A stretch of 64,000 nucleotides of DNA, taken from NCBI GenBank assembly GCA_963768055.1, contig CAVYGN010000002.1, positions 1,024,001 to 1,088,000 on the forward strand, read 5' to 3'. This DNA is from an uncultured Spirochaetota bacterium. GTDB taxonomy: Bacteria > Spirochaetota > Brevinematia > Brevinematales > JAOACQ01. Shown piece after piece: positions 1 to 64,000 of the stretch. Both the position numbers and the translations under genes were made by a program. The stretch's first letter is position 1; the number at the start of each line of letters is the position of its first letter. The notes below the pieces were generated by a model, which was not told the origin of the DNA, made no database searches, and saw only the letters and a list, made by a program, of their open reading frames with translations.

Positions 1-1
1 C

Positions 2-979
2 CCTGCTGTTTTTACTATGTGGATCATTATGGAAATTGTGGCCATGGCGACCGATCTTGCCGAATTCGTCGGAGCTGCTGTCGGCTTCAACCTGCTTCTC
101 GGGATTCCCCTGGGCATGGCGGGCATACTGACGGCAGTAATTACATTTCTTATCCTTGCCCTGGAAACTTACGGATTCAGGCCGCTGGAGGCCGTAATTA
201 CCTCTCTTGTCGGGGTCATAGCGGTAAGTTATCTTGTGGAAACAATTTTAAGCCCGCCTGACTGGAGGTTGGTGGCTTATAATACATTAATTCCGCAGTT
301 TAAAGGCAAGGAGAGCATTGTCCTCGCGGTGGGAATTCTAGGTGCGACGGTAATGCCGCATGTGATCTTTTTACATTCCTCGCTGACCCAGGGAAGGATT
401 GTTACAAGGGACGCGGTCAAGCTTAAAAGGCTTTTCCATTTCGAACTGATCGACGTTGCTGTAGCTATGGGCATAGCAGGCCTGATAAACGCCGCCATGC
501 TTATCATGGCGGCATCGACCTTCTATAAAAACGGTTTAAACACCGTGGCTACAATTCAGGACGCATACAAGACCCTTATCCCTCTTCTCGGGCCGGCTGC
601 AGCTGTTATTTTCGCCATCTCCCTGCTCGCTTCCGGCATTTCTTCCTCTTCGGTGGGAACAATGGCGGGGCAGATAGTCATGCAGGGATTTATCAGGAAA
701 AAAATACCGGTCTGGATCAGGAGGATCATAACGGTAATTCCCTCCATGGTCGTTTTACTTGCGGGCCTGGATGCGACGAGGACGCTTGTTTACAGCCAGG
801 TCGCTCTCGGCATGGGGCTGCCTTTCGCGGTTATTCCGCTTATCTGGTTTACCGGCAGCAGGAAGATAATGGGAGGGCTTGTCAACCGTCTTTATACGAA
901 TATCATGGCCTATTCTGCCGCGCTTTTTATACTTGCTCTCAATGTTTATTTAATATATCAGACAATTTTCGGAGGATAA
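2..979 (+). CDS. mntH: Nramp-family divalent metal (Mn2+) transporter, 5' end outside window
   Basis: Motifs ATDLAEFVG, GILGATVMPH and SSSSVGTMAGQIVMQGF; the frame is open back to the window start. Confidence 0.9.
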   Translation, partial: PAVFTMWIIMEIVAMATDLAEFVGAAVGFNLLLGIPLGMAGILTAVITFLILALETYGFRPLEAVITSLVGVIAVSYLVETILSPPDWRLVAYNTLIPQFKGKESIVLAVGILGATVMPHVIFLHSSLTQGRIVTRDAVKLKRLFHFELIDVAVAMGIAGLINAAMLIMAASTFYKNGLNTVATIQDAYKTLIPLLGPAAAVIFAISLLASGISSSSVGTMAGQIVMQGFIRKKIPVWIRRIITVIPSMVVLLAGLDATRTLVYSQVALGMGLPFAVIPLIWFTGSRKIMGGLVNRLYTNIMAYSAALFILALNVYLIYQTIFGG

Positions 980-980
980 G

Positions 981-1883
981 ATGTACAATAGCATACTTAT
1001 ACCGCTGGACGGTTCTTCATATTCCGAAGCGGCTGTACCGTTTTCAATTTTCCTGGCCGGGAAGCTTGATGCCAGGGTCACACTACTGCATGTTATCGAA
1101 AAAAGCCCGCCGAAAAGCGTGCATGGGGAGCATCACCTTGCCGGCTACGAAGAAGCCTCCGCTTACCTGGAAAATTTAAAGAAAAAGTTTTACCAGTCCG
1201 GTATAAAAGTTGATTATCATATACACGCAGGAGATGAAATAAGCGTCGACAGGGCCATAGCTATGCATAATGAAGAGATCTCAGCCGATATCATTTTAAT
1301 GACAACACATGGATGGGGGGGGCTTAAAGAAATATTTTTCGGCAATATCGCCCAGCAGATCTTAAACATCGGTACAATGCCGGTCCTTTTCATCCCCCCT
1401 GTTTTTAAAGCCCTTCCCCAGGGAGCAAAATGGCCCCTTAAGATACTGCTGCCCCTCGACGGTACCAGCGTTCATGAAAAAGGCCACGAAGCGGCCGCGG
1501 CAATAGCGAAATCATGCGGATCTGAATTATATCTAGCGTTTGTAATTCCGACATTAAACACCCTTCCGGCGGAACAGACCGCGGTAGGAGTATTGCTGCC
1601 TGGCGCTACCAGGGAAGTCCTCGAAATACAGGAAAATGATGCACAAGATTATTTACAAAAGAAAAAAGAAGAATTCCAGGCCAAGGGTCTCACAGTAAAA
1701 ACAGAGATCTGCCGGGGCGATCCGGCCCTGGGCATCAACAGGATAGCAAATGAATACGATATCGACCTGATAGTGCTCGGAACACATGGCAGGGCGGGAT
1801 TATCGGCATTCTGGGCCGGCAGCATAGGCGCAAGGATCACTAACAGGGCGAGGGCGGCGATATTGTTTGTGCCGATAAATTAG
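981..1883 (+). CDS. Universal stress protein with two USP domains
   Basis: ILIPLDGS...MTTHG and ILLPLDGT...LGTHGRAG...GS motifs; directly follows mntH. Confidence 0.9.
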   Translation: MYNSILIPLDGSSYSEAAVPFSIFLAGKLDARVTLLHVIEKSPPKSVHGEHHLAGYEEASAYLENLKKKFYQSGIKVDYHIHAGDEISVDRAIAMHNEEISADIILMTTHGWGGLKEIFFGNIAQQILNIGTMPVLFIPPVFKALPQGAKWPLKILLPLDGTSVHEKGHEAAAAIAKSCGSELYLAFVIPTLNTLPAEQTAVGVLLPGATREVLEIQENDAQDYLQKKKEEFQAKGLTVKTEICRGDPALGINRIANEYDIDLIVLGTHGRAGLSAFWAGSIGARITNRARAAILFVPIN

Positions 1884-1976
1884 GGATCACACAAAGACGC
1901 CAAGGACTTATACTGTAAAGACGTAGTTGGGATAAACTGTCCGCTAAGTCATGCGAAGGGTGATACGGGGGAAATT

Positions 1977-2003
1977 TTCACAGGGAGAAACGGAGAAGTG
2001 GAG
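1977..2003 (+). repeat. Left inverted repeat of an AT-rich cassette (pairs with 7066-7092)
   Basis: TTCACAGGGAGAAACGGAGAAGTGGAG matches the reverse complement of 7066-7092 at 25/27 positions. Confidence 0.8.
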
Positions 2004-2816
2004 AAAAACCTTTTTATGCAATGTTTTCACATGTGTAAATTTTCTAAAATAATCCTCTCTTATTTTCATGAATTTTGACAATAAATATTTAATTCTTTAA
2101 CATTACGCCATAATATTTTGTAGGGTTTTACTTTATCAAAATTGTCTTTATTGAGTACAGGAGTATTAAGTACCAGGTGAAATATTTATCTATTCTTTTT
2201 ATTGATATTTAAATTTTGTGCGGCATATTATAAGGAATATTTTTTAGCTATAATCTGCTGAACAATACTTTCGAGGTAAATATGAAACTAGTTTATTATT
2301 TCATTTCCTTATTCTTTATATTAATTCCAATTACATATGCATATGAACTTACATGTTAACAATACAAACTATACAAATAATTTACAACTTTGTGTAGGTT
2401 TTGAATATATGCATGGTTATGCACTTTATGAAATCGAATTTAATAACCCTATTGTAACAACGCCAAGAAGTGAATTAAAATATCCGGTAAACTTATTTTT
2501 ATTGACTGCTTCTCTTTCCTGGAATTTAAGTGATGAAACAAAACTTCAAATTATCTTAAAGGGTAGTATATCCACAAACACTGGAATATTTGAAGACTAT
2601 GATTGGGGTATTTATTATTATGATTTTCAGGAATCCTGGGCAAGTCCCACCTCTCTTGATTGTTATTCAACAGCTGAAACAACATTGGGATTTTATTCAA
2701 TCGAAGGTTCATTAATTGTCGAGGACCGGGTAGATTCCCCAGTGGCAGGGGCATGAGATTCCCCACCTTTTCCTGAAAAATACCGTTCTTGATTTTAGAG
2801 AGAAATCATAAAACTT

Positions 2817-3563
2817 TCAAATAGTTTTCCCTTCCTTCCGGAAAGATTTTCCATCTTTGGATTTTACCAGGATTTTAATTGAGCCTGAAACAAGGCGGTC
2901 AAGCATAGCCCCTCCAATCACAGGATCAGGGAAGATTGCCAGCCAGTCCTCCGGAGGCCGGTTGCTTGTCAGAATAATGGACCTGTTTCCAAGCCTTTCA
3001 TCGACAATCCGGTATAGGTATTCCGTTTCTTCATTGTCGAGTTTTTTAAATCCGAAATCGTCTATTATCAGGAGGTCTGTTTTAATACACTTTCTGAATA
3101 GAGTATTCTTAAACATAAGCTTTTCGCTTTTCAAGTCTTCAAGAAGAACCGCGGCTTTCTTGAAAAGAACTGTGTTTCCTCTTCTGCAGGCCTCATGGCC
3201 GACTGATTTTGCAATGCATGTTTTACCTATGCCGGGAGGCCCGGCGATGACAACAAACTGTCTCATATCCATGAAACGGCAGGACGCGATTTCACGAATA
3301 AGCCTTGAAGGGATAGCGCTCTCATTGAAATTAAAATCAAACCCCTCGAAAGTGTTTTCCTGGCCGAACTTCGCTTCTCTCAGCCTCTTTTTGAGCATGT
3401 TATTATCCCTCTGGCATAATTCATCCTGAACTAACAAAGAGAAAAATTCTCCATAGTCCAGGTTTGATTCTTGAGCCTCCCTGATCCGCATAGGAAGGTT
3501 GAATAGCATCCCAGGAAGCTTTAACCTCCTTAAGTTTGCCTCAAGCTGATTCTGATGTTCCAT
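2817..3563 (-). CDS. istB: IS21 helper AAA+ ATPase IstB
   Basis: LRRLKLPGM N-terminus, Walker A GPPGIGKT, Walker B LLIIDDFG, TSNR and LDRL motifs. Confidence 0.95.
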   Translation of the reverse strand: MEHQNQLEANLRRLKLPGMLFNLPMRIREAQESNLDYGEFFSLLVQDELCQRDNNMLKKRLREAKFGQENTFEGFDFNFNESAIPSRLIREIASCRFMDMRQFVVIAGPPGIGKTCIAKSVGHEACRRGNTVLFKKAAVLLEDLKSEKLMFKNTLFRKCIKTDLLIIDDFGFKKLDNEETEYLYRIVDERLGNRSIILTSNRPPEDWLAIFPDPVIGGAMLDRLVSGSIKILVKSKDGKSFRKEGKTI

Positions 3564-3581
3564 ATTTCCTCCTCATTATCT

Positions 3582-5123
3582 CTATTGAAAGTAATAGCTG
3601 CCGTCCCTGGTCATTTCAGACCCTTCTTCTGAAATTTCAAACAGGGTGTCCTGTTTATCCTTTCCTTCATTTTCCATCCAGCTTTTGAATAGTTTGGGAT
3701 CGGTTATTTTTGCCGATATTGCTCTTTCACAGACTTTATTAAAGTATTCTTCTTTCGAGAATGTTTCCATTACACTTAAGAACCCCAGGGCCCTCCGGCA
3801 ATTCAGATTAGCATGAACAGCAAGGATTTGAAAGATCAACTGGTATGCGGCTTCTCCGTATTTCCTCGACTGGTCTAATAAATACTTGGGGTATCCCCCG
3901 GATAGCATCTCCCTTGTATTCTCCGGAAAATCAGTCTTTTCATATGCTGCATGTCCTCTTGGTACGACAAATTCCCGGATAAGTTTGTACTGGAAGAAGA
4001 TCTTCACTAAATTGCCGGTTCTCCTGACAAAGACTTCCTCTCCACGATACCTGGGAGGCAGGGAATACCTCTTTTTCTCGAACTGGACAAATTGGTCCGG
4101 GTGTACCTTGGCCTTTTTCCATACGGGAGTCTTAAACCTTTCTTCAGGAAGCTTCTTAAGCAGGGGCTTCTCTATCGTTTCAAATACCTCTATTGGTTTC
4201 AAACCTGTTGTTCCATGGTTCCTCATCCCGTATTCATACCTGCACCATTCCAGAGCTTTGATGTTTAATTCCTTTAACGAGGCTCCGGGATTAAGGGCTT
4301 TAAGTTTTCTGAAAAGCTCTCTGGCAACAGGGACCATTCTCTCTATCTTGGCTTTATCCTTTGGTTTCCTTACCCTGCAAGGATCAAGAAAAGTATTGTA
4401 ATACTCCGCATAATCAGCATATGCCTGATTATATTTAGGATCGTAAAGGTCCGGTGATATGATGCCGGTTTTCAGATTGTCCAGGGATATTCTTACAGGC
4501 ACACCGCCGTAAAACTCCAGCATATCCACATTGCTTTCAACGAATGATTCCTGGTTTTGTGAATAGACATATTGAACAAATGGCAGCCTTGAACTCGACA
4601 TTATTCCGATAAAAGACTGCACGATCTTGTTGTGCCCCAGGTATTCCATTGTGCCGGCCCTGCCGTAGTCAAGCTGGATCTCCTGACCAGGGTTAGTTTC
4701 AATCCGGATGGTTTCCTTTAATTCTTTAGCTGTAAGGCCGCTCTTTATCGAGAATCTCTTGAAACTTGTATAGCTTATGTCCAGATTATGCCTTATACAG
4801 ACAACTTCAAAGGCTGTCTTGGGTTTCATTCCGTTTTTCGGGTCATTTATGAGCCCGTACAGCTCATCTTTATATCGTTCAAGTATGCTTGCCTTATTTT
4901 CATTTTTTGGAGGCCCTACAAAGGGGCGTTTCAGATGGAATTCTTCCCGGCTTATTGTTTCTCCCGCCTTTTCAAAGCCGTAATCGATAATTTTTTGAAT
5001 CGCTAGTCGGACTGTTTTCCTATCCCTGTTTTCCTGTTCGGAAATTTCACTTATGCTTTGATCGGCTTTCCATCGTCTGTAAATGTCATAGTAATCCTGT
5101 TCGTTCATAAATCTGTACCCCAT
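3582..5123 (-). CDS. istA: IS21 DDE transposase IstA
   Basis: PGQEIQLDYG, GGVP...DNLKT, PCRVRKPKDKAKIER, HGTTG and YSLP motifs. Confidence 0.95.
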   Translation of the reverse strand: MGYRFMNEQDYYDIYRRWKADQSISEISEQENRDRKTVRLAIQKIIDYGFEKAGETISREEFHLKRPFVGPPKNENKASILERYKDELYGLINDPKNGMKPKTAFEVVCIRHNLDISYTSFKRFSIKSGLTAKELKETIRIETNPGQEIQLDYGRAGTMEYLGHNKIVQSFIGIMSSSRLPFVQYVYSQNQESFVESNVDMLEFYGGVPVRISLDNLKTGIISPDLYDPKYNQAYADYAEYYNTFLDPCRVRKPKDKAKIERMVPVARELFRKLKALNPGASLKELNIKALEWCRYEYGMRNHGTTGLKPIEVFETIEKPLLKKLPEERFKTPVWKKAKVHPDQFVQFEKKRYSLPPRYRGEEVFVRRTGNLVKIFFQYKLIREFVVPRGHAAYEKTDFPENTREMLSGGYPKYLLDQSRKYGEAAYQLIFQILAVHANLNCRRALGFLSVMETFSKEEYFNKVCERAISAKITDPKLFKSWMENEGKDKQDTLFEISEEGSEMTRDGSYYFQ

Positions 5124-5908
5124 CCATTCCCCTCCGGTTTTTTCCGGAGAGTATGTTTGATTTTTTAGATTCTGAACAGGAAAAGGTGGGTGGGGAATCT
5201 CATGGCCCTATTTTGCCTTTTTACTGGGGAATCTGGGTGGCCCCGGACACATTAATCAACAAATTTGCTTCCTGGAACGATTTTGAATTCTCAAGAAGCC
5301 TTGGATTGATATGTCAATATTACAACTATAATGTTTATAATGACAATGAATCATTTCCTTCAAAGGGAATATATGGTTCAAATGCAATAAATCTTGTCCC
5401 GAATTATGACTTTTCCAGCGGTTTAGGTCTTACTTACCTTCTACAGGAATATATGCCTTATGCGTCATTTATTATCGATTACAATTCACTAAATTTTAAA
5501 ATTAATAGCCTGTTGGGGATTTCACCGGTTTTTTGTTTCGGAACTGACACTCATTATATTAATAATCAAAATGGTGTACCGCAATTGGAAGTTTTCATGC
5601 CGAGTTTTGGGTTAGGTATAATTTCAAGGCTTAGCATCTCGTATTACTTTAGCAGTAATTTTTTTATTAAGCTCAATTTAGAATCTATATATGTATTAAG
5701 CTATGGTTATGATTTTAATAATCAGAATAGCTCCAACATCGAATCTACCAGTCAGGAAAGCCTGCAATTTAATGCGGGAATAAATATAGGAGTCGTATTT
5801 TAATATTTCCAAAACAATTTTGAAACGGTTTTTATTAACTACGATAAATTTCCTAGAATAGTATAAAACGATAAAAATAATTATATAAATAAATTCAATA
5901 TATTTCCT

Positions 5909-6814
5909 CTATAATTCAAAATAGTCATTATCTATTTTTTTAATTTCATACGAATTTACCAATGCAGTGCCAATATTATGTTCAATCATTAATTTACTCA
6001 TTTCCATACCATCGATTAATATTATATTTGCGTCAATTTTTAACACATATTCTTTTGCATCTTTTGTAAAACCTGATGTTGTTATAAAAATTCCTTTTTT
6101 AGCTTTTTTACCTAACAAAGCCCCGGCGAATTTTTGTATTTCAGGCCGTCCAACTACATTATCCCATTTTTTAGCTTGTACATATATTACATCTAAACCC
6201 AATTTATCTTCTTTAATTACACCATCAATTCCTTCATCTCCACTTTTTCCTACTACTTGGCCTGCTTCTTTTAAAGAACCTCCATAACCCATTTTTACTA
6301 ATAAATCCACAACAATTAACTCGAATTTTTTTGAAGTAACGTTCATTAATTTTTCAACCAGTTCTTGTGATAAAGAATTTTTAATTTTTTCATAAGCATA
6401 TTCAATTGATTCTTCCGGGGTTATTGAATCAATGAAATTTGAATCTTCGTAAATTTCTTCTTTATCATTTTTTGAATTTTGAAACTCGTTAAATTCATCA
6501 AACTTTTTTAGATAATCACTATCAATAATTTTAGGATTTTCTTTTAAAACAATTAATCCTCTTTTTGATATTTTAAAAATTGATCTTCCGACCTTTTCAA
6601 GTAATCCCGCTTTAGTTAAATAAGTTTTTGCCCACCCAATTCTATTGTGAAAAGTTGATTGCGTCCCGGAAGGTAGCATTTCGTTTAAATCTTCTTCTGA
6701 TAGTTTAAAATTTATTGATAAATGTTGTCTTACTTCGTTTAAATCATGTTCCTTATTATCAGAAGCAAATTGTAATATAGGAAGCATAAATTCAAAATAT
6801 TTTGGAACAGACAT
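5909..6814 (-). CDS. mrr: Mrr-family type IV restriction endonuclease
   Basis: Mrr N-terminal domain (NRIGWAKTYL); catalytic GDEGIDG...YVQAKKW; FITTS. Confidence 0.93.
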   Translation of the reverse strand: MSVPKYFEFMLPILQFASDNKEHDLNEVRQHLSINFKLSEEDLNEMLPSGTQSTFHNRIGWAKTYLTKAGLLEKVGRSIFKISKRGLIVLKENPKIIDSDYLKKFDEFNEFQNSKNDKEEIYEDSNFIDSITPEESIEYAYEKIKNSLSQELVEKLMNVTSKKFELIVVDLLVKMGYGGSLKEAGQVVGKSGDEGIDGVIKEDKLGLDVIYVQAKKWDNVVGRPEIQKFAGALLGKKAKKGIFITTSGFTKDAKEYVLKIDANIILIDGMEMSKLMIEHNIGTALVNSYEIKKIDNDYFEL

Positions 6815-7065
6815 AAAAATTATCCATATTTTTATTGCAGTTATATTATCATTATAATGATAACAATAATATTATGTAAATATTTTTGAATTTAAAAATT
6901 GAAAATTACGAAGCTGTTTATTAAAGATTATTCCTCAACGTCCTTTGCACCCTCTGCGTTCTCTAACTTTGCGTTCTTCGCGACTTTGCGGTAAACCCCA
7001 TAAAACTAAAAATAATTACGAAAAGCTGCAAAAGAATTATCAAAGAAGAGATTATTCAATCTCTG

Positions 7066-7092
7066 CTCCGCTTCTCCGTGTCTCCCTGTGAA
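7066..7092 (-). repeat. Right inverted repeat of the cassette (pairs with 1977-2003)
   Basis: CTCCGCTTCTCCGTGTCTCCCTGTGAA. Confidence 0.8.
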
Positions 7093-7140
7093 TTTATCCC
7101 TGAAATGTAGTGAGTTATTTATTTAACTATATTGAATTAC

Positions 7141-7635
7141 CTATAATAATTTCTGATAATAGACATTGTCTAAAATTCTTTCGAACTTATGCACCATATT
7201 TTTAAAATAACCGCATTTTATATATGAACTCTTTTCAAACAATTTTATACTTGCTTCATTTTCCGAACATATTCCCGCAATTATAGTTTTTATTCCTTTC
7301 TGTTTGGCTATTTTTTCGAGATATGAAACGGCGGATGTTCCTATCCCCATGTTCGTGTATCCGCTTTTTATGTATATTGTAATTTCATAAGTATATCTAT
7401 AACCGTCTTTTACGCTATAAGGCCTCAGTAGGCAGAATCCGCAAAAAGCCGATTTATAATAAATGCAATAAGCGTATGTTATTGAACTTTCAATATTAAA
7501 ATATGAAATAATTTCCTGTGTTGAAAGGGGTTTAATAAAAGCTATCGCGGTAGAATTTTTGATATAGTAATTGAAAACATCCGAGATATCGTTGTAGTCG
7601 ATCTTTCCCGATTTTTTAAAGGTAATATTATTCAT
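7141..7635 (-). CDS. GNAT-family N-acetyltransferase (phosphinothricin acetyltransferase-like)
   Basis: YRYTYEITIY, GIG acetyl-CoA loop, NEASIKLFEK. Confidence 0.8.
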   Translation of the reverse strand: MNNITFKKSGKIDYNDISDVFNYYIKNSTAIAFIKPLSTQEIISYFNIESSITYAYCIYYKSAFCGFCLLRPYSVKDGYRYTYEITIYIKSGYTNMGIGTSAVSYLEKIAKQKGIKTIIAGICSENEASIKLFEKSSYIKCGYFKNMVHKFERILDNVYYQKLL

Positions 7636-7717
7636 GATCTATACAAACTTAAATTTTCCGAATTGATATCAATCTTTTCATAAAAATCCATAAATACCTC
7701 TTAAGGCAAAAAATCTA

Positions 7718-8356
7718 TTATCTGATAAATATAAAAAGAATAAATCCGGTGACAGCCAGTGAGAAGATTCCAATCAAAATAGATTGAAATTTATTTGTTT
7801 TTAGCGAAGCATATGCTCCAATAGGGAAAAGTATGATGTACCAGGCCAGAGCAATGAACTGATAAATATCGGCGAAAACCCTCCAGAAGCCCGGCCTTGC
7901 TATTATTCCGAGCCATTCTTTTTGTGTTAACAGACCGGTCGCAAACAGAATACTGCCGATTGTTTCCGGAATCCAGGTTAATAGACAGGGAAGCGCGAAA
8001 GCAAAACCCATAACGGCGAGAGTCGAATCAAAAGACCCCTGTCCTATAAAAACTTTGCCGGTTAAATAAATTAATGAAGAAGCAAAAATCCAGCCCATTG
8101 CAAATATCGGCAGTGCAAAAAATATTTCCCAGAAATAATATTTTTCCGCCGGGATATTGATCCAGGCCGGTGTTATTATCTTTGCATTTGATGCGGCCAG
8201 CATTATAACCGTGATGGTGTAAAGAAAGCCGATAATAAGTATAATACAAGCCCCGTATCTCAGGCTGTTTTTGTCTTTTACCAGTTGGTCGAATGTTTTA
8301 TGAGGACGCAGGATTGATCTGAACATGTATTTCAGAAATTTCTTCATGCTTTCCAC
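7718..8356 (-). CDS. Yip1-family membrane protein
   Basis: ILRPHKTF N-terminal motif and about 5 hydrophobic helices. Confidence 0.65.
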   Translation of the reverse strand: MESMKKFLKYMFRSILRPHKTFDQLVKDKNSLRYGACIILIIGFLYTITVIMLAASNAKIITPAWINIPAEKYYFWEIFFALPIFAMGWIFASSLIYLTGKVFIGQGSFDSTLAVMGFAFALPCLLTWIPETIGSILFATGLLTQKEWLGIIARPGFWRVFADIYQFIALAWYIILFPIGAYASLKTNKFQSILIGIFSLAVTGFILFIFIR

Positions 8357-8530
8357 CTTGATTACTAAACTTAATTATTAATTTCAATCAAGTTTTTCCA
8401 AACGACTTCATTATTGCCGCTTTCAATGGTCTATTCATTCATATAACAATTTAAAATCATCACTTACAAATATATTTTCTTCGTGCCGTCCTATTAAATA
8501 AAATTCCTTATTCATAATTATATTATGTTT

Positions 8531-8580
8531 CACAGATAAATCCAATTTTATAATCAGTGCAATCAGTGCGATCTGTAGTT
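8531..8580. repeat. Orphan right-end copy of the CACAGAT triple-repeat family
   Basis: CACAGATAAATCCAA...ATAATCAGTGCAATCAGTGCGATCTGTAGTT aligns with 62629-62678 and 38290-38336. Confidence 0.65.
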
Positions 8581-8616
8581 TCAATTTGTTTATTCCCCCC
8601 CGGTTGCTTCGATTTA

Positions 8617-9276
8617 TTAATCTTCCTCGTCGATAAGCACGACCCTGTTGGGCACGCCTTTTTTAACCTCGGGATAATTTTCCAGCAGCAGTCGTCCGTC
8701 GGATTTCCTGAAATAGAAATCGAAATGGAAAAAACTTCCGATGAGGCCGGTCAATGCCACTTTCACTTTCACGGATTCCACCTTGGACCCGCCCAGATCG
8801 ATGGTTTCTTCTTTTTTCTTGACGGCTTTAAATTCTGCAATCTGATTCAAATTATTCGGGTTTACTGACCAGAATGTTTTTTCCTTAGTGTCTGACATTA
8901 TGTAGCTTTCCAGGCCGATTTCCCACTGTTCTATCCAGGGATCGCTGTTTATCGAGATTGTTTTGTCAATTGGTTCCCCCTTGAATATGCCTTTTATTTT
9001 AATCGTATTTCCTACTCGGACGCTTTCGAGATCGATCTTTTTGCCGGGGTTTGAATATTTCCATTTTAAGGTGCTGAAATCCGGATTCAAAATAAAATCA
9101 TTGTTTCCGGTAAGATCCGAAATTCCCGTTAAATGATAACCGTTTTCTATAGAGCTCATAACCAGCACATGGTACAGATCATTTGAAATGGTGTTTTGCC
9201 TGTACTTAAGCGTTAAACTGTAAACCGGGACACATATAAAAATAAAAATAATTATAATACTTAATCGGAAATCCAT
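8617..9276 (-). CDS. Hypothetical secreted protein
   Basis: 219-aa ORF with signal peptide and GAGGAG RBS. Confidence 0.7.
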   Translation of the reverse strand: MDFRLSIIIIFIFICVPVYSLTLKYRQNTISNDLYHVLVMSSIENGYHLTGISDLTGNNDFILNPDFSTLKWKYSNPGKKIDLESVRVGNTIKIKGIFKGEPIDKTISINSDPWIEQWEIGLESYIMSDTKEKTFWSVNPNNLNQIAEFKAVKKKEETIDLGGSKVESVKVKVALTGLIGSFFHFDFYFRKSDGRLLLENYPEVKKGVPNRVVLIDEED

Positions 9277-9417
9277 AAACTCCTCTGCTTTTTTAAAAAA
9301 ACATGCAATTTAATAAAAATATTTTCTTACTAAAAATTTTTATTTTACCATTAGTATTAATATAATAATGGAAAGTAAAATAACAAAAAGAATTTCTCTT
9401 TTATTTAGAGGCATAAG

Positions 9418-9786
9418 ATGAATACAGAAATATTCCGCGATCCGGCAACACATGAACCCTTGAAATATGAGCCGGGTAAAGGATTCATAAACCCTGCGAC
9501 AGGGATAAAATATCCTGAAAAGAATGGAATTGTCCGTTTTATCGATGATGGCGAACTTACCGGAAACAATAAAAAGTACGCGAAACTTTATGACAGGCTG
9601 GCTTTTCTATATGACTTACCGGTGAAATTATATGCAGTCATCCGTAACGGCGGTTTAAAGAAGCGGCGGGAAGAATTCCTGAGGGAAATCGAGATCAAAC
9701 CTGGGGGCCTTGTCCTGGAAACATCCGATCAGGAAATCGCTATCTTAAATAATGCCCGGCCAGGCCGATCAACGCTCCGAGGATAA
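9418..9786 (+). pseudogene. Truncated class I SAM methyltransferase with Trm112-like N-terminus
   Basis: RDPATHEPL...YPEKNGIVRF and YDRLAFLYD; the sequence breaks at VLETS before the glycine-rich motif I and runs into the antisense gene. Confidence 0.6.
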
Positions 9787-10057
9787 TAGACATTAAAGAG
9801 ATTATAAAGGCCGATTTATTAGCTTTAGACGATACTATTATGATAGTCGGAAGAACCAGGGCCAGGGAAATTAGACTTCCCTGCAGCCACCAGACAACTC
9901 CGGGCAGGTTTATATTTACAATGATGATCGATATGAAAAAGTATTGAAGAAAAGCGGCTATAATTGCGCGTTTATCCATCTTCTGGAGGACCATCGGTAA
10001 AATATCGATAACTCCGGCGACTACTCCGATTAACATCGATAAAAATAAAATTCTCAT
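9740..10057 (-). CDS. Small membrane protein with 4 predicted TM helices
   Basis: 105-aa hydrophobic ORF with AGGAG RBS. Confidence 0.7.
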   Translation of the reverse strand: MRILFLSMLIGVVAGVIDILPMVLQKMDKRAIIAAFLQYFFISIIIVNINLPGVVWWLQGSLISLALVLPTIIIVSSKANKSAFIISLMSIILGALIGLAGHYLR

Positions 10058-10179
10058 ATATTCTCCTTATATTATATTTCTTTTTCCATAAAACAGCATG
10101 CTTGTTTAAAATCCCTATAGAGACCTTTTTTCCCCCCAGATCGCCGATAAAGCGAGAGGTTTCATCCGTTATTTATCCT

Positions 10180-10677
10180 TTAAGATTTTATATACTCCAC
10201 AATGGGCCGGATTTCATCCCGGTTTATCCTGTTAAAATCCCTGGCCATCAGCTTCGCTTTTTCCGGGTCAGTTTTTGCAGTCATTTTAACGGCAAAATTA
10301 ATAATACTTCGTTCCAGCCACTTGAATTCTTTGAATATCATTTTGCCGTTTAGGGGGAAATAGGGCAGACTTAAACAGATTTCTTCAGGGAAATTGGATT
10401 TAAAGTGATTTTGGAGCTCCGGATCGGTCTTTAAAGCTGCGGATGTCGTATAATAGACAAGTTTTTTTCCCTTGAGCTTCGGCCAGTTTTTTTTAATCCA
10501 TCTTCCGATAGCTGGCGAGCCCATTCTTATACAGCTTCCGATGATCAGTATATCGTAATCTCTAATATCCCTTACTTTACTGACAGGTACCGCTTCGAAC
10601 CCTGTCTCTTCCTGGAGCCATTTTGCATAGCACTCCGCCGAACCTGTAATTGTCCTGTAAATGATCAATCCTTTCAT
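10180..10677 (-). CDS. Flavodoxin-domain protein (HemG-like)
   Basis: IIYRTITGSAECYAKWL and YDILIIGSCI. Confidence 0.8.
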   Translation of the reverse strand: MKGLIIYRTITGSAECYAKWLQEETGFEAVPVSKVRDIRDYDILIIGSCIRMGSPAIGRWIKKNWPKLKGKKLVYYTTSAALKTDPELQNHFKSNFPEEICLSLPYFPLNGKMIFKEFKWLERSIINFAVKMTAKTDPEKAKLMARDFNRINRDEIRPIVEYIKS

Positions 10678-10783
10678 AATATTCTCCTATTAATAGCGAT
10701 AAATGCGTGTGACAATCGATAATTATAATATAATATCATGTATAATTCCAGCATTAGTTACCAGCCGTTACTTGTTCAAATAT

Positions 10784-10846
10784 TTGACAAGATAAAAAAA
10801 TTCGATTAATATATGGACTATTAATCCAATATGGAATATAATTCTA
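10784..10846 (+). promoter_or_regulatory. Sigma-70 promoter with putative TetR operators
   Basis: TTGACA-N17-TAATAT followed by imperfect palindromes TGGACTATTAATCCA and TGGAATATAATTCTA. Confidence 0.5.
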
Positions 10847-10856
10847 TGAGGATTAT

Positions 10857-11486
10857 ATGGGAACAAAAGATAGAAAATTGAGAGAATTGGAAAAGAGGCG
10901 CAGATTGATCCTTGATAAAAGCAGGGATCTGTTCTTCCGGAAGGGGTTCGATAATGTTACCATAGATGAAATCTGCACTGCTATAGAATACGGAAGGAGC
11001 GCTTTGTACAAACTTTTTCAAAGTAAAGAAGAAATATATTTCAATATTTGTATTGAAGGGATAAACCTCCTTGGGGAGAGTTTGATGGATCTGAACATGA
11101 AAAGTTATTATTTTGAAGAGGAATTTTTAAGAATCCCTAAAATCTTTGTAAAATTTTTCTTCGAACAGAAAAACTATTACGAAGCAATGTTATTTTTCAC
11201 AAAAAACAAGCAGGCAGATCTCAGTATTTCAAACGAACTCTTTGACAGGATGCTGGATGTCAGCCGTATTGCAATGAACCCTATCGACCTCCTGGTAGCT
11301 CGGGGAATCGAACTGGGAATATTGAAAAAAGCCGATTACGGGCGGATCATTATTTTATTTAAAGTCTCACTTACCGGCCTGCTGGATAAGTTTTTCCTTG
11401 ATAGGGACAGTATTGAAATGAATATTATCGAAGAATTTTGCCTCGACCATGCAAGGATTTATTTGAACGGCTTAAAATCGATGTGA
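10857..11486 (+). CDS. TetR/AcrR-family transcriptional regulator
   Basis: LFFRKGFDNVTIDEI...ALYKLFQSKEEI helix-turn-helix. Confidence 0.9.
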   Translation: MGTKDRKLRELEKRRRLILDKSRDLFFRKGFDNVTIDEICTAIEYGRSALYKLFQSKEEIYFNICIEGINLLGESLMDLNMKSYYFEEEFLRIPKIFVKFFFEQKNYYEAMLFFTKNKQADLSISNELFDRMLDVSRIAMNPIDLLVARGIELGILKKADYGRIIILFKVSLTGLLDKFFLDRDSIEMNIIEEFCLDHARIYLNGLKSM

Positions 11487-11626
11487 TGATCGGATCCGGG
11501 GCCGATGTTAATATCTCTAATAAGGACGGTATGACTGCGCTCTCTATAGCCGTATTGAAAGGACAGGGCGATATTGCCGAAAAGCTTAAAAAAGCCGGGG
11601 CAAGATTAAAGAATTCATTTAATTGA
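11483..11626 (+). pseudogene. C-terminal remnant of an ankyrin-repeat gene
   Basis: GADVNISNKDGMTALSIAVLKGQGDIAEKLKKAGA is a single terminal ankyrin repeat with no 5' part. Confidence 0.6.
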
Positions 11627-11644
11627 AAAAAAGATCATAAAATT

Positions 11645-11673
11645 TTGCAAAAAAGGCAAAGGAGTGATATACT
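11645..11673 (+). promoter_or_regulatory. rrn operon sigma-70 promoter
   Basis: TTGCAA-N17-TATACT about 190 bp upstream of 16S. Confidence 0.7.
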
Positions 11674-11858
11674 ACTGACCGCCTCCGAGAAGGAAGCGAA
11701 AGGTAATAGAACTATGGTGAGAGTCCAGTGCGAGTCCTACTCGGTCACCGAGGGTTAAAGCTCGGTGATGGAGGAAGACAAACAATTTCTTAAGAACCCC
11801 GCGCCGGCTTGCCGGAGCGGGGAGATGAAACAGATCAAACAAGAAATGATAATAAAAT

Positions 11859-13390
<1,532 letters not shown>

Positions 13391-13640
13391 TTTAGGGAGA
13401 AAAAAAGTCACTGGACTCTCATCATTTATATAAAAATAAAGGATGAATATAAAAAAGGTATCTTGATTTGTTTAACGCAGATCGAGAACAATTCGCCTGT
13501 CAACGTATATAAATCGTTGAGGTTCATCTGAGCTCATTGGGGTAATGAGCTCACGCCGAACTTTTGCGAGGCGTAGAGCGAATTACACCGAAGTTAATGA
13601 GCCAAGCCGAGCAAAGTGAGGCATAAGGCGAATTAACCGA

Positions 13641-13714
13641 GGGTGTATAGCTCAGTTGGTTAGAGCGCAGCCCTGATAAGGCTGAGGTCGGTGGTTCGAA
13701 ACCACCTACACCCA
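13641..13714 (+). tRNA. tRNA-Ile(GAT)
   Basis: Cloverleaf with anticodon loop CTGATAA and T loop GTTCGAAAC; CCA not encoded. Confidence 0.95.
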
Positions 13715-13765
13715 ACCCCTCACAAGGTGAGGAGCGTACTTGATCGCATATGCGCTCAAGCACGG

Positions 13766-13838
13766 GGGGGTGTAGCTCAGCTGGGAGAGCGCCTGCCTTG
13801 CAAGCAGGATGTCAGGGGTTCGATTCCCCTCATCTCCA
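13766..13838 (+). tRNA. tRNA-Ala(TGC)
   Basis: Cloverleaf with anticodon loop CTTGCAA and G3:U70 pair; CCA not encoded. Confidence 0.95.
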
Positions 13839-13910
13839 GGCAAGAAACAAAGAAAAGAAAAGAATAGGAAAGAAAAAGAAAGAAAAGCGGTTATAGGAAT
13901 AAGGTAAGAA

Positions 13911-16803
<2,893 letters not shown>

Positions 16804-16834
16804 TTCTTTCCTTTATTCTTATATCGTTTTATTT

Positions 16835-16940
16835 GCTCTCGACCATAGCGCAGGTGTTACACCCGGTCCCATTCCGAACCCGGAAGTTAAGCCCTGCGTC
16901 GCCGATGATACTCGTTTCGGGGAAAGTAGGTGTCGAGAGC
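16835..16940 (+). rRNA. rrf: 5S rRNA (short, about 106 nt)
   Basis: CCCATTCCGAACCCGGAAGTTAAG core; helix I GCTCTCGAC/GTCGAGAGC. Confidence 0.92.
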
Positions 16941-16976
16941 TTTTTTTATTTATTTTAAGACAAAAAGAGGAAAAAT

Positions 16977-18179
16977 ATGGTTAACGCGCTGAATACCATA
17001 GAGGAAGCGTTAATAGAAATTAAAAAGGGGAATATGGTTATCGTCGTAGATGACGAAACAAGGGAAAATGAAGGGGATCTTGTGATGGCTGCGGAAATGG
17101 CCACCCCTGAAAAAATAAATTTCATCATCAGGGAAGCAAGAGGCCTTCTGTGTTCGCCCCTTACTTCCGAAAAAGCCTTGAAATTAGACCTTCCAATCAT
17201 GACCGATGAAAAGAACGAAAAATGGGGAACGGCGTTTACGGTATCTGTCGATGCCAAAACAGTCAACACGGGGATATCTGCATTCGAAAGAGCCGAGACT
17301 TTGAAGAAACTGGCCTATCCCGGCGCTGCCAAGGAAGATTTTGTAAGGCCGGGACATATTTTCCCTGTTCAGGCCAGGCCCGGCGGAGTATTAAAAAGGG
17401 CCGGGCATACAGAGGCGACTGTTGACCTGATGTCCCTTGCAGGACTTCAAGAAGTCGGCGTTATATGTGAAATATTAAACGAAGACGGTACGATGGCAAG
17501 GATGCCCCAGCTTAAACAATTCGCGAAAAAACATGAACTCAAAATAATCAGTGTTGCGCAGCTTATCGAATACAGGACAATGAAGGAAAAGCATGTATTC
17601 AAGGAAACAGAAGCGCGTCTTCCTACTAAATACGGTGATTTCAAAATTATAATTTATAAAAATAATATAGACGATAAGGAACATGTAGTTCTTTTAAAAG
17701 GGAAGATTAAAAAAGAACCGCCTGTCCTCGTACGTGTCCACTCGGAATGCTTTACCGGAGATATATTCGGGTCCCTTCGCTGCGATTGCGGAGAGCAACT
17801 GCACAAGGCAATGGAATTGATTGAAAAAGAGAATTGCGGGGTCATTCTTTATATGCGGCAGGAGGGCAGGGGTATCGGACTCCTTAATAAGATTAAAGCT
17901 TACTCCTTACAGGACCGCAAGGGTCTTGACACAGTCGAGGCTAATATTGAACTTGGCTTCGGAGAGGACCTTAGAGATTACGGGATCGGGGCACAAATTT
18001 TGAAAGACCTTGGACTTTCAAAAATACGGCTCCTTACCAACAATCCGAAAAAAATAATAGGCCTTGAGGGTTTCGGTATAGAAATAGTGGAAAGGATTCC
18101 CTTAATAATAAAATCCAATGAAGAAAATGAAAAATACCTTATGACTAAAAAAAACAAAATGGGACATATCCTGGACTGA
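16977..18179 (+). CDS. ribBA: Bifunctional DHBP synthase / GTP cyclohydrolase II
   Basis: [30 protein letters not shown]...RCDCG. Confidence 0.97.
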
Positions 18180-18887
18180 TCAATTCGGATTTTCAATCAT
18201 TCTCCTGTATATATATTTTGCTATCTTCCTCATTCCGGCCTGTTCTACGTTATCGAAATGAAAACCGGCAGAGTCGTTTCGCAAATTGATCAATGTCGCA
18301 AGCGTTTTAATCCCTATCCCCTCTATCATGATAAGAAGCGGATCGTAAATGGTTTTCGGCGCCAGAAGAGACATTTCAGAAGCATTATCGAATTTTACAG
18401 CGCATCCTCCGGCACTGATGTCGATTACTTTCCCTTTTACATACCTGTTTATTTCCTTGATGCAGAGCGCGCTTTTTATTACCTCGGTTTCTTTCGGCCT
18501 GACCCGGACATGAATTCGCTGGTCTTTTTTATGTATGTTATTGACGATGATGAACCGGATAACTTCCTCAGCGATATGTGCGGTATTCTGCGAGAAATTT
18601 ATTATAGCGTTAACACCAACAGGCAAGAGGCTTTTAATTAATTCGGGTTTCATGTCGTTTTTTACAATCAGGAATATATTTATTGAAGGGTTGATCTCTT
18701 TTATCTGCTTAAGCTGGTCGATATCCTGAGTTCCTGTCAGAAGTATAGGAATTGTAATGTCTTTTTTCATGGCGCTTACTAATTCATCTCTAGAGGGGCA
18801 ATCGACACATTCAAGCCCCATGGGAATCAGATCTATCATTAAATCGGCCGCTTTATTGAGGAAAAGATCGTAAGCAAAAATTTTCAT
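18180..18887 (-). CDS. PilZ-domain protein with a degenerate receiver-like N-terminus
   Basis: QRIHVR (RxxxR) and DISAGG (DxSxxG) c-di-GMP-binding motifs. Confidence 0.75.
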   Translation of the reverse strand: MKIFAYDLFLNKAADLMIDLIPMGLECVDCPSRDELVSAMKKDITIPILLTGTQDIDQLKQIKEINPSINIFLIVKNDMKPELIKSLLPVGVNAIINFSQNTAHIAEEVIRFIIVNNIHKKDQRIHVRVRPKETEVIKSALCIKEINRYVKGKVIDISAGGCAVKFDNASEMSLLAPKTIYDPLLIMIEGIGIKTLATLINLRNDSAGFHFDNVEQAGMRKIAKYIYRRMIENPN

Positions 18888-19036
18888 CTGGGAAGCCGCC
18901 TTGTTTACTGTTTAGAAAAAGGCCTTTTAAACCGAATAAATATAGGATGATTTATTTTTAAAATCAAATTTTATCCGACTATTTTCATGCCCGGATTTAT
19001 TATTTTTAGGTAGATTATACCAAGCAGGAGAATTAT

Positions 19037-20065
19037 ATGAAAAGTTTGTTAATTACCGTACTGCTCGTCTTCATATTCGGCAAAGCTTTTCCGTTCAATA
19101 TTATTTTTCCGGAATTTTATGCATATTCGGAATATAATTCAAGCAATGACATAAACTCTTCTTACCTTATAGATATGGTTATCGATACAGGGCTCAAATA
19201 CGGAGTTAAATTCGGACTTGGATTTAAAGAATACAATATATCATCTCTTCCTACAAATAACGGGGGGCTGGATTCCCTTAAAATATATGTAAACCCTGTG
19301 GATACGCTTAACATAGGTTATTTCCTTGGAAAGAACGTTACGCTGGGTAATGCCGAAATAGGTTATCAGGGCTTTCAATTTCACCAGCAGACCGGTCTTG
19401 AGTATATCGGATATAAAGATATCAGCGGTACCGGGCTCGAGGCTTATATGGATTTAATGGACAATCTTCTTGAGCCCCATATATATATTTACCAGCCTTC
19501 AGACACGAACCAGGTAAATCTCGATACTGTTTTTTATTTGAGGATGGAACATTATGTGTTTGAAGCTTACTTCGGCATCAATGATGTAGATGTTATTGAT
19601 GCATCTGAAAGCAACACCCTGGCTTACAGGCTGGGATTTTTTGTGAAAACCGTATACGGAAAAATAGATTTTCTTGTAGGCCTTTATGCTCCCGACACTC
19701 TTTTCGGGCAGATACCCGCGTCTGATTCAATATATTTAAACATAACCGAACATATTGTTATTGATAATTTCGAACAGACTTTGACCATCTTTACACGGCC
19801 GTCGTCTTATAACGGTGTTACGGAAAATATATCTAACGACGTAGACTTGTATTTAGCGACAGGGGTGAAGTTCGACGATATAGGAGCCGGAATTGAAAAT
19901 TCGCTTCTTTTTGCGTCAAATTATTCCACAACCGACAAACCCGGTTTATATTTCTATTTTTTGATGGACAATCTTATGTACAAAATCGGTGTTTATTATA
20001 CTGTCATAGGAAATGCCTTCGCTTCGAAGTATGGGGGATTTGTAAGCATCAGCGGCAATATTTAG
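19037..20065 (+). CDS. Hypothetical secreted or outer-membrane protein
   Basis: Signal peptide and alternating beta-strand pattern. Confidence 0.65.
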   Translation: MKSLLITVLLVFIFGKAFPFNIIFPEFYAYSEYNSSNDINSSYLIDMVIDTGLKYGVKFGLGFKEYNISSLPTNNGGLDSLKIYVNPVDTLNIGYFLGKNVTLGNAEIGYQGFQFHQQTGLEYIGYKDISGTGLEAYMDLMDNLLEPHIYIYQPSDTNQVNLDTVFYLRMEHYVFEAYFGINDVDVIDASESNTLAYRLGFFVKTVYGKIDFLVGLYAPDTLFGQIPASDSIYLNITEHIVIDNFEQTLTIFTRPSSYNGVTENISNDVDLYLATGVKFDDIGAGIENSLLFASNYSTTDKPGLYFYFLMDNLMYKIGVYYTVIGNAFASKYGGFVSISGNI

Positions 20066-21428
20066 TCTGGATTTTCATCAGTTCGCCGACGGTGTTTTCA
20101 AGTTTCATTCCGTGCGAGGCCTTAAGCAGTACTGTGTCCCCGTCCAGTATCATTTCCGTCAATTTATTGATTAGTTCTTCCTGGTTCTGGAAGAATTTTT
20201 TTTCTATGCCGGTTTCTTTGATATTTTCAATGATATTCCGGGAATTGTGACCATAAGCGAACACTATATCGGCGGATTTGTTTTCAGATATATGCCTGCC
20301 GATCATACCATGAAGTTCATGAGCCAAATGACCGAGTTCCAGCATATCCGATAAAACAGCAATTTTCCGCCCTTTAGCCTTTTCAAGAAGTTCGAGGGCT
20401 TTAATCATTGATGAAGGATTGGCGTTATATGTGTCATGAATTATTGTGAAATTTCCCCGGATTATTTCACTTCTTCCATTTACCGGCTTGAACCCGGATA
20501 CTGAACTGACCATTTCTTTTTCATCGATCTGATAAATTTCACTGACTTTAAAAGCGGCGGCAAGATTTGACAGGTTATGTGACCCGGTGGCATGAAAATC
20601 AAATTCATTATTTTTGTATGAAAGTCTGTAGCCTTCAAGACCCCTGTCTTCGAGTATCGACAGGTCTGATATTCCGAAATCCATAGTCTCGACAGGCGAT
20701 ATTTTTTTGAAATATTCCAGAAACCGGTCGTCCCGGTTAAGCAGGGCAATACCATGAGGATTTATTCCGGAGAATATTTCCGATTTGGCTTCCGCTATTT
20801 TTTCAAGGCTTCCGAACATGCCTATATGAGCGTAACCGACATTGGTGATAAGCCCTAACAGGGGCTGTGCGGTTTCAGAGAGATGCCTAAGTTCGCCTTT
20901 GTGATTCATCCCCATTTCAAGTATGAGAATATGGGTTTGAGGCGGAGCCTGAAGCATGGTAAGCGGTAAACCGATATCGTTATTATAATTCTTTGCGGAA
21001 CTATGTACATTATATTTGGTCGATAATATCAGGGAAATAAGCTCCCTCGTAGTCGTCTTGCCGGAGCTCCCGGTTATGCCGATGGAACTTGCAAAGATAT
21101 GTTTTTTATATGCCTTTGCCAGGAAAGATAATGATTCTTTAGTGTCCCTGACAGGTATAACAAAACTATTGTGAATATTTTTTTTTATCCTGCTTTTATA
21201 ATCGTTTTGAACAATAAAAAACCTCACTCCTTTAGAGTTACATTCGTTGATGAAATTGTGACCGTTATGATTTTCACCGACTATTGCAATAAAACACTGA
21301 TTTAGTGTAATATCCCTCGAATCGATTGAAAAACCCTCGACAATGGAATTTTTAGGGTGTCCGATCTTGATTGAAGGGCTCTTGAGGCTCTTTTCAATAA
21401 AACCTATATCTACCATCAAAATCTCCAC
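20049..21428 (-). CDS. murF: UDP-MurNAc-tripeptide--D-Ala-D-Ala ligase
   Basis: IDSR, GITGSSGKTTTRE, NNDIGLP, EMGMNH, DTYNANP, DMLELG. Confidence 0.95.
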   Translation of the reverse strand: MEILMVDIGFIEKSLKSPSIKIGHPKNSIVEGFSIDSRDITLNQCFIAIVGENHNGHNFINECNSKGVRFFIVQNDYKSRIKKNIHNSFVIPVRDTKESLSFLAKAYKKHIFASSIGITGSSGKTTTRELISLILSTKYNVHSSAKNYNNDIGLPLTMLQAPPQTHILILEMGMNHKGELRHLSETAQPLLGLITNVGYAHIGMFGSLEKIAEAKSEIFSGINPHGIALLNRDDRFLEYFKKISPVETMDFGISDLSILEDRGLEGYRLSYKNNEFDFHATGSHNLSNLAAAFKVSEIYQIDEKEMVSSVSGFKPVNGRSEIIRGNFTIIHDTYNANPSSMIKALELLEKAKGRKIAVLSDMLELGHLAHELHGMIGRHISENKSADIVFAYGHNSRNIIENIKETGIEKKFFQNQEELINKLTEMILDGDTVLLKASHGMKLENTVGELMKIQTKYCR

Positions 21429-21583
21429 GGCTTAACACAATAGCCATTCTATATTGTATGTGCTGAGATGATATTTTGGCAAATTTTTGAAAACTTATTT
21501 ACATTTTTTCATTTTTCTTATAAAATAAATAATTGTTTCAAAATAGGTGTAAAGTTGAAATCTCCCCTCTTCCGGAGGAATTA

Positions 21584-22990
21584 ATGCAACTAAATAGCTT
21601 GCATAGAGTAAGCGATTATGAATGGATGATTCCAAAACAAGACGCTATGATCGTGGACGGAATTATTATTGGAAGCCGTTTAATTGTAGAAAATATGGAG
21701 GAAGCCGTTTATCTGCAATTGAAAAAAGTCGCTTCCCTTCCGGGTATACTTGAGAAAGCGATTGCGCTCCCGAACGCCCATGCCGGGAACGGCTTTCCGG
21801 TCGGTTGTGTAGCGGCATTTGATCCTAAAGAAGGGGTCATCTTCATAGAAGGGGCCGCATATGATTTTAATTGTGGGGATAGGCTTGTTACCACTAACCT
21901 GATCTATCAGGACATAGAAAAGAAGGTAGATACACTGATCAAAGCTTTTTTTAAGACAATCCCAACCGGTGCGCTGACTACAGGCAAACTTACCCTCTCA
22001 AGGAAAGAACTCAGGGACCTTATGGCTGAAGGAGCGAAATGGGTAATTAACAACAGAGGAATGGGAAAAGAAGACGAGCTTGAATATATTGAGGACTTCG
22101 GGTTTACCGGCGGCGCAGACCCGGATGATGTCAGCGAGGAAGCCATAAAAAAGGAAAAGAACAATCTCGGAACGATGGGAGCCGGAAATCATTTTCTCGA
22201 ACTGCAGGTTGTGGACGAGGTTTTCGATATTGAAAAAGCAAGGGTATTCGGCCTTTTCAAAAACCAGGTTGTGGTAACTTTTCATGCAGGTTCGAGGGGG
22301 CTGGGAAACCAGATCGGTATCGATTATCAGTCGCTTTTCAGGAATAAAAAATCAGAAGACCCTATTTATATTCCGGCTGATTCGGAAGAAGGCAGGAGGT
22401 ATTTAGGAGCAGTCCGATGTGCTTTTAATTACGCTTTTGCAAACAGGCAGGTGATAAGTCATGCGGTCCATAACGTTTTTAACGATATTATAAAAGATGT
22501 AGATACTAATACTATGTATGATTTAGGACATAATACTATAAAAGAAGAAATCCATAAAATAGGTGCTTCAAAAAGGGCTGTCCTTATTCATAGAAAAGGC
22601 AGCACAAGGAGCTTTTCAGGTAAAATGCCGGAGATAGCCCGGCCGTACAGGGTATCCGGGCAGCCTGTAATTGTCGGGGGTTCGATGGGGACTTACAGTT
22701 ATGTTCTCGCAGGCAGGGAAGATGCAATCGAAAGGACATTTGCATCGACTGTTCATGGTTCTGGAAGAACTATGTCGCCTGCCGATGCAAAAAAGTTATC
22801 GGATTTTGACAATCTAAATGAAGATCTTTTAAAAAAAAATATATTCCTTAAAACGAAGAATAAAGAAGGTGCTGTCGAGGAAGCGCCCTATGCTTATAAG
22901 GACATTGAAGAAGTAATACAATCTATAAGCAAGTCAGGGCTTTCACAGAGAGTGGCAAGGCTTAAACCCATAGGGGTAATCAAGGGTTGA
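21584..22990 (+). CDS. rtcB: RtcB-family RNA ligase (long type)
   Basis: YDFNCG, GAGNHFLE, HAGSRG, YDLGHN, HRKG, HGSGR, EEAPYAYK and terminal IKG; start moved to the ATG after GGAGG. Confidence 0.9.
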   Translation: MQLNSLHRVSDYEWMIPKQDAMIVDGIIIGSRLIVENMEEAVYLQLKKVASLPGILEKAIALPNAHAGNGFPVGCVAAFDPKEGVIFIEGAAYDFNCGDRLVTTNLIYQDIEKKVDTLIKAFFKTIPTGALTTGKLTLSRKELRDLMAEGAKWVINNRGMGKEDELEYIEDFGFTGGADPDDVSEEAIKKEKNNLGTMGAGNHFLELQVVDEVFDIEKARVFGLFKNQVVVTFHAGSRGLGNQIGIDYQSLFRNKKSEDPIYIPADSEEGRRYLGAVRCAFNYAFANRQVISHAVHNVFNDIIKDVDTNTMYDLGHNTIKEEIHKIGASKRAVLIHRKGSTRSFSGKMPEIARPYRVSGQPVIVGGSMGTYSYVLAGREDAIERTFASTVHGSGRTMSPADAKKLSDFDNLNEDLLKKNIFLKTKNKEGAVEEAPYAYKDIEEVIQSISKSGLSQRVARLKPIGVIKG

Positions 22991-22992
22991 AT

Positions 22993-23637
22993 ATGTTCTT
23001 AGATGTTTTACCGGCAGGTATTTATGGCATTACAGCCGAAGAGTATTCAAATGGACGCAAAAATATTGAAGTGGTCAGGGAAATGGTTAAAGGGGGGGTT
23101 AAAGTCGTCCAGTACAGGGAAAAGGGTGATAAGCCGTTACGCCTGAAATTTGACGAATGCATGGAAATCCGTAAAATAACAAAGGGTGAAGGCGTTATTT
23201 TTATAGTTAATGATTTTATCGACATTGCCCTTGCTGTTGATGCGGATGGAGTCCATATCGGCCAGGACGATATGCCCTTCGGCGCAGTCAGGAAACTTTT
23301 GGGGAAAAAGATCATCGGGATTTCAACCCACAGCAGGAACGATGCGATTGCAGCTGTGCAGGCCGGTGCAGATTATATAGGTGCCGGGCCGGTCTACAAG
23401 ACTTTTACGAAAAAACACGAGGGAGGGCCTGTTGGCCTTGGATATCTGGATTTTGTTATAAAAAATATCCCGATACCTTGTGTCGCGATCGGCGGTATAA
23501 AAGAAGATAATCTTGAAGAAGTTTTAAAAACCGGTGTTAAGACTGTTGCGCTTGTCACGGAGATTGTAGGCGCTCCGGATATTTGTAATAAAGTGATTAG
23601 TTTGAACAGACTTCTGACCAGATTTCAAATTTCCTAG
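22993..23637 (+). CDS. thiE: Thiamine-phosphate synthase
   Basis: VQYREK, IVND, DGVHIGQDD, GISTH, VAIGGI. Confidence 0.95.
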   Translation: MFLDVLPAGIYGITAEEYSNGRKNIEVVREMVKGGVKVVQYREKGDKPLRLKFDECMEIRKITKGEGVIFIVNDFIDIALAVDADGVHIGQDDMPFGAVRKLLGKKIIGISTHSRNDAIAAVQAGADYIGAGPVYKTFTKKHEGGPVGLGYLDFVIKNIPIPCVAIGGIKEDNLEEVLKTGVKTVALVTEIVGAPDICNKVISLNRLLTRFQIS

Positions 23638-23651
23638 TGATGAGGTGTTTT

Positions 23652-25469
23652 ATGGATACTATTAATAATGAAGAAAAGATGACTCCGGCAGTCTGGCTTA
23701 TGGTTATATTGATCATCATCCTGTCTGTTATCCCGTTTATTTCCAATTATAAATACTGCGATAATCATAATAACTGGCTGAACCATGATTATTGTAAATA
23801 TCTCATGTCTTCAACGGAAGAAGGGTCTATTTATATGACCGAAGGCGGGGATAACCAGGTTTTTGGCAGCCTTTACTTTACCTATGCGGAAAAACTCAGG
23901 CCGGACATTACCCCATACGACCAGAAAGGAAATATTTTCAAAAAGATATACGGGGACATGAGATATATTAGCGACCCTGAGACACTGCCAAGAAGGATGA
24001 ATTTAGTCGATTCTCATCTTTTTGAAAGCGAACAGCCTTTTTACGAAGATTTGAGAAATTCCGCGGATCCTTATTTTATACCTTACTGGCAGGGAAAAAG
24101 ACCGGTATATTTATTATGGCAGAGGCCTGACCCCTGGCAGCTCGGGGATTATTATTATAAACGTTTCGGTACTTATATGTATAAGGTGCAGGATATTGCG
24201 TTTTCTCTGGTCGATTATCTTGAGCTGAAAGGATCGGTTTCTATCAAAGAAGCGCAGGACCAATTCTCGGGATGGCTCCACCGGACGGTAGATATTAATT
24301 ACACCATCGATAAAATACATCCCATGGAAAAAGCGGGATATTTGAAGATGGAAGGCAACAGGGTTTATTTTGTGAAAATGTATCCGGCTCCTCATCAAGG
24401 AGATTACTTCAACGATTATCTTTTGCGCTGGCATCAGACCCCTAACGCGAAATACTGGGATTATCTTTCCAGGGAGATAATTGTTACCTATGATTACACG
24501 ATGGGTGAGATATACAGGGATAAGATCAATGAACTCCAGGCTGTTAAATCCAATGAGACTCGCAAGGGAATCCTTACCGAAATAGATAAGGAGATAAATG
24601 AAAACTGGCAGAAAGCCAAAGAATACTTCAATGACGCCCTCACATACGGAGGCGATTTTAATTCAACCCTTCATAATATAGCTGTTGTTTTTATGAGAAA
24701 CGGGATTGAAGATATGAATGGCAGGGCGAGGGAACTGCTTACCAGGGCCCTTACACTTTATCAAAATCAATGGAGCACATATTATATTACATTGACATTC
24801 CTGGTTCTTGATTCTTTTAAAACCCCCGGTCATGAGGAAGAGAATATCAGGGAAGCGGATAAATGGATTGCCCAGCTCAAGGGTGAAGCGCAGCATTACT
24901 CCTCGGATAAGACAAGAGATTCCATCCTTAAAAATTTTGAAGGCCTTGAAAGGTTTTATGACTCCCTGAAAATGACCTCCACAGCACGGCTTGATGCGGC
25001 GGCTTTATCGTTTTCAAACGAGATTAAGAACAATCCTGCACAGGTAGATGCCAACCAGGCTGAAAATGTCATCGACCTTCTGTATTCACGCGGCCTGCCG
25101 TTTCAGTATCAGCCGTATATAATAATGGCTGATGAGCTCTTTAACGAGATGATAACGCTGAAGAGAGGAGATTACCCTTATCTTTACAGGGCGTTTATGG
25201 TGGCTTTCCAGACCCAGAGGCTGGAAAAGGCTTATAGCCTGGGCAGGGATATTGAGGCCCACACTTCATACAGCGGCGACTTTTCATTCAATTATTACAT
25301 GGGTGTGATCAGTTATTATCTGCATAGATACGATGATTCCGTGCGTTACCTGAACAGGTTTAACGACCTAGTAGGCTTGAGCAGGGAAAATATGATGAAG
25401 GCTGGCGAAATGGTTAAAAACGCTACAGAAATATTGAACCAGATCAAAACGGAAGAGAAGATCAGGTAG
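23652..25469 (+). CDS. C-terminal half of a DUF2723/TMEM260-like GT-C protein (one TM helix plus periplasmic and TPR-like domains)
   Basis: Single TM then NY...HDY...SIYMTEGGDNQVFGSLYF...RPDI, resembling the post-membrane motif of DUF2723 proteins. Confidence 0.65.
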   Translation: MDTINNEEKMTPAVWLMVILIIILSVIPFISNYKYCDNHNNWLNHDYCKYLMSSTEEGSIYMTEGGDNQVFGSLYFTYAEKLRPDITPYDQKGNIFKKIYGDMRYISDPETLPRRMNLVDSHLFESEQPFYEDLRNSADPYFIPYWQGKRPVYLLWQRPDPWQLGDYYYKRFGTYMYKVQDIAFSLVDYLELKGSVSIKEAQDQFSGWLHRTVDINYTIDKIHPMEKAGYLKMEGNRVYFVKMYPAPHQGDYFNDYLLRWHQTPNAKYWDYLSREIIVTYDYTMGEIYRDKINELQAVKSNETRKGILTEIDKEINENWQKAKEYFNDALTYGGDFNSTLHNIAVVFMRNGIEDMNGRARELLTRALTLYQNQWSTYYITLTFLVLDSFKTPGHEEENIREADKWIAQLKGEAQHYSSDKTRDSILKNFEGLERFYDSLKMTSTARLDAAALSFSNEIKNNPAQVDANQAENVIDLLYSRGLPFQYQPYIIMADELFNEMITLKRGDYPYLYRAFMVAFQTQRLEKAYSLGRDIEAHTSYSGDFSFNYYMGVISYYLHRYDDSVRYLNRFNDLVGLSRENMMKAGEMVKNATEILNQIKTEEKIR

Positions 25470-25857
25470 ATGCCGGCCATGAGGACTCGACATGGACTTC
25501 GATGCCCCCGCGATTGTTCCATTCAGCGCTAATGCTGATCCGGCGCGGTTTAACAGCCGCGACGAAATCATCGAGTATCTTATTTGTAGCGTTCTCCTGG
25601 AAAATCCCTATATTCCTGTAACCGGTAAGGTATAGTTTAAGCGACTTTTCCTCAACCAGAAGCTTATCCGGCACATAAATAATTGTCAGTTTAGCGTAAT
25701 CCGGGAGCCCGGTTTTGGGGCAGATGGTTGTAAATTCGTCTGTCTTCAATTCTACAGTGTAATCCCTGTCCGAATATATATTTTCAATTACTTCAAGCCC
25801 TGGAGTTATTGCAAGGTCTCTTATACGGCCCTGGCGGTTTCGATAAGAGGAATTCAT
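25462..25857 (-). CDS. queF: preQ0 reductase, short type I
   Basis: EFTTICPKTGLPD, EEKSLKLYL, RGGI. Confidence 0.88.
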   Translation of the reverse strand: MNSSYRNRQGRIRDLAITPGLEVIENIYSDRDYTVELKTDEFTTICPKTGLPDYAKLTIIYVPDKLLVEEKSLKLYLTGYRNIGIFQENATNKILDDFVAAVKPRRISISAEWNNRGGIEVHVESSWPAST

Positions 25858-27251
25858 TATTTCTGTTCTCCTTGTTTATTTATTAATACACTTCTTAAGT
25901 AAACTTTCAATTCATCGACAATATTTTTAGGTTTGTATCTGCTATTTTCTAAACTATAATCCACATTAATTGATTTATCCAGGAAAATACTATCAGGATT
26001 ATCGGAAGTAAAAGTTATATGGCTTTCCCTGATTTCAATTGGCGGGACTATTATTTTTTTAAGCCCTTTTTCTTTCGCCTCCATAATTATTTTTTGTCTG
26101 TCAGACATCTGTTTTGCTAAAAAATAATTACTGAATAATCCCAGAGTGCAATCCACCGCCAGGATGCTCATAAGGGAGACGGTAATGATTTCATTTATTT
26201 TTTCTTTATTAAAGGCTTTGAGATTCTTAACATTTATATTCAATAAACTCATAAAGGAGAGTGTGATGAAAATTATAAAAAAATACATAGGTCTCTGGCC
26301 GCCGAAAGGGAAAAGAATTACTAGAAGGATACTGACAAATGCTGTTATCAGCCAGAGTATAGAATCATTCATCCTGTCTCTGGTAATTTTGCCGTTTAAT
26401 ATGAACGAAGTCAATACAATAACTACAAGCCATATCCAAAATGACTCCGCACCATATCCTATTACGTAAATAATAAAATCTCCGATTTGTTTGGCAAGCT
26501 TTCCGAATAAATTTTCATTAATCGAGAAAGCGCCCATTCTTTTATAATTTCCAGGAGCTAAGAACGATATTAATCCCCCGATAATAAAGGAAGCAAACCC
26601 GAAATATAAATAATACGGCACCTTTTTCTCAATATTTTTAAACCATAAAATATAAGCAACCCAGACTCCCATTAAGAAGCCGATACTGATGACTACCTGT
26701 TCGTGCGACAGCCCGGCTATTATTCCCGCAAATATTATGAGAATACTGTATAATATTTTATCGGGAAAAACCGATTTTCCGGATTTATACCACAAAACAA
26801 AAGGGGTTATAAATATCAAACCGAAAAGCATAGGCCAGAGATAGGAACCCGAGCCGGATCTCCAAAAAACACATTCTCCTAAAGCAGGCATTCCGAACCA
26901 GACTGCTGAAAAAGCCATTAAAAAAATCATTCTGTCGTAAGAAAATATATCGGGAAATCTTCCAAGCGCACAGATTATAATTATAAAAATTGAGGCTAAA
27001 AAAGCGGCTCCGTTTAAAGCGCCTGATAGATAATGGAAAAAATCATTATATGTGCTGAATTTCATTATAAATAAATTTAAAACCCTTCCGCTCCAGTTCA
27101 TATATGTATTGGATAATATCTGAAAAAAATGCTGCTCGTGAAACTGATCATAATAGCCGTAATCATCCGCCATCCTCGGCTGTAATGCTCCGATTGAAAG
27201 AACAATAATAAAAATGATTATCAGAAAAATATTATTAAAACTATTTTTCAT
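25857..27251 (-). CDS. DUF6056-like multi-TM putative GT-C glycosyltransferase
   Basis: ADDY, WSGR, FWRSGSGSYLW, SHEQ and APGNYKR motifs. Confidence 0.7.
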   Translation of the reverse strand: MKNSFNNIFLIIIFIIVLSIGALQPRMADDYGYYDQFHEQHFFQILSNTYMNWSGRVLNLFIMKFSTYNDFFHYLSGALNGAAFLASIFIIIICALGRFPDIFSYDRMIFLMAFSAVWFGMPALGECVFWRSGSGSYLWPMLFGLIFITPFVLWYKSGKSVFPDKILYSILIIFAGIIAGLSHEQVVISIGFLMGVWVAYILWFKNIEKKVPYYLYFGFASFIIGGLISFLAPGNYKRMGAFSINENLFGKLAKQIGDFIIYVIGYGAESFWIWLVVIVLTSFILNGKITRDRMNDSILWLITAFVSILLVILFPFGGQRPMYFFIIFITLSFMSLLNINVKNLKAFNKEKINEIITVSLMSILAVDCTLGLFSNYFLAKQMSDRQKIIMEAKEKGLKKIIVPPIEIRESHITFTSDNPDSIFLDKSINVDYSLENSRYKPKNIVDELKVYLRSVLINKQGEQK

Positions 27252-28512
27252 TAATAATAGTCCCTTTAATTTCAAGGGTATTATCATAATCCGACTGCAA
27301 CTCCTGATTTTGAGAAAGACCGGCGATAATCCAGAAAAATACCCCTATTGGAACGGCATAGAAAACAGCATCGTATAATGAACTTATAAAAAAGGCGGTT
27401 AAAAAAGTGAAAGCGTTTAGATTGATCGGATTCCAGCCCCTGCTCCTTTTTTTAATAATTGAAATATACAGCAATATTAGAAATCCGAAAAAGCCGATGA
27501 AGCCTAATATCCCCGTTTCGATTAGAATGGCAAGATACGTATTATGGATAAAAGAATTTGCGGTATAAATAAACAGACCGGGGTATTTTTTGTTAAATTC
27601 CACCTGAAAATTCAAAAGCCCGATCCCCAGCAGAATATTGTTTTTTGAATATATTTTCAGGCCCTCTTTATACTGAAATAAACGGGAAGGCACATTGGGC
27701 GAATTCAGAGGATCCTCAAAGGTTGAAATAATTTTATCACCCTTAAAAATCAGAAAAAATACGGCAATGGCGACAAGGAAATATAAAATAATATATTTTC
27801 TTGTCAGGATAAAACTGAGAATTGATACGACAATTACTGACACAACTGCTGCGCGTGTAAAGGTGAGATAAAGGGTGAGAAGCGATATAAGAATAGCCGC
27901 AACAAGGACTGTATTTTCAAACATGTTTAATTTATTGTATTTAATGATAAAAAAAGTTAGTATGAAAGTCAAAACGATAAAAATAAGGTTCCCTCCGCGC
28001 CATGGATGCTGGAAAACCGAGTTGAGGGGATGATTTGTAAAGTCTGTCTGGGGCTCTAGGGTATAATAATGCTGGCCGAAGAGATTTATTTCGATATTTT
28101 GCCTGATTATGAAGTAATGTATAAGGGCAAAACCGCAAGCGACAATCAGGGAAACCGATATGGCGTAAATTATTTTTTTATACTTCTTTTTATCGAGCGG
28201 CATCAGCTTAAAAAATAAATAAACCAGTATATAAAAGCAAAAAACCCCGAAGCCCTGCCAGGCATAGTATGGATTTATAGAAAATATTGTGCTTAAAAGG
28301 AGCGAAAAGATGAAGAAGGCGATAAAATAATCATGAAGTTTAAATGAAATGGATAAATATCCTTTTGTTTTTATATAATATATTATGAAAACGATGAGGG
28401 AACAGGCGAGAAAGAAGAAAAACGGCGCTGCGAATATGCAGAAGAAAAAAGAAATCAGCAGCAGTATATAGTAGATCTTTTCAGACGATAATGGCTTATT
28501 TATCTTTTCCAA
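27241..28512 (-). CDS. O-antigen ligase (Wzy_C) family protein
   Basis: TFTRAA, LLGIGLLNF, HNTYLAILIETGILG. Confidence 0.85.
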   Translation of the reverse strand: MEKINKPLSSEKIYYILLLISFFFCIFAAPFFFFLACSLIVFIIYYIKTKGYLSISFKLHDYFIAFFIFSLLLSTIFSINPYYAWQGFGVFCFYILVYLFFKLMPLDKKKYKKIIYAISVSLIVACGFALIHYFIIRQNIEINLFGQHYYTLEPQTDFTNHPLNSVFQHPWRGGNLIFIVLTFILTFFIIKYNKLNMFENTVLVAAILISLLTLYLTFTRAAVVSVIVVSILSFILTRKYIILYFLVAIAVFFLIFKGDKIISTFEDPLNSPNVPSRLFQYKEGLKIYSKNNILLGIGLLNFQVEFNKKYPGLFIYTANSFIHNTYLAILIETGILGFIGFFGFLILLYISIIKKRSRGWNPINLNAFTFLTAFFISSLYDAVFYAVPIGVFFWIIAGLSQNQELQSDYDNTLEIKGTIINEK

Positions 28513-28609
28513 TTTGCTTTCCTTAATATGTAATTAAGAAGATATTTTAATGATAATATGTAAAAAAGTGAACTATTCAGGGGGTATAAATAATGTTTTT
28601 GAACGGCCC

Positions 28610-29335
28610 CTAATGTAACTGCAGCTTTATCTTCATCGGCGCCTGGGGCAGATCGAAAGGATCCCCCGGGGCATTTCCTTCTTCGACAACAGTTCCCTGG
28701 TTTTTTTTAAGTTCAACTTTCTTTCCACCGGACATCACTTCGGCGCTGCCGCTTACGACCGATATGCGGGTTACACTCCCTTTATTTTCAACACTGAACC
28801 GGTCCCCGCCCCGGATAGTTACTCCGCTTGCCGTATTAACTTCCAGGGGAGTATTTGCGAAAATCCTTCCGGATTTTATAATGACTGACGGCAGGGGGTC
28901 TATACTTCTGCTACCTTCAGAATTCCCCAAAGAAATTTCCGAATTTTCATAAATCCTGATTTTTTTTGATGAAGATAATTGTATATCGACCTGCGACGAT
29001 GAAGATGTCTTTAATTGATCATGCTCATAAACGGTTTGCCCGGGTTCCATACCGATCCAATTTGAATCGGATAAGATAAAAGTTTTAAGTGTATTCGGAA
29101 GAAAAGCTATTGTTCCGAAGATTATTTTACCCTCTGTCTTCAAATTCGTTTTGATTGACGGAATTCCGGCATTTGTCAGCAAATTTGTCTGGACCTGTTT
29201 TAATATATTTTGAGGAACCTCCTGAACATTCACCTGGTGTGAATAATAGATCAGGAAAATATTCAATGAAATCCAGATAAGCGATGCCAGTGATAGTAAA
29301 ACAATCAAAGTGTAGCGGTTAAGGTTTTTTTTCAT
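28610..29335 (-). CDS. FecR-domain protein
   Basis: N-terminal TM; DQLKT, IRIYENSEI, VNTASG, VVSGSAEV. Confidence 0.7.
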   Translation of the reverse strand: MKKNLNRYTLIVLLSLASLIWISLNIFLIYYSHQVNVQEVPQNILKQVQTNLLTNAGIPSIKTNLKTEGKIIFGTIAFLPNTLKTFILSDSNWIGMEPGQTVYEHDQLKTSSSSQVDIQLSSSKKIRIYENSEISLGNSEGSRSIDPLPSVIIKSGRIFANTPLEVNTASGVTIRGGDRFSVENKGSVTRISVVSGSAEVMSGGKKVELKKNQGTVVEEGNAPGDPFDLPQAPMKIKLQLH

Positions 29336-29338
29336 AAT

Positions 29339-30484
29339 TTATTCCCCTAAAGGATAAACCATCCACATTATGACGGACCTGTCTTCAGAAACCTCAATTT
29401 TCCAGGTTTTTTCGGAACTGTTTTCAAATATATCATCGGCTATGACTTTCAGGGTATGAGATCCGTTTTTAATGTATCTTAAAGACATCGGCATATTTTT
29501 ATTCGTAATGCCGTCAATGACCGTGAAAAACTGGAATACTCTGGTATCGTCGGTAATTTTCAAATTTATTATGCTGTCTCCATATGACCTGGTAGCAAAT
29601 CGTATTTCTTTTTTATTAAGATAGAGTTTTATTTCAGGCGGCTCGGTATCGACATAAAAAGTTTTAACGAGCCTGTTTTCATAATTCATAACGTTCACTG
29701 AAAATGAAACGACTTTTAATATATTTGTATCTTTTGTTACGGTATAAAATGAGCTGTCGACCTTTCTTTGATTTACCCCGAAATAGCTGTCGCATGAAGA
29801 CCATCTGTCCCTGCAGATAAAATCGATCCGGCTTCCGGGGTAAAGATATGTTTTATCCCCGAAAATAATAAAACTTTCAGGGTTAATATCCAGGTCCGGT
29901 GGCGAATGTTCGACTAAAAATCTTACAGAGGAAATTTTACTCTCTTTTCCAAGCGGATTGATAAGTTTATAGAAAAGAGTATGATACCCTTCATCCAGAG
30001 GGGTTGTATCGATTCGGATTTGAAAGCCTTTAACCTCTTTGAAATCCAATGGAATATCAAGAGAATAAAATAATGTCGAGTTAAAATTGACCGGACTGTT
30101 GGAAGAAATATCGCAATTCCATTTCAATATATTTGTACCTTCAGGGAACTCATTTTCGGATGAAGCCGGCGGTTTGACTCCGGTAAGTTTTCCTCTTCCG
30201 TTGTTGCCTTCCTCTGCTACTGTGAATTCGACCGGGTCTGAAAAAAGGCCTTCAATGCCATTTAATACCGGAGCGATTTTTAAAAAATAATGGCCGGGCT
30301 GTAAATCTATTATATAATTTGTAGTATTTATCAGATCGTCAGTGACTGGAAAGTAAAATGAAGAATTTGTAGCAATTATTATGCGGTATTGAGGAGCGCT
30401 GTTAGGCCATTTGTATTCGACAATTACGGACTGAAGGAAAGAAGGAATAACCGGAATTAATAAAAGCAAAAAAAGTCTTTTCAT
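29339..30484 (-). CDS. Secreted protein with Ig-like/FN3-like domains
   Basis: Signal peptide; EGYHTLFY, DTEPP, GSHTLKVIADDIFEN. Confidence 0.6.
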   Translation of the reverse strand: MKRLFLLLLIPVIPSFLQSVIVEYKWPNSAPQYRIIIATNSSFYFPVTDDLINTTNYIIDLQPGHYFLKIAPVLNGIEGLFSDPVEFTVAEEGNNGRGKLTGVKPPASSENEFPEGTNILKWNCDISSNSPVNFNSTLFYSLDIPLDFKEVKGFQIRIDTTPLDEGYHTLFYKLINPLGKESKISSVRFLVEHSPPDLDINPESFIIFGDKTYLYPGSRIDFICRDRWSSCDSYFGVNQRKVDSSFYTVTKDTNILKVVSFSVNVMNYENRLVKTFYVDTEPPEIKLYLNKKEIRFATRSYGDSIINLKITDDTRVFQFFTVIDGITNKNMPMSLRYIKNGSHTLKVIADDIFENSSEKTWKIEVSEDRSVIMWMVYPLGE

Positions 30485-30692
30485 ATTGAGAAGGAAACCT
30501 CTCGATTGGTTATATTACTCTATTATAAAGAGATAAATTTGTCAATTTAATTTCTTACTATACATGTCCCCGTTTCACCGAAGGTTGTGAAGCGCCCAAA
30601 ACGAAAATACTAAAATTCAGCTTTAATTTTTGCATAATTTCATTCTTTTTTATACAATAATAGATTGTTTATTCCTTTAACCGGAGATTATA

Positions 30693-32456
30693 ATGGGTAA
30701 TGTTAAGCAGACTGCCGAAAGCAAGATTTTCCTGGATATTTATCCCAATGGTTTCTCGCCTTACAGGATAAAATGGTTCGATTTAGCCTTCGCTTCCATA
30801 ATAACCCTTATTGTACTTATTCTATATATCCTGACTCTCGCACCGAGCGTTATCGCCGGAGACAGCGGAGAGTTGACAACTGAAATTTACCAGATGGGGG
30901 CATGTCATCCGCCTGGATATCCTTTATATGGAATTCTCGGCAAGCTATTTACTTTCCTGCCCGTAGGAGATATCGCCTACAGGGTTAATCTGTACGTAGC
31001 TTTCAGCGGCGCATTCGCTATATTCATGTTCTATCTTGTAATGGTTAAGCTCCTCGGCTTTAACCGTGACATAGGCAAGCCGTCCCTCTCAATTCATCTT
31101 CCGGCGGTAGCAACCTCCCTTATTTTCGCATTTTCCTATGATTTCTGGCAGCAGACATCGGCAAGCGGTAAATTTTATTCGCTTAATGTTTTACTGGTTG
31201 CGGCAATGCTGTTTATAATGATCCTCTGGTATGAGGAAATAATGTATTTCAGGAATGAGAACAATAATCATTTCGCGGAGCGTATGACAATTTTTCTCGC
31301 TTTTATTATGGGATTATCATTAACAGACCACATGCTGCCTATGTGGTTTATAGCTGTTTATGTTGTCAGCCTGCTGCCATTCGTCATATACATTCTGATT
31401 AAGGACGGTTCGCTTAAATTTAAAAAAGAATTCATGGTAAGGATACCCAGCATTTTAATCCTCCTGCTGCTTGTATTAGTGAGTTTGACTCTCCTGATGA
31501 AATATATGGTAGCTATAAAGCCGATTATTTATCCTGCCCATACTCCTATGATACTGATAGGCTGGTTCCTAGTCCCGGCTTATCTTTCGATCTATACGAT
31601 ATTGATCAGGGTCAAAAAAAAATTCGGGTTTAAAGCTGCCGCAGTAATTTTCTTTTTACTGATCTTATCCGGGATCGGCGGCCTCATTTATTTCGGATCG
31701 TATGCCAATGAGGCCCATTTTATCCCGAATACTCAATACCCTTTAAATCTTTTCAGTATAGATTTAGTGAACGAGAACGGCGTTCCCACGCCTATTATAA
31801 TCGATCCGATATTTATTATTTTCCTCGCTTTAATTACTATGATCATTTTTTTCTATGGAATTTACGATGGAGCGTTAAAAAAATCCGATGTTGAATTCGG
31901 CCTTGCAGATAAGTTTATTGAGATCCTCACATACAGCGGCTGGATGTTTATATTTGCTATGACGTTATACCTCTACCTGATGGTCAGGAATATAGCGCTG
32001 GCGCCGCTGCAGGGGCAGGGACCGCAAAGTTGGGGCGATACCGTAACGCTGGACATCCTTTTTAATCATATGTTCAGAAAACAATACTATTCTCATCCGG
32101 ATTATGCAAATCTTGGCGGCCAGATCATGGCGGTTCTTAAAGTGACCCTGGCTCAGTTCAATTGGGCTGGCATAATATTCGCAATACTTGGATTTCTTTA
32201 TTTACTCCTTGTAAGGAACAGTGTATGGGCCCTTTATACTCTTATGGCTTATGTGATTTCATATGCGGGGTTGATCTTATATATTAATTTCCAGATCGAC
32301 CCGGCGACTATGTCGACCCAGAAACAGTATTTTTCGCAACTTCACTTGCTGATTGCTCTTTATATAAGTTTCGGGTTTCAGCTGATACTTGACCTGTCAC
32401 AAGGCAGAATCAAGTTGAAAAACCTTCTCTTTATTAAAAATAACCGCCGCGGCTGA
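30693..32456 (+). CDS. N-terminal (membrane) half of a DUF2723/TMEM260-like GT-C glycosyltransferase
   Basis: APSVIAGDSGEL, HPPGYPLY, YRVNL, GLSLTDH, SWGD; ends shortly after QYFSQLHLLIALYISFG. Confidence 0.85.
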   Translation: MGNVKQTAESKIFLDIYPNGFSPYRIKWFDLAFASIITLIVLILYILTLAPSVIAGDSGELTTEIYQMGACHPPGYPLYGILGKLFTFLPVGDIAYRVNLYVAFSGAFAIFMFYLVMVKLLGFNRDIGKPSLSIHLPAVATSLIFAFSYDFWQQTSASGKFYSLNVLLVAAMLFIMILWYEEIMYFRNENNNHFAERMTIFLAFIMGLSLTDHMLPMWFIAVYVVSLLPFVIYILIKDGSLKFKKEFMVRIPSILILLLLVLVSLTLLMKYMVAIKPIIYPAHTPMILIGWFLVPAYLSIYTILIRVKKKFGFKAAAVIFFLLILSGIGGLIYFGSYANEAHFIPNTQYPLNLFSIDLVNENGVPTPIIIDPIFIIFLALITMIIFFYGIYDGALKKSDVEFGLADKFIEILTYSGWMFIFAMTLYLYLMVRNIALAPLQGQGPQSWGDTVTLDILFNHMFRKQYYSHPDYANLGGQIMAVLKVTLAQFNWAGIIFAILGFLYLLLVRNSVWALYTLMAYVISYAGLILYINFQIDPATMSTQKQYFSQLHLLIALYISFGFQLILDLSQGRIKLKNLLFIKNNRRG

Positions 32457-32524
32457 TTATTTGATTTTTTTACTGCCCATAATTAAATTATATTGTAATC
32501 AGATCAAAATACGAGGTAATCAGA

Positions 32525-33064
32525 ATGCTTAAAAAGTTTTTTTCAGCAGCAGCTTCACTATTTAAGATAGATGGAAAAAAGTGGCAGACGATGAATATTG
32601 ACAAGCTTTTTTTCGAGGCCCAAACCGATAGATATTTTCTAATTCTAAAAGCAGCCGGGAAGAATAAAAGTGATGAGAGCGTGTTTCTGACAATCGGCAA
32701 TGTCTTTGATGAAAATGTATTCGCTAATCTTTTTATGAAGGCGGAGAATACAAAAAGGCTGTTCGATCAGCTGGGTATTCGAATAAAAAAGATAAGGATC
32801 TTGAAAAAAGTCAGTTCTTCGGATTCTGCTGAATGCATAGTAAGTATGGGAATATCGCAAAAGATTTTAAAAATGTCAACCGTTGATGCTATAAGGATGG
32901 CCCTTGAAAACAACAGGAGTGTTGAAGTTCTTCATGGAATGGTCAAAGCCGAAAAATTCGATCTTTCAAGTGCTGCAAATATGTCGTCAAAAATAATCAA
33001 TAATGTATTTTCCTCGAAGTTTATCGAAAGAGATGTTCATAACAATAACGAGGTGATTATGTGA
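32525..33064 (+). CDS. Hypothetical protein, weakly bifunctional-nuclease (DUF151)-like
   Basis: FLILK...FLTIG...STVDAIRMAL pattern. Confidence 0.5.
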   Translation: MLKKFFSAAASLFKIDGKKWQTMNIDKLFFEAQTDRYFLILKAAGKNKSDESVFLTIGNVFDENVFANLFMKAENTKRLFDQLGIRIKKIRILKKVSSSDSAECIVSMGISQKILKMSTVDAIRMALENNRSVEVLHGMVKAEKFDLSSAANMSSKIINNVFSSKFIERDVHNNNEVIM

Positions 33065-34503
33065 AATGGCCGGCCCTTTTGCTTTTTTTTATTGTTCTTC
33101 AGGCAGGTTTTCTTTTTTCATCTGAAATAGAGAAATATATCATTCCCGGTTCTTTTATAATTTTCTTTCCATCCACGGAAAACTTAATTGACTCTTCCAT
33201 GAGCCTTTTAAAGAGGTTTTATTCTCATAATTATGAACAAATGATGCTTCAAATGAGTTCTGATTCTAAAAACTCATATGGGATCGATATCTTCGATTTA
33301 AAAAGTCTTGAAAAAGCAGGAATAGAATTGAAAAATCCTCTCTGCTTTGTCCATATTTCAAATGATACGGGTTATATGCTAGTCCCGGTTAAATCAAAAA
33401 ATGACATAACTGCTTTTATTAAAAGCAATATAAAAACAAAGGTTCCCTTCAGGTTTTTTGGCAATTATATAGCATTATCTAAAGACAAATCGGTTTTTGA
33501 TCTCATTGCCAGGGATAGTATCGATAAAAACACGGGGTTTTTAATTTCTGCTAAGAAGCTCTCTTTTGATTGGAATAAAATATTTATCTGGATGGAAAGC
33601 ACATACTTAAGCAGCGCGTCTTCTTCGATCGGAGTGACTGCCAATCTCAAACTCCCTTACGGTTTTACGGCATTTACAGTAAATATTACAGACCAGAAAG
33701 TTTCGGTTAGATCATATGGGGGAATTATTCCGCTTAATCAAAAGCTCTATTTGCAGAATATTAACAATATATCAATTCAGGAAAAATATGATCTTCTGGA
33801 CTTTATGGAAGGCAATCCCGCTCTTGCCGGACAGGTTTACATAAATATACCTTTATTGTATAAATATTATTCATTTATTGACAGTATCAATATTCTCGGC
33901 ATAAAAGGCTTTGTTAACGAACTTCACGATAAATATAGAGTAAATATTGAAAGGGACCTGATAGATAATACCGACGGCCGTATAAAATTGGTAATAAATA
34001 AATTTGACACGGAAAATAACGAATACGTACTATACGGTTCAATCGGGATCAGGGATGCTAAAACAGCCGGATATTTTATGGATTCGCTGAAAAACGCCAT
34101 CCTTCAATCCGATAATCAGCTTTTCACTTTCGATTTATTTACGAAACCCTTTTACCATTTTAAAACTCAAAATTATTCAATATTTTATGGGGCAATCGGA
34201 AATGATCTGTTTTTTTCAACAGATAAAGACGTATTAACAAATCTTATCAAGAATATTTTTGAGAATAAAACTGTTTCAGCCGATAAATTACCCCCTTTTT
34301 TCAAGGAAGCAAAGGAGAAAAATTCGGCCGGGTTTTATTTCACGCTTGATACTCAGGGTTTATTCAGCCAGATTAAAACTGATATGCAATTTGACAAGGA
34401 TATACTCATAGGTGTTAAAAATATATATATATACGGCACTCCGGACTCCAGTGATAAGGTGTTCGGGTGGAATTGTAATTTTGACTTTAATTTCTACCGG
34501 TAA
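33061..34503 (+). CDS. Hypothetical secreted protein
   Basis: 480-aa ORF with signal peptide, translationally coupled to the upstream gene. Confidence 0.7.
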   Translation: MKWPALLLFFIVLQAGFLFSSEIEKYIIPGSFIIFFPSTENLIDSSMSLLKRFYSHNYEQMMLQMSSDSKNSYGIDIFDLKSLEKAGIELKNPLCFVHISNDTGYMLVPVKSKNDITAFIKSNIKTKVPFRFFGNYIALSKDKSVFDLIARDSIDKNTGFLISAKKLSFDWNKIFIWMESTYLSSASSSIGVTANLKLPYGFTAFTVNITDQKVSVRSYGGIIPLNQKLYLQNINNISIQEKYDLLDFMEGNPALAGQVYINIPLLYKYYSFIDSINILGIKGFVNELHDKYRVNIERDLIDNTDGRIKLVINKFDTENNEYVLYGSIGIRDAKTAGYFMDSLKNAILQSDNQLFTFDLFTKPFYHFKTQNYSIFYGAIGNDLFFSTDKDVLTNLIKNIFENKTVSADKLPPFFKEAKEKNSAGFYFTLDTQGLFSQIKTDMQFDKDILIGVKNIYIYGTPDSSDKVFGWNCNFDFNFYR

Positions 34504-34526
34504 TAAAGTTTAAATCGGGGGAAGAA

Positions 34527-35015
34527 ATGGATAAACAGTACGTCAGTTTTGAAATAGCGAACAGTAAGTATTGTGTTGACGTTGACGATATCAAAGAAGT
34601 TGTCAGGGAGGAGAATATTACAACCCTGCCTAATGCTCCTTCATTTGTCGAGGGGCTTACCAATTTGAGGGGGGTTGTTATTCCTGTTATATCGATAAGA
34701 AAAAAACTAGGCATCAAACAGGCTGTACCGGCAGTGGAAGATACGATTCAGGCGGGACACCGCGAGGCAAAAAAGTTGATGATTGTCAATATCGATGGAG
34801 TGCTTGTAGCTTTTGCCGTAGATTCGCTTGATAAAGTATTCCCTGTCGATGTGAAAGATATACAAACTTCCGAAAAGGTCCTCGACAGTTCTATTGACAA
34901 ATCGCTTATTCAGGGCTTTGTAAAGGTTGATGAGAGCCTTTATCTTATTCTTGATATAAAAAAAATGCTTGATTTTGATGAAAGATATTTCATCCGAAAA
35001 GAGGTAATGGAATAA
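34527..35015 (+). CDS. cheW: Chemotaxis coupling protein CheW
   Basis: LPNAPSFVEGLTNLRGVVIPVI. Confidence 0.92.
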   Translation: MDKQYVSFEIANSKYCVDVDDIKEVVREENITTLPNAPSFVEGLTNLRGVVIPVISIRKKLGIKQAVPAVEDTIQAGHREAKKLMIVNIDGVLVAFAVDSLDKVFPVDVKDIQTSEKVLDSSIDKSLIQGFVKVDESLYLILDIKKMLDFDERYFIRKEVME

Positions 35016-35166
35016 TATTTTACCATTTTTTTGATGGAGGGAAAGGTTATAAGAGTTGTATTTTTTTTTAAAATATGATACCATCTCTTGATGTTTTTTA
35101 TAATGTGTCATACCAGCCTACTCCAATAAGCTTCGTTTAATAAGAATTTGAAAAGGAGGGAATATT

Positions 35167-36162
35167 ATGAGTAAAACCAGATTACTGACAGTTGTTTTTT
35201 TGTGTGTTGGGATAGTCACGGCATATGCGCAGCAGACAACAGCCCCCGATCAGGGCACCAATACAGCCGTTACTGCTTCTACAAATGAAATGACGACCAA
35301 TCAGGTTACAAGCGAGAAAGAGGTTGTTGCCACACAGGGACTAGTTTATAATGATGGAACGATGGATTATGTTTCTCCGGATATCAAGTTCAAAATCGAC
35401 GCTAAAGACGACCAGGGATCGGGCGTTAAGTCAATATCGGTGATGATTGACGATTCTCAATTCGGTATCTACGAGGATCCGATCGCGTTTTTTACTGACG
35501 GCAAGCATATGATCGCTTATAAAGCCGAGAATAATGTAGGAAATATTTCTCCGATCAAGTATTATGAGTTTATCCTCGATAAGAACCCTCCGAAGGTGTC
35601 ATTAACGAGCGATAAGAAAGTTGTAAAGATCAAGGATATTTCTTATGTCAGTTCAAATGTCAATTACGGTATCTATGCCGAGGACGATTTTTCAGGCGTT
35701 AAATGGATAAATTATAAACTTGACGACGGGCAGGACACTGTTTATGACAAGCCTTTCGTTCCTATTGTTGCCGACGGCCTTCATAAGATCACTTATAAAG
35801 CCTCCGATAACGTAGGCAATATAAGTCAGGATCAGACATACATGTTTTACATGGTTTTGAATCCGCCTACAGTGGCTTTTTCCGTCGATCCCGTATTTGA
35901 AACGAATGGCAACAAATACATATCGCCTTCAACTGTGATCAAGATCGTCGCTACAGACCCTGAAATAGCAGTTGCTAACATCAGTTATATAGTTGACGAC
36001 GGGGCGGCTATGGACTACCAGAGCCCCTTGAAGCTCAAGGGAGGCACCCATACTATAAAAGCTACCGCTACCGATCTTGTGGGGAACGTAAGCCAGCAGA
36101 CAAATATTACAGTTATTGTCGACGCCACTATTCCTGAAGCTGAACTTACTCCTACTAAATAA
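35167..36162 (+). CDS. OmpL47-like secreted protein with three Ig-like repeats
   Basis: Three repeats of AxDxxSGV...G.H.I.YKA.DNVGN. Confidence 0.7.
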   Translation: MSKTRLLTVVFLCVGIVTAYAQQTTAPDQGTNTAVTASTNEMTTNQVTSEKEVVATQGLVYNDGTMDYVSPDIKFKIDAKDDQGSGVKSISVMIDDSQFGIYEDPIAFFTDGKHMIAYKAENNVGNISPIKYYEFILDKNPPKVSLTSDKKVVKIKDISYVSSNVNYGIYAEDDFSGVKWINYKLDDGQDTVYDKPFVPIVADGLHKITYKASDNVGNISQDQTYMFYMVLNPPTVAFSVDPVFETNGNKYISPSTVIKIVATDPEIAVANISYIVDDGAAMDYQSPLKLKGGTHTIKATATDLVGNVSQQTNITVIVDATIPEAELTPTK

Positions 36163-36186
36163 TAAGAATTATTAATTTTTCAAAAG

Positions 36187-36214
36187 AAGGGGCTGCCTGA
36201 AAAGGCGGCCCTTT
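36187..36214 (+). terminator. Rho-independent terminator
   Basis: GGGCTGCCT-GAAA-AGGCGGCCC followed by TTT. Confidence 0.75.
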
Positions 36215-36355
36215 ATTATTGATTGATTCTTTAATGAAGATTGTGACTTCAAGCGCAGTGTTTATCCTGAAAGGGTTTATCCCACCCATCAAAGGGTCCT
36301 CGAAATGGCATAGTCGGCGAATAACAAAAAGGCTGGCTTATTCCCTTACCCCGAA

Positions 36356-36620
36356 TTAAAGACAATAAGCAATTCATATGAAGTTAATTTTTTTATGCGT
36401 GTTATGAGCAAGCGTAAGAACTGCCGCTGAAAAACTGGAGCAAGCGCTTATCCAAGGCCGCTCGATGTATTTAATCATCTCATATTGATAAAAAAACTCA
36501 TTTTTTAATAAAAGAATTCCATCAGCGCTTGCAACAGTTTTGAAACGATGCAGTTCAAGCTTGCAAATTCAGCGCAGTAAAAAAATTAGCTTCATGAAAA
36601 GATCTGTATATTGTCTTTAA
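36356..36620. repeat. Palindromic dispersed element of about 265 bp (MITE-like), copy 1
   Basis: Terminal IR TTAAAGACAATA/TATTGTCTTTAA; homologous to the reverse complement of 49970-50223. Confidence 0.75.
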
Positions 36621-37573
36621 TAAGGATCCCACTCGCAGTCGTAAAAATCTTCAGGCTTGGTCCTTTCCCACCTTCCATGGCCCAAAGAAAACCATTGATC
36701 GGGGTATTCCAGTATTATTCTCTCATACTGTTTATTAATCCATGTTATTATTTCGGCGCAATCTTTTTCTATATTGCCTGAGGGGGGAAAAGATACAGGT
36801 TCTTCATACCTTAAAATATATTTACCGTCGGGCCGCCTTATGCTGAAAGCCATTAAGATCGGCGCGCCGTATTGGAGATGGAATCTCGCGGGACCGTCGG
36901 CGGTAGCAGCGGGAAGTCCGAAGAAAGGAACGAAGATCGGCTTGAAATAGTATGTCTGGTCGTTAACGAAAGCGACGGCGCCTCCCTTTTTTATATGTTT
37001 CATTATTTTCTTAAGGTCCCCGATTTCATTATAAAAATTCTTCATCTTGGTATATTTTTCCCTGAAATTCTTAAGCCAGGCATCGGTGTAGGGATTGAAC
37101 TGCCTGTTTATGATGACCGCAACGTCCTTCCCGAGTAAAGCAGGGATCCCGCCGAGATAATCCCAGTTGCCCATATGTGCGGTAACGACGATCAATCCTT
37201 TGCCGAGGGCAAGAGCTTTTTCTACATTTTCAAAACCCTCGAGTACGGCGAATTTTTTGTAGGTTTTGATGCTCAGATCCCTTAGTTTAATAAATTCCAT
37301 ACTCCACCTGACAACTGACAAATATAGATTTTTAACGATTTCAACTTTCCTGGTTTCCGGCAGGGGGGGCTCTTTATAAATGACATCGAGACTCTTGAAA
37401 GAAAGCTTCTTGAAGCTCAAGGGCAGAACATAAAGAAATTTTGCGATCAGATCTCCTACAAAATATAAGATCCTTCTCGGTATAAGACTGAGCATAAAAG
37501 CAAGAGGAACGACGATAATATATTCCAGGATATATAAAAATCGCTGAAATCCGCCGATTTTACGCTTCGCCAA
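36617..37573 (-). CDS. Lipid A late acyltransferase (LpxL/HtrB family)
   Basis: GKGLIVVTAHMGNWD, NDQ, VPFFG, YPDQW. Confidence 0.88.
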   Translation of the reverse strand: MAKRKIGGFQRFLYILEYIIVVPLAFMLSLIPRRILYFVGDLIAKFLYVLPLSFKKLSFKSLDVIYKEPPLPETRKVEIVKNLYLSVVRWSMEFIKLRDLSIKTYKKFAVLEGFENVEKALALGKGLIVVTAHMGNWDYLGGIPALLGKDVAVIINRQFNPYTDAWLKNFREKYTKMKNFYNEIGDLKKIMKHIKKGGAVAFVNDQTYYFKPIFVPFFGLPAATADGPARFHLQYGAPILMAFSIRRPDGKYILRYEEPVSFPPSGNIEKDCAEIITWINKQYERIILEYPDQWFSLGHGRWERTKPEDFYDCEWDPY

Positions 37574-37694
37574 GGGTAACTCCTTTAGTACATTATTGGT
37601 TTAATCATATATTATAACCCCGAACCTGCCGATTTTCAATAAATCATCCACCAAGTGAAACCACTAATGTCCAACTCTCGGGTAGGTAATAACT

Positions 37695-38336
37695 AACCAC
37701 AGATTAACACAGATATACACAGATATCTTTGAAATCAATATTTAATAATTCCCATCAAATCAAAAAGAAAAACTTTAATTGATAATAAAACAATATTAAA
37801 ATATACTGTTATAAAGTTAGTGTATAAAAGGAATTTAATATGAGTAAAAAAAATAAGAAAGATAATTTAGAATTACTATATCCAGGTTGTATTGACGATT
37901 TAAGAAATTACAAAAATCAATTTTGGTATTTGAATTATTATAGTTTTTTAATTTTTGGTGTGATTTATTGGGTTTATGATTTTTTAAATAAAAAATATCC
38001 ACAGTCTTTGATTTTACTTTTTTTAATCTTGATAATATTTTCTAAAATATTTGCTTTAATCATCTACATCCATATGAAATTGAGGGAATCTTTAAAAGAC
38101 AATAGAAAATGGATAAAATTAATAAGAGAACAACTAAGTATCAAACCTCTTGATGAAAAAGATTCAATAAATTTTAATAGAAACAGTTTTTCTATAGAAA
38201 ATATATTTTTAATAATTTTAATTCTTGGGTTTTTATTAAGTGTTTTTTTAATAATTATAAATTTTGCATAATAATTATTAAAAGATTTCACTGATATCAC
38301 AAATTATAATCTGTCCCATCTGTGAAATCTGTGGTT
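37695..38336. mobile_element. Putative cassette bounded by inverted CACAGAT triple repeats
   Basis: AACCACAGATTAACACAGATATACACAGAT ... AATCTGTCCCATCTGTGAAATCTGTGGTT around one AT-rich gene. Confidence 0.6.
37840..38271 (+). CDS. AT-rich hypothetical membrane protein with about 3 TM helices (cassette cargo)
   Basis: 143-aa ORF with its own TTGATA-N17-TATACT promoter at 37779-37807. Confidence 0.65.
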   Translation: MSKKNKKDNLELLYPGCIDDLRNYKNQFWYLNYYSFLIFGVIYWVYDFLNKKYPQSLILLFLILIIFSKIFALIIYIHMKLRESLKDNRKWIKLIREQLSIKPLDEKDSINFNRNSFSIENIFLIILILGFLLSVFLIIINFA

Positions 38337-38424
38337 CCGATCCTTTTTCCGTTTATTCGTTTTAATACTTGAAATTAATCGTCTAATATGATAAAATCTT
38401 TCACCCTATTTGATGGAGGAAAGC

Positions 38425-39177
38425 ATGTCAGGTCATAATAAATGGGCCAATATCAAGCAAAGGAAAGGCTCACAGGACGCCAAGCGCAGCAATCTTTTTT
38501 CAAAAATCGTTAAAGAAATAATTATTTCTGCGAGGCGAGGCGGCGGCAACATCGATACAAACGCACCGCTACGGACTGCTGTCGAAAAAGCCAGGGAAGC
38601 AAATATGCCCAAGGATAATATCGATAAAGCCATCAAAAGGGGAACCGGTGAAATCGAAGGTGTCGTCTACGAAGAATTGACATACGAAGGTTACGGGCCC
38701 GGCGGTGTAGCAGTGATCATGGATATTACAACAGATAGTAAAAACAGAACGGCTGCTGAAATAAGGAAAATTTTCTCGAAGCATGGCGGCAACCTCGGTG
38801 AATCCGGGAGTGTGGCATGGATGTTTGATAAAAAAGGGTATATAGCTGTCGACGGGACCAAGCATACCGAGGATGAAATTATGGAAATCGGCCTTGAACT
38901 TGGTGCCGATGACATTAAGAAAAATGAGGACGTTATTGAAGTTTTAACAGCTGTGGAAAGTTATAATCATATACTTGACGGATTAAAGAAAAAAAACATT
39001 ATTATTCTTTCATCCGAGGTTACACGAATACCTCAGAATATGATTAAGCTTGAAAGAGATAAATCTATGTCTTTATTAAAATTGATGGATGAACTTGAAA
39101 ATCATGACGACATTCAAAATGTTGCGTCCAACGCAGACATTGAAGACAGTGTTATAGAGGAATTTGCAGATCTCTAA
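38425..39177 (+). CDS. yebC: YebC/PmpR family protein
   Basis: MSGHNKWANIK, YEGYGPGG, NRT. Confidence 0.95.
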   Translation: MSGHNKWANIKQRKGSQDAKRSNLFSKIVKEIIISARRGGGNIDTNAPLRTAVEKAREANMPKDNIDKAIKRGTGEIEGVVYEELTYEGYGPGGVAVIMDITTDSKNRTAAEIRKIFSKHGGNLGESGSVAWMFDKKGYIAVDGTKHTEDEIMEIGLELGADDIKKNEDVIEVLTAVESYNHILDGLKKKNIIILSSEVTRIPQNMIKLERDKSMSLLKLMDELENHDDIQNVASNADIEDSVIEEFADL

Positions 39178-39178
39178 A

Positions 39179-40369
39179 ATGAGAAAAAAAATCCTATTTA
39201 CCAGCAACTGCTTCGGGGAAGACAGGAGTGCGGCGCTTATCGCCGGTGAACTTAAGCGGTTGTTAGCGGAAAAAGGCCTTGAAATGGATGTTTCCGGAGC
39301 TTCCCTGATAAGTGAGGGAAAGGACTATGTCTCGAGAGGCATTGATCTTCTCTATTCTTCATATGTCCCCCCATCAGGAGGGTTTCCAACCCGAAGTTTT
39401 AAAGGTTTTATTACAGACTTGTTCCATATGCCTGTCCTTTTTAAATTCATTAAAACCATTAAAAAAGTTCGGGATGATATCTTTCTCTGCATTGTAGTAG
39501 GCGATATACCTCTTCTTTTTTTAACCCGGATGGCCCTGAAAAACAATGTTATAGTCTTTTTAGCCCCGGCAAAATCCGATTATATCGAACCTCATTATGC
39601 TATTGAGGAATGGTATATGAAAAAAAATGCGGACTTTGTACTGACTCATGATGAATATACTGCCTCTAATCTCAGAAAGAAAAATATTAACGCCCTCTTC
39701 CTTGGAAATCCTATGATGGACGGGCTTGGCGGAATCGGGGAACCGGTAATTCTTAATACTTATCTTAAAGATCGTGGCCTTACAGGCCGTAATCTTCCGG
39801 TTATCGGGATCCTTCCCGGAAGCCGTGAAGAGGCTTACGATAATTTTAATCTGATCCTTGGACTTATTGATCTCCTGGCGATAAAGAAAAAGCTTGTTTA
39901 TTTAGCGGCGATCTCCGGCAGTCTCGATACGGAGGTCATTAAACGCAAATCGGCCCCGCTTGGCTGGAATGCAATTAAAAGAGAGGGGCATACAGTATTG
40001 GAAAAGGGCGGTGAAAAAGTCCTTCTTTGCAGGAATAACTTTAGTGAAGTACTTCATCTTTCAGATATTGTCATAGGACTGGCCGGTACCGCGAATGAGC
40101 AGGCAGCCGGTCTGGGCAAGCCGATTGTCGGGTTTAAAGGCATGGGCCCTCAAACGACTGCCCGCAGGATGGAGGAACAGGAAAGGCTCCTCGGAGGCGC
40201 CTTAAAATTCGTAAAATCATACCCTCATGAAGCAGTCAATGAAATATTGCTGCTTCTTGATAATCCCGGCGAAAGAAAATCCAGGGGTGATGCCGGAATA
40301 GCAAGGATGGGCGGCGGGGGAGGGGCGAGAAAAATCTCGGAATTGATAATTCGGGAATATTTCGACTAA
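39179..40369 (+). CDS. Lipid-A-disaccharide-synthase-related GT-B protein
   Basis: SNCFGED, PSGGF, GNPMMD, LPGSR, AGTANEQAAGLGKP. Confidence 0.8.
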   Translation: MRKKILFTSNCFGEDRSAALIAGELKRLLAEKGLEMDVSGASLISEGKDYVSRGIDLLYSSYVPPSGGFPTRSFKGFITDLFHMPVLFKFIKTIKKVRDDIFLCIVVGDIPLLFLTRMALKNNVIVFLAPAKSDYIEPHYAIEEWYMKKNADFVLTHDEYTASNLRKKNINALFLGNPMMDGLGGIGEPVILNTYLKDRGLTGRNLPVIGILPGSREEAYDNFNLILGLIDLLAIKKKLVYLAAISGSLDTEVIKRKSAPLGWNAIKREGHTVLEKGGEKVLLCRNNFSEVLHLSDIVIGLAGTANEQAAGLGKPIVGFKGMGPQTTARRMEEQERLLGGALKFVKSYPHEAVNEILLLLDNPGERKSRGDAGIARMGGGGGARKISELIIREYFD

Positions 40370-40392
40370 CCGATCGTTATAAGGAGAAGAAT

Positions 40393-40899
40393 ATGGGTAA
40401 AAATGGAGAAGACAAAAAAAACGTTGGGGTCAGGCTGCCTTTTATAGGTATTATTTTGATTTTAGCCGGACTTTTATTTTTAGTAAGCGCAATAGTGCCT
40501 GATTTCACTATTTCAAAATTATGGCCGCTTTTTATGCTTATCCCTGTTTTTATTTTTGTTCAGCTTTTGCTGGATGAAGGCAGGGAAAGTGCTGGAGTAA
40601 TTGTGCCCGGAGTTATATTGTTATATCTAACTATATACTTTTTATGGCTCAATTTTACATCATGGAGCAATATATCGTCTACCTGGCCTAATTTTATACT
40701 GGCGCCTGCAGCCGGGCTTTTTTGCTTTTACCTGGCCGAAAGGAAAGCAGGACTGCTTATTCCGGTGTTTGTACTCGTCATTTTGGCATTGATATTCTTT
40801 GGAGGAATATTCAATTCGAGTTTCGGTATTGCACTGATCTTTATCGCCGGAGGCATATTGCTCCTCCTTGGGCCTGTCTTTAAAAGAAAAAAGGATTAA
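40393..40899 (+). CDS. LiaF/DUF5668-like membrane protein
   Basis: GIILILAG...LWPLF repeats in a hydrophobic ORF. Confidence 0.6.
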   Translation: MGKNGEDKKNVGVRLPFIGIILILAGLLFLVSAIVPDFTISKLWPLFMLIPVFIFVQLLLDEGRESAGVIVPGVILLYLTIYFLWLNFTSWSNISSTWPNFILAPAAGLFCFYLAERKAGLLIPVFVLVILALIFFGGIFNSSFGIALIFIAGGILLLLGPVFKRKKD

Positions 40900-41056
40900 G
40901 GGCGGCTCTGATAACTCGGGAACATTGCCTTTTGCACCAGCAAGCTACTCAGCCAGTTCAAATAACAAAACTTTTAACTTTTCAAATCCGGAACTTTTTC
41001 TTGAAAATTATAATAAACAGTGATAATATTAATTAATATGCAGCAAGGATCTGTTT

Positions 41057-42319
41057 ATGCGTAAATTTAGTCAGTCAAGCGTGATAGCGTGTACATCGCT
41101 TTTTATGCTTTTCGCCGCATGCACTTCAGGAATGACAAAGGGCGACCAGACTGTCGTAGAGGAAGACAGGATGTTTGTAGGCGAAGGCAGCGCCGCTGAT
41201 TTCAGTGAAGCTCGCAATAACGCTTATTCGGATGTGATAACAAAAGCGGCCCAGTACATAATGGGCAGCAGTAAATTCGACCTTAATAAAGATAAGATAG
41301 AACAGAAGTTTTTATCGTATGCTGTTGCCAGGAAGTACATTTTAGGTGAAATTGATAAAGTACCGGCTGAAAAACAGAAAAAATGGATATCAAATATGAG
41401 AAATACTGACGGAAATCTTGTTCTAAAGATGCAGGCATATGTATATGTTTCTAAACTTAAAAGCGATATTGAGGCGCTCGATCTTAAAGAATCGGATAAC
41501 CCTGTTAACTATTCGTCTTCCTCTTCTGAAGATCGTCAGGCCAGTACAAACTCTTTAAATATCCCTGATCTTTCATCCCTGACTTTCCTGGTTTTTTACA
41601 ATTCTCAGGATCCTTCGATCAATCAGGATCCGGACCAGGTAACGTACTCGAAATGGGCAATTGACGGCCTTAACAGGGAGCTGTCATCATTAAATGTGAA
41701 AACATTCGACCTTGAAACGGTTGAAAAACTTGCGGACGAAAGGACTCTTATTCAGGAAGAGGGAGAGGGCAATGTCGGGGTTGGTCTTGCTCTTGCCCAG
41801 AAAGTCTATGCTGAACTTTATGCCGAAGTTTTGCCTTCCGTTGCATATGAGGGCGATAAAGCCAGTGTGTTTATTAATGTAAAAGTATATATAAGGACGA
41901 CAGGTGCGCTGATTTCCACGATCGAAAAGTCGGGTCAGCAGTACGAATCCTCATCCCTTGATGTGTCAATTAAAATGAGCATGCACGAGGCTTATAAAAA
42001 AATCATCTCAGACCTCCGGCAAAGCCTTAAAAATTATGTTGAAAACGGGAGGTTTTATTTTATAAGGCTGACAGGTGTAAAATCTTACCGGTATGCAAGC
42101 AAATTTTTATCAGCCGTTAAAAAAATCGACGGGGTAGTCGATATTACTTTGAAATCAGGATCGAAAGATGACATGGTATACGATTTTAATCTTCAGTACA
42201 TGGGAAACCCTACGGATGCGGTCGACAGCGTGTTAAATAAACTATCCGATAAAGAAGGTTTTGAAAAACTCGATCTGAAGGAAATCAGGGGTAACGAGCT
42301 GACGTTTTCCATGGAATAG
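41057..42319 (+). CDS. Hypothetical lipoprotein
   Basis: Lipobox LFAAC. Confidence 0.7.
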   Translation: MRKFSQSSVIACTSLFMLFAACTSGMTKGDQTVVEEDRMFVGEGSAADFSEARNNAYSDVITKAAQYIMGSSKFDLNKDKIEQKFLSYAVARKYILGEIDKVPAEKQKKWISNMRNTDGNLVLKMQAYVYVSKLKSDIEALDLKESDNPVNYSSSSSEDRQASTNSLNIPDLSSLTFLVFYNSQDPSINQDPDQVTYSKWAIDGLNRELSSLNVKTFDLETVEKLADERTLIQEEGEGNVGVGLALAQKVYAELYAEVLPSVAYEGDKASVFINVKVYIRTTGALISTIEKSGQQYESSSLDVSIKMSMHEAYKKIISDLRQSLKNYVENGRFYFIRLTGVKSYRYASKFLSAVKKIDGVVDITLKSGSKDDMVYDFNLQYMGNPTDAVDSVLNKLSDKEGFEKLDLKEIRGNELTFSME

Positions 42320-42356
42320 TTTTAACCATATATAATTCTATAAAGGAGGAATAGTT

Positions 42357-43025
42357 ATGAAGAAAATCGGATTATTTATCGGTATAGCGATTGCCGCCGG
42401 TTTAATCGTTTCATGCGGGGGGACAAAACCGCAGCCTCAACCCCAGCCGCAGCCCCCGAAGGTTGAGGATAATACGGCAAAAATACAGATTTTTGTTCTC
42501 CAAAAAAGCGAGGATCCGACGCCGGCTTGGATAAACAAGAGATGGGAGCTGGGCAAGGATGAAACCGGAAGAAAGGTTATGTATCTAACCGTTGAAGGCG
42601 AGAAAAACACAAAAGAAAAAGCCCGCTATGACGCTGAAAGCCAGAAAATTGCCCGTATGACGGAGTTGATCAAACAGGTTGCGACAAGAGAATTTGCTGT
42701 AGCGAAAAGCGGTATGCTTAATGATGAAACGGACCTTGATTCATATTTTGAGGAAACGATCGCCGCTGTATCTAAAAATGTCAATATCAGCGGGGCTATC
42801 AATGTCGCCGATTACTGGGAATACATCCAGGAAGTCCAGGGCGACCAATCCAAAACATATTACCGTTATGTCCAGAGATATGCGATGGATTTCGAGACAT
42901 ACCAGAAGGCTTTGAGCCAGTCATGGCAGCCCGAGAAGAAAAAAGTGCCGCCTGAATTGAAAGACAAGGCTGACAAGGTTATCGACAGCATAAATAAAAG
43001 TGAAGATCTTCCGGCTGACCAGTAG
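42357..43025 (+). CDS. Hypothetical lipoprotein (LPP20-like)
   Basis: Lipobox IVSC, PQ-repeat linker, PAWI and YWE motifs. Confidence 0.7.
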   Translation: MKKIGLFIGIAIAAGLIVSCGGTKPQPQPQPQPPKVEDNTAKIQIFVLQKSEDPTPAWINKRWELGKDETGRKVMYLTVEGEKNTKEKARYDAESQKIARMTELIKQVATREFAVAKSGMLNDETDLDSYFEETIAAVSKNVNISGAINVADYWEYIQEVQGDQSKTYYRYVQRYAMDFETYQKALSQSWQPEKKKVPPELKDKADKVIDSINKSEDLPADQ

Positions 43026-43044
43026 AATATTATCGCTTATTTTC

Positions 43045-43081
43045 GGCCCCGCCCCTTTTATAGGAGCGGGGCCATATTTTT
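43045..43081 (+). terminator. Rho-independent terminator
   Basis: GGCCCCGC...GCGGGGCC stem followed by a T-rich tail. Confidence 0.75.
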
Positions 43082-43173
43082 ATAAGGGCCGGACGGATTT
43101 TAAATTTTGTCATTATTTAAAAAATAATTTATAATACCGTTGCGTATAAATATAACAATAATAAGGTAATATA

Positions 43174-44643
43174 ATGAAAATTCGTTTAAAATCACTTGTA
43201 CAGCTTTTTTCATTAATATTCATAGATCTCGCGGCATATTACATATGCCTGTTCCTGGCGGTTTTCATCGAGCTCAATCTTAAACTGCTCTTTAATTTTA
43301 ATTATATTTTCAGCAGGGACAATTTTTCCGGTTTCCTGTTCAGTTTTAATTATTTATTCTCCCTATGGTGGATACCGCTTTCTTATATTATTGTTCTTTA
43401 TTTTGAAAAGATGTATATGGCGCGATACCCTTTCTGGGAAGAATCCAGGGTAATTTTCAAATCTGTGACGATAGCGGTATTATTTGTGTTCCTGACTATA
43501 ACAGTGAGGAATTTTCTTGGAAACATCCCGAGGACTTTCCTGTTATATCTCTGGTTTTTCCTTATTTTTATCCTGCCGTTCGTGCGTTACAGGGGTAAAA
43601 AGCTCCTTTTCAAGATAGGTTTATGGAAAGAATCTGTATTGATCATCGGACTGAGCGAAAGGGCTATCAGCGCGGTCGAGGGTTTAACCAAAGAGGAACA
43701 ACTTGGATATTCTGTAATAGGTTTCCTGGTTGATACGCCCTCCGATAAAAAATCAGTTGAGATCCGGGGAAAAACATATAAAATTTATACGGGTATTAAA
43801 AACATTGGAAAATTCGTGAAATTGCTTAAAATTGAAACCGTCTTTATCGCAGACCCCTACATAGACGAAAAGGAGCTTACAGAATTCATAAACGAAATAT
43901 ACAAGCATGTGAAAAGGGTCGTAATTATTCCTAATATAAAGGGAGTCGCGATCTTCAATTCCGAACTTCATTACCTGTTTATGGAAAAATTATTTCTGAT
44001 CCAGGTCAACAATAACCTTAATTCAATACCCAACATGTCGGCTAAGAGGTTTTTTGATTTTGCAGGAGCGGCGATCGGATTTATAATCATTCTTCCTTTT
44101 TTTCTTATAATAGCGTTGCTTGTAAAATTGACGTCTAAAGGGAGCGTTTTTTTTATTCAAAAGAGGATCGGCAGGCATGGAAGGGAGTTTAATATCTTTA
44201 AATTCAGGACGATGTATGTCAATGCCGACAAGAGGCTTAATAATATACTGCAGGTTAATCCCGGAGCTCAAAAGGAGTGGGAGGAGAATTTCAAGCTTAA
44301 AAACGATCCCCGTACTACTCCGATAGGGAAATTTCTTAGAAGAATGAGCATTGATGAATGGCCCCAGTTGTTCAACATCTTACTGGGAGAAATGAGCCTT
44401 GTCGGCCCGCGTCCTGTGATAATGGAAGAAATCGATAAATATTATGGAAATTTCAAGCAGTATTACTATTCAGTCCGTCCAGGCCTTGCCGGATTATGGC
44501 AGGTGAGCGGCAGAAGCGATACGGACTATTCGTTCAGGGTCCAGACAGATGTTTGGTATGTGCAGAATTGGTCGATATGGCTCGATATCACAATTATTTT
44601 TAAGGCAGTGGCCGTTGTTATAAAGAAAGAGGGGGCTTATTAA
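43174..44643 (+). CDS. wbaP: Undecaprenyl-phosphate sugar phosphotransferase (WbaP-like)
   Basis: KRFFD, KFRTM, DPR, SIDEWPQL, GEMSLVGPRP, PGLAGLWQVSGRS. Confidence 0.88.
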   Translation: MKIRLKSLVQLFSLIFIDLAAYYICLFLAVFIELNLKLLFNFNYIFSRDNFSGFLFSFNYLFSLWWIPLSYIIVLYFEKMYMARYPFWEESRVIFKSVTIAVLFVFLTITVRNFLGNIPRTFLLYLWFFLIFILPFVRYRGKKLLFKIGLWKESVLIIGLSERAISAVEGLTKEEQLGYSVIGFLVDTPSDKKSVEIRGKTYKIYTGIKNIGKFVKLLKIETVFIADPYIDEKELTEFINEIYKHVKRVVIIPNIKGVAIFNSELHYLFMEKLFLIQVNNNLNSIPNMSAKRFFDFAGAAIGFIIILPFFLIIALLVKLTSKGSVFFIQKRIGRHGREFNIFKFRTMYVNADKRLNNILQVNPGAQKEWEENFKLKNDPRTTPIGKFLRRMSIDEWPQLFNILLGEMSLVGPRPVIMEEIDKYYGNFKQYYYSVRPGLAGLWQVSGRSDTDYSFRVQTDVWYVQNWSIWLDITIIFKAVAVVIKKEGAY

Positions 44644-44649
44644 GTTATC

Positions 44650-44676
44650 TCAATCTTTTCCGCTTTTTGCCGATTT
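44650..44676 (+). promoter_or_regulatory. Possible sigma-28 promoter
   Basis: TCAA-N15-GCCGATTT just upstream of 44698. Confidence 0.4.
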
Positions 44677-44697
44677 TATAGAAAGCGGGAGTTTTTT

Positions 44698-45321
44698 ATG
44701 AAGGAAACAGCCGTTTCAATCATTCTGGCGGTACTGATATCGTCTATTTCATATTCTGGACCCAGGGATTTCGGATACCAGCCGATGCACCAGAAAATCC
44801 ATTATAAGGAAGATTTCTATCGACTGTATAATGAATGGCTCTATTCCGACCCGGATTCGATCAGCCGGAACATTTATTTCCTTGAAATGGCCGAGGTTGT
44901 TCCATTCGACAATCCGATCAAAGCGCTCACTCCCATAACCAACGATATGCAGTATGAGAGATATAAAAATCTATTGATGATGCATATCTGCTCCCTCCTT
45001 ACAAAAGGATATATCGATTACGGATATCTTTATATGAAGGAGCATATTTATTTCTTTAACGCCGAATATAAAAAAGATTACCTGGACGGTTACGATATCG
45101 CAGAATATTATTTCCATCATGCGAAAAATTATTGGGATAAAACGATCGAATACGCTAACAGCGCCGATAAAATTAGGGGTTTCAAGACAGATATGATATA
45201 TATCGAAGATGAACTTTTCAAAATTCAAAACGGGGGGCTTGACTACTATAAAGTAGTTGATAACCTTCTAGGCCGTATCGACAATAACCGCAAAATCTTA
45301 GCCGGAATATCCAATTATTGA
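44698..45321 (+). CDS. Hypothetical secreted protein
   Basis: 207-aa ORF with signal peptide. Confidence 0.7.
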   Translation: MKETAVSIILAVLISSISYSGPRDFGYQPMHQKIHYKEDFYRLYNEWLYSDPDSISRNIYFLEMAEVVPFDNPIKALTPITNDMQYERYKNLLMMHICSLLTKGYIDYGYLYMKEHIYFFNAEYKKDYLDGYDIAEYYFHHAKNYWDKTIEYANSADKIRGFKTDMIYIEDELFKIQNGGLDYYKVVDNLLGRIDNNRKILAGISNY

Positions 45322-45327
45322 TTATTA

Positions 45328-45377
45328 TTGACATAATACTACGGACGTAGTAAAATAATAATACTACGAATGTAGTA
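45328..45377 (+). promoter_or_regulatory. degP sigma-70 promoter with two palindromic operators
   Basis: TTGACA-N17-TAAAAT; TACTACGGACGTAGTA (45337-45352) and TACTACGAATGTAGTA (45362-45377). Confidence 0.8.
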
Positions 45378-45465
45378 GTATCCGGGGGCCGACCTTGATT
45401 ATTAATGGCAGGATTATTATATTAATTTTAGCCAATTAAAATAATTGCAATTTAGGAGGACAACT

Positions 45466-46953
45466 ATGAAAGGCTCGAAAAAAGCGGTGACCGTTTCATT
45501 GTTTGCTGTGCTTATAGCAGGGCTGGTGTTCTTTATATCGTGCAATACGATATTTCCCAAGGTATTGAATTATCAGACTCAAAATAAGCAGCTTGAAAGC
45601 GCGGATGGAATGGACCTTCTGGTTAAACTGCAGAACGTATACAGGAGTGTAGCTAAAGCAATTATGCCGGCTGTTGTTATGATCAGCGTTGAAAGCGAGC
45701 AGACTGTAGAAAATCCCTACAGTGAATTCTTCAACGATCCCTTTTTCAGGAGATTTTTCGGGGAAGACAACATGGGGCCCAGGCAATACAAGCAAAAATT
45801 ACAGATGGTCGGTTCAGGGTTTATAGTCACTAAAGACGGATATCTTTTCAGCAATTACCATGTCGTGAGAAACGCAACAAAGGTTGAAGTTACTTTAGCC
45901 GATAACAGGAAGTTCAAGGCTAAAGTTGTAGGCGTCGATGCCGACACCGATGTGGCGCTTTTGAAGATTAACGGGGACAATCTGCCGGTAATTCCCCTTG
46001 GTGATTCCGGCGAGGTACAGGTCGGCGATCTTGTGATCGCAGTGGGCAGTCCGTTCGGTTTAAGCGGGACTTACACGACCGGGGTCGTCAGCGCTATCGG
46101 AAGGCCGGGCCTGAATTCGGGTTTCCAGCATTTTATACAGACTGACGCTGCGATTAATCCCGGTAATTCGGGTGGACCTCTTATCAATATAAAAGGGCAG
46201 GTAATAGCTATAAATACGGCCATACAGTCCCAGAGCGGCGGTTTTCAGGGAATAGGCTATTCGATCCCGATAAATATTGTTAAAAATGTAGTCGACCAGA
46301 TACAGGAGCATGGAAAAGTCGAACGCGGATATTTGGGGATAAGCATAACCGCTATAGATTCCACATCCAGGAAACTATTAGGCCTTACAGAAAATGAAGG
46401 CGTCATGGTTTCGAAGGTTGAAAAGGGAAGCTCGGCTGATAAAGCCGGAATTAAGAGCGGGGATATAATCATCTCTGTTAACGGTAATTCTGTCGGCAAT
46501 CCTGACAATCTTCAGGAAGCGATAGGTGAACAGTCTCCGGGCACAGTCGTGCAGCTCCAGGTATTACGCGACAAGAAAAAAATGGAATTCGGCGTAAAAC
46601 TCAACGAAAGACCGGGCATAGTTGCCGGTAATAACGGCGGCGGGGAGAATAAATCAGAACCCCAGAAAGAGGGTGAAACCTATGAATTTTTAGGTGTAAC
46701 TTTCAGCGACACTCCCCAGGACTTGCTTGATAAGAACGGCGCCGAATTCGGAGTTCTTGTCGATTCCGTTAAAGATAGCAGCGCTTTATCCGGTGTTCTG
46801 GCCGAAGGGCAGATAATCGCCGGAATAAACGGGACGCCGGTCAAAAGCCTGAAAGATCTCAAAACCTTCGCGGATAGCAATAAGAACGCCAAGGCTTTTA
46901 CATTTTTGATAATCCAGGACGGTATGATGCTCTACCGGGGGATAGAAAAATAA
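45466..46953 (+). CDS. degP: DegP/HtrA serine protease with two PDZ domains
   Basis: GSGFI, SNYHVV, DVALL, QTDAAINPGNSGGPL. Confidence 0.93.
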   Translation: MKGSKKAVTVSLFAVLIAGLVFFISCNTIFPKVLNYQTQNKQLESADGMDLLVKLQNVYRSVAKAIMPAVVMISVESEQTVENPYSEFFNDPFFRRFFGEDNMGPRQYKQKLQMVGSGFIVTKDGYLFSNYHVVRNATKVEVTLADNRKFKAKVVGVDADTDVALLKINGDNLPVIPLGDSGEVQVGDLVIAVGSPFGLSGTYTTGVVSAIGRPGLNSGFQHFIQTDAAINPGNSGGPLINIKGQVIAINTAIQSQSGGFQGIGYSIPINIVKNVVDQIQEHGKVERGYLGISITAIDSTSRKLLGLTENEGVMVSKVEKGSSADKAGIKSGDIIISVNGNSVGNPDNLQEAIGEQSPGTVVQLQVLRDKKKMEFGVKLNERPGIVAGNNGGGENKSEPQKEGETYEFLGVTFSDTPQDLLDKNGAEFGVLVDSVKDSSALSGVLAEGQIIAGINGTPVKSLKDLKTFADSNKNAKAFTFLIIQDGMMLYRGIEK

Positions 46954-46977
46954 TAAGTAATGGTTTAACAAATCGGC

Positions 46978-47008
46978 CGGGCCGGGGTTTATCCTGGCCC
47001 GTTTTTTT
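46978..47008 (+). terminator. Rho-independent terminator between convergent degP and rnhB
   Basis: CGGGCCGGGG-TTTA-TCCTGGCCCG followed by a T7 tract. Confidence 0.8.
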
Positions 47009-47612
47009 ATTTAACCGTGAATGTCTTCCTGTGATAGGGTGAAAAGCCGAATTTACGGATAGCTTCCCTGTGGTCCGCAGTACCATATCCCTTGTTTTTA
47101 TCCCATCCGTAAACGGGATATTCTTCATGGAGCCTGTCCATAATACTGTCTCTGGAGACTTTAGCGATTATTGAAGCTGCGGCTATGCTGAAACTCTTTT
47201 GATCGCCCTTTATTATTGTTTTTACGGGTATGTCGAGCTGGAGAGGCACCGCGTCGATAAGGACATAGTCGGGTTTGATTGAAAGCCCTCTGACAGCCTC
47301 ATGCATGGAAAGCTTTGTCGCTTCGAGAATGTTTATTCTGTCAATGGTTTCGTTATCGATAATTCCTACTCCATAGCAGGAACAATTTTCAATAATAAGT
47401 CTATACAGGAAGCTTCTTCTGGACGCCGTAAGGGCTTTTGAATCGTATACACCCTCGACAACTTTATAGGGATTAAAAATTACACAGGCAGATACTACAG
47501 GCCCGGCCAGGGGGCCCCTGCCTGCTTCGTCCATACCCGCTATATTCCGGTACCCGTTCCGCCAGAGGTCTTTTTCCGTGTCGATTATGCTCTGAACCGG
47601 AGGGACAGGCAT
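47007..47612 (-). CDS. rnhB: Ribonuclease HII
   Basis: GMDEAGRGPLAGPV, DSK, IAAASIIAKV. Confidence 0.96.
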   Translation of the reverse strand: MPVPPVQSIIDTEKDLWRNGYRNIAGMDEAGRGPLAGPVVSACVIFNPYKVVEGVYDSKALTASRRSFLYRLIIENCSCYGVGIIDNETIDRINILEATKLSMHEAVRGLSIKPDYVLIDAVPLQLDIPVKTIIKGDQKSFSIAAASIIAKVSRDSIMDRLHEEYPVYGWDKNKGYGTADHREAIRKFGFSPYHRKTFTVK

Positions 47613-48064
47613 TATACTTTTTCAGTAATGACAGCCGATTTGCCGAAACGCCCGCGGAGATAATAAATTTTAGATCTCCTGACGCGTCCTCTTCTGATGA
47701 GATCGATTTTATCTATGTAAGGCGAATAAAAAGGAAAAACCCTTTCTATCGCCACTCCATAACTTATCCTTCTTACAATAAAACTCTTTCTGATTCCGGC
47801 GTGTCTGATTGCAAGAACGACCCCTTCATAAGGCTGTACCCTGTGTTTGTCCCCCTCGATTATCTTTACAAAGACTTTTACAGTATCGCCTACATTGAAC
47901 GCGGGATATTTACCCGCATTATGCTGAAGGTCGAGAAAGGACTTTTCGATTGTTTCGATCGAATTCTTTATTTTTTTTTCAGCGACAACCGCTTCTTCTT
48001 TATCAGGAATCGATTCTTCTTTTTGGGGCTGGGTATTTTCTTCGGTTTTAATTTCGTCTGCCAT
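47612..48064 (-). CDS. rplS: 50S ribosomal protein L19
   Basis: FNVGDTVKV, VRRISYGV, GRVRRSKIYYLR. Confidence 0.95.
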   Translation of the reverse strand: MADEIKTEENTQPQKEESIPDKEEAVVAEKKIKNSIETIEKSFLDLQHNAGKYPAFNVGDTVKVFVKIIEGDKHRVQPYEGVVLAIRHAGIRKSFIVRRISYGVAIERVFPFYSPYIDKIDLIRRGRVRRSKIYYLRGRFGKSAVITEKV

Positions 48065-48860
48065 GCTTCCACTCCTTAGAAATATTTTGTATAGTCAACA
48101 GGAAATCCTTCATCTGCTCATTTATCCGCCTTAGCTTTTTTAGCGGGTCTGTCGTTTCTCCGGTATTATATTCAGGGTTGTAGCTTAACAGGAGATCTAT
48201 CCTGTTATTATACGTTTTTTTCAGGCTGCTCTTAAAACGCGCAGTTCTAATCCGTTCATGATCCCCGCTTCTTAGCACTTCCGGGACGCTGCGGCCCATG
48301 AAATCCAGCGGTTCTGTATAATGATCGTATTCGAGCAGGCCGAATTCAAAACTTTCGTCATTCTTTGAATTTTCTTTTATCGAGCCTTCAAGAAAACGCG
48401 TTACGGAATCTAAAACAGCCAGGGCCGGAATTTCCCCTCCGGTCAGTATGTAATCTCCTATGGAAATTTCATCATCTACCGCGGTTTCAACGATCCTGGA
48501 ATCAATCCCCTCGTATCTTGCGCATATAAGTATCAAACTTCGCTCTTTCGAGAGTCTTTTCGCTTCACCCGAGTCTAATTTTCTCCCTCCGGGTGTCATA
48601 TAAATAACACGGCTCCCGGGGTATCTTTCTTTTATATCCTGAATGGCTTTATAAATAGGCTCCGGTCGGAAAAGCATCCCTTTCCCGTGCCCGAATATCC
48701 CTTCGTCTATCCGGCCGTCTCCGTTTTTGGAGGTGGAAAAATCTCTTAGATTTACCACATTAACATCTAATATCCCCCGGTTAATAGCCTTTGAAATAAT
48801 ACCAAACCGGAGATATTCCGTTATCATTTCCGGAAAAATGGTAACGATATTGAAAATCAC
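48048..48860 (-). CDS. trmD: tRNA (guanine-N1)-methyltransferase
   Basis: RYEGID, SIGDYILTGGE, ESF, VPEVLRSGDH. Confidence 0.95.
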   Translation of the reverse strand: MIFNIVTIFPEMITEYLRFGIISKAINRGILDVNVVNLRDFSTSKNGDGRIDEGIFGHGKGMLFRPEPIYKAIQDIKERYPGSRVIYMTPGGRKLDSGEAKRLSKERSLILICARYEGIDSRIVETAVDDEISIGDYILTGGEIPALAVLDSVTRFLEGSIKENSKNDESFEFGLLEYDHYTEPLDFMGRSVPEVLRSGDHERIRTARFKSSLKKTYNNRIDLLLSYNPEYNTGETTDPLKKLRRINEQMKDFLLTIQNISKEWKHGRRN

Positions 48861-48870
48861 TTGCTTCTCT

Positions 48871-49380
48871 CTATAAAAGTTCTTCTAAATTCCTGGCGGT
48901 AATCGCCTTATTTTTTATATCGACTTCCATTATGTATTTATCGCTAAAAGGTACAGCCAATTCCCTGTTATTGGGAAGTTTTATTATCAGCATAGCCTTG
49001 CTGGCTATCATCAGAACGTTTGAAATCTTACCGATCAGGGCAGATTTTTCGTAAACTTCGGTGCCGTATAAATCTTTTATATAAAATGAGTTTCCTTTTA
49101 ACTCCGGAATTTCTTCCTGATCGACGAATATTTCCCGGTTACTCATCATTTCAGACGAGTTTCTATCGTCGCATCCGCCGATCTTAACGATAGTATGCCC
49201 CATCTGTTCTGTAATTTTCTCGAAAACTATCTCCTGGAAATTTAAATCATCGATTTTAGTCTTTATATAAAAATGCGAATAATCTTTGAGTTCCTGTAAG
49301 CTGTCTATGTAAAAAATCGCTTTTATAAGGCCTTTCAAACCGTATGGTTTGATAAGCTTACCTATCAACAGGGCATTCAT
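48871..49380 (-). CDS. rimM: 16S rRNA processing protein RimM
   Basis: IGKLIKPYGLKG, FYIKDLYG; canonical operon position. Confidence 0.9.
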   Translation of the reverse strand: MNALLIGKLIKPYGLKGLIKAIFYIDSLQELKDYSHFYIKTKIDDLNFQEIVFEKITEQMGHTIVKIGGCDDRNSSEMMSNREIFVDQEEIPELKGNSFYIKDLYGTEVYEKSALIGKISNVLMIASKAMLIIKLPNNRELAVPFSDKYIMEVDIKNKAITARNLEELL

Positions 49381-49385
49381 ATGCG

Positions 49386-49622
49386 CTAATCCAGGATTTC
49401 AAGGATTACCCTTCGTCCGTTTTTAACCGATACGGCGTTGACAATGGTCCTGATTGACTTGGCTATCACTCCATGCCGTCCAATAACTTTTCCGACTTCA
49501 CCAGCGCCGACTTTTAATTCAAGTATGGTAGATTTCTCACCGTCTACGACGTTGATGCTGACAGCAGAAGGATCGTCCACGAGGCTCTGTACAATTAATT
49601 CGACGATTTCTTTCTCTTTCAT
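49386..49622 (-). CDS. khpA: KH-domain RNA-binding protein
   Basis: GKVIGRHG; lies between rpsP and rimM. Confidence 0.88.
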   Translation of the reverse strand: MKEKEIVELIVQSLVDDPSAVSINVVDGEKSTILELKVGAGEVGKVIGRHGVIAKSIRTIVNAVSVKNGRRVILEILD

Positions 49623-49626
49623 AGAG

Positions 49627-49875
49627 TTATGCTCCTGCTTTACGCATTCTCCTGGCTATGTCCCTGACTATATTGCTGACCTTTGCCCCTTTATTAATCC
49701 ACTCGTCGTATTTTTGAAGATCGATATTGGTATTGCTGGAATCTTCGATCGGCTGGTAATGTCCAAGACAGTCAATATATGCCCCGTCACGCGGATCGCG
49801 GCTGTCCAGAACGACTATGCGGTAATAAGGCCTTTTGGATTTTCCAATTCTATTTAACCTGATATGAGCGGCCAA
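49627..49875 (-). CDS. rpsP: 30S ribosomal protein S16
   Basis: IRLNRIG...PYYRIVV.DSR.PRDG. Confidence 0.96.
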   Translation of the reverse strand: MAAHIRLNRIGKSKRPYYRIVVLDSRDPRDGAYIDCLGHYQPIEDSSNTNIDLQKYDEWINKGAKVSNIVRDIARRMRKAGA

Positions 49876-49969
49876 TGGATTCCTCCCATGATAAAAATCG
49901 AGTTACTATTATAAATTTATGAGATGCCTTTGTCAAATCTTTTGCCTGATTATGATTGGGGACCTCTCA

Positions 49970-50223
49970 AACAATATTATAATCTTTCTTGAACCAATTT
50001 TTTTATCTCACGGGATTCAGAAGCTTGAACTGTAGCGGCTCAAACGGCGGCAAGCGTTGATTGAATTCTTTTTAATAAAAAATATTTTTATTCTCTATAT
50101 GAATTGATTAAATACAATGACCGGTTAAGTATAAACGCCTGCTTTCGCCGTTTTTCGCCGGCAGTTCTATCGCTTCTTCATAAGGTTCGATAAAAAAATT
50201 GGTTCATAGAGCATAATATTGTT
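49970..50223. repeat. Palindromic dispersed element of about 255 bp (MITE-like), copy 2
   Basis: AACAATATTAT...TGAACCAATTTTTTTATC / GATAAAAAAATTGGTTCA...ATAATATTGTT; homologous to 36356-36620 in inverted orientation. Confidence 0.75.
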
Positions 50224-50261
50224 ATGAATTCGGTGAAAAAGGGTTAGAGCGACAGACTTCT

Positions 50262-51191
50262 TCAGGAAGGTATTTTCAATATATCCGCCGCGCTGCCGGC
50301 ATGGAAAAAATAGCCTGATTCCCCATGATAATAACGGTCGAGAGGCCGTGGAACCGGCTCTGTGAAAATGCTCATCAGTTTTTTTGCAAAAGAAACATCT
50401 ATCGTATGTCCGCCCTTAAATACAATGATAAAACCTTTTATATCGAAGTTAAGAAGGGCTAAACTGCCTATCAAATCAAGGATTTTATGCCTTACAGGTT
50501 CGTCATGAAAACGCGAGGAGTTAAGGATCTTGTTTTCCTTTTTGCTGAAAGCCTGAACATTGTCAAATGTAACGCCTCTGACGAGGCCGCTTTTCTGGTA
50601 ATTTTCAAGATCTTCCACAAAACCGAAGGTTCGGGCGCCGCAGATATCCTTTATGAAGATTTCGGTTGAAATTTCAGTATTGAAAGTCTGAGTTCCTATC
50701 GGCGAACCTGGAAAGGAAATCGTATAGCTTATCTTGAACCCGTTGTAAGGCAGGGCCACTATATATTTGTCCGAAAGGGTTGCCCAGATAGGATTTATAA
50801 TCATAAATTCCTCGCGGTCCCTGTCTTGTTCTATGACACCTGTTTTAATAAGTCCCTCCACGAAAAACTTTGCGCTTCCGTCAAGGATGGGTATTTCATT
50901 TGAACTGCATTCAATTATGCAGTTATCGATATGGCAGGCATATAGAGCCGATACAAGATGTTCAACCGTCTTTATTACCACCTTGCCGTTGGATATAGCT
51001 ATATTATTCTGAGTATCAACGATATTCTCAATGCTGTAAGGGATAAATTCTTTTGCAGACGGGGTTTTGCTTAAAAATAAAAGGCCGGTATCTTCCGGGG
51101 CGGGTTTAAGAGTTATCCGGCACTCATGCCCGCTATGCAGGCCTGTTCCCTTGAAATCTATGCTGGTTTTCAATGTACACTGTTTTCTCAT
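50262..51191 (-). CDS. lpxC: UDP-3-O-acyl-GlcNAc deacetylase
   Basis: GTGLHSG, TVEHL, PILDGSA, ARTFG, HKILD, GGH. Confidence 0.88.
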   Translation of the reverse strand: MRKQCTLKTSIDFKGTGLHSGHECRITLKPAPEDTGLLFLSKTPSAKEFIPYSIENIVDTQNNIAISNGKVVIKTVEHLVSALYACHIDNCIIECSSNEIPILDGSAKFFVEGLIKTGVIEQDRDREEFMIINPIWATLSDKYIVALPYNGFKISYTISFPGSPIGTQTFNTEISTEIFIKDICGARTFGFVEDLENYQKSGLVRGVTFDNVQAFSKKENKILNSSRFHDEPVRHKILDLIGSLALLNFDIKGFIIVFKGGHTIDVSFAKKLMSIFTEPVPRPLDRYYHGESGYFFHAGSAADILKIPS

Positions 51192-51250
51192 TAGCTCGCT
51201 CCATATATTGCCGGAATTCCAATAATTTTATTGAAATTATATTTATATGC

Positions 51251-51266
51251 TGCAAATATCGTGCCA
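51251..51266 (-). promoter_or_regulatory. Sigma-54 (-24/-12) promoter upstream of lpxC
   Basis: Minus strand reads TGGCACGATATTTGCA, a consensus match 60 bp upstream of the ATG. Confidence 0.75.
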
Positions 51267-51335
51267 CAATAATATTAGCATTATGCTTGTTTTAAATGAA
51301 GATAAGAATGCGCAGGGAGTATATAGTCATATAAT

Positions 51336-51755
51336 TCAGACACCCTGCTGTTTTTTTGAGTGGCTTTTAATATAATCTTCAAGGATTTTTTGAGCCGCAA
51401 ATTTATCCAGTGAGGCCTTGATTTTTTTTTCATTAATGCCCATCGATTTAAGAAGGCTTAAAGAATAAACCGTGCTGTATTCTTCGTTCTGAAAATCTAT
51501 TTCCAGCCCTAAATTGCTCTTTATTTTTTCTGAAAACGCCAGGACTTCCCGTGATGCTTCCTCATATTTCTCGGAATAGGGATATCCTATAATAATCTTT
51601 CCAACCCTGTTATCGTCGCATATTTTTTTTAATTCATTTATAAGAGAGGAATTGTTAAGCAGGACGGAGAACGGGCTTGATAAAATTTGTAATTCATCGG
51701 ATATAGCCAGGCCGATCCTTTTTCTACCGTAATCTATCCCGAGTATCCTAGGCAT
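51336..51755 (-). CDS. ruvX: YqgF/RuvX family nuclease
   Basis: ILGIDYGRKRIGLAISD. Confidence 0.9.
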   Translation of the reverse strand: MPRILGIDYGRKRIGLAISDELQILSSPFSVLLNNSSLINELKKICDDNRVGKIIIGYPYSEKYEEASREVLAFSEKIKSNLGLEIDFQNEEYSTVYSLSLLKSMGINEKKIKASLDKFAAQKILEDYIKSHSKKQQGV

Positions 51756-52899
51756 AGGAAATCCTTTCCAGGATCATCTTCGCCACCCTTTCTACAACTT
51801 TTTCATCTCCGAGCGATTTCCTGATTTCGTTGAAGCAGGTTTCCAGATTTTGTTTTGCGTCTTCGTCCGGATATAAGAATGCAAGGGTCTCTTTAACCAT
51901 GTTATCAGGCCTGCATTCCCTTTGCAGAAGTTCAGGAAAAAATTTTTTTTTCAGCAGGATATTCGGAAGTCCTATCATTTTGTCTTTTATAACTATCCTG
52001 CCAATTAGATAAGTCAGCCATGAGATTTTATAACAAATGACCGGAGGCCTTCGGAGGAGCGCCGACTCGAGGGAGGCTGTACCGGAGGCCATAATATTGA
52101 CATCGGCCATCCTTACGGCATTCCAGGAGTCATTCCTGATAATTTTTATTTTATTTTCAAGTCCGTGTTTTTTGATCTTTTTTAAGATAATTTTTTCGAA
52201 ATCCGGATGAGAAATCGGAAGAATGACTTTTATTCCATGCTTTTCAATAAGCATCTTTGCCGCTTTAAGCATAGGGGAAGTAAGAGCCTCGATTTCCTGG
52301 TGCCTGCTTCCAGGCATAATAGATACAATTTTTTTGCCACCATCAAAACCGTACTTTTCATATATTTCTTTTAACGGAGGCAAATCAGCAGCCTTGTCAA
52401 GGAGCGGATGGCCGGAAAAAACAGCATTACCCTTGTATTCTTTGTATATAAGATAATCCTGATAGAATGGGACTATAATAAGATCGATATTGCGAGCCAT
52501 GACACGCGCATTCCATTTTCCCCATACGGAGACATGCGGCGGAAAATAATATATGTTTGTTGTGCCTGTTTTTTTTGCTCTTTTCGCGAGAGGTATATTG
52601 AAACCCTGGTTATCAATAAGCAAAAGATATTTTATTCCATTATTAATGATATATCTTATGCCGGATAATAATAAAGAGAACTTTTTTTTTAAAAACCGGG
52701 CCGATTCGACAAATCCTTCCGAACTCAAGGTGGAAACGTCTTCCGAGATACTTGTCATCCCGGCCGCCGCCATATTCGGACCGCCCATCCCGACAAAACG
52801 GACCGAAGGGTCCATTTCCTTTATTTTTTTTATCAGATCGGCCGCATGGATATCGCCCGATACTTCGCCGGCCGAAACAAAAATGGTCTTATTCACCAT
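51748..52899 (-). CDS. lpxB: Lipid-A-disaccharide synthase
   Basis: AGEVSGD, GHPL, MPGSRHQE, ASGTASLE, LPNI, PELLQ. Confidence 0.92.
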   Translation of the reverse strand: MVNKTIFVSAGEVSGDIHAADLIKKIKEMDPSVRFVGMGGPNMAAAGMTSISEDVSTLSSEGFVESARFLKKKFSLLLSGIRYIINNGIKYLLLIDNQGFNIPLAKRAKKTGTTNIYYFPPHVSVWGKWNARVMARNIDLIIVPFYQDYLIYKEYKGNAVFSGHPLLDKAADLPPLKEIYEKYGFDGGKKIVSIMPGSRHQEIEALTSPMLKAAKMLIEKHGIKVILPISHPDFEKIILKKIKKHGLENKIKIIRNDSWNAVRMADVNIMASGTASLESALLRRPPVICYKISWLTYLIGRIVIKDKMIGLPNILLKKKFFPELLQRECRPDNMVKETLAFLYPDEDAKQNLETCFNEIRKSLGDEKVVERVAKMILERISYA

Positions 52900-53677
52900 G
52901 ATAGCCGACAATCCCGCGTTTTGACGTTTCTACAAAGTGGATCAAATTTTCTATTAATTCATCGCCGGCAAAGGCCTTTTTCATGTTTTCAAGTGCTTCT
53001 CTGCGCGGCTTTCCGGAAAATAGGGTTTTATATGCTTCCTTGATCCTGTTTCTCTGTTCCTGGCCGATGCCTTTTCTTTTTAAACCGACGCTGTTAAGGC
53101 CGCATCCGATCGCCGGATTTCCGTCTGCAATTATGTACGGAGGAATATCCTGGACCACTTTACCCAGCCCTCCGATCAAACTATAAGCTCCGACACGTGT
53201 GTTCTGATGAACGGCGGCATTTCCGCCTAAGATAGCGTCATGCTCGAAAAGGACAAAACCTCCGATAACGCTTCCCTGTACAAGCTGGCAGTTATCGCCG
53301 ACTTTTGCATTATGGCCGACATGTGAATTTCCCATTAAGAACACTGAATTTCCCACCACTGTCTCTTCACCCTGGTCTCCATGGACAGGGGTATGAACAG
53401 TAGCTCCTTCCCTGATAATGCAGTTGTCCCCGATCCTGATCAGGCCGGGCTCTCCGTTATACGAATAATCCTGGGGAGGGCCGCCGATCGCCGTGAAAGG
53501 ATGGATGCTATTGTTCTTTCCGATTTTAACCCACCCGGCGATGGAGGCCGTCGGTCCGATAACGCAGCCGTCGCCAATTTCCACGTCGCCGTCGATTACG
53601 CTATAAGGGCCTATTTTTATATTGTTTCCGAGTTTGACATTTTTCCCGATAAGCGCGGATGGATGGATCAGGTTCAT
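52889..53677 (-). CDS. lpxA: UDP-GlcNAc acyltransferase
   Basis: Hexapeptide repeats, PQD, IRE, HVGHN, VHQ, DIPPY, LNSVGL. Confidence 0.92.
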   Translation of the reverse strand: MNLIHPSALIGKNVKLGNNIKIGPYSVIDGDVEIGDGCVIGPTASIAGWVKIGKNNSIHPFTAIGGPPQDYSYNGEPGLIRIGDNCIIREGATVHTPVHGDQGEETVVGNSVFLMGNSHVGHNAKVGDNCQLVQGSVIGGFVLFEHDAILGGNAAVHQNTRVGAYSLIGGLGKVVQDIPPYIIADGNPAIGCGLNSVGLKRKGIGQEQRNRIKEAYKTLFSGKPRREALENMKKAFAGDELIENLIHFVETSKRGIVGYHGE

Positions 53678-54180
53678 TTCTTCTCCTTTTCAAGTTCCTT
53701 TTTCAGCATTTCCTCGACAAGGCTGAAGCGCTTACGGTTCTCATTGCTCAGTTCCATTAGGTTTTGGTGGGATTCGAGTAAAACCTGGATGTCTTTATAA
53801 TTTTTTTCAAGCCTTTTCTTTATTTCGCTGCTTATTTCAATATTCTTGAAGGTGTTATCCTCCTGGATCGGCATGATATCAAGAAGGCCCATGGTAGAAA
53901 GGATTTCCTTGGTTTTTTCCGAAGGATTAAGAAGAATCAGATTGCCTTTCTGCATTTTTTTAAGTTTCTTCTGGACTGAAACAATAACACCGATAAAAGA
54001 ACTATCAAGATAAGTCGTTTCAGACAGTTCGAAATAGATGTTTTCGGCGCTTTCATTTTCAATCTTTTCGGAAAGAAACTGAAATAACTCAGAACAGTAT
54101 TCCATAGTCCCCTTGCCGATGACTTTGATTATATATCCCGAATTGATTACGCCTATGACTACACGAGAATTTTCCTGCAT
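53674..54180 (-). CDS. STAS-domain anti-sigma factor antagonist
   Basis: YLDSSFIG motif. Confidence 0.85.
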   Translation of the reverse strand: MQENSRVVIGVINSGYIIKVIGKGTMEYCSELFQFLSEKIENESAENIYFELSETTYLDSSFIGVIVSVQKKLKKMQKGNLILLNPSEKTKEILSTMGLLDIMPIQEDNTFKNIEISSEIKKRLEKNYKDIQVLLESHQNLMELSNENRKRFSLVEEMLKKELEKEKK

Positions 54181-54203
54181 TTTAACCCCTTGACGCGGTC
54201 GGT

Positions 54204-54662
54204 TTAAAATTCTTCAGTAATTAGCGGTGAGATCTTCTTGACGCTATTTTCAAATACGGCGTCAATTTCATTTTTAGTGTCGATCTTGGAGAGCCCTGTA
54301 AAAACCATTCCCTCTTCTGCAAGGCATTTTTTGGTCCAGAGTTCTCCGATCAACATCCCGGTAGAAAGTATATCAACACGATCAAGGGCGTAAATATTAC
54401 CTTTGATCTTTCCGCCTATCCTTACCATTCGGGCGTATATATCGCCTATTATCCTGCCCCTTTCTCCAACAAGTACAGTTCCATAACCCTTGATAACGCC
54501 TTTAAAATCGCCATCGATGCGTAACAGGCCGTCCGAACGGAACTCGCCTAAAAAAGCGTTTTCTCTTCCAATAACGCTGTTGGAACCAAGCGTTTTTTCA
54601 ATAACGACTTCACTTTTTACTTCAACTTTAACTTCATTGTTTTTTATTTCAGCAGATTCCAT
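54204..54662 (-). CDS. Bactofilin (CcmA family)
   Basis: SVIG...GLLRIDG.FKG...IGGKIKGNI beta-helix repeats. Confidence 0.88.
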   Translation of the reverse strand: MESAEIKNNEVKVEVKSEVVIEKTLGSNSVIGRENAFLGEFRSDGLLRIDGDFKGVIKGYGTVLVGERGRIIGDIYARMVRIGGKIKGNIYALDRVDILSTGMLIGELWTKKCLAEEGMVFTGLSKIDTKNEIDAVFENSVKKISPLITEEF

Positions 54663-54679
54663 AAAGCCCCCAGGATTTT

Positions 54680-55729
54680 TTAAGGCATCATCATACTTGT
54701 GAACGGAACCGGATCGATTTGATGTTCTGAAATAGAATCACCGACAATGACTTCGAAATGAAGATGAGCGCCATTCACCCTGCCGGTTGCCCCCACGTAT
54801 CCGACTACCTGGCCCTGCTTTACCTTTGCGCCGACATAAATGCCGGGCCCGTAATCCGACATATGCGCATACCGGGTCGAGAAACCGTATTTGTGCCTGA
54901 TCTCAACCTGATTTCCATAACCCCCGAACATTCCTGCGGAAACGACTTCCCCATCCGCCGCTGCCAGGATAGGTGTACCGGGATATGCCCCAAAGTCAAC
55001 ACCCGGATGAAATTCCCTTGCCAGCCAGGGGAAAAACGGGTTGGGCCTGATTCCAAAAGGTGAGGTTATCTGAAACTTGTTCGGGAGGGGATACTTTGAC
55101 GGGATGCTAGTTAAAAGATCTTCCCATCCCTCTATGGCTTTTCCAATCCTCACGACGTTATTTTTTGTAACTTCCAGATCGTTTTTAAGTTTATTAAGGA
55201 TCTTGATCTCCCGGGCCGTGCCGTTGGTCGAATTGTTGTCCGGAATTTCAACATCGTCATAATTATAAACGTTTTTGTCCTTGCCGACCGACTTGATGAT
55301 ATTTGTAATATCGACTTTCAGGGATGTAAAGCGCTTATCGAAACTATCAATCTGCGTTTTAAAGTCTTCAATTTGCCTGCCTTTAAGATCGTCATCGCGG
55401 ATCAGAAAATCATATTGCTTCTGATTATGATTTGTCTGTCCGATCGCTAAAATGGAAGCTCCTATCGTGATTACAAGGAGTACGCTGAAGGAAAAAAGGA
55501 TATAATTCGATATCTGAATATTAACTATTTTTTTTTCAGAATGGGGTACGACCATAATTGTTAATCTCTGAGAACCTCTTTCATTGATCTTATAAAGAAT
55601 CTTAGCAAACCATCTTCTTACATTACTGTAATAAAGGACTATTACTTCCCTGATTTTTACCCAGGTGGATTTTTTATACATTTCGGTTTTTGATTTAAAA
55701 ACAGGACGTTTTTTACTATAATTTGCCAT
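54680..55729 (-). CDS. M23-family metallopeptidase with TM helix and coiled coil
   Basis: HPGVD, YGN, RYAHM, HLHFEV. Confidence 0.9.
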   Translation of the reverse strand: MANYSKKRPVFKSKTEMYKKSTWVKIREVIVLYYSNVRRWFAKILYKINERGSQRLTIMVVPHSEKKIVNIQISNYILFSFSVLLVITIGASILAIGQTNHNQKQYDFLIRDDDLKGRQIEDFKTQIDSFDKRFTSLKVDITNIIKSVGKDKNVYNYDDVEIPDNNSTNGTAREIKILNKLKNDLEVTKNNVVRIGKAIEGWEDLLTSIPSKYPLPNKFQITSPFGIRPNPFFPWLAREFHPGVDFGAYPGTPILAAADGEVVSAGMFGGYGNQVEIRHKYGFSTRYAHMSDYGPGIYVGAKVKQGQVVGYVGATGRVNGAHLHFEVIVGDSISEHQIDPVPFTSMMMP

Positions 55730-55922
55730 TCGCACCCTCCTAATATTTTAATTTGTGCAAGAAATGGCTGAATATTATATATTGAACATATGACTTCTTC
55801 AATATTTTCCGCCAAATTAAAATATTGCCGATTTTGACTCGCAAAATTTTTAAGTATATAATCTTACCTCACTTTATAATAAAGTCAAGTATAATAATAA
55901 AGTCAAGTAAAAATGAGGGCTT

Positions 55923-56681
55923 ATGATTATTGACATTCATTGCCATCTCCAGCATTGCTTTTCCGGCGAAGACCTTTTTGACCGTGAAGTATCCCGGATA
56001 TCGCCGGAAATGCTTTATTTTGTTGATGTATCGACAAATGCGCGAGAATTCTTGAACATGAGGGATAGGACCCTTCCTGCGAACCTCCTTCTATCGTTCG
56101 GATTGTACCCGGAAGAGGCCCCCCTTTATACACCGGAAAAGGGGAGGGAGTTTAAGGCTTTGATCTCGGAAGGCCATGTAAGTGCGATCGGCGAGTCCGG
56201 GATTGACTATCATCGGAATTACGGGTCCCGCAAAGAGCAGGAAGCCCTTTTCAGGGATCAGATCGAGGCGAGCATAGACTGCGATCTTCCGCTGATGGTC
56301 CATACAAGGGACGCTTTCGAAGACACTTACAGGGTGCTGTCGTCATACAGGTTTAACAGGGATGTGATCATACACTGTTTCGGATATGCGGCGGCCGAAG
56401 CGGAAAAATTCCTTTCCAGCGGATATTTCCTGTCTTTCGCCGGGAATGTTACCTACCCCGGGGCAAAAGGTATTAGGGATGCCGCCATGATCGTCCCGGC
56501 GGACAGGCTTCTCCTTGAAACGGATTCGCCTTATCTTGCTCCAGTTCCTCTTCGGGGTAAAGGCAATATTCCCCTTTATGTGAAGCATACCTACAAGTTC
56601 GTTTCAGAATTGAAGAATATCGGACAGGAAGAACTTGAAAACATTATCGAGAAGAACTTCAGAAAAATTTACAGGCTTTAA
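55923..56681 (+). CDS. tatD: TatD-family DNase
   Basis: DIHCH, AIGESGIDY, VHTR, IHCF, ETDSPYLAP. Confidence 0.9.
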   Translation: MIIDIHCHLQHCFSGEDLFDREVSRISPEMLYFVDVSTNAREFLNMRDRTLPANLLLSFGLYPEEAPLYTPEKGREFKALISEGHVSAIGESGIDYHRNYGSRKEQEALFRDQIEASIDCDLPLMVHTRDAFEDTYRVLSSYRFNRDVIIHCFGYAAAEAEKFLSSGYFLSFAGNVTYPGAKGIRDAAMIVPADRLLLETDSPYLAPVPLRGKGNIPLYVKHTYKFVSELKNIGQEELENIIEKNFRKIYRL

Positions 56682-56768
56682 CATTATGGTATTTGACAAT
56701 TATATTGCATTTCTTTAAAATTTCCAGGCTGGCACCTCAAAAAGAACCCTGGTTAAAAGGAGTTCTTT

Positions 56769-58133
56769 ATGTTTTATAAAATCCTTATCACTGCGGCCAT
56801 GTCGTTATGCATCATTTGCCCTGCCGTTTATTCCGAAGAGAGCGGGAAACGGGAAAAGGTCCTTGTTTTGCCTTTCCGCAACGAATCTGATACGAAACAG
56901 TATGTAAATTCCGGAATTTTCCAGGAAATTTTTTCGCGCTCTTTTTACTCTTTTATAAGCCTCCTTCCGGTTATAGAAGTGCCCGACATCGGGAAAACCC
57001 GAGGCTTAACGGCCTCATCCTCGAATATCCGGGATTTCGCCGACAGGGAACAGGCGAGGATAGTCATCTACGGCAGCTACCGTTTTACGGGTACGAAAAC
57101 GAATCCCAGGATCCAGGCCAGGCTTACAGCTTACGATGGTCCGGGCAGGACCAACATTTTCAATAAGACTTACGAAACGTCGACCGGGGCCGAGGTCTTC
57201 GACGATATAGACATGATGATATCCGAGGTCATGAAGGGGGCTCTTGATATCGATGTGAAAAACATCGCCGCCATACGCTTCAAGGATTTCAGGATCGCCG
57301 ACGAAACCTACCTGCTATATGTCAACGGCCGCCTCGTAGCGTCACCGTCAAACACGAACTTTTCTCTTATTCTGAAGATCATGCCCGAAACTAACTACTC
57401 TATCTTATTGAAGCAGAAAACCGGGGAAAGAACCGTCCTAAAGAAAGATGTAAGGCTCGGCCTGAACGGTTCGACCAATATAAGCTATTTCGGGTCCGGG
57501 TCCGTCAGGATAGGCGGTATTTATCTGAAAGACAGGCTGAAATCCTACGCCGTTTTTTTTGACGGAAGGCAATCGGCCGAGAACAGTTATTTAACGAACG
57601 TTTTGACCGATTACACCCACAATGTTTTGCTCGTTGAAAACCTTACAAATACGAATTATTCTACAAATTTCGACCTTTATGACAACCAGGAAGTTTCCTT
57701 AACGCCTGCTGCCGGCCCTTACGGCAGCCTTCATCTCGAACTTCTCACCCTCGATTTCGATATGGCAAGCCTTTTATTGGAGTATTTTCCCTTCGACCGC
57801 TATTTCTTTGTACAGGCAGGTTCGGGTTTCTATACAGTGAATGAATTCAATACTCAATATTATTATATATCCCCCCTCCTGGAAATAGGTTATTACTGGG
57901 TAGGGGATATGGCGTATAATTTCCGGATAGGGACGGGGATTATCGGCCGGGTAAACGTGGCCTATTCCCCGTCTGGCCCGGTCCCGGATGTGATTACCCC
58001 GGCGCTTTTCAACCTGGGCCTGTTCGTAAGCGTCGATTTCTATTTTATAACGGTCAGGCCGGAATGTTATTTTTACTATGAAAACGGAAAGGCGAACTTC
58101 ACGTACGCCGTCGCGGCCGGCATACACTTTTAA
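56769..58133 (+). CDS. Hypothetical secreted or outer-membrane protein
   Basis: Signal peptide, VLVLPFRN (TolB-N/CsgG-like start) and a beta-barrel-like C-terminus ending in Phe. Confidence 0.65.
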   Translation: MFYKILITAAMSLCIICPAVYSEESGKREKVLVLPFRNESDTKQYVNSGIFQEIFSRSFYSFISLLPVIEVPDIGKTRGLTASSSNIRDFADREQARIVIYGSYRFTGTKTNPRIQARLTAYDGPGRTNIFNKTYETSTGAEVFDDIDMMISEVMKGALDIDVKNIAAIRFKDFRIADETYLLYVNGRLVASPSNTNFSLILKIMPETNYSILLKQKTGERTVLKKDVRLGLNGSTNISYFGSGSVRIGGIYLKDRLKSYAVFFDGRQSAENSYLTNVLTDYTHNVLLVENLTNTNYSTNFDLYDNQEVSLTPAAGPYGSLHLELLTLDFDMASLLLEYFPFDRYFFVQAGSGFYTVNEFNTQYYYISPLLEIGYYWVGDMAYNFRIGTGIIGRVNVAYSPSGPVPDVITPALFNLGLFVSVDFYFITVRPECYFYYENGKANFTYAVAAGIHF

Positions 58134-58194
58134 CGATGAACGGAAAGGCGAACTTCACGTACGCCGTCGCGGCCGGCATACACTTTTAACGATG
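58083..58194 (+). repeat. Perfect 56-bp tandem duplication
   Basis: AACGGAAAGGCG...TTTTAACGATG at 58083-58138 and 58139-58194. Confidence 0.95.
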
Positions 58195-58203
58195 AGGGGT
58201 ATT

Positions 58204-59241
58204 ATGTATAAAAGTATATCTGTATTATTTAAAATCGTTCCAATGATCCTGATATTCGTCCTTTATTCATGCGATATGTTCAGCCCCCCGGGTTTATCCG
58301 ACAAGCTGAAAAATTATACCGGTAGTTCCTCGTCGAGCTCTTCGTCTTCTCCATCCTCTCCGCCAGGCTCGACATGGTGGGCCTCCAACCCTATTCCAAG
58401 CGCTCAAAACGACTGGGATTCAGTCGCCTTCGATGGGAACGGCCGTTTTGTAGCGATAGCACGTATGGCGCAAGTAATATATTCAATCGACGGTCAAAAC
58501 TGGACGCTTTCACCCGGTACCCTCACAGGTGGCGATTGGGAATCGATTGCATACGGGAATGGCGTTTTTGTTGCGGTTCCCTGGGGTACAATTCCTGAAT
58601 ATTCAAGCGACGGCGGGATAACCTGGACGCCTTCAACCGGATACTTTATGTATAGTTTCGTTTGGTCGGTGGCCTTCGGGAACGGACGCTTTGTCGTGGT
58701 CGGCAATGCCGCCCCACAGTTAACGTATTATTCAAGCGACGGGAATAGTTGGACGAGTTCAGTAACCCCCCCTGACCCTATTGCATGGGCGCCGGCAACC
58801 TACGGGAACGGGCGTTTTGTCACTGTTAACACTAGCGGTGCTATGGCTGGGCATTCAGTAGACGGGAATACCTGGATTACCGGCAGCACACTCCCGGTCA
58901 GCACCAACTGGAATTCAGTGGCTTATGGGAATGGCGTTTTTGTAGCGGTCGCCGGCCCAAGCTCAATTGCTGCAACTTCGCCAGACGGGATAACCTGGAC
59001 CCAGCAGGCCCTCCCAGGTTGGGACAACTGGTGGTCTGTAACCTATGGTAATGGTGTTTTTGTAGCCGTTGCCGGCGGCTGGAACTATGTCAGTGCAAAC
59101 GCCGCGACATCAACGGACGGGGTACACTGGACACTCAGAGCCCTTCCGTTTTCCGCCCACTGGTATTCTGTTGTTGCCGGGAACGGCATTTTTGTTACGG
59201 TCGCAAGCAACAGTACCATAGCGGCTTTTTCGACAAATTGA
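58204..59241 (+). CDS. Lipoprotein with Ser-rich linker and a probable 7-bladed beta-propeller
   Basis: Lipobox LYSC; seven repeats of about 40 aa, W.S(V/I)A(Y/F)GNG.FVAV, most followed by S.DG..W. Confidence 0.8.
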   Translation: MYKSISVLFKIVPMILIFVLYSCDMFSPPGLSDKLKNYTGSSSSSSSSSPSSPPGSTWWASNPIPSAQNDWDSVAFDGNGRFVAIARMAQVIYSIDGQNWTLSPGTLTGGDWESIAYGNGVFVAVPWGTIPEYSSDGGITWTPSTGYFMYSFVWSVAFGNGRFVVVGNAAPQLTYYSSDGNSWTSSVTPPDPIAWAPATYGNGRFVTVNTSGAMAGHSVDGNTWITGSTLPVSTNWNSVAYGNGVFVAVAGPSSIAATSPDGITWTQQALPGWDNWWSVTYGNGVFVAVAGGWNYVSANAATSTDGVHWTLRALPFSAHWYSVVAGNGIFVTVASNSTIAAFSTN

Positions 59242-59255
59242 CGGCGGGGGGAGGA

Positions 59256-60077
59256 TCAAATTTCGACCTGCAGGCCTTCCCTGGCCAGGATGGTATTGGG
59301 GAAGAAACGCTTCGCCTCTTCCTCGACCTTGAAAATATCATCGTCGCTCTGGTCGGGATCGAAATGGAACAATACAAGCTTATCCACGCCGGCTTCCGAC
59401 GCTACCTTTACAGCCTGTTTCCATGTGCTGTGGCCCCATCCCAGCCTGAAGCCTATGACCTTGTCGGTGTATTGGGAGTCATGGATAAGCATGTCCGCGT
59501 CTTTTGAAATGCTGACGACCCTTTTATCTATAACATCGTGGAAATGTTCAGTGTCGGTGGAATAAACGAGCGATCTTCCGTTATGTTCGATCCTGTATGT
59601 GTAAGCTATAGCGGGGTGAATGTGACGCCTCGCCTCGATTTTAACCCCGTCCATAATCGTGTGAAAGCCTTCGGATAGCTCATGAAATTCGATTTTTGCA
59701 GGGAGATGGCTGAATTTAACCGGGAAATAGTCGTATTCCATCTGCCCCTCGAGGAGGACCTGCAGGTGGCGGTTGGCTTTTTCAGGGCCGTAAATGATGA
59801 TCTTTACATTCGGCATATATATGGGATTAAAAAAAGGGAAACCCTGAATATGGTCCCAATGGGTGTGGCTTAAAAAAATGATGATCTCCGACGTTTTACC
59901 GGATTCTATTTCAGGCACTATAACTTTGCCGAGCCCCCTGATGCCTGTCCCCATATCAAGTATAATTCGCCTTTCACCCAGCATAAGCTCAATACAGGAG
60001 GTGTTCCCCCCTATTTTCATTTTATCTTCTTCGGGCGTCGGTATAGAACCTCTTACACCCCAGAACTTCAATTTCAT
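59256..60077 (-). CDS. MBL-fold metallo-hydrolase
   Basis: FWGVRGSIP, GGNTSC, SHTHWDHIQG, GHS, LFHFDP. Confidence 0.9.
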   Translation of the reverse strand: MKLKFWGVRGSIPTPEEDKMKIGGNTSCIELMLGERRIILDMGTGIRGLGKVIVPEIESGKTSEIIIFLSHTHWDHIQGFPFFNPIYMPNVKIIIYGPEKANRHLQVLLEGQMEYDYFPVKFSHLPAKIEFHELSEGFHTIMDGVKIEARRHIHPAIAYTYRIEHNGRSLVYSTDTEHFHDVIDKRVVSISKDADMLIHDSQYTDKVIGFRLGWGHSTWKQAVKVASEAGVDKLVLFHFDPDQSDDDIFKVEEEAKRFFPNTILAREGLQVEI

Positions 60078-60170
60078 ATAAGCTCCGTATCCGGCTGCGT
60101 TAATTTTCGGCAGTGCAGCGGGCAAAATTAACTTTTGATATCGTATTCAAAGGAACGATGGGGGTATTGA

Positions 60171-61508
60171 TTAAATTACAGTACCGTCGGAAATAATAGC
60201 GTTTTTAATTATTACGACTATGCCGTCGACTATAGCGTAATCATTTTCCTCCTTATTCAGGATTCCGGTCTCATTGACGATCATAACGTTTTTTCCGATG
60301 CGGCAGTTTTTATCCAGGATGGCGTTTTTTATGACGGTGTTTTCCCCGATCCCTATATCGGGGATCTTTTTTTCAAGGTTTGCCGCTTTCGCATCGTCTT
60401 TTTCATAAAAATCCGCACCGATAATAACGCTGTTTTCTATTTTAACCCCTTTTTTAATAATGCTTCTGACCCCGATTATACTGTTTTTAATATTCGATTC
60501 ATCGATCTTTACTCCGTAACTTATTATAGCAGTATCGATTTTAGAATTAAAAATCTTTGAAGGAGGGAGAAAGCGGGGCCGGCTGAAAAACGGATTGGAT
60601 AGCTTGAATAAATCGAACGGTCCGTTATCCTGGGTCAATTCGATATTGGCCTGGTGGAAGCTCTTGATAGTTCCTATATCTTCCCAGTAATCGGCATGGA
60701 CAAACCCGTATACCTCGTATTTATTCTCAATCGAATAGGGTATTACTTCTTTTCCAAAATCGAGCATTTCCGGATGCGTAAGCAGAATGTCGTAAAGAGT
60801 ATCGACATTGAAAAGGTAAATTCCCATCGAACCGAAGAAAGGCCTTCCGGCGCCGCAGATCGAAGCATATTTTTTCGGGACAGCCCAGCTTTTAATATCG
60901 TCCTTGTTTTTCGGTTTTTCAATAAAATTGGTGATCCTGCAGCCCTCGTCAATTTTCAGGATCCCGAACCGCGAGGTATCCTCTTCCGGGACCGGTATTA
61001 TTCCCAGTGTTATCTGCGCCTTGTTTTCTATATGTGCGGCCAAAAGCGTCCTGAAATCCATGTAGTACAGCTGGTCTCCGGAGAGAAGTAGGACGTATTT
61101 TGCGTCCCCTGAATTTCGGAGCCCCCTGAAATGCCTTAAAGCCCGGCGGACCGCGTCGGCGGTGCCCTGGGTAAAACCGCTGGTCGGGCTGTCCTGGGTC
61201 TGTTCGGTGGCGAGAATATCGACAAAGCCGTTATGAAATATGTCGAATTTATAGGTCTGGGTGATATGCCTGTTCAGGGAAGTCGAATTAAACTGGGTCA
61301 TTACAAAAACACGGTTTATACCGGAATTGATGCAGTTAGATATGGGGATATCAATCAGGCGGTAACTCCCCCCGAAAGGCACCGCGGGTTTCGAGCGTTC
61401 TTTTGTCAGCGGATAAAGCCTGGTCCCTTTACCCCCGCCGAGGATCAGTCCCAGCACCTCGTTTATATTGTAATCAATCTTTTCCCGGCTTGCCGGCGCC
61501 CTTTTCAT
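60171..61508 (-). CDS. glgC: Glucose-1-phosphate adenylyltransferase
   Basis: ILGGGKGTRLYPLT, KPAVPFGG, QGTADAV, SGDQLY, YWEDIGT. Confidence 0.96.
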   Translation of the reverse strand: MKRAPASREKIDYNINEVLGLILGGGKGTRLYPLTKERSKPAVPFGGSYRLIDIPISNCINSGINRVFVMTQFNSTSLNRHITQTYKFDIFHNGFVDILATEQTQDSPTSGFTQGTADAVRRALRHFRGLRNSGDAKYVLLLSGDQLYYMDFRTLLAAHIENKAQITLGIIPVPEEDTSRFGILKIDEGCRITNFIEKPKNKDDIKSWAVPKKYASICGAGRPFFGSMGIYLFNVDTLYDILLTHPEMLDFGKEVIPYSIENKYEVYGFVHADYWEDIGTIKSFHQANIELTQDNGPFDLFKLSNPFFSRPRFLPPSKIFNSKIDTAIISYGVKIDESNIKNSIIGVRSIIKKGVKIENSVIIGADFYEKDDAKAANLEKKIPDIGIGENTVIKNAILDKNCRIGKNVMIVNETGILNKEENDYAIVDGIVVIIKNAIISDGTVI

Positions 61509-61642
61509 CAAATCCTCCTGCCGCAATTAACATTATATATAGTAAACTAAAAAAGTCAATTACAAGCGGTAATTCACCGTCAATTGACAATTATAATGAG
61601 ACCTTTTATATTAGGACGCGGGAGACGATAGAGGGGCGGTGT

Positions 61643-62392
61643 ATGCAGTCAGTCCTTGTGCTGCTGGAAAATACCGAGATGAAATCTCTTGAGGAAAAAT
61701 TACTTCTTTTAAATGATTTACAAATCGTTACGGCAGGGGCGCCGGGAACGATTAGCGCATCCCCTGAGCTCTTCCTTGACCTTACATTCGACATATTCAA
61801 TAAGAACATATCCGAGGAATATCTGTACGGCCAATTTTCGCGCATTCATATGTCGCTCGACTCCCTTTATCACAGGGGGGGAGGAGCTCTGAAGGTTATA
61901 AAAAATTACCCTTTCACAACCAATGTAAACAGGTTCCTTCGAATACACCGGATAATCGATTCGTTCGTGTCTTTCCTGGGCGAATTTTACAATGCTAAAA
62001 TTATTTTTATACCTAACATCATATCAAGGCATGGCTTTCAAATTTTATCCAGCCCCCCTATCAAGCTTATCAATGCCCTCAGGCTGGATAAAACGGACCA
62101 GGTAAATGTAAGGGACGCGTCCCGTTTTTATCTGATATATGAAATGGATGCCATTAACGCCGTTTATAACAGGAAAGGGGCCCTTGAAAAAGACCTCGTT
62201 ATCGAGGGCCTTGAGCTTTCCCTCAGGGATATTTACGATAGGGCATGCCGGATAGTGGGCAATACCCCTGTCCACTTCGATCCGGCATATTTCATTAATT
62301 TCGAATATCCGCCCGAAAACTCCGATAATGTCCAATCCCTGAATTACGACCTCGAAGATATGGTTATCGACATTACCAGTTATTTGTTTTAA
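61643..62392 (+). CDS. Hypothetical protein
   Basis: Long ORF; the ATG after GAGGGG avoids overlap with glgC. Confidence 0.6.
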   Translation: MQSVLVLLENTEMKSLEEKLLLLNDLQIVTAGAPGTISASPELFLDLTFDIFNKNISEEYLYGQFSRIHMSLDSLYHRGGGALKVIKNYPFTTNVNRFLRIHRIIDSFVSFLGEFYNAKIIFIPNIISRHGFQILSSPPIKLINALRLDKTDQVNVRDASRFYLIYEMDAINAVYNRKGALEKDLVIEGLELSLRDIYDRACRIVGNTPVHFDPAYFINFEYPPENSDNVQSLNYDLEDMVIDITSYLF

Positions 62393-62408
62393 TTTTAAAA
62401 TGGAATGT

Positions 62409-62678
62409 AACCACAGATTACACGGATTTCACTGATATTTTCTGTGAAATTAGTTTGAATTTTTTGTTGTAATTGTCTAATCATAATATGTAAAAATCAG
62501 GTGAAAATAAATCGATAAATTATTTCATATTCTTTGAGTCCTTTACATTTTTTTCATTTCTTATGATTAAAAGACTTTAAGAACGTAACGACTATAAAAA
62601 ATCTAAATTCTTTAATTATTAATGATTGCACAGATAATTCCAAAATAATAATCTGTGCCATCTGAGAAATCTGTGGTT
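62409..62678. mobile_element. Putative empty or decayed cassette bounded by inverted CACAGAT triple repeats
   Basis: AACCACAGATTACACGGATTTCACTGAT ... AATCTGTGCCATCTGAGAAATCTGTGGTT around AT-rich DNA with no long ORF. Confidence 0.6.
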
Positions 62679-62738
62679 TCGTACCCCGTTTGCCAAGTTT
62701 AAAATGTGAGATTATTATTTATATATAAGGAGGCATAT

Positions 62739-63164
62739 ATGGTAAAAGAAGGTGAGAGGGCCCCGGATTTCAAGCTTCCGGCTGATGACGGTTCTTTTGT
62801 ATCGCTTTCAGATTTTAAGGGTAAGAAGGTCGTATTATATTTTTATCCGAAAGACGATACCCCGGGCTGTACTAAAGAGGCCTGTTCTTTTAGGGATTCT
62901 AACGACCTGTTCATTGAAAAAGGGGCTGCAGTGATAGGAGTCAGCGCCGATGACAGCCAGTCGCACAAGAATTTCCGCAATAAATACAACCTGCCCTTTT
63001 ATCTGCTCTCGGACGCGGGGCATAAAGTAATGGAGGCATACGGCGCCTGGGTTGAAAAAACTATCCGTTCCACATTCATCATTGATGAAAAGGGCAATGT
63101 AATAAAGGTGTTTCCACAGGTAAATCCTGAAAAACATGCCGACGAGGTCCTTAAATTTCTTTAG
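62739..63164 (+). CDS. bcp: Peroxiredoxin BCP
   Basis: YFYPKDDTPGCTKEAC. Confidence 0.93.
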   Translation: MVKEGERAPDFKLPADDGSFVSLSDFKGKKVVLYFYPKDDTPGCTKEACSFRDSNDLFIEKGAAVIGVSADDSQSHKNFRNKYNLPFYLLSDAGHKVMEAYGAWVEKTIRSTFIIDEKGNVIKVFPQVNPEKHADEVLKFL

Positions 63165-63390
63165 GGCAGTTCTAATAACTCAAGAATTTTGCCCTTACAG
63201 GACAAGCCCTTTGCATTAACAATCTATCATTTAACTCTATATGCACTTGTGCCCGTTAGGGTATGCCCTATGGGGGCTTCCTATCCGAAGGGCCGAAGGT
63301 ACCCGGAGGGTATATTAAATGCGCCCTGTAAATAAATTGATATTTCAATACTATTGTTATAGAATTTACTCCTTTGAATCGAGAGGGAGT

Positions 63391-64000
63391 ATGTTATATC
63401 GTTTTGTCGTAGTGATCTTATTTTTGACTCATTTCCTGTTCTACGCGGCTTATTCGATAGACAACAGGAAATCCTTTCTTCTGGCCGGTACAGGGCAGGG
63501 AATATATCAATGGGATTTTCGGGGCGACCCTGTCCTTGTCTGGAATAACGAGGGCTTTCCGCCCGAAATAAAAAAGATCCTGCCCGTCCCGTACGGCTTC
63601 TTCGTTTTGACCTCGGCAGGCGTCTTTTTTTCGGAAGATGGGAGGAATTTTCTTGGAAGGAACGAAGGCATTACTTATAAAACTATCAAGGTCATCAATG
63701 ACGGTGAAAAATCGTTTACCAATATCACCGAAGATTTGAAGGATATTGAAGCGGACCCTTCGAATCCGGATAATCTTGTTACCAGCAGCAAGGACAGGGT
63801 TTTCATATCAACAAATGAAGGCGTTTCATGGTTTTCCATCCAGGGCCCGGTACCGTATTCTACTATAAAAACCCTTTCCATAATTTCAAGCCCTGACATA
63901 ACAATATTCCTGGGCCATTCTTTCCAGGGATTCTTTTCATTTACACTCGGCAAAGACGCCTCATGGAAGAAAATGAATACAGGCCTTTATAACTTTTCGA
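63391..64000 (+). CDS. Secreted beta-propeller-like protein, 3' end outside window (absent from the ORF track)
   Basis: GAGGGAG RBS; MLYRFVVVILFL signal; Asp-box-like SEDG and STNEGVSW; the frame appears open to the window end. Confidence 0.65.
   Translation, partial: MLYRFVVVILFLTHFLFYAAYSIDNRKSFLLAGTGQGIYQWDFRGDPVLVWNNEGFPPEIKKILPVPYGFFVLTSAGVFFSEDGRNFLGRNEGITYKTIKVINDGEKSFTNITEDLKDIEADPSNPDNLVTSSKDRVFISTNEGVSWFSIQGPVPYSTIKTLSIISSPDITIFLGHSFQGFFSFTLGKDASWKKMNTGLYNFS

Follow-up and report, generated by a model that had tools for sequence, protein, structure and literature searches.

Two separated genes of a Brevinematia spirochaete probably encode the halves of one TMEM260/GT117-type glycosyltransferase

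Results

Gene arrangement at the locus

The window, that is, the whole stretch of 64,000 nucleotides that was analysed, contains two genes on the forward strand, referred to here as the C-half and the N-half (Table 1). The C-half gene comes first, and the spacing between the two is 5,224 bases. Both open reading frames are uninterrupted; the intact frames, separate ribosome-binding sites, motifs, transmembrane (TM) helix and TPR-like helices of the preliminary description were all seen, with both frames at the positions it had given. The stop codon of thiE (23635-23637) lies just 5' of the Shine-Dalgarno-like site of the C-half. Similar purine-rich sites precede most of the C-halves inspected. 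A promoter scan of the DNA gave 55 sites against 36 +/- 7 in shuffled sequence and is not diagnostic.

Table 1. Positions of the two halves, their functional elements and the genes between them
Feature	Position	Strand	Remark
C-half Shine-Dalgarno-like site, GAGGTG	23642-23647	+	4 bases ahead of ATG
C-half gene, 605 aa: TMEM260 TMH11 equivalent, probable Rossmann-like "palm", TPR "fingers"	23652-25469	+	
Sole TM helix, about aa 12-31, equivalent to TMEM260 TMH11	23685-23744	+	predicted docking on N-half helices
Rossmann-like region, aa 32-270	23745-24461	+	model secondary structure; limits inferred
Asp67 in TEGGDNQVF, equivalent to human D441	23850-23852	+	sequence alignment
TPR-like helical array, aa 271-605, putative acceptor-binding part	24462-25466	+	TPR matches, model
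Intervening genes, five in all	25462-30484	-	context; no part in enzyme
queF	25462-25857	-	between halves
DUF6056	25857-27287	-	between halves
Wzy_C/O-antigen-ligase-like	27241-28512	-	between halves
FecR-domain gene	28610-29335	-	between halves
Ig-like hypothetical	29339-30484	-	between halves
N-half Shine-Dalgarno-like site, GGAG	30683-30686	+	6 bases ahead of ATG
N-half gene, 587 aa: GT-C membrane domain	30693-32456	+	
Asp57 (human D52) and His72 (H67), sugar-recognition motif	30861-30908	+	
Arg462 (human R264) and Tyr465 (Y267), donor-loading loop	32076-32087	+	

The host genome (G000) has one intact copy each of the N-half and the C-half; a decayed C-half fragment is present at another place. 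An explanation of the pair by pseudogene decay or by faulty assembly has next to no probability. The reversed order looks strange, the decayed fragment might point to degeneration, and the whole stretch is covered by no one public contig. However, the gene order is identical in all four congeneric genomes, which excludes an assembly artefact. Contigs from three runs show neither joints nor indels, and one of them bridges the stop codon of the N-half (32046-32834). Every genome of the class in which both halves were detected has them split. The dN/dS values against G001 and G002 were 0.099 and 0.075 for the C-half and 0.066 and under 0.06 for the N-half; they are rough because dS is near saturation, and they resemble those of housekeeping genes nearby. 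Both halves are under purifying selection. Misassembly and pseudogene are ruled out by these four lines of evidence together.

The N-half

The N-half carries the motifs GDSGEL (aa 56-61) and HPPGYPLY (aa 72-79). PF11028 matches aa 57-225 with an E value of 1.5e-33 and 116.6 bits (curated cut-off, 24.2 bits). The protein consists of the equivalents of TMH1-10 and four inserted hydrophobic helices (aa 251-396); its last hydrophobic helix spans aa 550-568, and the chain stops about 18 residues later. Among 72 split N-halves, the Asp57 equivalent is found in 72 and the His72 equivalent in 71; the Arg462 position is always Arg, and the Tyr465 position is Tyr in 68 and Phe in 4. The position of human R355, a contact that bears on polyprenyl-phosphate-mannose as the donor, is not kept: it is Gln in the host N-half and Val in 61 of the 72. 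The human R355A variant retains approximately 20% activity.

The AlphaFold model of the N-half (pLDDT 90.2) has the GT-C membrane fold. It aligned with Pmt1-Pmt2 at a Z score of 21.1 (rmsd 4.0; 352 residues), and ArnT, Aft, and PimE were also among the fold matches; Foldseek alone gave weak GT-C matches (E > 0.03). Neither half matches any NCBIfam family.

The C-half

In the C-half, the residues NY (aa 32-33), DY (46-47), TEGGDNQVF (63-71), Tyr75, and RPD (83-85) are followed by TPR-like helices (aa 271-604). Asp67 is invariant in all 102 stand-alone C-halves, and a lipoprotein signal is absent from all of them (0/102). The TEGGDNQVF motif and the segment predicted to contact the N-half are the best-conserved part of the protein. 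Pfam gave a weak TPR match and otherwise no family; a long TPR array is retained in all full-length C-halves. The α/β pattern of the model and the sequence match suggest a Rossmann-like palm; in the fold searches, matches to the TPR part took up the lists. The Rossmann-like region carries an inserted α/β segment at approximately aa 182-240. Secreted proteins sharing the EGGDNQ domain without a TM helix were also observed: one in G013, with TPR, and five similar ones.

Complementarity of the two halves

Human TMEM260 (9RQL) is the only sequence match in the PDB for either half, and the matched places do not overlap: aa 40-242 of the N-half align to residues 35-215 (E 3.6e-20), and aa 13-93 of the C-half to residues 391-467 (E 4.9e-4). 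On the fused Brachyspira protein P0367, the N-half covers 88-606 (E 7e-45) and the C-half 626-897 (E 6e-39). The two profiles abut on further fused proteins, at 405/406 in P0166 and at 389/400 in P0168. These matches rule out that the halves overlap or come from different families; the complementarity expected in the preliminary description is borne out. TMEM260 structures are absent from the fold-search lists of both halves.

The residues essential in the human enzyme are divided between the two proteins: D52, H67, R264, and Y267 have their equivalents on the N-half and D441 on the C-half. By alignment, the C-half holds the equivalent of the catalytic base and the N-half the donor-binding residues. 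The C-half had been described earlier as an acceptor-recognition module; as its sole role this does not hold, since it carries Asp67. Based on PF11028, the GT-C fold, the donor residues, the D441 equivalent, and the TPR domain, the pair belongs to the GT117/TMEM260-like proteins. It is classed as GT117-like rather than as a functional TMEM260 orthologue, G000 having no match to the IPT domain.

Predicted complex

The complex model of the two halves scored 0.78, the best of three controls scoring 0.00, and is supportive; because this result may reflect resemblance to GT-C/TMEM260 structures already solved, it shows likeness and not binding of this copy. Among 157 solved complexes, 116 reached the score mark; among 215 mismatched pairs, 2 did. 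At least 93% of the contacts agreed between runs, and the partner pLDDT was at least 82. The predicted interface includes residues 47-60, 72, and 463-464 of the N-half and 67-68 of the C-half, and the TM helix of the C-half is placed against the N-half helices 131-157 and 562-571. Conservation is higher at the interface than elsewhere in the two proteins (0.64 vs 0.46; 0.63 vs 0.50).

Distribution and gene history

In Brevinematia, the C-half was found in 38 and the N-half in 40 of 41 genomes, with no fused frame: the best C-half match lies in open frames of 603-769 aa, and the N-half frames reach at most 663 aa. In 401 spirochaete genomes, a split-type N-half occurs in 43, and 42 of these encode a stand-alone C-half as well; none of the 42 genomes with a stand-alone C-half lacks an N-half. 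In G012 (95% complete, 120 contigs), the N-half is present and the C-half was undetected. A word-based search for fused forms longer than 1060 aa found none and is uninformative, because the fused Brachyspira proteins escaped it as well. Elsewhere among the spirochaetes, there are fused genes as well as split pairs that are translationally coupled and have the break in the same loop. The N-half and C-half trees broadly match, and the trees require at least two events, which may be two fissions or a fission followed by re-fusion in Brachyspira. A single fission, unchanged later, is rejected by the N-half tree (AU p 0.022; 29 of 63 rows, LG+G4); a separate quick tree shows the same grouping.

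The halves are unlinked in most Brevinematia (373 kb and 813 kb apart in the single-contig genomes G018 and G014, respectively), and in most relatives the N-half is located between greA and metG. This greA-CBS-metG slot houses the N-half in G004 (second copy), G012, G014, G016, G020, G023, and G026. The reversed order occurs in all five genomes of genus g1 and nowhere else. This means that the order noted in the preliminary description is real at the locus but is not a defining trait of the enzyme. In genus g1, a Wzy_C-like gene lies between the halves in five of five genomes and DUF6056 in three of five. G006 has a block C-half...queF...Wzy_C...hyp32525 without an N-half, and in G000 the greA-CBS-metG slot is empty, with no N-half remnant. 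A permutation at the moment of fission is unsupported, in view of the restriction of the reversal to g1, the G006 block, and the empty slot. The reversed adjacency looks like a genus-specific, secondary re-linkage. The history might have started from a fused ancestor, in which a stop and a coupled restart would have arisen in the TM10-TM11 loop; the two genes would then have moved apart, and in genus g1 a copy of the N-half would have moved to the vicinity of the C-half and so have produced the reversed order.

Discussion

Proposed enzyme and alternatives

We consider, with a probability of about 0.75, that the two genes encode the halves of one TMEM260/GT117-type glycosyltransferase, cut in the loop ahead of the last membrane helix. 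The two proteins are predicted to come together again in the inner membrane as one enzyme, which likely transfers a sugar from a lipid-phosphate carrier to Ser/Thr of exported proteins. Coverage, family, assembly, selection, and the complex model all point to the two-subunit GT-C enzyme split in a cytoplasmic loop that had been proposed earlier. The helix of the C-half would slot against helices 3 and 10 of the N-half, so that Asp67, on the periplasmic side of the membrane, would come to lie beside Asp57, His72, and the donor loop. By analogy with human TMEM260, the N-half would bind the polyprenyl-phosphate-sugar, the TPR array would grip an extended acceptor chain, Asp67 would activate the acceptor hydroxyl, and the transfer would invert the anomeric centre. 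In the human enzyme, the TPR region alone suffices for peptide binding. PF01833 (IPT/TIG, the human acceptor class) has no match in G000, which is 94.75% complete; therefore, the acceptor must differ from the human class. Sequon-like patterns were found in none of 3,209 ORFs, and the papers found gave neither a usable spirochaete acceptor nor a bacterial GT117 with an experimentally established function.

The halves might reassemble and act on a non-protein acceptor, namely a glycolipid, an O-antigen-like or another envelope polymer. Envelope-glycan genes lie between the halves in genus g1, GT2 genes are close by in G004 and G006, G000 is without an IPT domain, and many GT-C enzymes (ArnT, Aft, PimE) use lipids or polysaccharides. 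However, the envelope-gene linkage is secondary, as the position of the N-half in most relatives indicates, and the TPR array retained in the C-halves corresponds to a peptide-binding region in the human enzyme; such an acceptor seems unlikely. It is very improbable that the halves are independent, the N-half acting alone with Asp57 as the base and the C-half being a repurposed membrane-anchored TPR scaffold. An Asp57-type base has been proposed for other GT-Cs, and the wide separation of the genes, the apparent lack of a C-half in G012, and the secreted EGGDNQ-domain proteins without a TM helix would fit this. On the other hand, the co-occurrence is almost perfect, the two trees broadly match, conservation in the C-half is highest at TEGGDNQVF and the N-half-contacting segment, and the complex model joins the two. 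In addition, human D441 is the catalytic base and the D441A variant is inactive, as reported in the TMEM260 preprint (bioRxiv 10.64898/2026.03.17.711096).

Modularity

Tandem C-half copies occur in 2 of 40 relatives (G003 and G006). The paralogues show no acceleration of their TPR part: the ratio of dN in the TPR to that in the Rossmann-like part is 2.7 for the G003 pair, and two pairs of orthologues gave 2.7 and 1.6. For the exchangeable module of the preliminary description, the tandem copies speak in favour and the TPR divergence does not; modules of this kind are weakly indicated. A further-reaching reading, which we hold to be doubtful, is a modular system in which one donor-binding membrane subunit would serve alternative catalytic/acceptor subunits, the choice of the C subunit setting which proteins are glycosylated; the seam, which would have been cut on two or more occasions in spirochaetes, would be where any GT117 enzyme, human TMEM260 included, naturally divides. 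The tandem paralogues, the helix-less EGGDNQ-TPR protein of G013, and the five proteins similar to it are candidate alternative C subunits.

Implications

If the preferred reading of two reassembling halves is true, this is a natural two-gene GT-C glycosyltransferase whose active site is shared by two proteins with genes as much as 800 kb from each other, an arrangement fixed throughout a bacterial class. A family of "hypothetical" proteins, the C-halves, would gain a function, and stand-alone DUF2723 genes of approximately 500-600 aa should be regarded with caution as half-enzymes. Together, the four gene arrangements (fused, coupled, unlinked, and re-linked) would form a rare complete series of membrane-enzyme gene fission. 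With halves that can be mutated, recombined, and exchanged in trans, the split pair would also allow a direct check on the donor-half/acceptor-half mechanism that has been put forward for TMEM260, a disease gene.

Comparison with known systems

No description of such a two-gene GT-C glycosyltransferase was found in the literature searched. Human TMEM260 (CAZy GT117; PF11028, formerly DUF2723; 9RQL/9RQM/9RQN) has the GT-C wrist, the TPR fingers, and probably the Rossmann-like palm in common with the pair, in which all five essential residues have retained equivalents. Its active site is described as "split" between the membrane and luminal parts in the preprint (bioRxiv 10.64898/2026.03.17.711096). 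However, TMEM260, the characterised GT117 member, is one polypeptide of the 707-aa class, whereas two genes are present here; the N-half has the four extra helices, the C-half is longer, and R355 is not kept. The human enzyme O-mannosylates IPT domains, for which G000 has no match. Brachyspira P0367 (1245 aa, "glycosyltransferase family 117 protein") shares the motifs and domain order with the halves and has the length of their sum (587 + 605), with identities of 28% and 33% over the matched parts. This putative enzyme is encoded in one ORF, in which 19 residues separate the two matched parts.

The N-half shares the GT-C fold with the single-chain protein glycosyltransferases Pmt1/2/4, PglB, AglB, and STT3 (Z 19.6-21.1), which suggests a lipid-linked donor; these enzymes are unsplit in the matched structures, have other soluble domains, and show 8-15% identity. 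MurG-like glycosyltransferases have the GT-B fold. Among these, Alg13/Alg14 and EpsE/EpsF are likewise fused or split and form a heterodimer when split (PMC4973528). They face the cytoplasm and use nucleotide-sugars, whereas the pair described here is cut within a multi-pass GT-C bundle and its active site is predicted to be on the outer face.

The two genes and their context

Both open reading frames of the preliminary description are present, with a Shine-Dalgarno-like site before each, and the genome under study (G000) holds a single intact copy of each. The C-half contains TMH11 and the Rossmann-like and TPR parts, and the N-half is the GT-C membrane part. rtcB and thiE are closely spaced upstream of the C-half, and queF converges with it tail to tail. 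As five minus-strand genes intervene between the halves, a common transcript is impossible. C-half homologues bearing names were from Brevinematales, Brevinema and Thermospira, which puts the host within the Brevinematia spirochaetes. The DUF6056 and Wzy_C/O-antigen-ligase-like genes differ in order, strand and presence among congeners. The inserted segment of the C-half is also found in fused Brachyspira proteins, and one C-half homologue was auto-named "DNA-binding Lrp family regulator".

Location of the two genes and of other features (plain numbers are positions in the window, G000:C2:1024001-1088000)
Feature	Location	Strand	Remarks
GC-rich region	11001-17000		GC up to 0.50-0.55; about 0.40 in surroundings
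C-half gene	23652-25469	+	605 aa, P0001
C-half insert, aa 182-240	24195-24371		alpha/beta, periplasmic part, winged-helix-like look
DUF6056 membrane protein and Wzy_C/O-antigen-ligase-like genes	25857-28512	-	between the halves
OmpL47-type beta-barrel/Ig-like surface protein	29339-30484	-	near N-half
N-half gene	30693-32456	+	587 aa, P0002
OmpL47-type beta-barrel/Ig-like surface protein	35167-36162	+	near N-half
Decayed C-half fragment	G000:C2:924794-925041	-	outside the window
Second tandem C-half, G006	L078:7086-8915	+	EGDDNQ in place of EGGDNQ
Second tandem C-half, G003	L043:4302-6125	+	
P0322 gene, G013	L055:5396-7711	-	secreted-looking EGGDNQ-TPR protein

Complementary coverage of one family

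The N-half matched PF11028 (E 1.5e-33). The C-half gave just a sub-threshold TPR match in Pfam, and no NCBIfam family was found for it. In a PDB sequence search, human TMEM260 (9RQL) was the sole match for the N-half and likewise for the C-half. Residues 40-242 of the N-half align to 35-215 of TMEM260, with a further weak stretch (442-481 to 244-284), and residues 13-93 of the C-half align to 391-467. Profiles were made from 21 N-halves and 22 C-halves. In the fused protein P0166, the N profile stops at 405 and the C profile begins at 406; in P0168, also fused, the boundary is 389/400. In the fused Brachyspira protein P0367 (1245 aa), the matched segments are 88-606 for the N-half and 626-897 for the C-half. 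The coverage of all four proteins is complementary and non-overlapping, as had been expected of two parts of one enzyme. The C profile found no C part in any of the 66 closest N-half matches (P0100-P0165).

A profile search over 1.84 billion proteins gave 924 matches. Among the best 150, 141 proteins were new: 78 were fused, 38 started at the C-half start (some of these being fragments), 17 were partial, and the remaining 8 had another N-terminus. An RDD domain lies ahead of the N-halves P0120 and P0125 (647 aa, family f5), and the C-half P0039 (785 aa) is preceded by a DUF2569 domain; these fusions are secondary to the split.

Predicted complex and active site

The AlphaFold confidence was 93.8 for the C-half and 90.2 for the N-half. 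The N-half model has the GT-C fold (Pmt1-Pmt2: Z 21.1, rmsd 4.0, 352 aligned residues), and the fold searches of the C-half were filled by TPR matches. The complex of N-half 12-580 and C-half 5-400 passed with a score of 0.78, versus 0.00 for the best of three controls, with a mark that 116 of the 157 solved complexes attain, against 2 of the 215 mismatched pairs. At least 93% of the contacts agreed among runs, with a partner pLDDT of at least 82. In the predicted interface, the C-half helix packs against N-half 131-157 and 562-571, and N-half 47-60, 72 and 463-464 are together with C-half 67-68. The model supports binding of the halves, and is only supportive because halves of split genes tend to pass through likeness to solved structures.

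According to the structure preprint on TMEM260 (10.64898/2026.03.17.711096; further background in PMC10214176), this enzyme has 11 TM helices. Its donor is bound by D52, H67, R264 and Y267, all essential; the Rossmann-like domain that follows TMH11 supplies the catalytic base, D441, and the TPR part binds the acceptor. The alignment equivalents are D57, H72, R462 and Y465 of the N-half and D67 of the C-half. Among 72 split N-halves these are kept in 72, 71, 72 and 68, respectively, and D67 is kept in 102 of 102 stand-alone C-halves. Human R355 is not conserved in split N-halves. Since the equivalent of D441 sits there, the C-half is, judging from sequence, a catalytic subunit. The earlier view of it as an acceptor-recognition module therefore does not hold as its sole role. 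In TMEM260 the part beyond TMH11 faces the lumen, so by analogy the cut probably sits in the cytoplasmic loop before TMH11.

Fused and split forms

Among 401 spirochaete genomes, PF11028 matched 111, including all 87 with C-half profile matches. These 87 comprise 34 Brevinematia (split), 44 fused cases, 8 other split cases and 1 fragmented case. A fused call means a frame of 1000-1342 aa, and 12 of the 44 were fetched and confirmed; the 44 include 35 of the 36 matches in the Brachyspira family. Seven of the other split cases are adjacent, in the order N then C. Five of these pairs have overlapping stop and start codons (TAATG, ATGA or an 8-base overlap), with a purine-rich Shine-Dalgarno-like sequence upstream, and two have halves 9 and 19 bases apart. 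In the eighth case (G091) the halves are on separate contigs. The cut lies between TM10 and TM11 in all cases.

The N and C trees were broadly similar, requiring 2 and 3 state changes, respectively. Split members of families f10, f24 and f37 cluster with fused Brachyspira and f52 proteins (support 98/95), and Brevinematia with f19 and f35 form a separate group (91/90). A single clade of all split rows was rejected (AU p 0.022; 29 of 63 rows, LG+G4). Because of this rejection and the grouping of f10, f24 and f37 with fused forms, the history must include either two separate cuts in this loop or a single fission followed by re-fusion. The C-halves of f10, f24 and f37 have a longer segment following the helix.

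Conservation, gene order and copy number

Of the 41 Brevinematia genomes, G000 among them, 38 yielded a C-half and 40 an N-half, in separate frames every time. Both are missing from G009 (57% complete), and G024 (83% complete) has part of a C-half at the edge of a contig. The C-half was searched for and not found in G012 (95% complete), where the N-half is intact at the greA-metG locus (L060, G012:C8). The halves are separated by about 813 kb in G014 and about 373 kb in G018, both single-contig genomes. Against relatives G002 and G001, respectively, and with dS near saturation, dN/dS came to 0.075 and 0.099 (C-half) and to <0.06 and 0.066 (N-half), within the range of rtcB, thiE and murF. Thus, the split is class-wide and both halves are under purifying selection (dN/dS <0.1).

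The reversed order is present in all five genomes of the genus (g1), that of the window included, and in none of the further relatives with flanks inspected. G012, G014, G016, G020, G023 and G026 have the N-half between greA and metG, behind greA, and G004 has a second copy there. In G000 this slot is a 447-base gap, in which no N-half remnant was found. In G006, the C-half, queF, the Wzy_C-like gene and the hyp32525 homologue are ordered as in the window, and the N-half is absent from that block. The simplest reading is that a duplicated N-half moved near the C-half in the g1 ancestor; the reversed order is real and looks secondary.

An exchangeable C-half module, as had been suggested, appears unlikely. 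In its favor, a tandem pair of C-halves accompanies a single N-half in G003 and in G006, G013 has an additional helix-less protein, and G000 has a decayed C-half fragment (both described below). Against it, the N-half is duplicated instead in G004 and G008, and the TPR parts of C-half paralogues diverge no faster than among orthologues. The tandem pairs are under purifying selection (dN/dS ~0.1). G004 (L045, L046, L047, L048) has further N-half pieces at contig ends besides the greA copy, and in G008 (L076, L077) the extra N-half copy goes with an inverted duplicate block. The decayed fragment in G000 joins C-half residues 71-110 (75% identical) directly to 562-605 (50%), so that it is an ancient extra copy from which most of the interior has been deleted. 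G013 has an additional secreted-looking protein without the helix, P0322, similar to P0260, P0262, P0264, P0271 and P0286. This group has a signal-peptide-like start, additional N-terminal domains and then the Rossmann-like/TPR module; the EGGDN motif is in five of six, and TMH11 and the GT-C part are absent. These are possibly soluble alternative catalytic subunits.

Mechanism and comparison with known systems

A joint mechanism is most likely, with a probability of roughly 0.75. Each half would insert independently into the inner membrane, and the C-half helix would complete the membrane bundle. The N-half would bind the putative donor, a polyprenyl-phosphate-monosaccharide, the periplasmic TPR array would grip an extended exported polypeptide as the putative acceptor, and D67 would activate a Ser/Thr hydroxyl.

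No IPT/TIG domain was found in G000, and an acceptor other than protein is given a small chance. Donor-site equivalents fall in one half and the predicted base in the other; that the halves function independently is less probable still. Contigs from three public DNA runs of two studies, one possibly the source of this DNA, contained neither a joint nor an indel. One of them bridges the N-half stop, and none covers the whole stretch. Misassembly left no sign in these contigs, and an artefact is barely conceivable. The split GT117 pair is old, conserved, selected and real.

The OmpL47-type protein at 35167-36162 has a Thr/Gln-rich stretch past its signal peptide and is a candidate acceptor. In the G000 proteome (7 ORFs), several predicted lipoproteins have long poly-Ser tracts past the signal peptide and are candidates as well.

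No report of a split GT117 was found in the literature on DUF2723, bacterial GT117, split GT-C/oligosaccharyltransferase and Brevinematales glycosyltransferases, a search with subscription journals mostly outside, and the available passages of PMC11237513 do not mention the family. GT117 itself is known already, and its two-gene form seems to be the new part. Split glycosyltransferases are known from Alg13/Alg14 and EpsE/EpsF (PMC4973528; see also PMC9527342). Those enzymes are likewise split and are MurG-like (PMC4973528), whereas the present pair belongs to GT117.

Follow-up and report, generated by a model that had tools for sequence, protein, structure and literature searches.

The window analyzed here is a stretch of 64,000 nucleotides from the genome of an uncultured Spirochaetota bacterium (G000; 3.69 Mb in two contigs, C1 and C2; 94.75% complete). 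Within it, positions 37695-38336 (C2:1061695-1062336) form a cassette of 642 bases that carries a single gene between inverted arrays of a 7-nt word and is flanked by two core genes. The cassette and its neighbors are made up as follows, with P and T as our labels for the two kinds of end module.

36617..37573, minus strand: lipid A biosynthesis acyltransferase (Pfam PF03279, E 4.7e-35), a flanking core gene; its promoter-like site (37639-37611) lies outside the cassette
37695..37757, plus strand: P-type end module, with AACC, three CACAGAT words at a 10-bp period (37698-37724), the inverted partial word TTTGAAATC and an AT-rich tail
37779..37807, plus strand: promoter-like site TTGATA-17-TATACT, preceding the cargo ORF by about 30 nt (consensus scan, 10/12 matches; a pattern match alone)
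37840..38271, plus strand: cargo gene, an ORF of 143 aa that encodes a small orphan membrane protein (ORF list, hydrophobicity)
38272..38343, minus strand: T-type end module, with (GGATCGG)AACC, three words at a 9-bp period, a spacer and the inverted word ATCAGTGAAATC, which folds back on word 2
38425..39177, plus strand: YebC/TACO1 (Pfam PF01709, E 1.6e-56), a flanking core gene; its promoter-like site (38369-38397) lies outside the cassette

Each end of the cassette consists of AACC and three CACNGAT words spaced 9–10 bp apart, and the two ends are inverted relative to each other. The left end reads AACCACAGATTAACACAGATATACACAGAT (37695-37724) and the right end, as the reverse complement of 38308-38336, AACCACAGATTTCACAGATGGGACAGATT. 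An earlier note on this DNA, which had described a single-gene cassette with inverted triple CACAGAT ends at 37695-38336, was thus correct in its outline, as it was in placing the cassette between core genes. It erred in treating the ends as simple mirror images, as they belong to two sequence types. In profile searches with nhmmer, the left end scored 38 bits with the P model versus 14 bits with the T model, and the right end 58 bits with the T model versus 33 with the P model. The T end is predicted to form a local DNA hairpin (-8.2 kcal/mol, z -2.8). On the YebC side the cassette end reaches at least 7 nt past GGTT (CCGATCC), and these nucleotides are absent from the corresponding intergenic sequences of G002, G001 and G004, three of the four same-genus genomes (congeners G001–G004) that were compared with G000.

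The interior of the cassette has a G+C content of 20% versus 41% in the flanks. By our own arithmetic, the chance of a 143-codon open frame in DNA of 20% G+C is about 5e-7. The encoded protein has two strongly hydrophobic 19-residue stretches, inside 52-81 and 115-143, and found only itself among 5.8 billion proteins. It had no Pfam or PADLOC family match and no significant likeness to the 117-aa membrane cargo of a second cassette, C1:462878. The description of the gene as an AT-rich orphan membrane gene is therefore upheld. No Rfam family matched in the cassette. When both flanking genes and the cassette were used together as a query, matches were obtained in 31/31 relatives, and the matches listed fall in the flanking genes.

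Two other sites in the window carry the same ends.

8510..8580, minus strand: single T-type end (AACTACAGAT...) found by profile search, with one mismatch and CACTGAT words
62409..62678, plus strand: second family member of 270 bp, gene-less, 25% G+C, with a P end on the left, a T end on the right and the same termini as the focal copy

Recurrence of the ends around an unrelated interior at 62409-62678, also pointed out earlier, is borne out; the interior of this copy contains no ORF of 60 codons. The single end, noted earlier at 8531-8580, is the right edge of an AT-rich stretch (5250-8580) that starts at a copy of IS21.

The ends define a family that extends through the genome. The exact sequence AACCACAGAT occurs 50 times in G000 versus 8.6 occurrences expected from base composition, and the pattern ACAGAT-N2-4-CACNGAT-N2-4-CACNGAT occurs 21 times versus none for a backwards control pattern. 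Successive CACNGAT words are 9 bp apart, start to start, in 52 cases and 10 bp apart in 15, and a reversed control word was never found at those distances. Of the helical phasing proposed earlier, the 9–10 bp period stands; most spacings are 9 bp and not the 10.5 bp of a helical turn. Profile searches gave consensus sequences of roughly AACCACAGATTtCACaGATTtCACgGAT-n-TTTTCTGTGAAATCCATATAAAATTAT for P and (cGGATyGG)AACCACAGATTtCACtGATGGCACAGATTattATTTTGGAAttATCaGTGAAATCAT for T. An end module spans some 65–85 bp and contains AACC, three CACNGAT words at a 9–10 bp period, one inverted word and an AT-rich tail; P and T are alike in having three outward words and an inverted word that is able to fold back locally. 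The pairing supposed for the ends holds genome-wide: G000 has 21 inverted pairs, 57 bp to 11.5 kb in size, and all 12 clearly typed pairs (both ends typed by at least 8 bits) comprise one P and one T end. Thus, the elements have a left and a right end, like transposons and att sites. The inner parts of both modules are conserved up to the cargo in copies whose cargo is unrelated. The T module also contains an inward promoter-like site that is modestly conserved (mean best score of 9.1/12 versus 8.0 in shuffles) and lies at the same position in 8/15 ends. The 57-bp copy has a strong predicted fold (-19.8 kcal/mol, z -7.1). Cognate arms do not show greater complementarity to their own partner than to arms taken from different elements, either in G000 (n=15; 15.7 versus 17.2, p=0.98) or among foldbacks of other phyla (n=29; 18.4 versus 17.9, p=0.10). 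This lack of co-variation counts against a selected long stem, as an RNase III or intervening-sequence idea would require, and favors the view that the words themselves may be what is recognized.

What lies between the paired ends differs from copy to copy, as the earlier note had proposed. The 21 pairs fall into four classes of cargo.

3 pairs: GxxExxY nuclease (PF13366, E 4e-37)
10 pairs: other ORFs of about 90 aa or more
6 pairs: no gene (57–295 bp)
2 pairs: later insertions of other mobile DNA

Among the other ORFs, the focal orphan is joined by a second small membrane protein. The rest encode a Septu-like defense pair of two genes (PtuA, 8e-68; PtuB, 2e-9), an ankyrin protein, a fragment of a D12 methylase, two members of one small-protein family whose N-terminus is a marginal match to Hol_Tox, and further orphans. 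Cassette G+C is 0.20–0.31 in 13 of the 19 pairs for which it was computed and 0.36–0.41 in the others, with flanks at 0.39–0.47. Interiors are mutually unrelated except for a GxxExxY pair (79% nucleotide identity) and the small-protein family. No interior has a copy of at least 90% identity elsewhere in G000, and there is thus no sign of a recent burst. Cargo orientation relative to the ends varies: in C2:83469-84219 and C2:149579-150179 the T and P modules have the same orientation and the homologous cargo gene between them is inverted, indicating some exchange or inversion at the inner edge of the modules. In the cassette at C1:109473-112477 there is an IS21 copy whose own termini are set 272 and 144 bp inward from the CACAGAT ends. 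The largest pair (C1:1371986-1383529) bounds, with a T and a P end, an AT-rich island of 11.5 kb. The island encodes a tyrosine integrase carrying an Arm-DNA-bind_5 domain (E 6e-30 and 2e-10), an excisionase-like protein (HTH_17), a Rep of the Phage_CRI type and a PLD nuclease, and it also contains IS3 in two copies. Because its left part retains a remnant of the small-protein cargo family, we take the island to be an older, small cassette that later received other elements. The longest candidate for a direct-repeat att core in the island is a 12-nt AT-rich match.

Comparison with the congeners revealed extensive insertion polymorphism. For each of the nine informative CACAGAT elements, at least one congener lacks it at the corresponding site; the nine are the focal cassette, the second copy in the window (62409), the 11.5-kb island, C2:78844, C2:83469, C2:302887, C2:197223, C1:1324998 and C1:1339925. 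Ends and cargo are absent together at 9/9 of these sites, and in no case did a congener carry the same element at the same site. Leftover spacers measure 0–185 bp at most informative sites and 275 bp at C2:302887. Consistent with the earlier expectation of empty or swapped orthologous sites, G001, G002 and G004 have a short acyltransferase-yebC spacer without a cassette at the focal site, and G003 has a different cassette there, a GxxExxY gene with CGCAGAT arms, together with a TonB-dependent receptor gene. Counting the focal site, 3/9 sites are occupied in one congener by something else that is repeat-armed; in the other two cases this congener is G004, where one site has a different foldback, also repeat-armed, and the other a 539-bp gap containing an end-like match. 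The element at 62409-62678 is missing from G001, G002 and G003, where the spacer is 0–29 bp, and both the 11.5-kb island and a GxxExxY cassette with CACAGAGG arms are missing from 4/4 congeners. G004 also contains, at a non-syntenic location, a copy of one GxxExxY cassette with 83% identity, compared with 66–77% for the flanking core genes. The Septu cassette and C1:462878 were also considered as orthologous-site tests and set aside as uninformative, since both lie at gene-order breaks.

The elements insert into tiny intergenic spacers, often directly after the stop codons of convergent or co-directional genes, leaving genes and promoters unbroken. No target duplication was visible in four junction comparisons with relatives of 70–80% identity; because the relatives are only about 75% identical, these junctions are not exact. 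The earlier note had looked to circular junctions in reads. Contigs from three sequencing runs, short, of low depth and with the AT-rich interior uncovered, bridge both focal junctions; none skips the cassette, and no excised, circular or empty form was seen among them.

The usual passenger of such arrays, in this genome and in many phyla, is a GxxExxY nuclease of about 125 aa with a PD-(D/E)XK fold (PF13366), a link that the earlier note had raised. All five PF13366 genes of G000 lie between inverted word arrays, three with CACAGAT (one of these genes being at C1:1510213-1510590) and the others with CACAGAGG and CGCAAAG. Arms of a 7-nt word at a 9–10 bp period thus surround both the focal cassette and three PF13366 genes. 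The focal cassette itself is without a PF13366 gene, and would on that account be a non-autonomous derivative. The residues of its catalytic motif, G28, E31, Y34, D71, E81 and K83, are invariant in 20 sequences, and those typical of PD-(D/E)XK are retained. The predicted structure (pLDDT 92.7) is nearest to Cas4 SSO0001, then to other minimal PD-(D/E)XK nucleases, and a sequence search of solved structures gave no match for the nuclease. The three CACAGAT-armed nucleases of G000 are 35–37% identical and form two lineages, whereas nucleases with other words are 53% identical; nuclease similarity, therefore, does not track the word.

The end pattern and the nuclease also occur together far beyond this genus. 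In a collection of species-representative genomes, at least 123 stretches, representing more than 15 phyla, contain an exact copy of the 28-nt end pattern AACCACAGATTNCACNGATNNCACNGAT, with hosts among the Planctomycetota, Chloroflexota, Bacteroidota, Verrucomicrobiota, Acidobacteriota, NC10, Proteobacteria, Firmicutes and Spirochaetes and in one Thermoplasmatota archaeon. Among viral contigs the end pattern was present in only 14 stretches, and none of 72,556 plasmid records matched the T end. Ends outside G000 mostly form gene-less foldbacks of 60–150 bp, as they do in G004; 52 of 92 have a partner within 1.5 kb, and nearly all of these are without ORFs. One apparent 1.3-kb cargo (L048) was probably a core peptidase gene, named from its sequence, between two single ends and was not counted. 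PF13366 was present in 10/10 pattern-bearing genomes that had been chosen blind to gene content. CACAGAT foldbacks and PF13366 genes are found together in isolates too, namely Asticcacaulis sp. W401b (L030) and Solimonas marina C16B3 (L049). By our own reading, about 17 of the 20 PF13366 genes inspected (of 29 hits) in these cross-phylum genomes lie between inverted word arrays, with arm words as varied as CACGAAx, CGCGGAG, CGCTGAT, CATGAAG and CACAGAT, among others; a CACAGAT-armed PF13366 gene was present in only 4/10 of the genomes. PF13366 was the only gene seen to recur in or beside arrays across phyla. Among 200 other genomes of the phylum, PF13366 occurred in 10 of 13 with the pattern versus 41 of 187 without it (odds ratio 11.9, one-sided Fisher p 8e-5, uncorrected for kinship). 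In three of the 13 array-bearing genomes no PF13366 was seen, and a genome with eight arrays gave no more than a hit below threshold. G004, with 31 arrays and nine PF13366 hits, is the only one of 30 near relatives that resembles G000; G002 has no arrays. Since gene and arms travel together, co-occurrence would also be expected if the nuclease were merely the commonest passenger.

In our judgment the balance tips slightly toward reading the focal segment as a lineage-specific insertion, one copy of a family of small mobile elements with two differing ends, and as a non-autonomous derivative of GxxExxY-associated elements in which an orphan membrane-protein gene has replaced the nuclease gene. 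As to the moving enzyme and the mechanism, we infer that the GxxExxY nuclease is the family's own enzyme and that it would recognize the words; it may act in trans on word arrays, moving or copying elements, and recombination where the end modules meet the interior would exchange the cargo. The earlier idea of gene capture fits the cargo pattern, and its specific suggestion that a recombinase or nuclease loads the cargo is at present conjecture. A wider proposal, which we put forward tentatively and regard as rather doubtful, is that a domain-wide class of mobile DNA has the word arrays as its functional ends and is driven by a stand-alone PD-(D/E)XK (GxxExxY) nuclease of about 125 aa. In this spirochete lineage the ends would have turned into portable docking modules, carrying genes of any kind, such as the Septu-like pair and orphan membrane proteins, from one intergenic spacer to another, a gene-cassette system without an integron.

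Capture could also proceed without a dedicated enzyme, an explanation we think unlikely. The gene-less foldback would then be the basic unit; host nucleases that cut hairpins or cruciforms would break its center, and foreign AT-rich DNA would be joined in or swapped by homologous recombination between the 65–85 bp modules, with GxxExxY only a frequent passenger. The prevalence of gene-less foldbacks in G004 and other genomes, the strong fold of the 57-bp copy, the lack of a fixed cargo orientation, the presence of other mobile DNA inside cassettes (IS21 in C1:109473-112477; the integrase element and two IS3 in C1:1371986-1383529) and the absence of a visible target duplication all agree with such a process. 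It is harder to reconcile with inner P and T sequences conserved right up to unrelated cargo, as random breakage would erode the inner words unevenly, and with ends that are heterotypic in 12/12 typed pairs, and it leaves the PF13366 association unexplained. Slightly less probable still is that the words are arm-type sites of a tyrosine or other recombinase encoded elsewhere, which would move integrase-less cassettes in trans like integron cassettes or cis-mobilizable elements. Three phased words and two distinct ends do resemble attL/attR arm sites, and the T/P-bounded 11.5-kb island, missing from 4/4 congeners, encodes a tyrosine integrase and an HTH_17 excisionase-like protein. Against this, the ends are inverted and show no direct-repeat core beyond the 12-nt AT-rich match. 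Homologues of the island integrase (69–75% nucleotide identity) occur in array-less G002 and, away from arrays, in G004, and the small-protein remnant points to insertion of the integrase element into a cassette that was already there. The best matches to the integron integrase model TIGR02249 reach 87.8 bits in G000 and 127 in G004, below the cut-off of 265, and the only gene seen to recur at arrays across phyla is PF13366, among genomes in which integrases were not searched for.

We consider it very unlikely that the family is an ordinary MITE or a passenger-carrying derivative of a DDE IS, in which case the transposase would bind at several sites in the terminal repeats, as happens in IS21, Tn7 and Mu. 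Terminal inverted repeats with several subterminal repeats and two distinct ends would suit such an origin, and G000 has active-looking IS21 (10 copies) and IS3 (at least 17 copies at 99.8% identity or more). Yet IS21 interrupts only the one cassette, its ends lying 272 and 144 bp inside, and elsewhere is without CACAGAT ends; secondary insertions aside, there is no transposase between paired ends in the copies examined. Other points against this origin are the lack of a target duplication visible at the inexact junctions compared, interiors that are unrelated, unlike those of a MITE burst, and a T end that is unmatched among the plasmid records. The earlier statement that the ends are not attC-like and that no IS is present agrees with the searches of G000, in which no integron integrase exceeded the cut-off, no Y1/RAYT transposase was found and IS21 proved to have different ends. 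The least probable reading, in our view highly improbable, is that the arrays are not mobile, being regulatory protein-binding sites or RNA stems processed like 23S rRNA intervening sequences, with cargo differences reflecting ordinary island turnover. The inward promoter-like site of the T module, shared in position by 8/15 ends, would fit regulation. The arms of one element show no co-variation, no Rfam family matches, no intervening sequence interrupts the 23S gene in the window, G000 has no PF05635 gene, and ends and cargo are absent together at 9/9 informative sites, all of which speak against a non-mobile array.

PF13366 (GxxExxY) is a large, cross-domain family listed as 'function unknown' (PMC3424549). 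The literature we searched, with most subscription journals outside its scope, contained PF13366 only as 'unknown' in a table of that paper and in passing mentions; it yielded no description of word arrays or cassettes, in keeping with the earlier view that the system is undescribed. With a DNA partner that is identical to the letter in different phyla, the PF13366 family acquires a substrate that can be tested directly. Moreover, at least 12 different cargoes lie between these ends in G000, so that searching for the ends can uncover mobile accessory genes in uncultured bacteria. Should the ends indeed move cargo from place to place, they would provide cassette-style gene flow independent of integrons, and, if true, this would explain how orphan and defense genes come to lie in 0–30 bp spacers between core genes that remain undisturbed.

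Several known systems share features with the family. REPIN/RAYT systems consist of REP doublets served by a REP-associated tyrosine transposase, as described by Bertels & Rainey 2011 (PMC3116915). They too are short extragenic inverted repeats dispersed in a genome, with gene-less copies far outnumbering gene-carrying ones, a small enzyme gene that itself lies between repeats, and several families of repeats in one genome, with a separate gene copy inside each. In our family, by contrast, the associated protein has a PD-(D/E)XK fold, the arms are arrays of 7-nt words and not REP palindromes, the arms do not co-vary, and copies carry unrelated passenger genes; the Y1/HUH (RAYT) transposase PF01797 had no match in G000. 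The lack of a Y1 TnpA (PF01797) match likewise separates the family from IS200/IS605-type elements, which it resembles in its subterminal hairpins and in having two different ends. Another parallel is offered by 23S rRNA intervening sequences with an ORF of the S23p/four-helix-bundle type, such as that of Coxiella (PMC4990558). The resemblance lies in a small ORF inside inverted repeats and in selfish-insertion behavior; the cassettes here differ in lying outside rRNA genes and in having arms that are not kept complementary, and G000 has no PF05635 (S23p).

The remaining parallels concern DNA elements moved by transposases or recombinases. MITEs and passenger-carrying IS derivatives, such as Correia and Nezha elements, are likewise known; like MITEs, the present elements are non-autonomous, bounded by inverted repeats, intergenic and insertion-polymorphic, and unlike them they have no matching autonomous IS that we could find (IS21 ends differ) and an end sequence conserved over more than 15 phyla. 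The ends of Tn7, Mu and IS21 and the arm-type sites of tyrosine integrases contain several phased binding sites. Our ends are similar in having three short direct repeats about one helical turn apart and in being two non-identical ends, and differ in that none of those enzymes is linked to them and that the termini are AACC...GGTT rather than TG...CA. The closest likeness in content is to integron cassettes, which are also mostly single-gene units without a promoter of known origin, carry orphan, toxin-like and defense cargo, vary in content between close relatives and have termini of AAC...GTT. Here no IntI scored above the cut-off and, in place of an array at attI, copies are dispersed singly. 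Whereas attC is one imperfect palindrome of 55–141 bp located 3' of the gene, the analogue of a recombination site in this family is a pair of different modules that flank the gene.

Two sites orthologous to those of CACAGAT cassettes in the source genome (G000) hold repeat-armed elements in same-genus genomes, with arm words that differ in sequence:

L013:1191-1830 (G003:C3), GxxExxY nuclease gene with arm word CGCAGAT, in the same intergenic site as the cassette at window 37695-38336
L151 (G004:C2:138570-139180), foldback, about 190 bp long, composed of the related word CACAGAAT (AGCCACGGAATATCACAGAAT...)

The left arm of the G003 gene is translated, giving the protein N-terminus PQIAQIYAE, and a TonB-dependent receptor gene follows the element. 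The G004 foldback occupies the site of a 751-bp G000 cassette (C2:83469).

The ends themselves vary within G000, where in one variant a small GC-rich hairpin (AAGCCCTGTAAGGGTT-like) separates the first word from the second (C1:448986, C1:468515, C1:1305621, C2:177172, C2:348620 and C2:1357836). The window has two further features:

63157-63336, short intergenic repeat with no relation to the CACAGAT ends
11859-16941, complete rRNA operon (16S, two tRNAs, 23S, 5S)

Further copies of the short repeat lie at C1:39358, C2:76492, C2:381776 and C1:1255103, and G001 and G002 lack it at the corresponding position. The 23S gene of the rRNA operon lacks an intervening sequence, and the near-match AACCACAGGT within that gene, at 14714, appears to be due to chance.

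Defence genes and a large island also lie between a T-type and a P-type end in G000:

C1:1098735-1100929 (L137), complete Septu-like defence pair, PtuA followed by a PtuB/HNH gene, with a T end on one side and a P end on the other
C1:1371986-1383529 (L179:1487-13030), AT-rich island of 11.5 kb with a T end and a P end at its edges

Compared with each of the four congeners, gene order breaks exactly where the Septu-like cassette lies. The island, whose site is empty in all of these congeners, encodes a tyrosine integrase with an arm-binding domain, an HTH_17 gene, a Phage_CRI-type Rep and a PLD nuclease, and carries two IS3 copies. Across the G000 genome, an IS3-family element of about 1.6 kb has 17 or more copies at 99.8% identity or higher; G003 has many copies at 86–90% identity.

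An insertion sequence is followed by a second AT-rich region, which runs up to the single T-type end of the window (8510-8580, minus strand):

2717-5249 (C2:1026717-1029249), IS21-family element of about 2.6 kb, encoding IstA (513 aa) and IstB (248 aa)
5250-8580, AT-rich stretch (27–31% G+C) with the IS21 copy on one side and the T-type end on the other
5909-6814, Mrr-type restriction endonuclease (E 1.8e-35) within that stretch

The IS21-family element has 10 near-identical copies in the G000 genome, one of them inside a CACAGAT cassette (C1:109473-112477). Along with the endonuclease, the AT-rich stretch encodes a GNAT acetyltransferase and a Yip1-domain protein, and it may represent a large cassette that has lost its second end.
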